63,043 nt of DNA, filler included, from Reticulomyxa filosa (GCA_000512085.1; 17 parts of 17 records of this genome joined end to end with filler, not necessarily neighbours in it); one strand, 5' to 3'; shown: positions 1-63,043, numbered from the whole stretch's first letter. A program made the numbers and translations. Notes: generated from the sequence alone by a model not told the origin.

Positions 1-3
1 ATC

Positions 4-608
4 GTGGAATTGATTATGAATCACAAAAATGATAAAAATAATAAAGAGTATTTAGACGCAATGAATATATGCAAATGGATATTAAAACAACGGGCCATAT
101 ACCTAATGAAGAGGATTGAATATGCAATGGATTATGTAAAAGATAAATTGGTTAATGAGATTATATTATCAAATTCATTGATGAAGATGTTATGAAACAT
201 TATTGCAAGAAGGTGCGACTTTTTTATTGGGAGTAAGTCAGAATGATTTGAAATAGCATTAATTAAAAAATAATTTGTTGTATCAGATAGCAAGTGGAAA
301 CGTAATGATTATAGTATATTTGATGAAGAGTGGAGCATTTGAACAAACACTTATCGCAAAAGCAAATATACACACCATTCAAACAGGAGCATTTTATCGT
401 CGTGATGCATCCACTAATCAAACCTATTTTCAATTGTGTCTTAATTCAACAGAACGAGTCCATTTTTATCGGTTTTATAAGTCCAAATTTTCAAAACTTA
501 TTAAAAATTTCAAAGAAATTGATAAGAAATTGGTTTGATTTTATTTTGACGCTAATGTATTTCATTGTCAAGTCACTCCTTCTTTGTCTCATATTTCTTA
601 AATTGTAA
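4..608 (+). pseudogene. Decayed, internally deleted 3' part of a paralog of the HEAT-ankyrin protein at 15400-19902
   Basis: KEYLDAMNICKWILKQRAIYLMKRIEYAMDYVKDKL matches KEYSDAMGVCELILKQRIMYPMKRIEYAIDYVKDKL. TNQTYFQLCLNSTERVHFYRFY matches TNQTYFQLYLNSTERNQFYRFY. The copy has frameshifts and stops, and about 850 bp of the intact gene is absent. Confidence 0.9.
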
Positions 609-2109
609 ATTATTGAACATCCATTTGGAAGGATAATTATTTTTTGTTTGTTTAAGCTTAAGTATTTGAATTTGAATACCACACCCAGTTGTATGATTTT
701 TGTCTCAACAGCTTGTTTAATACATTTTGTCATCAAAGTCAATTTTGAAAGTGAAGAGTCAACACTGTAATTAAGAGTGTTAATGAAAATACTGGTCATC
801 ATACTTTTCCTTCTTTTCATTCCATCAAAAAAAAGTTATCCTCTTCAATTGAAAGTTACTTTTAAATTGGAGTTGCATCTGTGTCACTTTCATTTAATAT
901 TTTTATTGAAAAAATATTGTTGTTAATGTGCTTATTTCTGAGACCTATCAACATATATCTATTGAAATGTCTCACAGTTGTCAAAACTATTCATTGAATG
1001 ATTGGAAAGTGTTTTTTTTACATAAACACAAATTATAACCAAAGTATGAACTGCACACAACATTAAATTAACTTTCAAGACTTTAGTCCCTACCTGTATT
1101 CCACAAACTATCATATAAAAAACATAACCATATTACAACAAATGATCTTTAAAGATGTTGTTTGTTTTGTAATATTGTACTTCAACCGCTTGTTTGTAAA
1201 AATATGCATAATAAATAAAATGGATAAATATGATACTTGAAATATTGTTATCTTTGGAGGTGATAATCATAGAAAAAAATTGTTTAATACATTTCAAGCA
1301 ATCAGTGAGAACGTGCAATGGCTGTAGATAACAAATATTATTGGAAAAATAAGATTTAACAGGAATCAATTTGAAAATGTCTCAAGGATTGCCTCAAACT
1401 GAAGCAGCGTTTTTACATTGAATAATTTCCACTGCAATTAACTCTCTGACAAAATTAGATCAAGGTTCTATGTTTTCAAATCAGCGACACAATTTGCTGA
1501 AGAAGATACACGTAGTTAAAAGTCTTGATAATTTAAGAACTAAAAAAACTTATTCACACAGACAAATCCGTTATTTGTGGTCATTTCAATACTAATGCAA
1601 AGGAATTGATGTTAATTGGGAATTAATTTATTAAATATTTTAAAGATCAATGAGGCAATCGGGTTGTCTTATTTTGCACTGTATTGTTTTTCTTCTGATA
1701 TTCCTCAAGTGATCTTTTGGATTTGGACATAACAACTAAAAACTCTTTAAAAAAAAATATGAATTTACAAGATTGCCTATATATTCTCAAAAAAAGAGAA
1801 TTGATCACCGATTCAATCTATCCAGCACTGTGCAAAAAGAGAAAAGTTAGCATTCATCCAAAGTGATCGCAAAAGTTGCCTTGAAAAGTTGTATGTAAGT
1901 GAAAAAATTAAGACAAAAATACAAATTAAACAAATAGTGTCTTTTTTTTTTCCCTCAAGCATTGGTTCAGATTCTGTTTAAATAAAATATATATATATAT
2001 GATAATAACAATATGTATATATATCTTATTTAGAAATGCGAAAGAAAAAAAAAAGATGTGGAAAGAAAAAGTATTTGAATTGAAAAAAAAAACAGGCAAA
2101 AAAAAAAAA

Positions 2110-3008
2110 TCAGTCGAAAAGTTGTTCAACATAGAACATAGGAGCTTCTAAGAGGCGGGTGGTATTGGGTTTCCAAAACCCTAATTGTTCCAAGGATTGG
2201 TGATTGTTGTCGTAAACAACGCGAGGATGAGTGGAGATGAGTCGAAAGCGATTGACCACACTGCTCAAGTTGTTGTTGGCTAATTCGTGATTCACCCAAC
2301 ATTTGATATCCGCCAATGTGTTGTCATTTCGAAACAATCTCGTACAACGAGCTCCATTTGGTAGTCGAATTCGTACTCGCACCGTCGTGGCCCCACCTTT
2401 TTGATATATATTTTTTAATTCCAATACCCACTCCAAAAAAATATATATATATATATGTATGTATATGTATAGAGTGAGTTGTAACAAACAGAAAACTGAG
2501 TGGCTCAGGAGGCAATTGATCCAAGTGGACATTGGATGTCTCAACCGAGAGAGAGTCCGAGTTGAGTGAAGCAGTGTCTTTCTTCGGAAAGGAAGCCAAG
2601 ACAGGGGTCAGTTCTGCCATCGTTGAAGTAGCAGTCTTCAACAGACTGTCAGATTTGTTATTGTTGTCATTATTATTATTATTGTTATTGTTATCATTAT
2701 TGTTATTATGTTGTTGGAAATGATGTGAAGTTTGTGCAAATTCTTTGTCTTGTTGTGCTCGTAAATATCGGTACGATTCGTGTTTGGATATTTCAATTGC
2801 CATGTGAGTTTCTTCGTCTTCGTACAACGACCACAGCACTTCTTCCGGTATTTCTGCGTTTCAAGCATTATTGTCGACAACATTAAAAAGACAAAGGACA
2901 ATATAAGTAACCTCGAGGAGGGGCATTTGCAAATGAGTCTTGAGAATTGAAAGGTGAGTTGGTGTCTACACTTGCAATTGGAAAAAGAGAGGAGGACACG
3001 TGTGAGCC
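2110..3008 (-). CDS. UBX-domain protein (p97/Cdc48 cofactor) with a UIM-like motif; 3' exons
   Basis: LPPEP, then an intron, then GGATTVRVRIRLPNGARCTRLF...LISTHPRVVY...SLEQLGF, a typical UBX domain. Upstream EDEETHMAIEISKHE is UIM-like and is followed by LRAQQDKEF. GT-AG introns at about 2398-2495 and 2856-2911. Confidence 0.85.
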
Positions 3009-3075
3009 CTAATTATTACCTAAAAAAAAAAAGGGGGAGGGAGAGGCAGAATGGGAAGGAGGGAGAAAAAAAGTT

Positions 3076-4084
3076 TTACAATAAAAAACTTCGAGGAGTC
3101 GGGACTTGGTCGTGAAAAGAGTGTGAACGACGATCATCGATGCGTTCATAGTTATTGTTATTATTATTATTATTATTATTATTAATTTTTTTGTTATCAT
3201 TGACATTGTCATTGTTACTAATGTCGTTGTTGTTGTTGTTGTTGTGACTGGCATCGGATAGTGACAAGAAGGACGCACGACGACGACGACGACGACAGAA
3301 CAAGGAGGTACACATCGGAATGGTCAGTGCGATGCGAAGGAGCAAAAACAAGGGGAATAGGATGATGACCAGGATGTACAGTGAGTTGTGCTTGTCACTC
3401 GACGGCGGCAGCAACATCAAGAACACTGGCAAGCCCATCCCCAAGTTCACTATGCCTGCTATATTGCTACTCACAATCCATTGATACGTACACCTAATTT
3501 CAATTCCTTCTCTTTCAATAACAGATTCTCTTCTTGCATTTGTGCCATTGATCACTGTTGCTGTTGTTGCTGCTACTGCTTCTCTCTCCTCTTCTTCTTC
3601 TTCTTCTTCTTCGTTATTTTCTTCTTCTTCTTCTCTTAATAACGACGCCGACAGATGCTCCGACGATTCTTTCAACATCACGTTCAAACGGATTATTGTC
3701 AACAAAAACAGTCGCATGCTTTCCAATATTGGCCACCACAGATATCCACTACTCGCTTCCTTTCTGTGATAACCTTTTATTGTTTATGTGGGATCGATGC
3801 TTGGCTCGGCTGAGGAGAGAAAAGGATACCTTTTTCTTTTTTTTTCCTCAAAGCTGAAACAGACTTCCACACAAATCCGGACCTAAGAGCACACACATTG
3901 TGATTATCTCAAACATATTGCAAAATGTTGACAAAGCATTGAATCGAAAGGTTCCGACCGTTGTGCGATAATCCCACACCGTTGATAAATAATCCATGAT
4001 CGCATTTACTTTGAAAAGCTCACACAGACGTTGGCCTGAAACTGTTCGACCCAACAAGTCCCAAAACGGGCACTGTTGTGGCAT
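3076..4084 (-). CDS. Multi-pass membrane coding exons, probably the 5' part of the UBX gene
   Basis: ORFs 3848-4126 and 3076-3726 carry hydrophobic segments (IAGIVNLGMGLPVFLMLLP; LYILVIILFPLFLLLRIALTIPM) plus poly-E and poly-N tracts. They are on the same strand and can be spliced to the 3008 exon. Confidence 0.55.
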
Positions 4085-4572
4085 ACCATTCAAATAAAAA
4101 CCACTTAGACTTTGAATCTTTACCAATTTTTATTTTTATTTTAGTGCATTGTTTTCGACAATAATACTTGTTCTTAAATAATTTTACTGGCTCGACTTTT
4201 TCCATCAAATTAATAATGGATCAGAAAATATCGGAATAAATTTACGGAAAAAAATAAATTGCTCGCAATTGCGTTAAAAGAAGTATTTCTCCCACTTTAT
4301 GGCAGTATCAAGCTCCACTTTAACTTTTTGCAAAATTTTTTAATGACAAATACCCCCTTTCCAAAGGCACAATTGTAAGTGATCTGAATGCCGAGATTGA
4401 CAAAACTGAGAGGAGTCAATCATCCAATACCAAAGGTATTGGAAAAAAAGTTGTAAAGACGTTTCAAATTATAAAAAGATGTGGTAAGGAGAGAGATACG
4501 AAGGTGAGCCAAAAAAAACAACCTTCAAAAACATGAAAAAAAAAAAACGAGGACAGCACACATACATTCAAT

Positions 4573-5930
4573 TCAAAGTTTTGATTGGGGGACCACCGAA
4601 ATTGTCTTTGTGATAGTTTTCAGAGAGGCAATGGCTCCAGTCATCATGTCTTCAAAGATCTCTTTTGCAGGTTTGATATCATCGATAGCTCCCGCAACCT
4701 GGCCAGACAAGTGGCCTTCAGCCTCATGCAAAAAGGCTTTAATTTCGCTTTGAGGCTTTTGTTTTTGTTCATGCACAAAAGGAACGATTCCCCGTTGCAA
4801 TAAATTTTCCATTTCTTCCTTTCGTTCCGTTTCCCATTTTTTCACATAGTCATTTCTTATCACACGGAGTGGACGACCACTGTAGATCAATGTGCGGTCT
4901 GTATCGTCATACGTAGCCTTCACAATAGCTTGTTTGTGGTTCAAAGACGCACCGGCTTCAACGGAGCAGACAAATCTTGTTCCGACCCACACTGCTTGTG
5001 CTCCTGTTTGTTTGCATTTGTTTATACTTTTTTTGTGGTGGTTCATTCTTAATACATACATCTTTTACACATCCTTCTCTTGTGTAATGATATTGCAAAA
5101 TGTAGGACACAAAAGTTACCCAATGCCAAGCCCATTGCCAAGCCTCTGCCATCATAGATACCACCTGCTGCTACGACATGTACGGGATCACCAGTTAAAG
5201 GCGATTTGTATTTTTTGCACAAATCGACTACTTTCGGAATCAACAGAGATGTGGCCACGTGACCAGTATGTCCTCCTCCTTCGCCGCCTATTTAATAAAC
5301 ACAACAAAAAAAAAATTTTCACTTTTCTTTTTTTTTGCGAATTTTTTTTGAGGGAAAAAAAAATAAAAAAAAATAGAATTTTCTATTCCAAAAAAAAAAA
5401 AAGTTCTTTTTCCCCCCCCCCCTCCCCCTTTTTTTTTGCTCACCTTGTGCTATAATGATGTCGACCCCTTGCACACAAGCTTTGTCCACATGTTTGGGAT
5501 GTCCGACCATGTTGGCACATAAGATGTTGTTTTTATGAAATTTTTCGACGACCCATTTTGGTGGCACCCCTACGGCACACACAAAGAGTTTTGCTTTGGA
5601 TTCGATGATTACATCCACTAACTCTTCCAATTGCCCTTCAGTATAATCTTTGTTGGTTTTGCGAGCACTTCCACCCACTTGAGGAATCAACAAGTCAACG
5701 CCAAAGTTGCTTTTTTTATCTTCATCCAAATTTTTTTTCAATACTGAAATGGCTGTTTTCAAAATTCTTGGTGACATCAACACTCCCCCAATCACACCCA
5801 GCCCACCACAGTTGCTTATTACCGCAGCCAGCTCTGGACCTGCGGCTTTATTCATCCCTGCCAAAATGATTGGACATTCAATGCCCAACAACTTTGTCAG
5901 CGGTGTTGTGATGGTCTCTTTTCGGCTCAT
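4573..5930 (-). CDS. Nitronate monooxygenase / 2-nitropropane dioxygenase family FMN enzyme, 3 exons, C-terminal SKL
   Basis: Motifs PIILAGM, GGLGVIGG, GVDIIIAQG|GEGGGHTG, VVAAGGIYDGRGLAMGLALG|AQAVWVGTRF, SGQVAGAI. Exons 5930-5444, 5287-5120, 5003-4573 with GT-AG introns. Confidence 0.93.
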
Positions 5931-6662
5931 TTTCACACGATTTATAACAAAATCAATCAAAAACAAAGTCTTTTTTTTACTGAAAGAACCGTTTTTTCCG
6001 TCTTTTCGTGCAGAACCTGTAAGTGCTTGCACTTATTTTTTTTATACTACCACTTGCTTAACTATGCACGGGGGTGTCTGGTTTTACGTGTTTCATTTTT
6101 TTTTTGATGAGATGTGATTCAAAAGCAACATTTAATTTAGAAAGTATGTGCCTACACTGCCATAGTACTCCTAAAAAAAATTGAACTTGGACACAAAAAG
6201 ACAAGCGCTTATTCCTTGTATGTCAAGATACAAACTATCACTATCTTCATTGTAACTTCTCAACCTCTTTAAGCTAGAAGAAACTCTTATTTTTCAACAG
6301 ATTGAATTAATTGGAAAATAATTCTAAAAATGACTCTTTCATGTACTTGCCACTACCTCGGCCAGCAGTTAGCAACTCCATACCACGTATACAAATTCCG
6401 TTGGATGTGAACATAATACTTGAAAAAGAAAACAAATACAATATTGGGCTGATATTATTTGTGCTTATGAAGGGAATTATTGAATTTTTAAATTAAAACA
6501 TAGTTTCAAATTGATAAAGAGGATTTTGTAGGGTAATGCTACTAACCGCAAATGAAGTTACATGACACCATTATAACTAAAACGAGCAAAGAGGAAACAA
6601 AATATTGAAGTGAAATTAAGAGTAAAGTGAATTCTTTTTAAAAAAAAAACTTAAAAAGTTCC

Positions 6663-7100
6663 TTGACATTTTTTGCTGAAATGGATTCAGTGTATGTTCT
6701 TTCTCGGTTTATGCAATACAACAAACGCACTGTACGTGATTTGAGTGCAGATACTCAGGGCTTATTTGTGTCAGTCTTATTTACAAATAACGATGCACAA
6801 ATTCACAACTTAACTTATCATCACGCGTTTTCGCGAAAGTCGATATTGAATTTGCGGAATGTGATATCAATAAATTATGTGACATTGACATGGCCACCAA
6901 CACAAAGTAATATAACATCATCATTATCATCATCGTCATCATCATCATCGTCATCATCATCATCATCATCAGAACAAACAATAGGAAGTACACGAGTGAA
7001 TGGAGTAATAGTAGCACAAAAGCCAGAAACATCATATATTCGTTTGGCAGTATTTGTTCATTTTTCAGTTTTGATAAAAATATTATATTTAAATAAATGA
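6663..7100 (+). CDS. Hypothetical protein exon with poly-Ser tract, truncated at contig end
   Basis: 145-codon ORF with a (TCA)n tract. No recognisable domain. Confidence 0.35.
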   Translation: MTFFAEMDSVYVLSRFMQYNKRTVRDLSADTQGLFVSVLFTNNDAQIHNLTYHHAFSRKSILNLRNVISINYVTLTWPPTQSNITSSLSSSSSSSSSSSSSSSEQTIGSTRVNGVIVAQKPETSYIRLAVFVHFSVLIKILYLNK

Positions 7101-7109
7101 AATTATTTC

Positions 7110-7209
7110 NNNNNNNNNNNNNNNNNNNNNNNNNNNNNNNNNNNNNNNNNNNNTTAATTAATTAANNNNNNNNNNNNNNNNNNNNNNNNNNNNNNNNNNN
7201 NNNNNNNNN
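7110..7209. other. Artificial contig-joining linker (first of 16 identical copies)
   Basis: N44-TTAATTAATTAA-N44, with stops in all six frames. Copies at 7110-7209, 9838-9937, 12717-12816, 15295-15394, 20835-20934, 22800-22899, 26661-26760, 27954-28053, 37072-37171, 38292-38391, 43102-43201, 44854-44953, 48177-48276, 50348-50447, 52734-52833, 56186-56285. Genes are truncated at these points. Confidence 0.98.
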
Positions 7210-7270
7210 AAAAAAAAAAACACAATCAAAAATGGATTTTTTTTTTTGTTTTAAAAAAGCTAGCATCGAT

Positions 7271-8795
7271 CTACAATACTTTGGCGTCTTTTTTGAAAAA
7301 AGAATCTTTGTTTTGTGCGTTGGAAGTGAGTAAGTCATTGGTGCTTTGTAATGGACGATGAGCCTGATCTTGCAAACGAGGTGAGGTAGTAGTGGTAGTA
7401 GCAGCAGCGGCAGAAGGCGCCGTAGTGGTGTGAAACGAGAGCGAAAGCTTAAAACGAAGAGCCAAAGAGCGAGCCAATTGGCCAATAGGCAAATTGTGAA
7501 ATCGGAGGACGTCTGTTGCACTCGTTGTTGAAGCGAATGTTTCGTCCATCGCTTTTGTCCGTCGGAGACAGTTTGTTCAGCAATTCGCCACAATCCTTGT
7601 TGGGTTGGAAACAAAGGCTTTGGCACATTGAACACAGCACAGTGCAAGCATTCGAACCATTTCAATCGTTGATTCACATCGCTGCAGCGCAACACGAGCA
7701 CCCCTTCCTCGCCGATATGCAGTGTTAACGTCAGCAATTCCTCTTCGCTCAACGTGAGATTACTCTCGTCGCTTAAATCCGCAGTTTCGATCGAAGTCAC
7801 CATTGCCAAAGGTAACACTCCCAAAGGCTTCATCAATGTCTCTTTACGGTTCCACCACTTTGACAACATATTCGGTTCCTCAAACCATACCAACGCCTCC
7901 TCAAATAACCGAAACAACCGATTCTCCCATTTCACATATCCAAACACACTTTTTTGCGGCATTAATTTTTCCAACTCCCCTTTTTTGTTGTTTTCATACG
8001 TGCATTCACCACACATCTACATATATATATACATATATATGTATATGTGTATATGTGTATATTATTTGTATGTATTTATGTAAATAACCTTGAATCCAAG
8101 GCTGCAAAGTGCACAGGTTATCTTGGGAAGAAAGGGAAGGAATAGACAAGGACGAACGAGGTGATGACACAGAGGTTTGTAAGTTTTTAGGATGAAAGCA
8201 GTTAAATTTATTTATAATGGTTTGTAAATAAATGTCTTGGCTGAGAGGGTCGTCTGCTGTCGTCTTCATTGCTGATGATAACTCCCCGTTTTTTGTTCTC
8301 TTTAAATATTCATTCAAATATGGTAAATGCTTCGTCAGTTCATTCCATTCTTTCTCTTTGTCTTGCTCATTGTTCTGTTCGTTTTCATCTTCTTCACTTT
8401 CCATTGTCATTCCGGCCTCCTTTGTCTTTTCTTCCTCTTTCGCGTTGTTTTCTTCCTTGCTTTCTTTTTTGGCCGCTTTCATCTCTTTGCATTTCGTTAA
8501 TAACTCACTTTCCACTGTTGCGTCATCGGATTCTTCTTCGTTCCCTTTTTTTTTTTTTTTTTTTGAGGAGAAAAAAAAAAGAGTCTTTTTATGTGTGTAT
8601 GTGGTGTGATTTGTTGTTGAGTTACCAGTCCGTTCTGTCATTTGGACATCAATTGGATCAACCTATATAGTGGAAAGAGGGGTCATATCGGATTCGTTTC
8701 CATTATCCCAAGTTAATATATACATGTACACTTGTCTCGTGGCGTCAAAGCCTTTTGTTTGTAAGTAACAGTCCAAAACAACATACCAACGCCAT
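7271..8795 (-). CDS. PH-domain protein, multi-exon
   Basis: Splicing PWIQG to ELEKLMPQKSVFGYVKWENRLFRL...PLGVLPL...VLVLRCSDVNQRLKWFECLHCAV gives a complete PH fold, including the C-terminal helix Trp. N-terminal region is acidic and charged. First and last exons are tentative. Confidence 0.8.
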
Positions 8796-9417
8796 CTTTT
8801 TGTTTTTATTAGAATTTTTTCTCAAGTAAAGTTTTTATTTCTTCTATTGCGATTTTATTCTCAATGATTGAACGTCACGTTACCAATCCCTTAAAAACTT
8901 GAAAACGGAGTATTATTTTTCTGTTTTTGACGAATCAACTCGACAAGACCTCAAAATTGATATTTGTAGCGAAATGGAACAGATTTTAATCTTCTAAACT
9001 CCTTTAAGGCAAATGAAAATAAAAGTAAAGCGAAATAAGACCTCAAACAACACTTATCTAAAATTATATCAGATTAGATTGTTTTTTTCTACATTATATT
9101 TCATACGAAAAGATTCTGCATGTAAGCTGACCTACACAGAACAAAGAAGACAAAGGAGAGGAGAAAAGACTGTTTAAATCTAATTATATGGATAACGTCT
9201 GTTGTGCATACATAAGAAGGTAAGTGTGAACAATAGAATGCGTCTGACAATAATTGAACTCACACAACAATATATATACTTTTTTTGGTTTTTTCTGTCT
9301 CCCTCCAAAAAAAAAAAGCCGAAAGTGTTTGCAAAGAATTACTGAAATTGCTTTTTTTTTTTTTGCAACTTCAGTATTGAAATAATGGATTATAAGCATA
9401 GAAAAAGAAAAAAGAGT

Positions 9418-9837
9418 CTATGGCAAAATAGTGGCATTGGTATTAGCTTTGGTATTGTTATTGGTATTATTATTACTATTGTTAGCAGTATTGTGATTGT
9501 GAAGTGAAATGGAAGAGCTATTTTTGGGGTTTTTAAGTTTTGCCAAAACAAGTTTGTATTGATCCTCCAAAGTTTCGACTCGAGATTGAAACTTTTTGGT
9601 TTCGTCTTCGCGTTTGGCAATTTCTTCGCGTATTTGCATGAGCGCCTTGACCAACCGTTTTTTCTGAGTTTTGACTTTGTTGAGTTCGTTTTCCAACCCC
9701 AAGTCCTGACTGCCACGCTTGACGGCCACCAAATCGCTTTGCACTTTGAACTTGCGTTGTCGTTGCAGCTCTTGCTCCTTTAAAGTTTGCTTCGTTGGAA
9801 CCGAAAGGGTTTGAATTCCGGGTTTTTAAAAACCCGG
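9418..9837 (-). CDS. 3' fragment of a coiled-coil protein
   Basis: Heptad-rich LENELNKVKTQKKRLVKALMQIREEIAKRE...VETLEDQYKLVLAKL followed by an Asn-rich tail. 5' end cut by the linker. Confidence 0.6.
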
Positions 9838-9937
9838 NNNNNNNNNNNNNNNNNNNNNNNNNNNNNNNNNNNNNNNNNNNNTTAATTAATTAANNNNNNN
9901 NNNNNNNNNNNNNNNNNNNNNNNNNNNNNNNNNNNNN

Positions 9938-10661
9938 CCATTATCACTTGTGTCTAATTCACAAACAAAACAACCCCTTTTTTTCCGACTTTTTTTTTTT
10001 TTTGGCAGCACAACATGGATACATACATGTGTCCCCCCCCCCCCCCCTTCTTTTTTTTAAACAAAAGAAAAACACCACAATGCCCCACTCTCCATCGTCG
10101 GTGTGCTATGCAATTGAATCGGAGAGCCAACATTGTACCGTTCCTTTTTCGTCTGTTCATTTGTTTTGATTTTTTTAAAAAAAAAAAATTCTGGGATATC
10201 CATTTGATTTTGTTATCATTGATGATATTGTGTTTTAAAACAAAAAATAAATATTAACCCTTTTTTTTTTTTTTTGTCGACCTCAAAAAAATATATTTGT
10301 TCTGTTTTGTGTATTGCGATTGTGCACACATACACAAAATGCACACTTGTAGAATAAGACAATCTTGACTCGGGTCGGTCTTGCGTATATGTACTCGTTC
10401 CCCGTATTTGTCCATTCGACATGTCAATATCTTTGTTGTGGCTACAATTGTTCCCGTGTGCCATTGGTGCTCGTTCTCCACCGACACTGATCTCTCCGCG
10501 TTGCTTTGCTCTTTAATCCATATGCTGTCACCAACATTACATTCGTCCACAAATCGTCGCACACTTATTAATGTCTCGTCAACATCCAGTATTAACGACA
10601 GTGGTTTCTCACACGGCATTGTCCGTTGTGCTTTGCTTTCACTTGTTGACTTTTTTTTCAT
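9938..10661 (-). CDS. FCP1/SCP (NIF)-like HAD phosphatase, 5' part
   Basis: KPLSLILDVDETLIS is the DxDxT signature in its typical NIF-domain context. Truncated at contig end. Confidence 0.65.
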
Positions 10662-11036
10662 TGTTTTTTATTTTGGTTGATATTAATAATAATATTATTA
10701 TTTCGTTTATTTCTTGTCTATATCTCTTAGACAAATTATAAATTTATCGTAAAAACTCACTTTTCCCTTTTTACGAAAACCTTATGTGCTATATTATTAA
10801 GAATCTAATTTTATGTTACTTTTTTATTTGCAAACAAATATGCATAATTGAAAAAATTTTTTGTGCGTTTCTATCCTGTTGTTACTGGCAGCTTAGCAAT
10901 GTAAAGAACGATTGATTCCAGTAGAAATATGCTCTAAGATAAATTCGTGTTGTAAGTAAAAGGGGGAAATAATATATTTTTTTTTGGTAAAAAAAATATT
11001 GATAAGTTTTTATTCTGAACTGATCTCAATTGACAA

Positions 11037-12716
<1,680 letters not shown>

Positions 12717-13172
12717 NNNNNNNNNNNNNNNNNNNNNNNNNNNNNNNNNNNNNNNNNNNNTTAATTAATTAANNNNNNNNNNNNNNNNNNNNNNNNNNNN
12801 NNNNNNNNNNNNNNNNTGTTATCTATTAAATTGTTTTGTTAAAGCGGCTTGCAAACGTTAACCGTTTCTAAATGGATATTTTTTTTTCAAAATCGCCTGC
12901 ACAAGTACTTTTTAATCGCCATCTTGATCAACATTTTTCCCATTAGCCAATTGTATGAATGACAAAGGGTTTGATAACTTAACAAGTCAAATTGAAAATT
13001 TTTTTTGAAACATAACAGATCCACAACAAACCACTAATTTGAAAAAAAGTTGGAAAGAGAAACGGATAGGGAAAAACCAAAAGAAAAACGACAAAATGAA
13101 AAAAGACCGACAACAAAATCGATTTACACTAAGGCTGAAAGTCTTTCAAAGCTCCTCCCAGTCTGGCCGTGG

Positions 13173-15294
13173 TCAAAAAAATGACATTACGCAAACTAAC
13201 TGGCGTTTTGGCATGGCAGTTGACTTATGAATGTTAATTTCCAGCATTTCAGGTTTGCTTGGATTATAAACAAATGATCCAAATTTGGCCATTTCCTCAG
13301 TTAACATCTGTTTCACATTGGGACTGTTTTGCTGCATTTTTTTTTGTTGGTCTAGTTCCAGTGTAAAGTAACGTGTCACACGGAAATGCAGCGGTGTCAT
13401 TGCCATGCGATCGTCAGCAGACAAGCCCTTTTCAAACAAACAAAAAAAAAAAGAGTATAAATTTAGATGAAAACAAAAAAACTGTGCATATATACCAAAC
13501 TTTTTGGATGACCAATTTTTCAGGGTCATATTTTTGTGAAGATTGAGCATTTTTATTTGCTATAGCCAGAGCAGTTTTGAACGAGATAGAAGTTGCCGCG
13601 TCTTTTTTTTCTTCTTCCACGGCGACAGGTTTTGTCGATTTTGGATCGGATCCTTTCTCGGAGGTACTCCCTCGGAAATTGGAATTGACTTTTTTTTCTT
13701 CTTGTTCTCTGTTATCAGTGACAACGCTGCCCACAGATGGCTTGTCTGTTGCCTTAGTATTGGTATTGGATTGCAGCGTATTAGGAGTTTTTTCTTTTTC
13801 GGCCAATGAGCCTTTGTTTGGAGTGACAGAATCGGTTTTAGCTTTATTTATCGCTGCGTTATTATTATTTGCTTTGATTTGGTTTGGAGTCACTATCTCT
13901 GTGTTCGCTTTTTCAGCAGCACTTTTTGGTCCATTCAAGTTCTTGTTTTCCTTCAACGTGCTTGCTTTGTTTTCAAATAGCGCCACTTTTTTCTGATTGC
14001 CACCAATCGAGATGACCGTCGTCGTTAATTTCGCCGCTCCAGCCGTCGCAGAGGTTGTTGTGTTGCTGTTCGGATTCGTAGTGTTGGAAGCGCCAGCATT
14101 GGCATTGGTACTAGCATCATTGGCATTGGCATTAGTAGTAGTATTAGTATTAGTAGTAGTATTCGTAGTAGTAGCTTTAGAAATTGCAGATGATTTGACG
14201 GTAGAAGTAGTTGCAGGTTTATTTGCCGAGGCTGTCCAGAGTGTGGTTTTGGACGCGATCACAGATGTAGTTGTCGATGCAGAGGATGGTTTGTTTGTGG
14301 ATGTTGTCTCTGCGGAAGAAGCGGTGGACGCTGATTCCGAGTTGGCTTCTGTTGTTGCTTCCGTTTTTACTTTGAATTTTATTTCCGTTTTTGTCTCCGA
14401 CTTGCTTTCCACAGGCTGTTCGACTTTCGTTTCCAAGTGTTTCAAATTAGTTTTTATCTCGGACTTTGTTTCGGGTTTGGGCTCAACTTTTGTCGAACTG
14501 GAATTTGTGGAATTTATGGAATTGGCGGGTGGTTTTGCAGCTTCCCTCGTAGACGTGTCGCCATAGGTGGTTGCAACTGCCGCTGGAGGAGAAGGCCCGG
14601 ATGGAGTATTATTCGTTGTTGTTGTCGTCGTTGCGGAAGACATCGTTTCTTGAGGATTGGGATTGGCCGAGTTATCCACGGAATAGCGAGAAGGACTATA
14701 TAAGCTTTCGTCAAAATTAGACTCCGTGCGTGGACGTTTCGTGTTATCCTCTTCCGCTTCTCCGAACACGCTTCGTTTGTCATCCTTTGGAAATTTCTTT
14801 CTTCCAAATGATTTGCCAGGCTGCTGTTGCGGACCTGGAGATTTCGACAGTGACTCTTTGGACGTAACAGTTTGTTCCGCTTCGGAATGCTTAGATCCTT
14901 CTTGTACATGTGCATGTGCATGTGCATGTGCGTTTGCCTTAACATTGACATGATATTGATCCACTTCCTTTGAATCAGGCTCATCTTTTTTTTCCTCGTC
15001 AGCGAATTTAACAGTGCGTGCCGGTTTGCCTGTTTCAGCTTTTGCTTCCTTGTGATTGGTCAGGTATTGCTGCTCCTCTGCGGCGGACGGCAGGTCTGCA
15101 GTTTCCATGCCAGGGATCACTTGGTCTTGTTTCTCCTCGTCGAACTGGTCCTCTTCCTCTTCCTCTTCCTCTTTGTCGGCCGAGTCTTTTACTTTTATCT
15201 GCGCTTTGTTGTGTTCTTGAGCGTATTCTGCGACCACTTCTGTGGTAAAACTGGACTCCAGTGTCAATGGAGCTTTTTCTGCTGGTATAATTCA
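13173..15294 (-). CDS. 3' part of a large low-complexity (acidic, then Ser/Thr/Ala/Asn-rich) protein with a small C-terminal globular domain
   Basis: 611-codon ORF running from the contig end, followed by a spliceable exon GLSADDRMAMTPLHFRVTRYF...PKRQL. The last exon is uncertain. Confidence 0.7.
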
Positions 15295-15399
15295 NNNNNN
15301 NNNNNNNNNNNNNNNNNNNNNNNNNNNNNNNNNNNNNNTTAATTAATTAANNNNNNNNNNNNNNNNNNNNNNNNNNNNNNNNNNNNNNNNNNNNAATTA

Positions 15400-18300
15400 T
15401 TGCATTCATCACCACCTCAAATTATTCCAATTCATCAAGTGATGTTGTTTATGCATTGTTTGGATGCTTGTAAAGCAGACACTGACAGTTCATTTCTTTC
15501 ATCACAACTTCGAACTTGTCACAAATCACTTGTTGATTCATTTAAATCATGGATCATCGCTTGGATTCTTTTTGATAAAGACAATGATTATGCTTATACG
15601 AATAGTAATCGTCTTCTTGACAGACCATTGAATAAAGTGATGGAATCGCATTTACCCAATTTTCAATATATTTTGCATCATCCAGATATCCACTTGTGTA
15701 TCATTGATCAAATTAAGATAATTCAAATACAATTGAAAGCATTTAATAATTGGAAATTAATAAAGGATCGATTGAATTTATTAAAGTATTTATTTATTTC
15801 AACAGAAAATTTAGATGTTGTTTTCCAATTTTACAAACAAGTTAAGAGATACGATTGGCTGTTTGCAGACTTACTTTGTGAGATATCAGTGAAATTGAAT
15901 GAACAACAATTGGATGACGTTATTGAATTTTTCATGGATGGACCTGTTGACAACTATAAAGGTGAAAAAATTGCATCTTCAATTGCAAAAATAGCATTGA
16001 AATTGAATGAGAGACAATTGAATAAAGTGTTTGAATTTTTGATGAATGCTTTTGAGAGTGGAAAAATTACAATTTCTAATCAATGTACAGACGCACTTGC
16101 AGCGATTTCATTACGATTGGGAGGAAAACAGTTGGATAAGGCATTCCGATATATCATTCATAAGCTTCCTTTGACTTTTTCTCATGATTATAATACGTTT
16201 CAATTTATAATGAAATTGAAAGAAAAACAATTAGATGATGTTTTTCAAATTTTGATTAGTCGATTATCTGATGAAAAGGAAAATATATATATTCGTGAAA
16301 GATGCGCAGAATTACTTGAAGAACTCTCAATGAAATGGAATGAAGAACAATTGAATGGTGCTTTCAATTCTTTAAAAAACATGTTCAATCACGATTATTA
16401 TTGGAGATATGAAGCACTTGAGACAATTACAGTAAAATTTTCTGGGAAGCAATTCGACAATGCTTTTAATTATCTCATTAGATATAACGGTCAATATGCT
16501 AGTTTACTTTATGGAATTGCAAAGAGATTGGATGAACAACAATTGAACATTGCATTGCATTATTTAATGGATAAGTTAAATGATAAAAATGAATATCAAA
16601 ATATTCGTCTCAAATGCATTCTATTACTTAAAGAAATTGCAAATAAATGTAATGAACAACAATTGAATAAAGTTTTTAACTCTTCAATGCATATATTGAA
16701 TGATAAAAATAATGCTGAGTTACATGAGGAATGTGCAGAATTAATTGGAGCAATTGCAGTGAATTTAAATGGAAAATATTTTGATGATGCTTTTCAATGT
16801 TTGAAAAATGGATTAAAAGATAGTGATGAGAGTGTTCGGGGTTCAAGTGTACAATCACTTGTAACAATTTCAAAGAAATGGAGTAATACACAATTGGATA
16901 TTACTTTTCAATGTTTGATTGATGGATTTCAAAATATAAATGGATATTATTGTGATACATCCAGAGATTTACTTAAAGAAATTGTAATGAAATTGAATGA
17001 AACACAAATCGATTCTGTTTTGACATGTTTGATCAATGGAATTAAAGGCAAGAATCGAAAATTGTATGCAAAGTCTATTGAATTTCTTTTAATGAAATTA
17101 AATAAAAAGCAATTGGATGATGTTTTCGAATGTTTGAATGGATTAGAATATGAAAATGAGTGTATTCGTGCATTATGTGGATATTCACTTAAAAAAATTT
17201 CAACAAAATTGGGTGATAAACAATTGAACAGAGTTGTCAGTGCTTTCATTCAAGGGTTAACAGATGAAAATGAATATGTTCGTTATCCACATGCAATATC
17301 ACTTGATATAATTGCAGCAAAAATGAGTGAGAAACAACTGAAAGATACAATTAATACTTTGATCGATGGATTGAACAATAGCAATGAACATATTCGTAAA
17401 TCATGTGCAGAATCACTTGGAGTAATTTCAGAGAAATTGAATGAAAAACAACTGGAAGATGTAATTAATGCTTTGATCAATAGATTGAACGATAGCAATG
17501 AATATGTTCGTAAATCATGTGCAGAATCACTTGGAGAAATTGCAATGAATTTGACTGATACACAACTGAAAAGAGTTTTCAATGCTTTGCCAAAGGAGCA
17601 GGAATGTAACTACTTTAACTCACCAGAAATTTCAACGAAATGGAATGAAAAACAATCGGAGAGGATTTTCAACGCTTTGATACTTTTTTTCAAACATTCG
17701 ATGGACATAGACAACAGCATGTATAAAAGATTATTAGTGAACTCACTCGAATTAATATTAACGAAATTGAATGGCAAACAATTGTATTTATTGGTGATAT
17801 ATTTGTTGAAAAGAGCGAAAAAGAGATGTAAGTATTGTCAAAATGTATTGTCAAAAATTTCCGAAGATATGTGGAAACGTGCAACAATTGGTGGATTAAA
17901 AGAACATAGTATTTTATCTAGTAATGCAAACGAGACAATAGAACTGTTAGCTTTCGGTTTGATGACATTCAATCCTCGCATTCAATTGAATTACAATGAC
18001 GATAATATAACTTTGAATGATTTGAACGAATTGATCATGTATTGTGATGAACAAGCTATTGAATGGGAATTTCCAACTCATCAATCAAAGTGGAATAACA
18101 GTAATATTGACAAGGATATTCAATATCCTTGCTTGAATAACCAAATCGAACAAGTTTCTAATGATGAGAATGCATTCAAAGGATGTTACACTATTGTTCA
18201 TGAAGCAGCAAGATCAGGAGACTTATCACAATTCAAATTGATATTACAAAATCATCCTGATATTGATATAAATGATTCATGTAATGAACATCGACAAACT

Positions 18301-19902
18301 CCATTGCAGTTGGCAATCGATCATCAACATTGGGATATTGCTCGTTATTGCATTGAACAAGGTGCATATATTGATATTAAAAATGGTGCTGTCAACTCTC
18401 GCATCTTAACTCCTTTTAAAAATATCATAGAATTTATTATGAAAAATAAAAAGAATAAAAATACCAAAGAGTATTCAGATGCAATGGGAGTGTGTGAATT
18501 GATATTAAAACAGCGAATAATGTATCCAATGAAAAGAATTGAATATGCAATTGATTATGTAAAAGATAAATTGATTGATCAAAATGGTGAAGTCAAAACC
18601 GTTGATGAAAAGAGTTATGAAACGTTATTGCAAGAAGGTGCAATATTCTTGTTGAAAATGAGTCAGGAACAATTAAAAGAAACATTAATAAAAAATAATT
18701 CATTGTATTATTATGCTGGTCGAAATATCATATCCATTACTATGGAAAATTCAATTACAAAAAATTTTGATGATGGATGGTATCCAACGCCATTTTTAAT
18801 CTTTCGAATATTTTTATTATTTGAAGTTTGTGTTCAATTAAAACGACAAGGGAGAAGTTTTATTGGATTGCCAGAATGTATGACATTCAAACAAGTATAT
18901 GAAAAAGGTGTGAAAGAATTGCAAGTACAATTAACAACTTATTGGGATTATATTATAGTTGAAGATTTTAAACATAAATGTCCAAATTTGATGGATGATT
19001 GGAGTTGCAATGTGGTGGATCGATTGATGAAGTTGAAGCCATGTAATGAAATGAGTTTGGTGGTTGGTCATGAAGGTCATTGTATTTATTTAAGTTTGTG
19101 TAAAACATCAGATTATGTTTTGGTTAGATTAGATAATCGATGGATGGACACAGTTCCATCGAATACACCTCATTCAAAGAAAGATGAATCGATTCGACCT
19201 TATTTGGCTGCTTATTTCAAATCAAATAGTTTAGAAATTGATAAAAACAAAGAATGGTTAAAAAAATACATTAAAAATGCAACAATATTGAAAGATAGCG
19301 ACAGCGATAAGAGTATGAAACATCTTTATTGCAGTGATAATAAATCATTATCTCCTCATGAGGGAAATGTATCATCAATTGTGAAAGATTGGCCATATCG
19401 TCCAATTCAAACAGATGCACAGAATTGTTATATGAGAAGTCACAATGTTGGATATCGAATTCGTTTGGATGATGTTCTTTATGAATGGTTTAGAAATCAA
19501 GGAGACAAGAGTTTTGTGTTCGAAAAAAGAAACTCCAATGCAATCTTGAAACCAAGTGATGTTTGTCCCTCAGAGTCGATGAAAGCCCTTTCGAAGCAAT
19601 TGAAAGCTGAATTTGATGAAGTGAATAATGGAATAGCAATGAAACAAGCGCTTGTTGCAAACGCAAACATTTCTGCAATTCAAAGCAGGGCATCTTATTA
19701 TCGTGATGAATTAACCAATCAAACCTATTTTCAATTATATCTTAATTCGACTGAACGAAACCAATTTTATCGATTTTACGAATCAAATTTTCCCAAACTT
19801 ATTCAAAGTGTTAAAGAGATTGATCATGGGTTTGTTCAATTTTGTTTTGATACCCGTGTATTTCAGTGTCAAGTTATTCCTTCCTTATCTTTTTTGGAAT
19901 AA
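15400..19902 (+). CDS. Large intronless HEAT-repeat + ankyrin-repeat protein with a putative C-terminal cysteine-protease domain (5' truncated)
   Basis: 1500-codon ORF. Many ~41-aa HEAT repeats (LNEKQLEDVINALINRLNDSNEYVRKSCAESLGEI). Ankyrin repeats TIVHEAARSGD and QTPLQLAIDHQHWDIARYCIEQGA. C-terminal GHCIY/LDNRW/PIQTDAQNC motifs. Confidence 0.88.
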   Translation: MHSSPPQIIPIHQVMLFMHCLDACKADTDSSFLSSQLRTCHKSLVDSFKSWIIAWILFDKDNDYAYTNSNRLLDRPLNKVMESHLPNFQYILHHPDIHLCIIDQIKIIQIQLKAFNNWKLIKDRLNLLKYLFISTENLDVVFQFYKQVKRYDWLFADLLCEISVKLNEQQLDDVIEFFMDGPVDNYKGEKIASSIAKIALKLNERQLNKVFEFLMNAFESGKITISNQCTDALAAISLRLGGKQLDKAFRYIIHKLPLTFSHDYNTFQFIMKLKEKQLDDVFQILISRLSDEKENIYIRERCAELLEELSMKWNEEQLNGAFNSLKNMFNHDYYWRYEALETITVKFSGKQFDNAFNYLIRYNGQYASLLYGIAKRLDEQQLNIALHYLMDKLNDKNEYQNIRLKCILLLKEIANKCNEQQLNKVFNSSMHILNDKNNAELHEECAELIGAIAVNLNGKYFDDAFQCLKNGLKDSDESVRGSSVQSLVTISKKWSNTQLDITFQCLIDGFQNINGYYCDTSRDLLKEIVMKLNETQIDSVLTCLINGIKGKNRKLYAKSIEFLLMKLNKKQLDDVFECLNGLEYENECIRALCGYSLKKISTKLGDKQLNRVVSAFIQGLTDENEYVRYPHAISLDIIAAKMSEKQLKDTINTLIDGLNNSNEHIRKSCAESLGVISEKLNEKQLEDVINALINRLNDSNEYVRKSCAESLGEIAMNLTDTQLKRVFNALPKEQECNYFNSPEISTKWNEKQSERIFNALILFFKHSMDIDNSMYKRLLVNSLELILTKLNGKQLYLLVIYLLKRAKKRCKYCQNVLSKISEDMWKRATIGGLKEHSILSSNANETIELLAFGLMTFNPRIQLNYNDDNITLNDLNELIMYCDEQAIEWEFPTHQSKWNNSNIDKDIQYPCLNNQIEQVSNDENAFKGCYTIVHEAARSGDLSQFKLILQNHPDIDINDSCNEHRQTPLQLAIDHQHWDIARYCIEQGAYIDIKNGAVNSRILTPFKNIIEFIMKNKKNKNTKEYSDAMGVCELILKQRIMYPMKRIEYAIDYVKDKLIDQNGEVKTVDEKSYETLLQEGAIFLLKMSQEQLKETLIKNNSLYYYAGRNIISITMENSITKNFDDGWYPTPFLIFRIFLLFEVCVQLKRQGRSFIGLPECMTFKQVYEKGVKELQVQLTTYWDYIIVEDFKHKCPNLMDDWSCNVVDRLMKLKPCNEMSLVVGHEGHCIYLSLCKTSDYVLVRLDNRWMDTVPSNTPHSKKDESIRPYLAAYFKSNSLEIDKNKEWLKKYIKNATILKDSDSDKSMKHLYCSDNKSLSPHEGNVSSIVKDWPYRPIQTDAQNCYMRSHNVGYRIRLDDVLYEWFRNQGDKSFVFEKRNSNAILKPSDVCPSESMKALSKQLKAEFDEVNNGIAMKQALVANANISAIQSRASYYRDELTNQTYFQLYLNSTERNQFYRFYESNFPKLIQSVKEIDHGFVQFCFDTRVFQCQVIPSLSFLE

Positions 19903-20094
19903 CATTTCTCTGTACTTCTTCTCAAACCCCTTTTGATATATTTGTGTGCTTGCAATTGTAAATTCCAAAGATTTTCTTGTATGAATAAAGCTATACCAAA
20001 AACAAACAAAAAATATCAATGTAAAAAACCTTTTTTTTGTTTTTCCCAAAAGGGTCATACCTACTTAAAAAAAAACTTCAGCAGCATTAACAAC

Positions 20095-20834
20095 ATGAAT
20101 AATCAAAATACAATACAAAACTCTCCTGAAAGAGAAACAAAACAACTTAAACAAGATCAACATCTGATTACCCCCTTTCAAACTTTGAAGGCTTTGCCCA
20201 CTCCACTTTCTCATTCTCAATGTGTGCTACACAAGCACGAAATAATCATTTGTGGTGGTTTTTATCAAGGAGCTTGTTATTCTTATCATACACTCAAAAA
20301 TGAATACAAGTTTATCTGTGAATACCCAGGTAACGTTCGATTATGGGGACATTGTGCAGTGAAATTAGCAGACAGCAATAACAAAGACAGCAATGAAATT
20401 ACTTTGTTGTCTTTTGGAGGATATTATAAGCACACATTAGTGATGAAATATGTAAGTGTCTGGGATAATCACAATAATGGCAATGAAATGAATAAATCAA
20501 AGAAATTAAACAAATCAAACAATTATAATCAATGGGTTCCCTTCACAGACATAAACAATGATCCATTTATCATTGGAAGAAGTAAAGATAGTTTCCAAGG
20601 AGTGCGTGCAGTGATTGGTGGAAGCAATAATCATTTGTTATTTATCACTTATCTTAAAAGTAATATTAGTGTATTTGATTTAAATACACTTCAATTTATT
20701 AAAGATGATATTTTACCAATTAATAAAAAAATATGTTATCATTGCTTTGTATCAAAGTCAGAAAATAGACAAGGACATGAAATGATGAAATCAAATAAAC
20801 GAAATTATCAAATGCTGTTGTTTTGTGAAGATAT
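20095..20834 (+). CDS. Kelch-like beta-propeller protein, 5' part
   Basis: LKALPTPLSHSQCVLHKHEIIICGG...CYSYH, HCAVKL...LLSFGG, RAVIGG: Kelch-type GG blades. Paralogous to 49615-50347. Confidence 0.85.
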
Positions 20835-22899
20835 NNNNNNNNNNNNNNNNNNNNNNNNNNNNNNNNNNNNNNNNNNNNTTAATTAATTAANNNNNNNNNN
20901 NNNNNNNNNNNNNNNNNNNNNNNNNNNNNNNNNNACTTGGAAGATTCATCAATTTGCGTTTGATTGGTTGGAGATTGTACTCCGGATATTGTAGATGGAC
21001 TGGATTATCTCACGATCTAACTTTTTCATGTGTCTTTCGCATTGACACTACTCGCTGTTGTTGATTTTATTTTCATTGAAGGGTACAATATTATTTTCTG
21101 GATATCATTTGCGGCCACATTTTTTGGATAGTTTTTGTAATGCCTCCATTCTCACCAAGACAGCAATATTTGCTTCAGCATTTCTTTGCATCCTCTTCTT
21201 CTCCATTTACGGTTCCACCACCTATGGACTTAGCGTATTTAGTTCTTGTAAAAACAACAAACAATAAATTAATTCAAATTGTTTAGAAAAAAACACAAAA
21301 AATAATCAATGTTCTTTTAACTTTAATCTTACTTGACGATAACCACAGTTTTTTAAATCGAAAAAATAATCCAATCAAATTGTAATAATATTTTCCACCA
21401 AATCAACACGAAAGTCATATCAATTGTACATTGGAAATGCTTTCATGAATCTTTGATGTGTCAGTATCTGAAGTCACATACGCATTATCATAAACACATG
21501 TAAAAGGAGGTGATCGATATTCGACCGAAATATGTGTATTGATGAATTGCATAGTGAAAGCAATGCGTGCCAATCTGAGTATTGTTGCATGATTGTAAAC
21601 ACATAATAATTTATTGTCAATCACATTATCATCCACACTCAAATTCTTGGTGAAATTGATTTATTGTGTTGATTTTCTTTATTCATATTATCTTTTGCTT
21701 CTCTCGATAATTTCATACTTCATTGTCAGTTGTTATATTTCTTGATATAGTTCATATATTACAATACTATTTGTCCACATTTTTTCTTTTCTCCTTCACT
21801 TAATATACTCTTTCTTCCTTTTTCTTTCATTCCAAACCTACAATTAAATGATCCATGTTCACATTGTTTTAGTCAAAGCATTTCACAACAACTGAAAATA
21901 TGATAAAAAATAATATATACCTTCAAATGAAGCTGCTGTCCTTCGTGCTTGGTTGGTATTTTCTTTTATGTGCCTTTCTTGATTGCTCTGGTGCTGATGA
22001 TTTGCATTTTCTGTTTTGAATTCGAGTAAAGGCAGGATTTCATGCCACGAGGGAATTATCCACAAAATATGCATTTGTTCATCACAGCTCTGATATATTT
22101 CCATTTCCTGGATTGCATGTATTATATTGATTTATGAACTCACACAAACAATCCACCTTTGAGTTTTGAACGATACAACTGCGCTGCATTCTGTCCATGA
22201 ATTGGTTCATATTGTCTTTGTTATTTTTGATGATGACTCGTGACACTGGTCATATTTTGAGATTGGAAATATATTGAAATTGCTTATCGGATGCCAATTG
22301 GTCAACTTGTGGGAGTCGATTCCAAGATTGCTGAACATAATCACATGTTAATAAGTTGATTGGATATGTCCAATATTTGATTACTCACAGCAACACAATT
22401 TGGAAAGATGCAATTTGAGAAGTTCTATTATCGAATGAACTCATGTGGCTCACAAATAGTGCAAATACCATCTGTCGCCGATGATAAGATATTCAATACT
22501 TCCAATTCATGATTCAGACCTTGATTATTCATCCAAAATAGAGTCAGCGATGTATACTTGTTAAATGCCAATTCTGCTCTGGACAAATTGTTATTATCTT
22601 CACGATTCGCTTGAACATCGTTTTTTTTTTGTTTCAATCGATATCCACAGTACTAACGCTTCAACTAGTATGTTATTCAAAAAGAAAGGCATTCACTCTG
22701 GTACTTGTTCGATCTTACACGGCCCGCTGGTGCTGAGAATAGATAAAACTAAATTCCTTGGGCAAATGTGGGATAATCGATAGCCAATTTGAGGATTTAN
22801 NNNNNNNNNNNNNNNNNNNNNNNNNNNNNNNNNNNNNNNNNNNTTAATTAATTAANNNNNNNNNNNNNNNNNNNNNNNNNNNNNNNNNNNNNNNNNNNN

Positions 22900-23763
22900 C
22901 AAAAGTTTGCGCAATCATCTTTTAAGTATAAGTATATCTCAGTCCCCCGTTTTATCTGGTACGGGTTATCGCTATCATCACGAACCCTGAAAGTGCCGCT
23001 TGCTGTACTTTCCCACACGTGTTGTTCATCATCGTTATGTTTACTTCTCACCACCACGCGCTCACTTACTAAATAGGCGCTATAAAAGCCAACACCAAAC
23101 TGGCCTATCATGGAAATGTCTGCGCCCGCAGATATTGCTTCCATAAATTGTTTTGTGCCACTTCGGGCAATTGTTCCTAGGTTATTCACAAGATCTTCTT
23201 TTGTCATTCCGATCCCGGTATCTCTTATTATCAACAACTTTTCATCGGGATCGGGTATAATTTCAATTTTAAGTTCTTTCTCTTTTTCCAACACTTCAGG
23301 GTTCGTCAGCGATACGTATCTTATTTTGTCAAGCGCATCACTCGCATTTGATATCAACTCTCTCAAAAAAATTTCTTTGTTCGAGTAAACGGCATTAATG
23401 ATTAGGCTATTTTTTTATCATACGTATGTGTGTTTTTTTTTGTTATACGTATACACTTTTTTTAGTTATTCATACATTCGTTTTTTTTTTGCGAACTCTT
23501 CGCGTAAAGAAATTTCTCCAAAAAAAAATCCTCATCAATTGTGCGATATCCGCATTAAATTGAAAAGTCTCCGCTTCACTCTTAGACTTCCACTGCTCTT
23601 TTGCTTCCATTTCTTCCTGGGTCTTGGTTTTTTTTTGTGCCTCCTCATTATTAGCAGGTTCTGCTTCATTCGCAGAACCTGTTGCCGTTTCCTCTTGTTG
23701 AGGTTTTTCCTCATTTACATTTTCTGTTGTGGGCGCGGGTGGGTTTTCGTTACTTTCACTCAT
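22900..23763 (-). CDS. HSP90: Cytosolic-type heat shock protein 90, 5' part, with acidic N-terminal extension
   Basis: [14 protein letters not shown]|[67 protein letters not shown]. Intron 23530-23407. Confidence 0.96.
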
Positions 23764-24559
23764 TTTTTTTTTTTTTAGACTAGCAATTAATTTTTCACAA
23801 ATTAACGAGTGAACAACAAGCAAGCTTTCAAAGAAAGAAAAAAAAAAAGGGTTCCGAAACTTCCTACTCTGACGTTCACAAAACTCCCTTGTTTCGCTGA
23901 CTATCAAAAAAATTATTTTTTGTCATTTGAAAAGAAAGCTCAATAATGTAAAATTTTGATGTTCCCGTGTGCTACATTCCTGTGACAACTGATAATTTCC
24001 TGTGAACGAACTGTTTCTTTGATATATTTGAATGTGCAATATTGCTCTTTTGTTTTCAAAAAAAAAAGAATTTGATTTCCTTACATAATGCAATGATTGC
24101 TTTTTGCAGAAAATACAGTAAGCTCAATGGCCAAGGGCACACACCAGTTAAAAAAGTTTTGATAATATCTTTAAAAAAATTTTTCCAAAATAAAAGGCAC
24201 TTCCCTTAACAACTTTTACTAACTATTAATTCAGTGTCCACACAGTTCAGGACAAAAAAAGTTTTCATGTTATATTTCACTGATAACGCGCGAAAACACT
24301 CGAATTTTTACAGGCTGTCTCTTTTCGTTTAAGTGCTAATTCAGGCGAAAATCATTTTCTCAAGTTCGAGTGGACTTATCAATGTAATAGCGGTGCTTGG
24401 GTTCTGTTTTGTATTCACCAAATAAAAAATTTTGTTCAGACATTTTACAACCATTGCAAAATATTTGCTAATTGTCTCAATACTTTTTTAAAGGAAGAAT
24501 GCCAAAAAAAAAAAGGGCCTGAACAGAAAGAAAAATGAAACAAACAACAAAACTCACCA

Positions 24560-24885
24560 AAAACTTCCACCTCTCCTGTTTGTTGAAGGTGGAATTCATC
24601 GTACATTTCCATCTTCGGTAGCACACATTCGATCTTCCCCTTTCCAATTTGATTGGACCTTTTTTACTCAATTTGACTGTCCATTCCAACTGCCAACCTT
24701 CTATCCAATGGTTGGACACGTTCAAGTTCTTAAGTGAAACCACTATCGTTAGTCGCCAGTCAGTGACATGTACACTACTCCTTGTCCACGAGACGTTGGC
24801 ACTGGATTTGTTGTTTTTATAAAGGCCATTCAAATACTCTTTCAATTTCGAATAAGCCTTTTTACGGTATTCCAAAAACTCACCG
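24560..24885 (-). pseudogene. Degenerate F-actin capping protein alpha-subunit fragment
   Basis: YRKKAYSKLKEYLNGLY...LTIVVSLKNLNVSNHWIEGWQLEWTV resembles the CapZ-alpha NFWNGRWRSEW segment. GKIECV and EDGNVR (CapZ-alpha EDGNVQ) follow in shifted frames. Confidence 0.6.
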
Positions 24886-25128
24886 CTTATTATTTTACTT
24901 CCGTCGATTATTTTTTGTGCAAGTTTTTTTTTTGTGTTTTACTTTTTCCTTGACTGACAAGAGTTAACGTTTATCCAAAACCAAAAAAAATATCCAAAGA
25001 CTGCTTTTCAAAAAAGATTTTGTTCAAGTTCTGGATATTATTTTTACACATTTTCACTATGAAATTTTTTAACAGTAAACTTTGGGGTTGTTAGGGCAGC
25101 TACTGAATCTTTTTTTTCTAAAAAGAAC

Positions 25129-26112
25129 ATGCCAACTGATAGTTGTTTTGGAAAAATGACCTGCAATTTGAAAAATTTGTTCCAAATCGCGTTGTTTTGC
25201 CTTGTCCTTTTTCTTTTATGTATGTTGGCAGTGAGTTTCAACCCGACGTTTGAGCGTCAGTTGGAAAACCAAGGCATCCATCAGCCTCCCCAATTGATGA
25301 TTGAGATCGTCAAACCCACATTGTTGAACAAAAGTTAATACAAAAAAAAAAAATAAAATAAATAAATAAATAAATAATAATAAAAATGTTAAAAAAAAAG
25401 TCAGTCAAAAGTTGAAGAAACAAAGGAAGAGATCGAAACAAACCGAAAACAAGTGATAATTGGATATTGTTGCGACGACCCCGGTGACTCACTCCGTTGC
25501 AAGCCGCAAAGATTTGTGCGAGACCTGACAGAGGGCGTGTTTGCAAAGGATTGGGACGCATTTCGAATTGTGTACCAGCAGTGCACGCAAAGTGGACAGC
25601 CTCCAAAGTGGACGTATAACTACAGTGCCGAGACTACGTCGACGAAAGAGCAGAGGAGAAGCCGCATGTTGATCGAGTGGACTCCTAAAAAAAAGGAGTT
25701 ATGGTATCGTCCGGACCTGATGTTATGCCAAGGATACTTTTACCATGAAAACGTGGTCAAGAGTCGCGAGGAGGCCCCAGAGATTGTGCTCAACGAAACG
25801 CAGATCGATTTTGCCAAAGATCATGGACTGCTGTTATCCCACTCCAAAAAAGTGAAAGTGCATCAACAGCGACCTTTTCTCACCACATATAACACGGAGC
25901 CTTGGGGAGGGGGGTACTGCAATCGCTACGACGTCGTCATGGACAGCGTTCGATATCCACGTTTCTATGGCTGTCTGGGCATTTATGTACCTACCGTCTT
26001 TTTTTTCGAATATGAGCGGAGGTATAATTTTAGTGATCAACTCATTCGCCCATTTTGGATGATGAAGCAAATCGGACATTCAATCACTGGCAACAGTACG
26101 AATGATAATTAC

Positions 26113-26158
<46 letters not shown>

Positions 26159-26660
26159 CAGCCGAAGATATGGAAAAATATTTGAATGACATACTTTCGA
26201 GCAAAACCGAGTCAATATTATTCTTAGTACGTATGTGTTATGAACGCTACTATACTCCTCAAGCATTGATACGTGTGGTGTTTTTCGATTTGCTGTTGCA
26301 ATTGTACAAAGACCGCCACATGGCCCATTTGCCACTGTCGCTGAGCACTTGTCGAAAGACGGACCACCACTACTTGGAGAGTCACACGTCCCTACCACGA
26401 CACTTTTTCCACAACTGTCCCAAACATATCGACTTGTCTCGAGAACTCGACTTTGACGTTGCCGTCGCAAAAAATGCCTCGTTTTGCAGTGGATACGGCC
26501 CTACCGACGGTGCTGTGCATTTGGCAAGACCTTTCAAATTTCTTATTGCTTTTGAAAACTCAGAGTTTTTTTTTGTCGATTAAAATATATGTACATATAT
26601 GTATACGTATCCCTCAAGTCGTTCACTACAAAATATATGTACATATATATATATATATAT
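25129..26660 (+). CDS. Type II membrane glycosyltransferase, probable GT10 alpha-1,3-fucosyltransferase, 3' truncated
   Basis: N-terminal signal-anchor (LFQIALFCLVLFLLCMLAVSF). The long exon ends in RPFKFLIAFENSE, the first half of the GT10 motif (YKFxLAFENS...DYxTEK). Confidence 0.62.
26110..26157 (+). repeat. (AAT)n microsatellite encoding poly-Asn
   Basis: Near-perfect AAT run inside the GT10 exon. Similar coding tracts at about 2657-2710, 3150-3185 and 56562-56605. Confidence 0.9.
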
Positions 26661-26849
26661 NNNNNNNNNNNNNNNNNNNNNNNNNNNNNNNNNNNNNNNN
26701 NNNNTTAATTAATTAANNNNNNNNNNNNNNNNNNNNNNNNNNNNNNNNNNNNNNNNNNNNTTGCTTTTTGTTCTATTGCTGTTATCGTATCATGTACTTT
26801 TTCATATCGGTCAGTTTTTCTTTGTACTTGTGTTCCATTTTGTAAAGCA

Positions 26850-27850
26850 ACAGTGGGCCATAGACAACCTCAGATGATTCGTAGCATTCTCATCCTACAC
26901 AGACTAGCTGCGCTCGCGTCATGAGGTCGTTCACTTTCACCTTGTTCTTCGCCTTCTTCGCTGTTTCTGCAAACAGTAGTTTGAATAGTTTTTAGCTTTT
27001 AGAAGATTTTACATACACATATATTGCAAACAATACAAGTTTTTCTTATATATTTATTTTGTTTTGTTTTAACTAACTCTGTTGCGAATATGCGGACCAT
27101 TATGGTCTTGGAATTGCTCTTATGAATTTATATTTTTTTTTAAAACAAAATGAAAAATTTATATAATGTGGTTTATCAGATAAAAAAAAATTGCTGCTTG
27201 ACAGAAAGCATGATCAACATATGTGAACGTGACAACACAGCATTCAAAGCGTACTTCGCAGTAATGCAATTGCTTATAGCTTTTACAACGAAACGTCAAA
27301 GTCTTGTGGTGACAAAATGTATACTTTGATTATGTTTTCCACTTGCGTCTTGACTGTTTGGAAATTTTGTCAAATTTGCAAGGTTTTTTGCATGATTTGG
27401 CATCAAGCAGATCCATTAGATCGTTTGTGTTCATTAGCATGCACAAACTCGCAAAGGACCCAAGATAAACGTTCTTACATATTATGTTAATCAATTATAA
27501 TCTTTGTAAATTTGAATAATTTTCACATAAACTTTTTACTCTTTAATGATAGATTGACAATTGCGATCGTTGTTGTCGTATATACATATATAATTTTTAT
27601 GCAAATATTGTTTTATGCTTAGTAAACAAAAGATTTACATGTACAACTTTGACCATAACAAAAGATTTTGACATTATATCGCTCCAAAGTTGCGTCCACC
27701 ATTGGGTCGCAAATTTTGTTGAACACGTCATCTTGCGACGCTTCGGATGGAAACATTTGGTCTAAGTGCACTTGTACTGCTTTTAGGAATTCTCAATGTC
27801 ACACTTTGTTGATCCAAAAACGCTGTCAGTATGTCCACTAAGTTCTGTAT
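26850..27850 (-). pseudogene. Degenerate kinesin motor-domain gene
   Basis: Manual translation gives, in order: LDQMFPSEASQDDVFNKICDPMVDATLERYNVKIFCYGQ, VYVKIIQIYK, DLMDLL, LNAVLSRSHMLIMLSVKQ, SKTIMV, FAETAKKAKNKVKVNDLMTRAQL. The GSGKT and DLAGSE segments were not found, and there are frameshifts and stops. Confidence 0.78.
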
Positions 27851-28053
27851 ACATGTTCATTTATATATTTGCCATTGTTTGTTTTAAAGAAGCACTTTTG
27901 AAAGTACGTAAAAAAAAGTATGATAATCCCTTGTACCTCTTGAGCTGCGTACCNNNNNNNNNNNNNNNNNNNNNNNNNNNNNNNNNNNNNNNNNNNNTTA
28001 ATTAATTAANNNNNNNNNNNNNNNNNNNNNNNNNNNNNNNNNNNNNNNNNNNN

Positions 28054-28964
28054 GAACAAAAAAAAAAAAAAGAATTTTTTTTTTGGAAAGGGGGGGGACA
28101 AAAAAAAAAAACAGGTCATGTGAGGAAATATCACAGTTAATATTAAAATAACAACTAACAACACGGGACAAAAGGCAAAACTGTTCTGCTTGCTTAAGCC
28201 CCGAGTCCGACTTGTGGAACCCCAAACCAAACCTTTGCCCGTTTTCATCCGTGAAGCTGTGGAAATTTTGTGACTTTTCTTTGTAGAAACACTCGGCCGA
28301 ACAATTTGCATTTAGTAATACTTGTTGCGATTGAGCGGTCCACGCTATCAATCGATGGGACCCGTCAGCACTGTCATAACACAGATGCACCTATCCACCC
28401 ATTTTGTTGTCATGTACTCTTTCTCAAGGGTCTTCTACAATAGTTTTTTTAAGAAAAACAAAAAAAAAAAAGGGGAGACAATACGTGCGTATACGTTCAA
28501 ACTTCAAAAACAAATTCTTTTGCCGTATTTATTCCTCCTTTTCTCTTTCTTCCATTTAAAAAAAAAAAGCAAATATTGAATAGCTTAAAAAAAAAATATT
28601 AAGAATTTTAAAAAAATAAGTTTTTTTTTCTTTTTCACTCAATCTAGAACAACAAATTTGCAAAAAACAAAAAGACCCAACTTCCGACCATCCACCATCC
28701 CCTGATACCACCCATTTACGGTTTTGCAAGTTGTAAATCACAGCGTAACAAGATTTCACTGATCTCTCGGTTGACGCTCCTGGAGATCCAGGAGTGCGGG
28801 GGGATCCAGGAGAACGAGGAGACGAGGGCACATTTTTGGCCGAAAATCCTTCTCCTTGGTAAGTGCTATATGAATTTGTGTGTGCTTTTGTTGTTGCTTG
28901 AAGGCATCAATGATGGACAATGCATAAGTGAAATATCAGACACAAATAAATCAACTCACGTCAT
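28054..28964 (-). CDS. EVH1/WH1-domain protein (Ena/VASP/Spred-like), 5' part
   Basis: AVIYNLQNRKWVVSGDGGWSE|VHLCYDSADGSHRLIAW...VLLNAN...YKEKSQNFHSFTDENGQRFGLGF...AEQF is an EVH1 fold. Probable first exon ATGAC|gtgagt at 28964. Confidence 0.82.
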
Positions 28965-29281
28965 CTTCAATATGAATTTGCCCAGAAATTTTCACAACTG
29001 ACACTGAATTTTGCTAACTCTTTTTGCTTTGAAAAACGCAAGGCCGAATTGAAAAATCAAAGCTAAACTGCTTGTTTGCGTGAATTTTTTTTGTTTGTGA
29101 ATGTAATGTCATTATAACTTTTTTGTTGTTTTGATGAAACCGATAACTTTCAGTTCGGTCAAATATTAGGATTTTTTTTTTTTTGTTTAACTTAGTTTGT
29201 TTTTCTCCCCCCCCCCTGATTGTATCAGCAGTTTGTGTGCAAGATTTGATTTGTTGGACATTGTCCACTGGTGGAAAAAAC

Positions 29282-30730
29282 ATGGGCTTGATTTCATCAA
29301 AATCAGACGTAAGCCAGCCAACTTCTCAAAAGAAGAATACAAAAAAAAGCGTGTCAAAATGCATAGTATACCCACACAAGTACTCGACAAAGGACGATTT
29401 GAATAGTTTCCTGTTGAAATATGGGAAGAAAAAGCCGTACAATATTCAATCAAGAAAAAAATTTCACAAGATAATGTATACATTCAATGCAATTGAGCAG
29501 TGTTATATTTTTAAGGATTACCACTTGCCGTTGTTATTCGACACAATTTGTGGTTTTACAATCGGATATCATAAGATTGAGTTTTTGACATTTTACCAAG
29601 AGAACATCCGAATTTACTATTGCACGGGACGCAGCGTGCCGTTCGACGACATGGCGTTTGAATTGATCCAAGTGTGTCCAGGTCCAAATCAAGTGCAAAT
29701 AGCACAGTATGAAGGATCAGCAACATCGATGGCATCAGTATCACAATTGGAAAGCGGTAGAATAAGACAATCGTTGTCAGCACCAGTATCGCCTTCTACT
29801 TCAGGATCGGGTGTATTGACATCAGCATTGGGATTGACAATCACATCATCATCATCAATACCATTAGCATCATCAGCATCATCATCAGCATCATCATCAT
29901 CATCATCAATATCATTAGCATCAGCAACAACGACATCAACGACATCAACGACATCAACAACATTAATACCAACATCTTCATCCCCATCCGCATCAACATC
30001 AACATCAACATCAACATCAACATCAATGTCTGTGGCTTGGACCAATGCGACCACTTCAACCACTGCACATTACAACTATCTCGCCAGCTATTGGCTCAAG
30101 TATTTCGAACTGTCCTCGACGGTGCTGCTGGAGGTGTTCACCATAGACTTGAAGTGGCTGCTCTACTCGCCCTTCCAAGACTACACCAACAGTGGGGGCG
30201 GATGCGTCGGCTTTTTGGATGACATTTACAAGATTTGGTGCAGCGAATACTTGCCGCATTTGCACAAAGTCAAATGCAATAACAGCATTCTGCTCTTTTT
30301 GAACAGCAAGCTGTTCCGCACTTTCCACTTACCCGACGCCGATGAGGACGCAGGTGTCAATGTTGGTATTGATATCGACATCGATGCCGATGCTGATGCT
30401 GATGATACTCGTCTCCTTGCGAATGTCAATACCAATACCAATAATGTCAATGCCAATACCGGCATCAAGTTCACCCCTTTAGACTACACTCAAGTCGTCA
30501 AAACCAATCCACGCGTTTTCAAAAACTACTCCCACTTTGTTATCAACAACGCTTCCATGGGCACCTACGAAAATGAAATCATGGACTTTCTTATGAATCG
30601 CTTCCGCAATCAGAGCCAAAAACGCGTTTATTGTCACAACATTCAAGATATCGTCTTGGACGAACAGATACTCAATGATGTACAGCACTGTCTAATTAAT
30701 AACTCTTTGTGGAGGGGGGGCTTGCTTTAA
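29282..30730 (+). CDS. Highly divergent heterotrimeric G-protein alpha-like protein with Ser/Thr-rich insertion
   Basis: N-terminal MGLISS (myristoylation-like). YWLKYFELSSTVLLEVFTIDL, NNSILLFLNSKLF and KRVYCHN...ILNDVQHCLINNSLWRGGLL match the G-alpha C-terminal half. G1, G3 and G4 motifs are degenerate. Confidence 0.68.
   Translation: MGLISSKSDVSQPTSQKKNTKKSVSKCIVYPHKYSTKDDLNSFLLKYGKKKPYNIQSRKKFHKIMYTFNAIEQCYIFKDYHLPLLFDTICGFTIGYHKIEFLTFYQENIRIYYCTGRSVPFDDMAFELIQVCPGPNQVQIAQYEGSATSMASVSQLESGRIRQSLSAPVSPSTSGSGVLTSALGLTITSSSSIPLASSASSSASSSSSSISLASATTTSTTSTTSTTLIPTSSSPSASTSTSTSTSTSMSVAWTNATTSTTAHYNYLASYWLKYFELSSTVLLEVFTIDLKWLLYSPFQDYTNSGGGCVGFLDDIYKIWCSEYLPHLHKVKCNNSILLFLNSKLFRTFHLPDADEDAGVNVGIDIDIDADADADDTRLLANVNTNTNNVNANTGIKFTPLDYTQVVKTNPRVFKNYSHFVINNASMGTYENEIMDFLMNRFRNQSQKRVYCHNIQDIVLDEQILNDVQHCLINNSLWRGGLL
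29841..30025 (+). repeat. (TCA)n and (ACATCA)n repeats encoding a Ser/Thr-rich insertion
   Basis: Tandem TCA/GCA and ACATCA units within the G-alpha-like ORF. Confidence 0.85.
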
Positions 30731-31412
30731 AATTTTTTTTCTTTCCCCCCCCCCTCTCTTTCCCCTTAAAAACAAAAAAACTCTTCGGGGATTTTACGTT
30801 TGTTTTTTTTTTTTTTTGTGCTTACTACTTCTTGTTTTTTTGTTTGTTTGTTATTTGTTATTTGTCGTTTGTCTCTGTTTTGTTTGCTTTTTCTGCTCTA
30901 ACCATTTGGAAATGTTAAAGTTATTTGAAACACCACGCTATTTTTTTTGGTCATCGCGTGAAACAACTTAGTGACTGGCAAGGGAGGGAACGTGCACTTT
31001 TAGCTTGAGGCTTTTTGTATCTTTGCTCTTGAGAAAGATCGGAATCTCTTTGGAGTCTCTTTTTTTCCTTCCCCTCCAAGACTTGTATGTCGACAAACAT
31101 GCTGAATTGCCTTACAAGGACACAACTTACTCTATTTTTCGATGTTCCCTTGAAGCAAGACCAAAACTGAGCTACTGACTTTTCAGACGACTTTTTCCAT
31201 AAAAACAAACCCAATTTTTTAAAAATATTTACAAACGTTGGAGTCTTTAGATATGAATTGTTTTTTAATAATCTTTGTTTCATGTCGATTAAAATACCAT
31301 TTTTCAGATTATTTTGTAAATTACGCAAAAAAAAAAGACAAAACGCTCAACAGTTTTACTCTAATGAACGTAGTTGCTCCTTTTCACAAAAAAAAAAAAA
31401 AAGGAATTGGTA

Positions 31413-32653
31413 ATGTCGGCTAAAAGCGGTAAACCAAAAAAAAAAAGTCCTCTACGTCAAAAAAGGCAAATCAAGCACCTTCAGAACCAATACTAGATCC
31501 TTCGTTAAAAATTGAGTACTGGGTGTTGGCCGCGCTTGTAGTGCCGTTAATTGTTGGGATTATTGTTCATTTTGCCCGCAATGCACACAAGGAAGCACCA
31601 CAAGACGAAGAAAAGGGAATACACTCTGAATCAACATTTTGGCAACTGAAGTCCCTTCCAGAAGACAATGTGCATATTTGGAATGAATTTGCTGGAAGCG
31701 AGTATGAATTGATAGGTGGCAATGAAAAATCCGGGCTGAATTTATGGATTGTGCAAAACTACTTGGAGAACTCAGTCGCACGAGCTATCCACGACATTTT
31801 GACCGATGATTTTTTGCGGATTGATTCCGAGTTGGAAGAGGTCGACACTCCATGGGTATTTACTTATAACGAATATAATAAAAAGATTAGAAACAACCAG
31901 GCCGACAAGAATAAAATTATCCAAAGACAAACGAACAAACTGAAAAACCATGAATTTGCATACATCAAATACGAATACATGAGAAACAGCACACTTTATA
32001 AGAAACTGATACATTGGTTAAACTCTTCCACGAACATGGACTCTTTATCGGGTTGAGTGTATTTATGTGTGTACTATATTTTGTGTTTATGGATGCGTAC
32101 GTATTCTCAATTCGACCTTTTTTTTTTTTTTTGATTATCAAAATATTCGGAAATTGCACATCCGCTCATTTCTTACTCTTGTGCATATATGTGATAGATA
32201 TTTATGTATGTGTATACACATACATAACGTACATTAGTATTACTCAAAGACAAAGTCACGATGCTAACAGATATGTTTGTAACGGCATATGGACATAAAC
32301 ATTTTTTATCATGGCATAATGATTACGGCCTCGGAAAGTATGCGTTTGTCTACATGCTGTCCTCCGATTGGAACGGCGAGGAGTATGGTGGTCGATTGTT
32401 ATTTTCTTGTCCCAAAAGTAGTCCGGTTTTTCAGGCGAATACGTACTCTCGCTCGGTGTGCAAAACACTAAATCCTGCATTCAATACCTTGGTATTGTTT
32501 ACTGTCTTTCCCAATAATGTTCCACACATGGTTGAACAAATTTTAGTCGATGCAAAACCAAGGTTGGCCATCACTGGATGGATCACAAACAAAAAAGAAG
32601 AAGGTTTTGACCGTACTAGTTCTTATTATGAACAACTTGGAAATATTGTTTAG
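31413..32653 (+). CDS. Membrane-anchored 2OG-Fe(II) oxygenase (prolyl-hydroxylase-like)
   Basis: TM segment WVLAALVVPLIVGIIVHF. FLSWHND (HxD), AFVYML..DW..EYGGRL, PAFNTLVLF, PHMVEQI (distal His), RLAITGW (2OG-binding Arg). One intron at about 32052-32250. The start is out of frame across an A-run. Confidence 0.88.
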
Positions 32654-34335
32654 AGACACCAATTTCTTCCGCTTTTGGACAACTTTTTTTTGAAGGAGAA
32701 TAGACCATTTCAAGGCATTTTCTGCACAATGCTTTGTTTCAAATTATGCACATTCGGCTCTACAAACTGTGTAAAAGGTCCACAAAGAAAGACTCACGGG
32801 AATGAAACAAACTGCAAATCTAAAATTTCTTTTAAATTGACACCTTACCTAAAAGTAACGTGAACTCAAGTAATACGAGATAGATAATTGATATTTGAAA
32901 AATGCAATGATTCAAAAAATTGATAGCTAAAACATTATGCTTTATAATTAATCTTTTCAATGAAAAATAACTTGACCAAATTTTTTTTACCGCCGAAAGT
33001 AAAGGCTATCTGAACCTGGAATCTTTTTTCTCTTTTATCTCCTTACTTCTGTTTCGTTTTATGTATTTGTTTTTATGGAATTTTGCTCAAAAAGCACTTG
33101 TACCACTAGCAGCTCTTATCACAATAGTTTTAAATCGCATATTTCAAAATTTAAATTGAATTTTTCATAAATTTTGGTAATTTTTAATTCTATCTATTGT
33201 AATGAGAAACAAAAATTTTTAAAGCATTTGTGGATGAAAATAATCAGAAATAATTTTTAAACTTGGATTAATATTGAGTTTTCATCAAAGAAAATGATGT
33301 CTTTGTGTATTGTATTGAGTCACTTGTATTAACAGCTCAATAACCAAATTTTTAATAAATAAGTTGAGAAAATATGGTCTTTTAACTCTATAATATTTTT
33401 TACGTATCAAACCTAATCCTAGACTCTATTCTAGTGTCAGTTTTCCTAATAATCACAATTGTTGAAATTTTTTTGTTCATTAAGATTTTAATCTTTTTAG
33501 CACATTCTTTTTAGTTTTTTTGCTACAGCTGGCACCTTGCCGTCGAAAGATATCCAATGTTCACACAAGTTTTACACATCTGCAGATCCAATGAAAAAAG
33601 TACTTATCAAAAATATATAATTAATTTAAATAGTTTTTGAAGTGCCCCATTAAAAAGGAAGGCATCTATTGTTTTCAATGCACATCAATGTCATTAAAAA
33701 TATTTTTCATGGAGAAACTGCTAACATTCAGTATACAATAACAAAATAACACGTAAGACATAAATCAAAGGTAATCTGGACAAGTGACAATAACAATCAA
33801 AGAAATAAAAATTAAAAATACATTGTTTGTGTTGAAGGCATCCTTCACAAAAAGAAAAATCAAGTATTCCATCTTTTTATTGGTAGCTTTTTTTGGGGGG
33901 TAATTTCAATTTGAGGAATTTCTGTTTATTAAAAACACGTTTAAACTCATTCACTACACTGACATCACTTGTAAACTCAGCTGCTGAAAAAAATGTGTTT
34001 CTTTTTGTTCGTTTCGAAATTTTCTAGTTATGACAAAATTTTTTTTTTTGTCAATCATCAAAGCAAAACAAAAAATCTCATACAATGAAAGATTACGTTT
34101 CACCGAAACTCAAAAGTCATAAAAAACAAAAATTTCAAACTACACCCGGTGCGAAAACCGAGTTCCTAAAACCAGAGAAGAAACACATAATTCATCAACC
34201 AAAAAAAAACAAAACAAAATCATACTACGTTATCAGAAAAAAAATGATTAAAAAAACAAAAGCTTGAAGACAATTCCATAGACACCAGCACCAGTGTGGC
34301 TCTTTTTTTTTCCGCTTGTGTTCTTTCAGTTCTTG

Positions 34336-35708
34336 TTACATTCCCCCAACACAAATAATTATCACTAAAGCCAAAATCCATAAAGCCAAATTTGAACCCA
34401 TGGCTGCGCTGACATGCTCATGGCAAGATACCATCTATGTGTACGTCAACAATCTCACTTTGATAATGAGGCACACAGCACCACATCTCCCCTTTCCCCC
34501 TCTCCAAAAAAAAAAAAAAAAAAAAATTAACTCTGCCTAAAAAAGCAATGTTGGTGCCTTCCAAAGTGGCAATGTGCTCGCATGATGCACTTTGTGGAAT
34601 AATCCAATCAAAACAATAAAGCCTGGAATCGCACATTTGAGCAGGAAACATGGAAGAGGACGGATAAAATGTCGAGGTCATGTTTGGGAACTCGGTAGTT
34701 GGCCAAGTTTCTGGGGCCTGCGAACTTGACGAAGTTGCTGGGGCTTGTGAGGTATCTGCTTTCACTCCGCCTGTTGTTGCTGGGTTTGCTGTCGATGTCT
34801 GTGGGTTCATTGTGGTTGACGTCGATGCCGGGATTGACGGAACTATCTGTGTTGTCAACGGGTATTCAGTAGTAAATGGGTATTCTGTGCTCGAAGGAAA
34901 GAAGCTCGTTGTATACTCGGTTATATTATTTATATTCACCGTACTGCTTCTTCCACTAGAATGTGCCATTGACATAAACCATTCAAATACTGTTTGCTGT
35001 GAATTACAATAAATTCTATAACCATTATTATTATTATTTTTTTTTTTTGTAAGTGTTTGTCAATGCATCCGAAAACAGGGAGCAAAAGGCTCATTTCGTT
35101 TTGTCCATGTCTGGAAGAAGAAAAAAAAAAAAAAAGGGGAAAATTTCTTAACGAAAATGTCTGTCCTAAGACATCCGTTTGGTCCACACATGCATTTAAT
35201 CCTGCGAAAATGTGTTGCAAATTTGAGCAAACATTAGTCCCACTAAAGTTTGAAGCAACGTATAATTCAACATACGTATTGTATCCACCACATTCGAAAT
35301 AACCAACTTCTTCAAATGTTTGGTTATCGATTCTCCATACCTTTGGCTGACCGATTGGAGTGATGCATTGTGTATCATTGAACTCCTATTTTTTTTGTTT
35401 CCCATTCGCCCACTTAAAAAAAAATGTACAGAACAGCAACAACGCTCGAAAAAATACGTAACTTGGGTTGCCATTACACCATTACTACACGCATGGTAAT
35501 AAGATGTTTGTCTGCTTGTGACCAGGCTATGGGCTGTGCATTTACCAATTGCAAATGGAAAAGGAACTGTAACCCCGTCAATTAACTCCAGCCAATCGAC
35601 CACGTAATTGTTTATCCCACTGTTTGTCAAAGGAGTTTCTCCGGTGTTTGGGCAAGTGATCGCATAAGTTAAACTTCCCAAGCACAACGCCACCGCAAAA
35701 AACAACAT
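34336..35708 (-). CDS. Secreted Cys-rich, mucin-like surface protein with probable GPI-anchor signal
   Basis: Signal peptide MLFFAVALCLGSLTYA, Cys-containing exons, a Ser/Thr/Pro stalk with TEYP repeats, and terminal exon MVSCHEHVSAAMGSNLALWILALVIIICVGGM*. Confidence 0.7.
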
Positions 35709-36563
35709 CTATATTTTAAACCCGAGAGTAGAAGATAAAAAGGATTATTAAAAATAAAAAAGAAAGCCAAACTAACACGTTGTAAGAATTTTTTTCTTCT
35801 AAAGCTCCCTTACACTCTTGACTTGTTTATACTGACCAACAAGAAAATTGATTTTGTTGCACTGTTTTCAAAAGTGAGTGGTTTTCTGCAGAAATTTTCT
35901 TAATTTTTGAACAAATGCTATTTAAATGATACAATTACCTTATCAAAAGAATATTTTAAAATTGACACTTAAATTATACAATAATCTTTCATTTGCAAGT
36001 TACACAACTTGTTATATTACAGCTCTTCCTGTTTACAATTTCAAAAAGGGATACCTTCTTTCAGTTGTCGATCCTTCCACTGGGATACTTTCAGCCATTC
36101 GGTCAATCAATTTTCTATTTGAAAAAATTTGTTGGTAATGTAGTAAGAATTTTTTCTCTAAGTTTTTCAATTGACAGTTACGTTGAACACAGGAACAACA
36201 AGGATCAGTCATGAAATGCTTGAAAAATTTTCGTCATTTTCAAAAGAAAAACAAGGGTAACACGTCTGGTTGGAAACCACAATCCTTAACAAAGGCAAAA
36301 AAAAAACAGCCTAATTTTCCTTTTAAAAACAAACAAAAAAATATAACAAGAAAAACAAGTAAAAATGCCCCCTTAAAATGCAAAATATGTTGTCTTTACA
36401 AGAGGGTATGAAGATGGGGAGAGAAGAAAAAAAAGCACGTATGTCTTATGAAAAATCGCCTTATATGGACGAATGAAATTAAAACAAATCAACATTGGAC
36501 TAAACAAAAAAAGAATGATGTTTTTGCATTTTTCAATTTAGACGGCTTCTTCATTTGTTGGAA

Positions 36564-37071
36564 CTATTGCCTGTTGGTTTGTGGTGGTGGAAAAATAGCT
36601 TTTGTGCTATCTTTCATCTGGTTATCATATGCTTTCTCACGTGGTTTTATTCGATACATACACTCGAGGCACACCGCGGTAACACAAATAGATGCAAGGT
36701 ACAAATACAACAAGGCTTTGAATGGCAAGTAAAGAGAGCCAGCTACCGCTCCTACTATCATAGTGAAGAACGAAAAGATAATCAAAGCATAGCCAATGAC
36801 AGAGTGAATTGACGAGCATTTGGATTGCTTCAATTCGATTTCTTCGTTTATATGATTGTAATTCAACATATTTCGGAAGCAGTACAATCCGGACATCACC
36901 GAGTACACACCAATAACTAGTAAAAGGATGTATCCACAAATTGCGTGCATCGACGTGGATAGAGATGACTTCAATTCACTCAATTGTGCAAAAAATCCAA
37001 GCCAAGCCAATACATAAGCAATCATCGTGCCGATACGGTGAAATTGTGTTACGTGTTCGTACCTTTTTTTT
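36564..37071 (-). CDS. 3' fragment of a multi-pass membrane protein
   Basis: 153-codon ORF with four hydrophobic segments, two preceded by His (MHAICGYILL, IHSVIGYALII), reminiscent of cytochrome b561-type heme ligands. 5' end cut by the linker. Confidence 0.55.
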
Positions 37072-37171
37072 NNNNNNNNNNNNNNNNNNNNNNNNNNNNN
37101 NNNNNNNNNNNNNNNTTAATTAATTAANNNNNNNNNNNNNNNNNNNNNNNNNNNNNNNNNNNNNNNNNNNN

Positions 37172-37885
37172 GGAATGGAATGCCAATGGCACCAAATGAA
37201 TGCATGCAGACCAGTCTCCGCTCTTCGAAGATGTTTAAGTGTAATGACGACAATAGCGGTGTTAATGTTCTGACATTTGCTACGCCAGGTGTTTTTTTTT
37301 TTTTTTTTTAAATGATATCTATAAAAAAAAAAAAAAAAAATAACGTATATAAACGTATGTACAGATTGCACTGGCTCAAATAGTTTCAGTTCCCTGGATG
37401 GCCCCTTTAATTGCATAGGAACCACTTCATGCTTTGCAGAATATACCAAATATGAAAATCCTGATCCTACAGAGCAATGTCTTAAATCAACTGATACCAT
37501 TATCTCACGCCAGATCTATTCGGTTACATGTGCAACCGATTATTCATTCATAGCTACTATGGTGACCTGTGAAAATGAAATTCTTACTTTCTACTTGTTA
37601 CGTATAAAAAATTTAAAAAATAAAAATAAAAATAAGAATGTTGACTTTGAAATGTTTTGTAAACAAAATTATTTCGGGGGTACAAATAGCAACTACGACA
37701 GCATCAATCAATACTTTTGTGGTTACAGTGTTAACACACTCCAATATGCTAGTGGTTGCAAAGAAGACGATAGTAATGAGTACTATCAGTACAAAGTCAT
37801 TTGTTCGATGGGTAACAATTTTGCCGTTTCCTGGATTCATGCTTTTCTTATTGCTTTTGTTTTTGTTTTTGTTTCTCTCTTTTGA
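37172..37885 (+). CDS. 3' part of a Cys-rich secreted protein with hydrophobic (GPI-like) C-terminus
   Basis: Spliceable exons PMAPNECMQTSLRSSKMFKCND...|DCTGS...FNCIGTTSC...|...YKVICSMGNNFAVSWIHAFLIAFVFVFVSLF*. Confidence 0.62.
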
Positions 37886-38391
37886 TGTCACATTTTCTTT
37901 AAATAATTAGTTCATTTTTTTTCCGTTTTTTTGTTTTGCAGAATAGTGAAATTAATAATAGTTTTGAAAACAATTATCCAAAAAATCACTATCAAGTCAC
38001 ACTTCCCTAGCTTGCTTTTTTTTTTTTTGCACAAGCCAACAAGTTTTCTTACAATGTAAAAAAAAAAGAAGGACATTCTGCTAGTGTACCCACATAATCT
38101 TTGTGGATGTCTGCTGAAAAGAACTGTACTACATCTTAAGGCACAAGACTTTAAAAAGACATCATCTCTTTCTGTTGTCGCTTTGGAGCAAAGCAAAGCT
38201 ACATTTCTTTAAAAACTTACCTAACATGTCTTAGTGATCTCCACAAAAACGAATGGATCATTTTTTATGACCACAGAGGTAAGATTATTAANNNNNNNNN
38301 NNNNNNNNNNNNNNNNNNNNNNNNNNNNNNNNNNNTTAATTAATTAANNNNNNNNNNNNNNNNNNNNNNNNNNNNNNNNNNNNNNNNNNNN

Positions 38392-41300
38392 GACTAGAAA
38401 ACCTGATAGCAGAGAAGGAGAAATATATAATGGAACTGGAAACAAAACTGAAAAATGAGATTCAATCAAATGAAAGTGAACAAAAGTACAACAATCAAAA
38501 CCAAGATATACTAAACGAGAAAAAAAGAGTCCTAACAAATGAATTGATACTATTTGGGCATGGTCTATGGAGATACACAAGTGGAAAAACACTAAATATA
38601 GCGTTGAGTGATGAAGGAGTTGTCACAGATAGTATCAAATCCGTTAGAATAATAAACTGCATGGATCCGGCGACTGCAAATGTTCTAAAAAAGGAAATAA
38701 TTCAATGGATCAAAAAACAAAGAACTAAAAACATAAGCAGAGTAGAATTTTTCAATACGAGTAAATTACGTGCGACAAATAGGATTAACAAAACAAACAA
38801 TTATAATAAAAACAATTACAATGATCGCAGGAACATACTAAAGATGAGAAACAGCGCATTACACAATATGAGATATCACAATGTACAAGGTTTCCCAAAT
38901 AGATATAATAGATATAATTATAGAAAAAGATATGGAAGATATCATAGAGAAGCAAATAATTGGCAACACCGTCAATACGCACAACCATACTGGCGTAAAA
39001 TAAATCATAATAACAATACAAGATATACATATAATAATCACTGGGAGGACAACAATATGATAAATAACAGATGCGAAAAGAATAAAAGGATTAGAAGTCC
39101 ATATCAACAGAAAGAAAATGATCAAAAAAGACAAACAAACCAAGACAGTCAACAACAAAATGAGGAAAATACAAACATACATATAAATACAAACAGAAAA
39201 ATCAATGACCAAAACACAGATAACATATACGGAAATAAAAGAGGTAGTATATCGTCGGATATACATGACGAAAGGCAGAAAAATTTCCAAGACATAGATG
39301 AGGACGCGTATATGAAGAACTGACGATTTGGGGAAGGTTACGAGCGGTCGAATGACTGCAACATATTTAAGATGAGACAAATCTGCATGGATCTGCCGTC
39401 TACGTCAGCTCAATTCATGCAAGGTCTCATCAATATAGAAAAAAAGAAAACTATTAATACGTACTACAATAATAAACAAAGCATCATCGGAAAAAAATAT
39501 GAAGTATTATTTATCAACGTCCATGGTGGGTTCGAAGGGAAAACAAAGAAAAATCTGCATTCCTGAGCTTCTACCAACGGCACTTTAAAGATATAATGTG
39601 TTGCTGCAAATTACGATACAACAACATACGTGATTACACACTATTACCAAATGCTCGATCTGTATTCACACCGGGATACTACAAGACAGATAAAACGAAA
39701 ATATGTAACGGGATGTGCATTGCAATCAATGAAAAAGATACGTTAACAAAAACAAATTAATTATCAACAGAAAATATTATGATAGCAACACTATCACGTG
39801 AAAAAATTGGTATAATTTTTGTCTACATCCCTCCATACGAGATAGTTTATGATGAAAGAATCACAAAAACATTTGCTGACCTATCAAATCGTATTGAGGT
39901 ACTCGACCAACTTCAATTTCGCATACTTATCATGGGAGACTTCAATGCGCGCATCCTACAAACAGGAGATAGCTTTTTCAATGAAAATGGGCACAGGCTA
40001 CAATCACTATGTGAACAATATTCACTGGAGATACTGAATACAAAATTTACATACAAAAAGAGAACGTTTCACAAACTAAATACAAACAAAGAAGTTGGAT
40101 CTATAATTGACTACGCAATGATAAAGAGAAATGAATTGTGGAATAACATTGACACACAATTGGATATGACAATCATTGAAGAATTTGTAGATTCAGATCA
40201 CTTTCCAATAAAAGTGACGTTTAACATAAATAACAATAAAACATGCAGGAACGAATTGAAACGCATGCCTATAATCAAAATTACAAGGGACAAAGCCAAA
40301 TTAACACATGTAGCACAAGCATTTGAAGAAAAATGCAATAAAATTAAGCTAAAAGATACTTTCAAAAATTTATCATGCAATAAGGACATCAGTGATTATA
40401 ATAAAACAACCAAATGCTATGATACATTCATGTACAATCTGTACGACTGTCTAATTGATAATGATGCGATATGTTGCAATGAGCATAACAGAAGTAATAA
40501 GACAAAAATAACAGGAGACATAAATGATATATTACTAAAAATTAATGAAACACTGCAAAATACACAATGAGCAATGGAACAAGAAAAACTCAATGAATGC
40601 ATGCAAAGATACAATGCTCTCAGAAATGCCCAAAAAAAGATAGAGGTGAACCTAGCACTAAGTAACATACAAATTGCGCATAATCACAAAAACGATAAAT
40701 TATTATTTAAATTATTTAGGACAATGAAGAATCACCAATGTACCCACTCCATAACGAGCTAGGAGAACTTATTCATTCAGACGAAGGAAAATGTAAATTA
40801 ATTACATCATATTACAAAAAATTATTCGCGCATCACACGAAGACTCCTATACTGCATAAACAAAATATAATGTCATCAATCAAACAATTCACGAAAACTC
40901 ATTTGCAAGTTTTGATCAGCTAGCAGATTGCCCATTCACTGAAGACGAAGTTGACATTGCAATAAAACAACTCCAAAACAACAAAGCAGCATTCTTAGAT
41001 TGCGTAAATAACGAATTAATAAAAGCATTATCAAGGCGAAATAATGAAACTATAACAGAATTCATCAACTGTGTCTCGATGAAAACGCAATCAATGCCAG
41101 CGAAACTGCTCATAACAAAAATGGTATCAATCCCCAAGTTCATAATTCCATACAATTGCGACGAGCTTCGAGGAATCCGAATTAAATCTGTAATATTGTC
41201 GGTAATTGATAAATTAATATTATCACAATGTGCTCCAATTATAGAATAAGAATTACATGAAGAATAATGTGGATTTCGAATAAAGAAAAGCATTGATGAT

Positions 41301-42900
41301 CACTTAACAACATTACGAATAATTTTATATAATTATAAATATATCAAAAAACAGCAACTATTTATATCATCTATTGATCTAAGAAAGGCATTTGACAAAG
41401 TATGGATACCTGGATTATTATACAAACTATATGAATGTGGTATCAAAGGAGCATTATTTAGGCTTATTAAATATATATACGAACATGGAACGCTTATCGT
41501 GGAAAATAATGGAATGTGTTGAGAAGTTGTACAAGTACAAAGAGGAAATGGTCAAGGTTTCGCAACCAGTGCTCCTTTTTTTAATTTATATATCAACCAA
41601 TTAATAGCATCATTGAAAAACTGTGGCAATGCAATACCAATATATAACAGGAAGATATCATGCCTATTATGTGCAGACGATATTATAATTTTTGGTAGAG
41701 AGAAAGCTACAATTAACAAAGCTATCACAAAAGTCAAGCAATATTGCAAAATGTGGGGCCTAGAACTCAATATCAAAAAATATACTGTAGCCTCCATAAA
41801 TAAAAATAGGAAAACAATAATGGATAACATAGGTATACCAAATGTAGTTAATGAGTTCAAATATTTAGGAATAGTCTTTAATACTGATAACATATGCTGG
41901 ACAACACAAATCAACAACCTAAAACTAAAACTGGAAAAAATAAAAACCAAGAGCATAATGCATAGATTCATCGGTGGACATATCTCCATTCAACTACAAC
42001 GAAAATTCTATTTACAGATGATACGTCCAACAATTGAAAGCCAGGCAAAAACGATATCAATAAACAAGCACCAAATGAAGAAGCTAGAAAAAATACAACA
42101 TCAAATACTAGCAAAGATATTGCTCACATACAAAACCACAAATCGGTGTGCAATTCGCTTAATTTTAGGAATACCTCCAACTAGTGCAAGATTCGACTTA
42201 CTAAGATTGATATGCTATTACCGAATGATAAAAAAAGAGACAGGATATATTTGTGAAGATTTAATTAAAAGCGAGCATTCATATTTAACAAAAACTATCT
42301 CTGAAGGAATATATCATCCTAACATGTATTGCTGAGAGATAAGGATAATGCTAGAACGTTACAATATGTTACATTACTGGGACATTACAGCACTACCGGA
42401 AAACATACAATAATGGAAAAAAATTACTACGAAACACATATATCAGTACCATTATCAAAAAGATTTAGGAGAAGCTAGTGTGAACACAAACCTAAAACTA
42501 TGTAATGATATTATACGAGCAATAAATTATAATAGGAGCATATATCCGCCAATATATCAACATATATCAAACCAAGATGAAGCAACACAGAACAATCCAC
42601 TCTTATACAAGATTATTACGAATAATGCAGAATTCTGTTGGAAAAAAAAATAAAGGAAAAAATGAGTTGGTGACAGCAAGATGCAAATGGTGTAATATCA
42701 AATGGGAAAATCCAACAGAACATATAATATTTAGATGCAAAAAAACAAAAAATATCAGAGATGATCAGAATATCGAAGATAACAGTTTAAAAATATATCA
42801 AGACAATTTATCAATCATGAAACTAAAAAAAATATGCCGTTTATTAGTAGATACATAAAGAGAAAGTGAAACTTAAAACAAAACTCCCACCTCAAACAAC
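38392..42900 (+). mobile_element. Degenerate near full-length non-LTR retrotransposon (LINE): ORF1-like region, AP endonuclease, reverse transcriptase, CCHC finger
   Basis: APE motifs FINVHG, ILIMGDFNA, IIDYA, SDHFPI. RT motifs EE*CGFR, IDLRKAFDKV, LLCADDI, FKYLGI. C-terminal CKWC...EHIIFRC. Strongly A-rich sense strand, with many stops and frameshifts. Confidence 0.95.
38430..39323 (+). CDS. LINE ORF1-like basic, Asn/Arg/Tyr-rich protein
   Basis: 297-codon ORF directly upstream of and in frame with the APE start. Coiled-coil-like N-terminus and basic middle region. Confidence 0.6.
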   Translation: MELETKLKNEIQSNESEQKYNNQNQDILNEKKRVLTNELILFGHGLWRYTSGKTLNIALSDEGVVTDSIKSVRIINCMDPATANVLKKEIIQWIKKQRTKNISRVEFFNTSKLRATNRINKTNNYNKNNYNDRRNILKMRNSALHNMRYHNVQGFPNRYNRYNYRKRYGRYHREANNWQHRQYAQPYWRKINHNNNTRYTYNNHWEDNNMINNRCEKNKRIRSPYQQKENDQKRQTNQDSQQQNEENTNIHINTNRKINDQNTDNIYGNKRGSISSDIHDERQKNFQDIDEDAYMKN

Positions 42901-43201
42901 ACGTAATAATTTTAAAAAAATTTTTTTACTTTCAATATACAAATTTAAAATTATTTAATTCTAGTGTAAAATTAATCATCGTTAACCTGCTGGAAGGTTT
43001 TTTTTTGTTTTCGTTTAATTTAAACAATGAACAATGAATGGTGTTATCCTTTGAACCAGATACAATTTTGTTACCATCAGCTGAAAATTGAACAGAATTA
43101 ANNNNNNNNNNNNNNNNNNNNNNNNNNNNNNNNNNNNNNNNNNNNTTAATTAATTAANNNNNNNNNNNNNNNNNNNNNNNNNNNNNNNNNNNNNNNNNNN
43201 N

Positions 43202-43233
<32 letters not shown>

Positions 43234-43252
43234 TTTAAAAAAAGGTCCCTCC

Positions 43253-44078
43253 TTAACTTTGAGAAACAGTTCCAGAACCCCGAATCAACTGCTTAGAATC
43301 AGTTGGCAATGTATTCACAAGAGACACACGGGCATCGACATGACCAAGCTTGCGAGCCTCTTTGGTCTGAATCAAAGACTTGACCTCATTGATGGTGGTG
43401 TCGTCGAGAGAAGACAGCGTCGGACGTCGCATGCCAAAGCGACTCGCCCAAGAGTTGACCTTGTTGTGTAACGTCACCAAGTCTTCCACTTTGTGTGCCG
43501 ATTGCGTCCGCAATAGCTGGTTTTCAAACTCCAAACTCTCGTTCTTTGCTTTCAACTGATCATTCAACACTTGCAATGACCGGTATTCTTCCAACAATTT
43601 CGCATACCGTGTCTTGTCGACAAACTGCTGGCCTATCATTGCCTCTCGACTCTCATTCTTTGTTGTTCCACCATCACTCTTGATTATCGCATACAAATAA
43701 GCTACTTTTTCCAATAGTTCTTCTGCTGGAATCACTCTTTTTTTTTTTTAAAAAAAAAAAAGGTTGGGTACAACCAAAAAAATAAATAAATACATATACA
43801 CGTTTCCACCGTTGGCATATATGCTTTCAATGCCTTTTTCTTTTACCTCACCTTTCTATTTCTCTTGTAAGCATTCCATGGCCTGCCTCACTTTGGAAAT
43901 ACTTTCTGTTGTCCACCGTCCCGTCGTGCCCTCCTCGCAATGCGTCACCCTTCACTTCGATCCCGAAATTCACACTGCTGTCCGTGTGCAAAGGACCAAC
44001 ATATCTCACTATGCCCACTCGAGCATTTTCCAGCAAAACCGCATCACCTACACGAGGAAGGGTTGTTGATTCTGTCAT
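43253..44078 (-). CDS. CAP-Gly domain protein with coiled coil, 2 exons
   Basis: VGDAVLL...GIVRYVGP...FGIEV...GGHDGTVDNRKYFQ is a CAP-Gly domain (GKNDG variant). Second exon contains the coiled coil LLEEYRSLQVLNDQLKAKNESLEFENQLL. Confidence 0.9.
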
Positions 44079-46307
44079 TTTTCTTAGAATTAGCGATAAC
44101 TATATCAATTTCAACTTTCGCAAGAACAGACCTTGTCCTTTTCATGTCAAGCCGTGCGAAATATTTCGTCAGTGGTTTGTTCTTTTTTCCTAATATTTGA
44201 GCAAAGTTTATCCATTTATTTATTGCATTGTCTTTAATGTTACTCTTCTCATCTCATCTGCTAAAAACGCTTCACTTAGAAAAAAACAAAAACTGGAGTA
44301 ATTGTCACAACCAAGACTGCAACGCAAAAGAGAGTCCCTCCAAGTAATTTAGCCTATTTTGAAACAAACGAAATTGCGACAGAGACAAGGAGAGCATTTT
44401 TTTTGGTACTGGTCGCTAAAAGAAGCCTAGGAACAGAAAAACTCGAGCTTTTTTTTGGAATTTCGACAATCATTTTGAGAATTGTGAATCAGGCAAAGTG
44501 GCTCAAACATGACAAATCATTATGTATGTGCAAAATTTTGTACCATTTGCGGAGGTTTTTTCAAATATGTTGTTGTTGTTGTTGTGACGACAGGAAAAAG
44601 AAACTTATTTCGACCATCAAGAGATTTTCTACAAAGATGGTGGTCAGCAAACCAATATGTTTTAAAAACTTTTGTTAATGGTTTTGCACCGTTTTTGTAC
44701 TTGTGTTGTTTCAGTAACACTGTGTGTATGTTTGTTTTTTTTTCCTTTCCCTATGCACCCTCCTATGTTCCCCTTCGGCGTGCCTCTTGCCATTCGTTTT
44801 CTGTTTATTAATTTCCTGTTTCCCATACCCCCCCTTACCCCCTTACCTCCCCCNNNNNNNNNNNNNNNNNNNNNNNNNNNNNNNNNNNNNNNNNNNNTTA
44901 ATTAATTAANNNNNNNNNNNNNNNNNNNNNNNNNNNNNNNNNNNNNNNNNNNNTTTTGCAGATATCAGTTGTTGAACAATATGGTGGAACTTTTTGAGCT
45001 GTTTTTTTTGTTGTGAAAAATGGTTATTTTGGAATTTTTTTTGTTTTGTTCTTTTTTTTTTACTTGTAAATATTCATTTTTTGCTTGTATATTTGATTGG
45101 AAGTGACCACATTGAGATTATGTGAAAATTTTTCAGTTTATGAAGACTGACGACAGCTTTTTTTTTATTTTGTGCTGTTCAATTGGTAATTCTATCACTT
45201 TTTTGAAACGGTATTATAAACGGTTTTCTCACACAAGAAATATAAAAATTATTATTTTTTATCAGGATTCATATTGCAATTCGTTGAATTTTTTCCAATT
45301 TTGTTTCAGGAATTTTTGTGTCTTAAGATGAAGACATAATGAAAAATAATTTTTTTTTTTTACGAAATGAATTACACAATTTATGAAGAAATGTTATCTG
45401 ATGAAATGCTAAAAAGCATTAGATATTGCGGATAATAGAAACTAGTAGTTATTATAAGATAACGCATATTGTCATAAATACAAAGCGGTAGATAAGTGGC
45501 TGAACAAAACAAAATGAACTTGATTGAGTTCACTGCAAATTCGCATGATCTTTGGCCAATAACTAAAGCAAAACTTTACAAATATGACCAAATAAAAATA
45601 TAACAACTATTGAAAAAAATGAGAAAAAGTATTTTAAAACTTAGTTGGATCTATGGAAAACAAATACAAGCTATTATCAACACCAAATGAAAGTCAACAA
45701 AGTGGTAAAATAATTTTTCAAATTGTAAAAGGAAAAAAATTGTTGAACCTAGAATGATTTTATTTAAAGGCTAACACATATTTCAAAACTTCAACATTTA
45801 TATTTGAATAAATGAGACGCTTGAATATTATGTTTCAATTTTGCAATTAAACAAGAAAAGCAACAATAATGATTGTTAGTTGATATTATCTATATTATGG
45901 TTTAACCAAGGATTTCATTCGTGTTTGGTGATTACATTGTTCTTTGATAATTGGCATACGTTTTGTTTGGCAAAAAAATTTTGTACAAACTACGCTTCTT
46001 CCAATTACAATTATGTCTTTGCGTTGGTTAGGCAAGTTTTTGTCACCAATTTTATTTTGTTCTTTTGAAAATGGGTATCCTTTGATGAAATTGGATGTAT
46101 GATTACATATATAGTAGAGCAAATTTTTACAAATTTCACATAGACAAAATTCCAATTTTTTTAACTGAAGACTGCAAAGGAAAAAAAAATAATAGTAAAC
46201 AAAGGATCATTTAAAGATGGATCCGCAAATCAGAAAACCCAAAAAGGGAAACAATGCCCCTTCTATACATGACAATTATTACCACGAGAAGTAATAAAAT
46301 CAAATTG

Positions 46308-47978
46308 TTAATCAACTTGATCATCTGTAACACCTCCACCCACTTGAAAGCTGCTTGGACTAAATCCAGTTTTTTCAAGATCTTCTTTCATAGCTTTTTG
46401 GAATTCTTCGAGCGAAATCATTTTGTCACCATTGGTATCAACTTCCTCGATCATTTGAATCAAGTGCTGCAATTGTTGACCGATAATATCATCGTCTTTT
46501 TTGGAGTCTTTCTGTTCGTCTTGATTTGCTTGGGCAGGCATTAAAACTTGTTTCAACTCATTGACATCAATTTGTCCATCTCCATTGGCATCAAACACGT
46601 TGAATACGCGATTAATGTATTGGTCATTAGTGCTCAATATTTTTCTGTACCAAATGGTCTTAAACTCTTCAAAGTCGATAACGTGATCACCGTTTTGATC
46701 GGCCTGCTTGATGATTTCTGTTGCCTCTTTGCGTGCATTGGTTTTGGCATATCCCATATCTAGCAACAAAAACGATAATTCTTCGTCATCCAAATAGCCA
46801 TCTCCATCAGCGTCCAAGCGCACAAAGTGTTGTCGAATCTGATCCGAAGGTTCCGAGTTCATGTTAGCAGCCAGTATTTTGGTTACTTCTTTCTTCAACT
46901 TGGACTGATAATTGAACTGTCGCAAGAAGCGAATGACATCATTGTTCAACGCCCAATCTCCAGCCTTAATGCCTTGGACCCACGGATGTCGAATGCACTC
47001 CTCAATGGACAATCGTTTCGAAGGGTCCTTGACCAACGCCTTTTCAATGAAATCTTTGAACGCCGGGTTCAACTTCAGCGCCGTCTTATAGCGCGCATCG
47101 TGTTCAGGATATTCCACTTCGTTCGTGACAATCGACTCGAATATGTCCGAATTGGTACGTCCCCGGAATGGCGCACGTCCGGTGAGCATGACATATGCAA
47201 TGACCCCGATGCTCCACACGTCGGCGGCCTTCAAAACCTCCGCCGTCCTCGGCTTCACAAAAGGTGCGAATTTGCGGGAGACTTCCGGGTCGCGTGACTT
47301 ACTCAAAGCCAAATAAGCCAATTCAGGGGCCAAGTAATAGGCAGTGCCAACCAAGTTGTCATACGTCTTTGTTGTATCATTCGGGTCGACCAAGGTTCCA
47401 CAGCCAAAGTCTATCAAAACCACGTTTGAATCGGCTGAGGTCGATTCAAGCACAAAGTTTTCTGGTTTCAAATCTCGGTGAACGACATTGTGTTGATGAC
47501 AGTACTGAACGGCTTCACACATGCTTCGTATCAGGTCGGCCGCTTTCTTTTCGGTGATTATGTATTTTTCATCTTTGCTGACAATGCGATCGAATAATTC
47601 CCCGCCTTCCAACAGCGATGTCACCACGTAGTAGTTCTGTTCGTCTTCGTCTTTTTCCACAAATCGTACCACGTTTTTATGGCCCGTTTTTCCGTTGTCA
47701 CTCAATGCCCCCAACAGCTCGCACTCCAACTCAAACAGTTTAGCCGACACGCTCCGCTCTTTCGACATTATCTTCACCGCCAATTTTCGCGATTTGTCCG
47801 TTTTCAACTCCGCTGCTACCACACGGCAAGAGGCGCCCTTTCCCAATGTGTTTTTGAACAGGTAGCGGCTTTGGATGCCTGTCTTGGATTCTTGTTGTGA
47901 TGAAGTCTTTTCTTCGGTTTTGCTCTGAGGAGCATCATCTATTTTCTCTGCTCGTGACGAGCCAAAGCAATTGCCCAT
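46308..47978 (-). CDS. CDPK: Calcium-dependent protein kinase (kinase + 4 EF hands), intronless
   Basis: MGNCFG acylation motif. GKGASC, AVK, HRDLKPEN, DFG, APE, DVWSIG. EF loops DADGDGYLD, DQNGDHVID, DANGDGQID, DTNGDKMIS. Confidence 0.95.
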   Translation of the reverse strand: MGNCFGSSRAEKIDDAPQSKTEEKTSSQQESKTGIQSRYLFKNTLGKGASCRVVAAELKTDKSRKLAVKIMSKERSVSAKLFELECELLGALSDNGKTGHKNVVRFVEKDEDEQNYYVVTSLLEGGELFDRIVSKDEKYIITEKKAADLIRSMCEAVQYCHQHNVVHRDLKPENFVLESTSADSNVVLIDFGCGTLVDPNDTTKTYDNLVGTAYYLAPELAYLALSKSRDPEVSRKFAPFVKPRTAEVLKAADVWSIGVIAYVMLTGRAPFRGRTNSDIFESIVTNEVEYPEHDARYKTALKLNPAFKDFIEKALVKDPSKRLSIEECIRHPWVQGIKAGDWALNNDVIRFLRQFNYQSKLKKEVTKILAANMNSEPSDQIRQHFVRLDADGDGYLDDEELSFLLLDMGYAKTNARKEATEIIKQADQNGDHVIDFEEFKTIWYRKILSTNDQYINRVFNVFDANGDGQIDVNELKQVLMPAQANQDEQKDSKKDDDIIGQQLQHLIQMIEEVDTNGDKMISLEEFQKAMKEDLEKTGFSPSSFQVGGGVTDDQVD

Positions 47979-48276
47979 TTCTTCAAGGTTTACTATTTTC
48001 TAGGGTTTTTTTTTTTTTGGATTTGCATTCCTCTCTTCTTCCGCCCCTTTTTCAAAGTGTAAGTGGTTTCGAGGACTTTTTTTTTTTGACACAAGCTCGG
48101 CTACGTGTTTATTTATTTTTTGTCGGAAAAGAAAGTGGGAAATTTGATGAAAAGAATTCACAAGTTGTACACATTANNNNNNNNNNNNNNNNNNNNNNNN
48201 NNNNNNNNNNNNNNNNNNNNTTAATTAATTAANNNNNNNNNNNNNNNNNNNNNNNNNNNNNNNNNNNNNNNNNNNN

Positions 48277-49138
48277 AGATATGTTTTATGCGTTCAGTTT
48301 TCTTTGCAACTTACTGTATTATAAAAGTATCTAATTCATTATTATAATGCCATTGTTGTTGTTATTCATTTTTTTGATATATATTTTTAATAAATATTTT
48401 TGGTTTATTTAAAAATATATTTGTAAATAATTCTTGCACTTTTTTAAATAATTTATATTCATTATCATCATCTGATGTTATTAATATATCTCCTTCTTCT
48501 GATATTGTATTACCATGGCCACACCATACAAATATTAATGAATCATAATTATTATTTATATAGTGTTTCATTAAAAAAATTTCCAATTGATTTAATGTTA
48601 ATAATTCAGTTTCAGGTTTATTTTGATCATAAGTAGAATAAACATCATATCCATATATTTCTTCAAATAAATTTCGAATCATAATTAAATCTGCTTTCAC
48701 TTCAGGCAAATAATCTAAATTGTTATACTTTGAAGCTCCAGTTAATAACACTAATGGGTTCACAATCTTGTAGCATTCATTATCTTCTTTTTTATTTTTG
48801 TCTTCTGGATATTTCTTTTCGTCATTGTCATTATCTATTGTATTAATCAATTGTTATTTCTTTAATTAAAAAAAAAGCAAATAAATAAATCAACAAAAAA
48901 AAAGAGAAGCAAAACTATTAATGCAATAAACAAAAAAGAGAGCAGGTTGAATTTCAAATGAAATTTTTAATTGTTGATCATTGATAATTTCTTGTTCATT
49001 ATTATCAACAATTCTAAAATAATCATTCGTGTTAACAATCTTTACCACTTCTTCTTTCAAGCTTTTTAAGTTCAGAGAAGTAACTATTATTTCATGCGCT
49101 TTCCCTCCAAAGTAAACAAAAGCCTTGTAAGAGGACAT
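48277..49138 (-). CDS. Caspase-like (peptidase C14 fold) protein with N-terminal PB1/ubiquitin-like domain; catalytic Cys absent; in-frame TAA (possible pseudogene)
   Basis: NPLVLLTGASKY...LPEVKADL...YGYDV, YDSLIFVWCGHG (His motif), NKPKIFIKNIY (caspase KPKxFxxQAC position). Exon 1 reads KAFVYFGGKAHEIIV...LKSLKEEVVKI...FRIVDNNEQEIINDQQL. Confidence 0.8.
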
Positions 49139-49614
49139 TTTTATGCAACACGTTACTTTAATAGTTATTATGAAACAAAAAAAAACTTGAAAAAAATTTT
49201 AGCTCTACTCCAAGTTTTTTTAAAAAAACCCTTTTCATATTTTCATTTTTTATTTTTTTTGTATTTTAAAAAATTATTGTTGCAACATTGAAAACAGATT
49301 TTTTGTTTGAATAATTATTGATTTCTTCACTTGCAATAAAATATTCAAATGAAAAGACAAGAAAAAGGTTCAAATTATTCAATATATGTAAATAGAATTT
49401 TTTTAATCATTGTCTTCATTGCAAAGGAAAAAAAAATTTAATTCTTCAAATGGACATTCAGGATCTGTAAAATTGTCACTGTCAAAATGTTACTTAAGAC
49501 AAAACTATTCTTTTTTATCAAATAAGAATAGTATGCACATATGATTTTAAAATCAAAGCCATATTTAAAATAGCATTATTAACAGATATTTAATTTTGGT
49601 TCTTCAAAGTTTAT

Positions 49615-50347
49615 TTATCTACAATATTTTATAATAATTTTATCAAAATCATCAATCCATACTAATTTAATCTTTAAAGTTTGAATCCAATATTTAATAA
49701 CAAATTTTATTTCTTTTTTCGACTGTTCATTATTTATCAATCAGTTTTTTGTATTTCATCAAAATAAATAAATAAACAAATCTTTACCAAGTATGAAGGG
49801 TCCCATATACGCACGTTTGTCTTTATGGCTGTTTTTTCATTATCTCTTCCTCCAATGACGTATATATGACTGTCTTCTTCACTCAATATTGCAACACAAT
49901 CAAATGATGGACTGGGTAAAGTGTTTTGAAATGTCATCCATTTGTCTTCTCGAATTGAATACTTGTGCACTGATCTTGAAACAGTATTGTTATAAATATT
50001 CAATCCACCAAAGAACAAGATGATATCATCGATACATACATATGCATATCTAAATAATGATACAATATCATGATAAACAGGTAGTTGATGAAATTGAAAA
50101 GTGTTGTTATCTTCATCATATTCAATTGATAATCCTATCTCTCTATAAAACAACAGCATTTGATAATTTTGTTTATATTTTTTATTTGTTTTCATCATTT
50201 CTTGTACTTGTTCATTTTCTGATTTTGATACAAAGCAATGATAACATATATTACTATTAGTTGGTAATTGATCATGTTTAATAAGTTCAAATGTATTTAA
50301 ATCAAACACACTAATATTATTTCTCTGATAAGTGATAAATAACAAAT
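49615..50347 (-). CDS. Kelch-like beta-propeller protein, 3' part with terminal helical-module exon
   Basis: YAYVCIDDIILFFGG...VHKYSIREDKW...LPSP, IYVIGG. Last exon 49722-49615 reads SKKEIKFVIKYWIQTLKIKLVWIDDFDKIIIKYCR*. Confidence 0.87.
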
Positions 50348-52833
50348 NNNNNNNNNNNNNNNNNNNNNNNNNNNNNNNNNNNNNNNNNNNNTTAATTAAT
50401 TAANNNNNNNNNNNNNNNNNNNNNNNNNNNNNNNNNNNNNNNNNNNNTATAAGAAAAAAAAAGAAAAATATAAGAAAAAAAAGAAAAAAAAGAAAAAAAA
50501 GTTGCGGTCCTGACAGTTAATTATCTTTTTTTCATTTATCTTTATTTAAAATATAAAAAATGTTTGAATGATGTATAGAAACGATTTGAACACATTAATG
50601 TTCCCGCAAACGCTCAAACTTAAATGGATTTTTCGTGCCTTTTTGGAGCAAGTTGGTATTCAATTGGAGTTTGGAAATGGTTTGAAAAAAATACTTCAAT
50701 TTTGGCATCATTCATTGGATCAAATGGTCAAGTTAGTGATTGCTTTTTTTTGTTGATCAAATAAAAAAATCTCTTTTGTCATTTAATGGTGCTCAAAACG
50801 GTTTACATGTGTTTCTATCTGTCATACTATAGGCAACAAGACTGGAAGAATTTGATTGAATTGCATATCTGTTATCACGTTGTCAATGTTAAATGCATAC
50901 TTTATTTTTTTTCATTAAAAAAAAAGTTCTTTTTTTCTGTCTTTTCAAACACATGTACAAAGAATAGGATCGTAGAAGTTTTCGTCTTTGAAACTTGGAA
51001 ATTTGGTGGCAAGATCACGAGTCTTGGTCCAACATTTTGAGAAACTGCAATCACGAAGGAGAACTAATGGGAAACACGTGGAAGAATTCGCATTGATCGA
51101 TCTAGCCAAAGAAAAGCTTTAGTTCATATTGGCTATCAATTAGCAAAGGAAGCAGTTTGTAAATGTTTTATTTATGCATTGGATTTGCGATTAACCGGAT
51201 TATCTTTAATTTTGTGGTATTGTATATGAGAAAAAGACATAAAGTATTTGCTTATGTTTGTTTCAAATAATAATAACAATAACAACAAGGATACTTATAC
51301 AAATGTGTCCACTACTTAATGTAAATGAATAACAGGTGAAACAAGTTCAATCTATCGAAATGACAGAAATACCAGAAAGAAACTGTCATCCTGGATCTCC
51401 TAAATGTCGTGCAGGTGAACAAATTCTCGGAACCCTTTGCAGCCGATGAAGTGGACAACTAGTTAAAATAACATTTTTAAGTACATGAACAAATATTTCA
51501 CTAAACGTATAAAAAAAAAAAGGCTTCAACCGATGACACATGAACCAATTGAATTGCCCGAACGAATCTATCGCCTTTGATTAGATTTGCCAGCAAACGT
51601 GAGAAATTTTGACTTCGTATTGTGCTGGACTCTAAGATCGTGAAAGTAACCAACAAAGAGCCAACGATGGAGCAAAAATGCCAACATATTGAAATCAATC
51701 AATTCTCACGTAGAACGTGAATGACAATACTGCCAAGATCATCGACTCGTAAAAAACTAGACCACTCAAACCACAAATTCATTTACTCACTATACGTCAA
51801 TGTAAACAAAGACGACAAGGAATTCCTGACTTTGTATATATTTAGGAAAGTTCAACAGTTGCATTTGCATGGAATGATTTAAATTGTCCAAAAAAAAATA
51901 CTTGTGGAAGTTGCTGGAGCCAATCTTCTTTTTTTAAGACTCATACCATGACTGGAAATAATTAAATAAACGATCCACTTGTCAAACTCGATTCGAAAGG
52001 ATTCAGGCGTGTTACTTTCACAAAAATGACGGATTGAAACCTATCACAATGGAGAATAGAAAGATTATGTTACCAACCAGCACTACCAGCTGCAATCAAA
52101 TAAGAACAACACAAATTTGACATGCAATTGACGTCGAGAAAGAATATATACCAACCTGGCTTTATCAAAAATGAGTGCAATTGTATGTGCGATGGAAGAC
52201 GTCGTTTAATAAAAAAAAGTTTATATTCGTTATCGTGTCCAGTCAGCAAAAGTCATAACTCAGTGAAGAATTATACTCACAATCCCGACTTGAAACTTTT
52301 CTATCAGTTTGTATGCATTTGGAGATGTTTAATAAAGATCTTGTTCATGATGATTCGTTTGGGCAGAGTAGCTGTTTCGTTGGAAGAAGCAAAAATTAAA
52401 AAAAGTGAGGATGTACGATTGATCGATTGTTCAAGTTTAGTAGTGTATTTAGATGCTTGTTTTATTTCTTTTTTTTTTTAATACACTTTGATTGAATGAG
52501 TGTTTCATTGCACATTTCAAAATATGCGTAAAATGAGATTGACAGGTAACAAAGGTGATATTCATGTTCAAATGGTCGTGACAAAATCCAAGACAGAAAA
52601 CTATGATCACCAAATTCGAATTCGCGAAACTCATAAACACGCTCCAAAGTTGTTTGTTGGAAAAATAATTTCATGGACGAATCTATTTTGTGTTCATGGA
52701 CAACAATCGCTGTCTTTGATATCGATTGCAAGGNNNNNNNNNNNNNNNNNNNNNNNNNNNNNNNNNNNNNNNNNNNNTTAATTAATTAANNNNNNNNNNN
52801 NNNNNNNNNNNNNNNNNNNNNNNNNNNNNNNNN

Positions 52834-53775
52834 TGAAATATCTTGCAATTATTTGATATTTGAATACAATTTTCATTTACTATTCTTTATAAGATAGAAC
52901 ACACCTTTCAATGCTTGCATTCAATCAAATCAAACAAGTTTAATATATTTATCCAATCGTAGTCTTTATCTTGTGTCAAAAATTTTATGAATGCGTTGAA
53001 AATCTCCTATAATTGAATCTCCAAATGCTTTTATACATGATATACGAATATAACCACTCTTATCTTTTAATCCATTGATCATCACTCAAATATCTTTCAT
53101 TTAATTTTGTTATGAGATATCTAATAGATTTTTCTATTGTTATTTTTGAGTCCACTTGGAGATAGCATCGATTTGTATTTCACTTAATTTCATTGCAATT
53201 GTTTCAAGTAAATGTGATAAATGTTTTCCATCCAATTTTACTGCAATTGTTCTAAGTGAACGCGCATATTTTGTACGTATTGCCTAATTGCTCTTCTCTC
53301 TTATTTAAGTTCAATGCCATTTCTGCAAGTAATTTTGCACACTTAATGTGAATATCTTTATATTGTCACCAAGCCCATTCATTAACAATTCTAAATCATC
53401 CAATTGTTTTTCATTCAATTTCTCCAATATTTTAAAAATAAATATATAGGAAAATATCTGTTCCTAAAAACTCTGTTTGTATGACAATACTTAAAGTTCC
53501 TGTAGAAATACACAAATAATGTAATTTAATCGATGATATATGAATGGATACCTGGATGATGAAAAATATTTTGAAATTGAGTAAATGCGATTCTATCACT
53601 ATATTCAATGGCCTAATATCGTACGTAAATCTTTGATCAAAATGATCCAAGTAATAAGCAATGATTTGTTTTGTCTTGTCAAATGACAAAATAAACGCAA
53701 ATATAAACGTGTATGACTCAATAATTCCAAACTTGAATTCAACAAATCTGCTTGTTATTGGTGTGCATACCAAAA
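52834..53775 (-). pseudogene. Decayed copy of the HEAT-repeat family (paralog of the N-terminal part of 15400-19902)
   Basis: RPLNIVIESHLLNF matches RPLNKVMESHLPNF. YLCISTGTLSIV matches YLFISTENLDVV. EKLNEKQLDD and CAKLLAEMALNLN repeats are broken by stops and frameshifts. Confidence 0.85.
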
Positions 53776-54987
53776 AAATTCTGCCGATTCCAAAAAAAGT
53801 TTTTTTACAAACTTTTTACAATGAAAAAAAGAAATATCACAACAACAATCATTTTCATTCTTTTTTTTTCTTCAAAGAAATGATTGTATAATTTTCCCAA
53901 TAGAAATTGTGATGTTTTGTTATTCATTTTAAACAAATAAAAGTTTTTCTTTTTATCTATTTAGTTTTATTTTATTATCATTATTATCATATATCACATT
54001 CCTAAAATTTGCAATGACAGCAATTAATTATATGACTGCTTTTTATTTAATGAAAATAAATCAATAATAATTTGTTATTTTCCTAATATTTTAACATAGA
54101 ACACATTCACTAAGCCTTTTCTTATACAATATTTGATTAGACCATTTTTGAACTTTCTTTTCGGTGATATCGTCAAATAACGCAACGTAAAATATTTAGT
54201 GTATGTTAAAAGATATTAAATTCCAATAACATTTGGTTTGATTTTAAAAATCTTGACATAATTTAAAATTTCCATCCATCTTGTTTGTGAATGTGTTTAA
54301 TGATAAATTGATTGCTTTGAACAAAAAAAAAGAATCCATTTAACTCAAAACAAATTATTGAAAACACAACAAATTTGTCGTTAGGTAATCATACAATATA
54401 CTTTCAATTTCTTACCAGATATCTGATATGTTTACTTATATGCACAGAAAAGCAAATATAACATACAATTGAACTATACTTCCTTTTTTTTTTAAGAATT
54501 ACTGAAAAAGAATAAAATTATTGGATAGAATATGTTATAACAAGTAGTGTCAAGCACAATATTAATTTGGATACCTTCAAAAGTATCAGTGATAGAGAAA
54601 AAGATAAAAAATGATCAACAAAATTCCTGTAATTGATTTTCATAGTATAATCTGAAATATCTAAACTCTTTTTGATGTTATCATTTGTACACGAGATAAT
54701 TTACTTTTAATCCTTTTTTGTAATTGACTTTAAAACTTTCAAATCAAACAATTTAAAAGCTCTTCCCCTTTTTGCAAAAAAAACTAAACAAAAAAACAAA
54801 ACTATTTGAATAAGAATAAATACGTTACATTCTTTTTTGTGAAAGTATTAGAACATATTATCTTTTTTAATTTTAATAGTAAAAACAACTTTGAAATTGA
54901 TTCTGGAGTTTTTTTTTTGAACTGGGAAACAATTCCTCTACATTATCTAATTAAAAACCAAGAACTAAAAGAAAAAAGCTGAGTAAG

Positions 54988-55620
54988 ATGGAAGAAGAGA
55001 AAGGCAAAGGCAATGCGAAACTGAACTTGAAGTCAATTACTGAACAACAAACTTGTTTTGACAAAAATTGGATTTTATAATTGAATCAGCAGGAAGACAT
55101 TCACGATTTTATTTGTTTGCTGTGCAAACAAGTGGCCAACAACCCAATGGAAATTAATGTACTCAACATAAAAACATGGATGAATCATTGATCGTTGGAT
55201 AGAATTGCTTGAATCAATTCCTTAGTCAAAACACAAATCCTTGTCCAGTCGAACCTCATAACAACTGTTCATATTCTCAAGGTCGATTGGTAAAGCGATA
55301 CATTAATGAATTGGATGTTATATGTCCACGACAATTTCAACATGAACAAGAACAAGTACAATTACAAATGCCAACACAACGAGGACATGAAGAAGGAGAA
55401 ATACCTGTAATTGTTATTTTTGATTTTAAAGGAAAAGTGAAACAGATGATGATCATTTGGAACATTCTTGTTGTTTACAGATTGTTAAATGTTGGTTTAA
55501 TTCATTTGGATGCAATCACACATGTTTGAAATCTGCGATCAAATATTAAATTACCTGGTTATCAAATCATTTGATGCATTACAACAAACAATTCGACAAT
55601 ATCATTATTTATTCATCATT
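54988..55620 (+). pseudogene. Decayed RING-like + TRAF-type zinc-finger gene
   Basis: CFDKNWIL*LNQ...[16 protein letters not shown]...IVG*NCLNQFL...CPVEPHNNC...INELDVICP, then FKGK and CWFNSFGCNHTC (TRAF zinc-finger-like). Contains stops and frameshifts. Confidence 0.78.
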
Positions 55621-56285
55621 TTAACAAAAAAATATCATGTTCATTTTGAAAAAAAATAAAAATGTAAAAAATTAGTAAATTAAATTTAGAAAATGAAACA
55701 CTTAAATTGTATCAATTAAAAATATTTTTCAAATATTAACCACAGTTACAAATAATGATCTAAAAGCGAGAAGTTTCTCAAGATTAAATTGAGACCTCAT
55801 TTAAAGATTTACAAAGTTTTTTTGTTGGCACTTTCAAAGTGGTGTTTGTTTTTTGAAACATTTGATGGATTAGTAATGTGCGGAAACATCGACATAACAA
55901 AGACAAGAAGAAGAAAAAGTAAGAAAAAGAGCAAAAAAAGAAACAAAAAACAATTAGTGGCGACTTATTCTCTTTGAAAAAAAAAGCGATAAAATAGCAT
56001 CACAAAGCGAAAGAATCAAAGCCAATAGTGATAGTGTTGCATCAAGTAGCAATGTGTCAAATGAAAAAAATGTTGATATCCTTTATACAGTATATTGCAA
56101 AAAAACTGACATACCTAGATGGCATTATATGAAGAGAATCGATTTTCTCCATTGAAAATAAAGATTTAAACATAATTTTTTAAAANNNNNNNNNNNNNNN
56201 NNNNNNNNNNNNNNNNNNNNNNNNNNNNNTTAATTAATTAANNNNNNNNNNNNNNNNNNNNNNNNNNNNNNNNNNNNNNNNNNNN

Positions 56286-56569
56286 TTTTTTTTTTTTACC
56301 CCCCTTTTTTTTTTTTTTTTTTTTTTTTGCACTAATGACCGTCAATGGGGAAAAAAGAATAAATAAAAAAATCAACAGAGATTTACGGATCAGAATGGGG
56401 TGAGTTGAGCATGAATGTGTACGGATTTGACGTGATGAAAGGGAGTCAAGTTCGAATAGGCGACGGAAGTACATTGCATCTCCGTTGTCTTCACAACATG
56501 AGTTGCAATGGTCTGTCCATCTTCTATCCGTCCTCGAGGAACAGCAATTGGTGTAGTACGTACAATAAC

Positions 56570-56604
<35 letters not shown>

Positions 56605-58552
56605 TTCAAATGTCGTAGAATGCATTCAGCCGCGATCATGTGACAATGTAACAATGTATTATCCCTACTGTGGTTCCGTTCAAACCGTATGCTCGTCCCT
56701 TTCCAATTGTTCACCTCTCACTATTGTCGATTGTCTTCACAAAAACAACCAGTCCATTATGTTCCGTTTTTTTTTTTTCAAATCTTCACGCAATACTTGT
56801 GCATATACATATGATCATATAAATATATGTATGTATGTATGTATGTATATATGTTTATATAAATGACAAAATTGAAGAAGAAAAGAAGAGAGTAAGTACT
56901 GGATGCATGTAACAATGTCAATGGCAGCGACGAACAATAGCGACGACAATGCAAACAGGGTAGTGACATGGACGAAAGCGTTGAAGGATAGCTTTGGATA
57001 TTTTTTGGACTTGAACATGAAACAGGAGCAAAGAACAAGGATATGGGTCATTTGGACGATGTTGGAATGGAAACGAAAGGGATGAAGAAATGGAAGTGGT
57101 AGTGAATGTGATGGAAGGGGATAGCACTATGACAGCGGCAGACGTTAAAGTGTGGATCCACAATTACGGCAGAAATGATTCATACGCCATTCTCGACGTC
57201 GTCAATGTCACCACCAATCCTTTGTTTTTCGTGTTGACGCAGCAATTGCTGAGAGAAAGACTTCAAAATCACAACAGTTTGTGTGTGTGTGTGTGTTTGT
57301 TTTTTTTTTTCACGTAGCAAGAGCAAGAAGAGTATAGAATCTATGTATAATACATATATACTAAATATATAAAAGTGACATTGTCAATTAATTACTCGTC
57401 AATTAAATTCAGTAAAATGGCATCAAACAACGAGGAGACTCCATCTCGAAGCAGCCATTGGATAAGCCGCCAACAGTCGTTCGTAATATTATACACAATA
57501 TTTGGAGTGGTGTTAGGCGCCACGTTTTTGGCATTGAGCATCGGGATACTCCATTGGCTGGGCCATTGTCCGTGCTTGAATCGCTTCCGCCGTTGGGGCA
57601 TTAGTGTGGTCGACGACGTCAAATGGCATGGCATTGTCCTGTTCTTTGTCCAAGCCTGCGACTTGGCTTCCGACGTCATCTTCTCCAATGAACTCATTTA
57701 CACCGTCGCCAGTCGTCTGGTCATTTCACCCATTGATTTCTTTATCATCTTTGCGTGGATCCTTTCCATCTTATTGCCTTACTTTATCAACTTAGTTTAT
57801 TTTTTTTTTTTAAATTTAAACCATTTGTTGTTCAAATATTATATGTGTGTGTGTGTGTGTGTGGGTTTTTTTTTTTTTTTTTGGACTCGTCACAAATCAA
57901 GGTATTGGCCTTGCGCATTCGAGAAAAATTAGGCACCAAAAATCATACGTCGGCCTGGTTTAGAGACAATGCCGTCATTTTTACATTGCTGTCTTTATCA
58001 CTGGATCTGGTTTGTTTTTTTTTTTTGTATATATATATATATAAATGTATACATATATTGCATGTATATGTGCATGCAGCGATGTATGCTTGTGTGCATG
58101 TGCTCTTCAGTCTATTCGTCATTGGTGTTGGTGAGCTCGAGATTGTTCAATTCCCCTTTTTTTAATTGCACTTTGACTCGTATTGATTTACTCAATTTGA
58201 GGAACGTTCGTTTGGTGTATACTGTTTTGCTGGAGGTACGTATATGTGTATGTGCATGTGCTTCGATTTAAACCGCCTCTTCTTTTTCCCATGCCTCCGT
58301 CCCAAAAGAGAGGGAAAATCAATAAGCCGTATTGCACTTGTCACTGTTTTGAATCAATAGAATCTCCCACAATTGATATTGCAAATTGCTTTTGTGGCTC
58401 GTTACAGCAAGATCAATGCCATTGTGCTCTTGTCCTTCTTCTTTTCTTTCATCTCTTTGTGCATCAGCATTTACGCTTACTTTATGGAGAGACAATACAA
58501 AGGTTTCCTTTATTTGTTTTTTATTTACACAAGAATATAAATAAATATACAC

Positions 58553-58604
<52 letters not shown>

Positions 58605-59659
58605 TTATTTATTTATCTATTTATTTATTTATTTATTACTGTTTAAAAAGATGCTCATTTCAAAATTAGACAATAAAATATATATGCGTACAGGCCAAGA
58701 TGTGTACTTTATTTGACGGCCGAATTCCGTTTGGAAGAGATGGAGAAAGGACTAGGACAGGTGAAAAACCAATTGGGGCTGCGCCGCAAAATCGGGACTC
58801 ATATATCAGAGGCGTTGCATGTAAATTCGAATGAGCTGGAAGTGATGTTTTTGGTGATGAGTAACATCGGCTTCGAAATCCACGCTGTGCTGGTGTCGTC
58901 TGAACATTCCGTGCATTTTAGTGACGTCAAGTTGCTCTTTGAAGATCAAATGGAAAAGCAGAGCATACACAGAGCCATCGAAAGCGCATTTCAATTGAAG
59001 CAAGGCTCATTCTCTTTGGTCTTCCATTTGGGCGTTAAAAAACATTACGCCAGTGTCACCAGTGATCGCTTACAACAACTCTCCTCTTATCGTCTGAGCA
59101 ATGCCTCCATTGAAAAGCACAAACTCTCCGTTCCAAGCATTAGTGTTCAAGTTTCGTATTTTTTTTCAAAAAAAAAAAAAAAAAAAAAAAGGGGGCGAAA
59201 AATATGCAATTGACGTTCAATTCAATTTTAAAAAAAAAAAAATAGTTCCCTCCGTTCGAATTGCAGAAACAACTCGGAATACATGTACCACAAATCCACG
59301 AAAATTTGGAAATGACCCCGGTGGATGAGAAAGTCTCTCAGGGGATTCAACAGATAACGGAGAACCATGAACGTGAAGAGGATTCAAATAGACATCAAGA
59401 CATCGTTGGTCGTCTGGCGTCTTCCAGACAGTCTGATGTCGGAATTGAAATAGAATTGGAAACAGACAGCACAGTAAATGCCGTTGATAGTGAGGCACAC
59501 AAGGCAAAACAAAGGGAACGCTTCGCTTCTCGTTCGCGTTTGAGTAGGCGAATTGGAAGCGATTTAGGTTCATTCAGCAAACCCAATTTGGGCACACCTA
59601 TCCCTCTCGAGACTGTTACTCATGATAAAGGGAATACAGATAGCCAAGAGGAATTGTAA
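56286..59659 (+). CDS. Multi-exon membrane protein: Cys-rich ectodomain, XK-family-like multi-TM core, cytoplasmic tail (5' truncated)
   Basis: Cys-rich exon 56405-56760, TM FVILYTIFGVVLGATFLALSIGIL, FFVQACDLASDVIF, and spliced VLLE|NLPQLILQIAF...IVLLSFFFSFISL. DxxSD and ExxPQLxLQ are XK/Xkr-type motifs. Last exon ends at 59659. Confidence 0.65.
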
Positions 59660-60176
59660 TGTGCATTTTTTCTATTTTTTTTTTCTAAATAATATCCGTT
59701 GCTATGAATTTTGAGAAAATTGTGATAAAGAGTTTACAATTCACTCTTTTTTTTTTCTACAATAATAAAGAAGTATAAATTTTCTGACAAACACAAAATT
59801 CTTGACTATGGTGTTTTTCATCTTTTTTTTTGTTTGTTTAGTATGCGTTTTTTAAACTTTGTATTTGAAGATGTGGTGCTTTTGTGTTTCTCTTTCAAAT
59901 ACATTCTTTTTTATTTGTCAGATATCCCCTTTTTGTTCTTCAACTTGATTTTACATCCGGAGACAATTGTACAATGAAATTGCTTTTGGTGCAAACAAAA
60001 TTTAAAAAATATTTAAGAGACAAATTCAGAATCTTTTTCATTTTGCATCACTTTTATGCACACAGAACACAGTGAGCTTAAATTTCGACGTGTTTTCTAT
60101 TTGTGTAATGTTCGATTAGAAAATTAGATTTACCAGCAGTTAATTCGATAGGAAAAAAAAGATTGCCTTATTTACA

Positions 60177-61353
60177 TCATTCCCACAGTCGGATTGTTTT
60201 GTCAAAGGAAGATGACACAATTGTAGTACCATCTGGAGAAATATCTATTCCGTTTATTCCTTCCAAGTGCCCTTCTAGCCTTTGAATTTCCTTTCCTGAT
60301 TTCACATCCCATAATCGAATTGTTTTGTCCCACGAACATGAAACAATAAATTGATTGTCCGGTGCAAATTTTATATCTGTAACCCAAAGAGAATGCCCTT
60401 CAAATTTTTTCATTTCCATTCCTGATGCAACATTCCATATTCGGATTATATTATCTCTCGAACATGTAACAATAGTTTGTCCATCTGGAGAAAAATTGCG
60501 CCCTTAATACAATTGCAGGATGTCTTAGTTCACATATCTTTGCTCCTAATTTCACGTTCCATATAATAGCTCTTTTGTCGTCAGAAGATGAAACAATGCG
60601 TTGGCCATCTCGTGAAAATTGTACATCATTGACCACATCAGAATGGCCTTCCAATCTTTTCATCTCTTGTCCAGATAACACATCCCATATCCGGATTGTA
60701 TTTGCACATGAGGAAGACACAATACTACAACCATCTGGTGAAAATTGGGCTCTTGTTGCACCGATTGATTGCTTTTTTAGTTTTCGTACTTCTTTTTCTA
60801 ACTGTACATCCCATAACCGGATTGTTTTGTCCTGTGAACATAATACAATCATATTACCGTCTGGTGCAAATTGTGTGTCACTGATCCAATCCAGATGTGG
60901 CTTCAATGCTGAAATTTCTTTCTTCAATTCAACATTCCATATTCGAACAGTTTTATCCCATGCAGTTGAAATAATTTTCTTCCCATCCAATGAGAATTTT
61001 ACACTTGTAACATTACCGGAATGACCTTGAAGAACTTTTTGCAATTTAAAAAATTTGGCCTATTTGTATGTTCAAAAAAAAACCAAGCAAGCAAAAACGA
61101 GATTACTTTAAGTAAATCAAACATTACCAAACATATCGTGTAATGATTTTGTTGAAATCATCTATCCACCCCAATTCAATTGAAAATCGACGCAGCCAAC
61201 TTCCCACAATAATCGTCATTTCTTTTTTCGTCTATTTTTTAACGCGAGTTTTATCAATGCATATTTCCTCTAATATCAATATATTTCAAAAAATTTTTTT
61301 ACAAAATAGAGTACCAAATGTATTGAATTAATTTGTTGAGTTTCCTGTTTCAT
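60177..61353 (-). CDS. WD40-repeat protein with N-terminal 33-aa helical module
   Basis: Seven WD repeats (GHSGNVTSVKFSLDGKKIISTAWDKTVRIWN etc.). One frameshift in a homopolymer run near 60493. Module exon at 61231-61133; first exon is tentative. Confidence 0.88.
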
Positions 61354-62060
61354 TGCATTCATCCCGCCAAGAAGCTTACATTTTTCAAAATTACTATACA
61401 CATATTTTTCATTGGCATTTCCAATATCTTTATATAACAGGTATCTGTCGAAATTTAGATCGGAGTTGGATCTTTCGGTGTTATATCTTTTGCTTATTTG
61501 ACACCTTTCAAGTTGAAAATTTTTTATTTCAATGTTATTGTCATTTTTTTTAAATGAAAGGAGGATGTTTTACCTCGTATAATCCTTTCTTCTGTTTTTG
61601 GCTTCAAGAGTATTATACCATCGCATCGAGACCTCATTTAACTGTTCTTGGCAAATTGGGTAGCAATTTTCATTTTTTGATCTGTTTACCAAATTGAATT
61701 GCATAGTAGCAAAAAAGATATCAAAAAAATCAGAAACTTTTTTGCTGTTGTTATCCCCCCAAAATATTGGATTTTGATTGTTAGTGAATTGCTGCAGTAG
61801 AATGAAAGACGTTAGCCATTTTATATAAAAATCATAAGACATGTTGATACAAAATGTTTCACAGACGAAATTATTGTGCCATATTTTGTAATGATGCTTG
61901 CAAAAAACCAATTATGTAGAAGGGGAATGCCGACAGAAGCTAATTAAATTTCGATAATTTTACAAATTAAAATATTTTAATTGATCATCCTCTTTTCTTT
62001 TTCAATAATTGTATCAATCTTTTTTTTTTAATATTTTTCACAAAAATTGTTTTTTGTTCT

Positions 62061-62948
62061 TCACAGTAACACCCATGACCGGATTGTGTTGTCACTTGCA
62101 CATGACACAATTGTGCCACCGTCCGGTGAAATGTCAATCCCTGTTACTGCTGCAGAATGTCCTTGCAATACTTGGATTTCCACTCCAAATTGAAGGTCCC
62201 ACAAGCGAATAGTTTTATCATTAGAGCACGATACAAGCGTTTGACCACCTGGTAAACATTTCACACACTGTATTGTACCAGAGTGTCCTCTTAATTTTCG
62301 CACTTCTTTTTTCGACGTCGCATCCCATATTCGAATAGTCCCATCTTCGGAGCAAGACACGACAAAGAGATTACTTGGCAGAAATTGAGCGTATACTACT
62401 CCACTCGAATGTCCAACCAAAGCTTTCTTTTTTTCAGCTGATTTTACATCCCATATCCCAATCGTGTTATCTCGAGAAGACGACACAATTTGTTTACCAT
62501 CTGATGAAAATTGTACATTAGCTACATCACCAACATGTCCTTGCAGTACTTTTATTTCTTTCATATGGTCCACGTCCCATAATCGAATTGTACGATCACT
62601 TGAGCTTGAAACGATGATACTATCATCAGATGAAAATTGTGCACTTGTCACACTACCTAAGTGTCCTTCCAACGCTACAATCTCTTCTCCTGAGTTGATA
62701 TCCCATAATCGAATTGTTTTGAGATCGGAACAAGATACAATTGTATTACTATTGAATGAAAATTGTACATCATTTATCTTTTCTATACTTTTTTGCAACG
62801 CATGGGTTACTTTCTCCAATTTTATGTCCCAGATTTGGATTGTCCCATCACTAGATGCCGAAGCTATTTTAGAGCCATCTGGTGAAAATTTTACACAATT
62901 TACGCGATTTGAATATCGGAGTTCCTTTGTCGGTTTGAAATATGGCAT
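62061..62948 (-). CDS. WD40-repeat protein, tandem paralog of the adjacent gene; 5' exons probably beyond the window
   Basis: Seven WD repeats (GHLGSVTSAQFSSDDSIIVSSSSDRTIRLWD etc.). ATG 62948 directly follows an AG acceptor. Confidence 0.92.
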   Translation of the reverse strand: MPYFKPTKELRYSNRVNCVKFSPDGSKIASASSDGTIQIWDIKLEKVTHALQKSIEKINDVQFSFNSNTIVSCSDLKTIRLWDINSGEEIVALEGHLGSVTSAQFSSDDSIIVSSSSDRTIRLWDVDHMKEIKVLQGHVGDVANVQFSSDGKQIVSSSRDNTIGIWDVKSAEKKKALVGHSSGVVYAQFLPSNLFVVSCSEDGTIRIWDATSKKEVRKLRGHSGTIQCVKCLPGGQTLVSCSNDKTIRLWDLQFGVEIQVLQGHSAAVTGIDISPDGGTIVSCASDNTIRSWVLL

Positions 62949-63043
62949 CTATTTTGAATTTAGCTTTGGAATATTTAAAATGTAATGCAAAAACAAAACT
63001 CAACCAAAAAGAAAAAAAAAAAAAAAAAAGACCATAATAAATC

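What the first reader, a model, noticed from the sequence alone, without database searches (positions are those of the whole stretch)
19030..19480. Unannotated CE-clan-like cysteine protease signature at the C-terminus of the HEAT-ankyrin giant protein
Seen: after the ankyrin repeats come SLVVGHEGHCIYLSL (His codon 19078), VLVRLDNRW (Asp/Asn 19132-19137) and YRPIQTDAQNCY (Gln 19408, Cys 19426). Known: CE-clan proteases (Ulp1/SENP, bacterial deubiquitinases, YopJ-like enzymes) have His, then Asp/Asn/Glu about 17-19 residues later at the end of the next strand, then an oxyanion Gln six residues before the catalytic Cys (Ulp1 PQQPNGYDC). Here His to Asp is 18 residues and Gln to Cys is 6. Inference: a repeat sensor coupled to a deubiquitinase/deSUMOylase-like effector.
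Basis: partly seen in the sequence, partly recalled or inferred. Interest (0 to 1): 0.78.

Follow-up and report, generated by a model that had tools for sequence, protein, structure and literature searches.

The report
Legionella-type enzyme on foraminiferan NLR-like receptors
The tail of this giant repeat protein is an unannotated His-Asn-Cys enzyme domain, predicted to fold like two Legionella effectors and shared with bacteria living inside amoebae; a foraminiferan likely captured the gene and multiplied it into an immune-receptor-like family, but it likely does not cut ubiquitin or SUMO.

Summary
Observation confirmed; interpretation half right. His1227, Asp1245/Asn1246, Gln1337 and Cys1343 lie where stated. 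The spacing alone is weak (447 of 2000 shuffles match), but His, Asp, Asn and Gln are kept in 45 of 45 and Cys in 44 of 45 distant homologues at 19-37% identity. The AlphaFold model (pLDDT 92) matches Legionella AnkH (Z 15.2) and LegA15 (Z 15.1) far above XopD, NEDP1, SENPs and Ulp1 (Z 4-6): a CE-clan fold of the AnkH/LegA15 branch, with no Pfam or NCBIfam family. The tryptophan after the catalytic His that marks CE deubiquitinases and SUMO proteases is absent in every homologue, so that reading is disfavoured; the third triad residue is probably Asn1246. The domain travels with an upstream ankyrin pair (32 of 36) and sits before or after NACHT modules, with named homologues in Jidaibacter, Holosporaceae and Protochlamydia. 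Seventy Reticulomyxa filosa records carry it; the longest read NACHT-HEAT-ankyrin-enzyme. This window's copy is cut by the contig start, so its NACHT is not seen. Best reading: an NLR-like receptor with a symbiont-derived thiol-protease effector, substrate unknown.

The parts
15400..19902 (+). 5'-truncated ORF (1500 aa): post-NACHT helical region, HEAT array, ankyrin pair, helical linker, AnkH/LegA15-type domain, C-terminal alpha/beta extension
   Evidence: tblastn of P0002 covers 15397-19887 from its residue 539 at 44%
16603..17604 (+). HEAT/ARM repeats (residues 402-735 by Pfam; the solenoid probably extends further); putative sensor
18181..18384 (+). Ankyrin pair (928-995), part of the mobile enzyme module
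   Evidence: ankyrin within 200 aa upstream of the domain in 32 of 36 distant homologues with room
18412..18714 (+). All-helical linker between the ankyrin pair and the enzyme domain
   Evidence: AlphaFold model 2
18715..19533 (+). CE-fold cysteine-protease-like domain of the AnkH/LegA15 branch (about residues 1106-1378)
19078..19080 (+). His1227, predicted catalytic base at the start of a strand; followed by Cys1228, not by a gatekeeper Trp
   Evidence: 45 of 45 distant rows; DSSP
19132..19137 (+). Asp1245-Asn1246 at the end of the next strand; Asn1246 is the likelier third triad residue
   Evidence: both 45 of 45; Asn but not Asp invariant in alignment A1; AnkH and LegA15 register
19171..19173 (+).
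   Evidence: 43 of 45 in the MAFFT alignment
19408..19410 (+). Gln1337, predicted oxyanion-hole residue
   Evidence: 45 of 45; 41 of 45
19426..19428 (+). Cys1343, predicted nucleophile at the start of the long helix
   Evidence: 44 of 45 distant rows, 46 of 50 Reticulomyxa-type rows; DSSP
19573..19884 (+). Optional C-terminal alpha/beta extension of unknown role, shared with some bacterial homologues
   Evidence: folded in model 2; 7 of 45 distant homologues; no Pfam match; only Z 5-6 matches
1..589 (+). Decayed paralogue on another contig: linker joined to the C-terminal extension, enzyme domain missing, frameshifts and stops

Best explanation
This is the predicted catalytic end of an NLR-like NACHT-HEAT receptor: an ankyrin pair plus a His-Asn-Cys thiol-enzyme domain predicted to fold like Legionella AnkH/LegA15, which likely cleaves a dedicated protein substrate other than ubiquitin or SUMO once the receptor is switched on. 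Shown: the residues, their conservation, and the NACHT-HEAT-ankyrin-enzyme order in paralogues. Predicted: the CE-type fold. Inferred: the HEAT array binds a trigger, NACHT exchanges nucleotide and oligomerises, and the ankyrin-enzyme modules are clustered or unmasked; Cys1343 attacks, with His1227 and Asn1246 as triad and Gln1337 as oxyanion hole; the ankyrin pair selects the substrate. Inferred origin: the whole gene came from an intracellular bacterium of protists and was amplified by birth and death in the foraminiferan, as a repertoire that senses infection.
For: Conservation of H, D, N, Q (45 of 45) and C (44 of 45) against a median column conservation of 0.29; 29 of 33 Reticulomyxa-type rows that cover all three triad positions are intact. 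Model pLDDT 92.2, pTM 0.89, with His at a strand start, Asp/Asn at the end of the next strand and Cys at a helix start. VIA: AnkH Z 15.2 (231 aligned, rmsd 4.8), LegA15 Z 15.1 (225, 3.7), next 6.4; XopD 6.2, NopD 5.8, NEDP1 5.6; Foldseek gives the same top hits for both models. AnkH motifs rGHa, D/NRg, GNCSWANV read like GHc, DNR, GNC here. NACHT in 6 of 8 long paralogues scanned, with Walker A and B in 4 of those 6 models. NACHT in 14 of 45 distant homologues, the enzyme N-terminal to it in 5 and C-terminal in 9, as expected of a swappable effector; C-terminal effectors on NACHT proteins are described. Reticulomyxa-type domains form one clade (SH-aLRT 100) inside a clade (99) with metagenomic proteins P0078, P0081, P0084, P0086 and L003; their NACHTs also group with P0084 (100). 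A close metagenomic copy lies beside an IS110 transposase. Named distant homologues come from Jidaibacter, Holosporaceae and Protochlamydia.
Against: No activity was tested. AnkH showed no protease activity in vitro; LegA15 is reported to be a GTPase for which the His was dispensable, so this fold does not guarantee proteolysis. Foldseek E-values are only 1e-3 to 1e-2. Triad distances could not be measured. This copy's NACHT is off the contig. An immune role rests on architecture and family expansion alone. Homologues were picked by similarity to the query and, aligned to a profile built partly from them, which inflates conservation.
Confidence: 0.42

Rival explanations
1. Same receptor and fold, but the triad transfers an acyl (acetyl) group to a target, as YopJ-family CE enzymes do.
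For: The YopJ family also lacks the conserved Trp residues and consists of acetyltransferases; ESM Atlas lists a YopJ cluster as a weak lead at 0.78-0.79; invariant or near-invariant Arg, Glu, Tyr and a second His outside the triad could bind a cofactor.
Against: Atlas scores under 0.9 are leads only, and a ShET2 cluster scores the same; no Acetyltransf_14 match in 29 members; the nearest folds are AnkH and LegA15.
Confidence: 0.2
2. One reading: a deubiquitinase or deSUMOylase/deNEDDylase effector.
For: CE fold with XopD, NopD, NEDP1, SENPs, Ulp1, SseL, OtDUB and RickCE among the Z 4-6 rows; U-box fused in 2 of 43 distant homologues scanned; best viral fold hit is labelled 'ubiquitinyl hydrolase 1' (E 7.5e-3, TM 0.48); deSUMOylating peptidases are listed among NACHT effectors; two Simkania Josephins lack the gatekeeper yet are counted as weak DUBs.
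Against: [quoted passage not shown] The viral label is a database name with no test seen.
Confidence: 0.14
3. A LegA15-like atypical GTPase that uses the Cys to position a water molecule.
For: LegA15 is a top structural match and uses Gln356 and Cys361, which correspond by spacing to Gln1337 and Cys1343.
Against: The essential Lys/Arg six residues after the Cys is Asn here and Lys in at most 2 of 45 homologues; the Arg after the Asn is kept in 18 of 45; the His, dispensable in LegA15, is invariant here.
Confidence: 0.07
4. The family is not nuclear: these contigs come from a bacterial symbiont co-assembled with the foraminiferan, and the proteins are secreted effectors.
For: 4.5 kb without an intron, 30% GC; all named non-Reticulomyxa homologues are bacterial; no reads or genome could be checked.
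Against: 70 records at 41-84% identity named Reticulomyxa, too many large copies for a small symbiont genome (inference); the same contig carries a kelch-like gene with a 71% identical relative on another contig of the window and the same GC3 (0.24); decayed copies occur.
Confidence: 0.08
5. An integrated decoy: the host keeps a copy of a symbiont effector domain as bait, and catalysis is not its output.
For: 4 of 33 Reticulomyxa-type rows have a broken triad, as does P0081; one window paralogue has lost the whole domain.
Against: 29 of 33 keep the triad at 55-75% overall identity.
Confidence: 0.09

Closest known systems
Legionella AnkH (LegA3; PDB 6MCA) cysteine-protease-like domain
   Same: Fold (Z 15.2, 231 residues); ankyrin repeats followed by the domain; GH-small, D/N-R and (G)NC motifs; no aromatic residue after the His.
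   Different: 6% identity, no sequence-level match; AnkH is a stand-alone secreted effector; here the module is fused to NACHT and HEAT, TPR, Sel1, LRR, WD40 or U-box domains, and occurs in a eukaryote.
Legionella LegA15/AnkD (PDB 7KJ6, 7EW8, 7XQL)
   Same: Fold (Z 15.1); His-Asn(Arg)-Gln-Cys set; ankyrin repeats before the domain.
   Different: 11% identity; the Lys367 needed for GTP binding has no counterpart; His invariant here, dispensable for LegA15's reported GTPase activity.
CE-clan Ub/Ubl proteases (Ulp1/SENP, NEDP1, XopD, SseL, OtDUB, RickCE)
   Same: His, Asp/Asn, Gln, Cys order and core topology; Z 4-6 over 135-165 residues.
   Different: No Trp after the His; larger helical surround; no Peptidase_C48 match.
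NACHT (NLR-related) proteins with peptidase effectors (Kibby et al., bioRxiv 10.1101/2022.07.19.500537)
   Same: NACHT, repeat array and an enzymatic effector at either end; eukaryotic uptake from intracellular bacteria followed by expansion is proposed there for animals and fungi.
   Different: This effector type and a foraminiferan expansion are not in the passages read; its Table S1 was not seen.
Giant-virus DUF3638 proteins labelled 'ubiquitinyl hydrolase 1'
   Same: Weak fold match (Harvfovirus A0A3G5A476, E 7.5e-3, TM 0.48; Hokovirus E 0.38).
   Different: No sequence match; different architecture; label untested.

Membership tests
CE-clan fold | Catalytic residues in the order His, Asp/Glu/Asn, Cys, and conserved | tested here: met
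   definition from the passage in PMC6712400
CE-clan fold | His at the start of one strand, acid/amide at the end of the antiparallel strand, Cys at the start of a helix | tested here: met
   DSSP of the model: strands 1227-1235 and 1239-1245, helix from 1343
CE-clan fold | Structural match to solved CE proteases | tested here: met
   XopD 6.2, NopD 5.8, NEDP1 5.6, SENP7 5.2, Ulp1 4.4 and others; each Z is in the common range, but 12 such rows plus AnkH and LegA15 at Z 15 agree
CE-clan fold | Triad side chains within hydrogen-bond distance | not testable with these tools
   model coordinates are not returned
CE-clan deubiquitinase / Ubl protease | Aromatic gatekeeper (Trp) right after the catalytic His | tested here: not met
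   0 of 45 and 0 of 56 rows; feature from PMC4961225 and PMC10643670
CE-clan deubiquitinase / Ubl protease | Cleavage of Ub, SUMO or NEDD8 conjugates | not testable with these tools
   needs a bench assay
AnkH/LegA15 ankyrin-CPLD superfamily | Whole-domain fold match well above background | tested here: met
   Z 15.2 and 15.1, the only 2 of 48,161 chains at Z 8 or more; repeated with model 2
AnkH/LegA15 ankyrin-CPLD superfamily | Ankyrin repeats directly before the domain; GHa, D/NRg, GNC motifs | tested here: met
   32 of 36; motifs
AnkH orthologues proper | Sequence homology to AnkH (about 30% or more; GNCSWANV) | tested here: not met
   no PDB sequence hit at E 10 by single sequence or domain profile; 6% identity
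LegA15-type GTPase | Lys/Arg six residues after the Cys | tested here: not met
   Asn here; Asn 24, Ser 6, Gln 3, Lys 2 of 45; register by spacing only
YopJ acetyltransferases | Fold or profile match to YopJ/AvrA/HopZ | tested here: inconclusive
   weak Atlas lead; no Pfam match
NLR-related NACHT protein | NACHT module with Walker A/B plus repeat array plus effector | tested here: inconclusive
   met in paralogues; this copy is cut by the contig start, so its own NACHT is not seen
NLR-related NACHT protein | Ligand-triggered oligomerisation and a defence output | not testable with these tools
   needs experiments

The most novel reading that the evidence does not exclude
A foraminiferan built an innate-immune receptor repertoire of dozens of NLR-like proteins by capturing one NACHT-HEAT gene from an intracellular bacterium, complete with a Legionella AnkH-type enzyme as its built-in executioner: a symbiont's weapon class turned into a host alarm. 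The domain is a third, widespread branch of the AnkH/LegA15 fold whose chemistry is neither deubiquitination nor acetylation and would explain what the AnkH triad does.
Probability: 0.3. Interest if true: 0.82.

Novelty: new variant of a known kind. Interest (0 to 1): 0.62.

Why it matters
The reaction of the AnkH/LegA15 fold is open: AnkH needs its triad but has no known substrate, and LegA15 is reported as a GTPase. A third branch with dozens of diverse, intact members, absent from Pfam and NCBIfam, gives many new proteins on which to settle that chemistry. It also points to NLR-like immunity in Rhizaria, for which the paper searches found nothing, and would add an independent case of a eukaryote taking a NACHT receptor from an intracellular bacterium and expanding it.

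Tried and rejected
No whole genome is held for the window. PDB sequence searches: none for the single domain or the domain profile; the profile from full-length rows gave only ankyrin hits and was discarded. Pfam and NCBIfam: no family shared by more than 1 of 29 members. Locus searches with the two broad alignments found no usable pattern; the five-sequence alignment gave 2 genome loci, 2 metagenome loci and 0 viral loci. The two genome hits are 724- and 561-base, 35-36% GC contigs in a Rhodobacteraceae MAG, probably mis-binned, so I draw no taxonomy from them. Not found in 400 other sampled genomes of that phylum. Sequencing runs: none was listed. No YopJ-family row appears among the 50 VIA rows shown; not read as exclusion. 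The C-terminal extension was not folded alone, so its fold is untested beyond Z 5-6 rows. No complex prediction was run. Earlier scan findings: none. Rejected: chance motif (conservation, fold); canonical Ulp1/SENP membership (no Trp); ankyrins as sensor (they move with the enzyme). Paper searches that found no description of this domain or of Reticulomyxa NACHT proteins; the library lacks most subscription papers.

Full report
OBSERVATION. The window is a string of small contigs joined by N spacers. The finding lies in a 1500-codon ORF at 15400-19902 (+) that begins at the edge of contig 15395-20834. Pfam finds HEAT repeats (402-735) and an ankyrin pair (928-995) and nothing credible after them. 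The spacing pattern alone is weak: 447 of 2000 shuffles of residues 1101-1390 contain it.

PARALOGUES. Searches with the domain gave 18 long and 50 short proteins, all named Reticulomyxa filosa, and two more named ones. Many are partial, so 70 records is not a gene count. No hit was identical to the window's protein, so the organism is inferred: R. filosa or a close relative. Six of eight long paralogues scanned carry an N-terminal NACHT; four of those six models show both Walker motifs, the other two lack Walker A in the deposited model. The window ORF aligns to P0002 from residue 539, from the first codon of the contig, so its NACHT would lie off the contig. Among 98 Reticulomyxa-type rows (I assigned unnamed close hits to this set by similarity), 33 cover all three triad positions and 29 are intact; His is kept in 53 of 56 covering rows, Cys in 46 of 50. 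Window 1-589 is a decayed copy that has lost the whole domain.

DISTANT HOMOLOGUES. The search of 1.84 billion representatives gave 106 hits, about 45 of them distant (19-37% identity in alignment A2). In a MAFFT alignment of 45 such rows: His1227 43, Tyr1230 44, Asp1245 43, Asn1246 44, His1258 43, Gln1337 41, Cys1343 44. After moving P0112 to the Reticulomyxa-type set, losing P0143 (no profile hit), dropping P0150 (duplicate of P0113) and adding P0142 and P0149, a profile alignment gave His, Asp, Asn and Gln 45 of 45 and Cys 44 of 45, against a median column conservation of 0.29 (the profile was built partly from these rows). Of 30 proteins looked up, 5 carry an organism label: Jidaibacter acanthamoeba (2), Holosporaceae bacterium 'Namur', Protochlamydia amoebophila and an unclassified Pseudomonadota MAG. 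The domain is fused to NACHT, HEAT, ankyrin, TPR, Sel1, LRR, WD40 or U-box domains. An ankyrin unit lies within 200 residues upstream in 32 of 36 rows with room for it; NACHT is present in 14 of 45, with the enzyme before it in 5 and after the repeats in 9. So ankyrin pair, linker and enzyme form one mobile module.

FOLD. AlphaFold2 on residues 1101-1387 gave pLDDT 92.2, pTM 0.89: His at the start of a strand, Asp/Asn at the end of the next, Cys at the start of a long helix. Foldseek's best PDB rows are LegA15/AnkD (E 1.3e-3, probability 1.0, TM 0.39-0.50) and AnkH (E 0.09); none reached E 0.001. VIA against 48,161 chains: AnkH Z 15.2 (231 aligned, rmsd 4.8), LegA15 Z 15.1 (225, 3.7), then a gap to 6.4; XopD 6.2, NopD 5.8, NEDP1 5.6, SENP7 5.2, SENP5 4.8, Ulp1 4.4, SseL 4.4, OtDUB 4.3, RickCE 4.1, mixed with unrelated rows. 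A second model (1005-1500, pLDDT 91.4) gave the same two top hits. The best viral match is a Harvfovirus protein labelled 'ubiquitinyl hydrolase 1' (E 7.5e-3).

CHEMISTRY. PMC6712400 (passages) describes the AnkH domain as XopD-like, with motifs rGHa, D/NRg and GNCSWANV; its triad was needed for function but no protease activity was detected in vitro. PMC11475232 (passages) says its substrates are unknown. PMC9757750 (passages and sections 10-11) gives LegA15 a putative H268-N290-C361 triad, with Arg291 next to the Asn, and reports GTPase activity that needs Gln356, Cys361 and Lys367 but hardly His268. In both, the third residue sits just before an Arg, which points to Asn1246 here; this is by motif register, not measured geometry. 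The Lys367 position is Asn here and Lys in 2 of 45, against a GTPase. PMC4961225 (passages) names a highly conserved Trp after the catalytic His in the CE clan, lacking in YopJ acetyltransferases; PMC10643670 (passages) uses this gatekeeper to pick DUBs, found the SnCE1 Trp mutant inactive, and notes gatekeeper-less Josephins with weak activity. Here the position is Cys, Ala, Ser, Thr, Asn, Gln or Lys, never aromatic (0 of 45; 0 of 56). The deubiquitinase reading is therefore disfavoured, not excluded; U-box fusions in 2 of 43 count mildly for a ubiquitin link. I rank cleavage of a dedicated protein first, acyl transfer second.

ORIGIN. In a quick tree of 74 domains (rows covering at least 200 profile positions; shorter ones left out), 29 Reticulomyxa-type rows form one group (SH-aLRT 100) within a group (99) with P0078, P0081, P0084, P0086 and L003. 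In a quick tree of 18 NACHT regions the four Reticulomyxa rows again join P0084 (100), which suggests the whole gene moved as a unit. Those neighbours are unnamed; L004, 39-46% identical to P0078, lies beside an IS110 transposase and so looks bacterial. Roots are midpoint and no clade test was run, so bacterium-to-foraminiferan transfer is inferred from the nesting. The profile matched none of 400 other genomes sampled from one phylum. Nuclear location is likely but unproven: a kelch-like neighbour on the contig has a relative elsewhere in the window and the same GC3.

COMPARISON. It works like an NLR-related NACHT protein with an enzymatic effector; bioRxiv 10.1101/2022.07.19.500537 (passages) lists peptidase effectors, C-terminal effectors and uptake of NACHT genes from intracellular bacteria by animals and fungi. 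By fold and motifs it belongs to the AnkH/LegA15 branch of the CE clan; it is not an AnkH orthologue and fails the gatekeeper test for CE Ub/Ubl proteases. Nine paper searches found no description of this domain family or of Reticulomyxa NACHT proteins. Not seen and possibly relevant: Table S1 of that preprint, Figure S5 of PMC4961225, the Chung 2021 LegA15 structure paper (known only through its citation) and the Reticulomyxa genome paper. bioRxiv 10.64898/2026.04.11.717937 (passages) added nothing.

VERDICT. A real, unannotated catalytic domain; new variant of a known kind; interest 0.62. The fold and family are well supported; the reaction, trigger and immune role are inferred.

Noticed in passing
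window 1-589 (+): Decayed paralogue in which the helical linker is joined to the C-terminal extension, the enzyme domain is absent and the frame is broken.
   Followed up: partly
window 20095-20834 (+): Kelch-like gene cut by the contig end, 190 bases downstream; a 71% identical piece lies at 50148-50345 (-). Only weak Pfam kelch scores.
   Followed up: partly
window 19573-19884 (+): About 105-residue alpha/beta extension with no Pfam match, shared with 7 of 45 distant homologues and with L001, L002 and L004; optional within the family.
   Followed up: partly
L003:3-1715: Short homologue without NACHT or HEAT: signal-peptide-like start, an Asn-rich stretch, a four-Cys motif resembling a RanBP2-type zinc finger (my reading; no Pfam hit), ankyrin, then the domain with Asn at the His position and Ser at the Asn position, so likely inactive.
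   Followed up: no
L004:814-1827 and 2304-2489: IS110 transposase and the start of a gene that reads like a sodium:solute symporter (my reading; no Pfam hit on 62 aa) next to a close homologue.
   Followed up: partly
proteins P0099 and P0120: U-box, ankyrin and the enzyme domain in one chain (P0099 from Holosporaceae bacterium 'Namur'): a possible ligase plus thiol enzyme pair.
   Followed up: no
BFVD A0A3G5A476 and A0A1V0SH35: Giant-virus DUF3638-type proteins may carry a related fold; their 'ubiquitinyl hydrolase' label deserves a check.
   Followed up: no
window 46308-47978 (-); 62061-62948 (-); 7162-8016 (-): Calcium-dependent protein kinase with four EF hands, a WD40 array and a PH-domain protein on other contigs: ordinary eukaryotic genes.
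   Followed up: no
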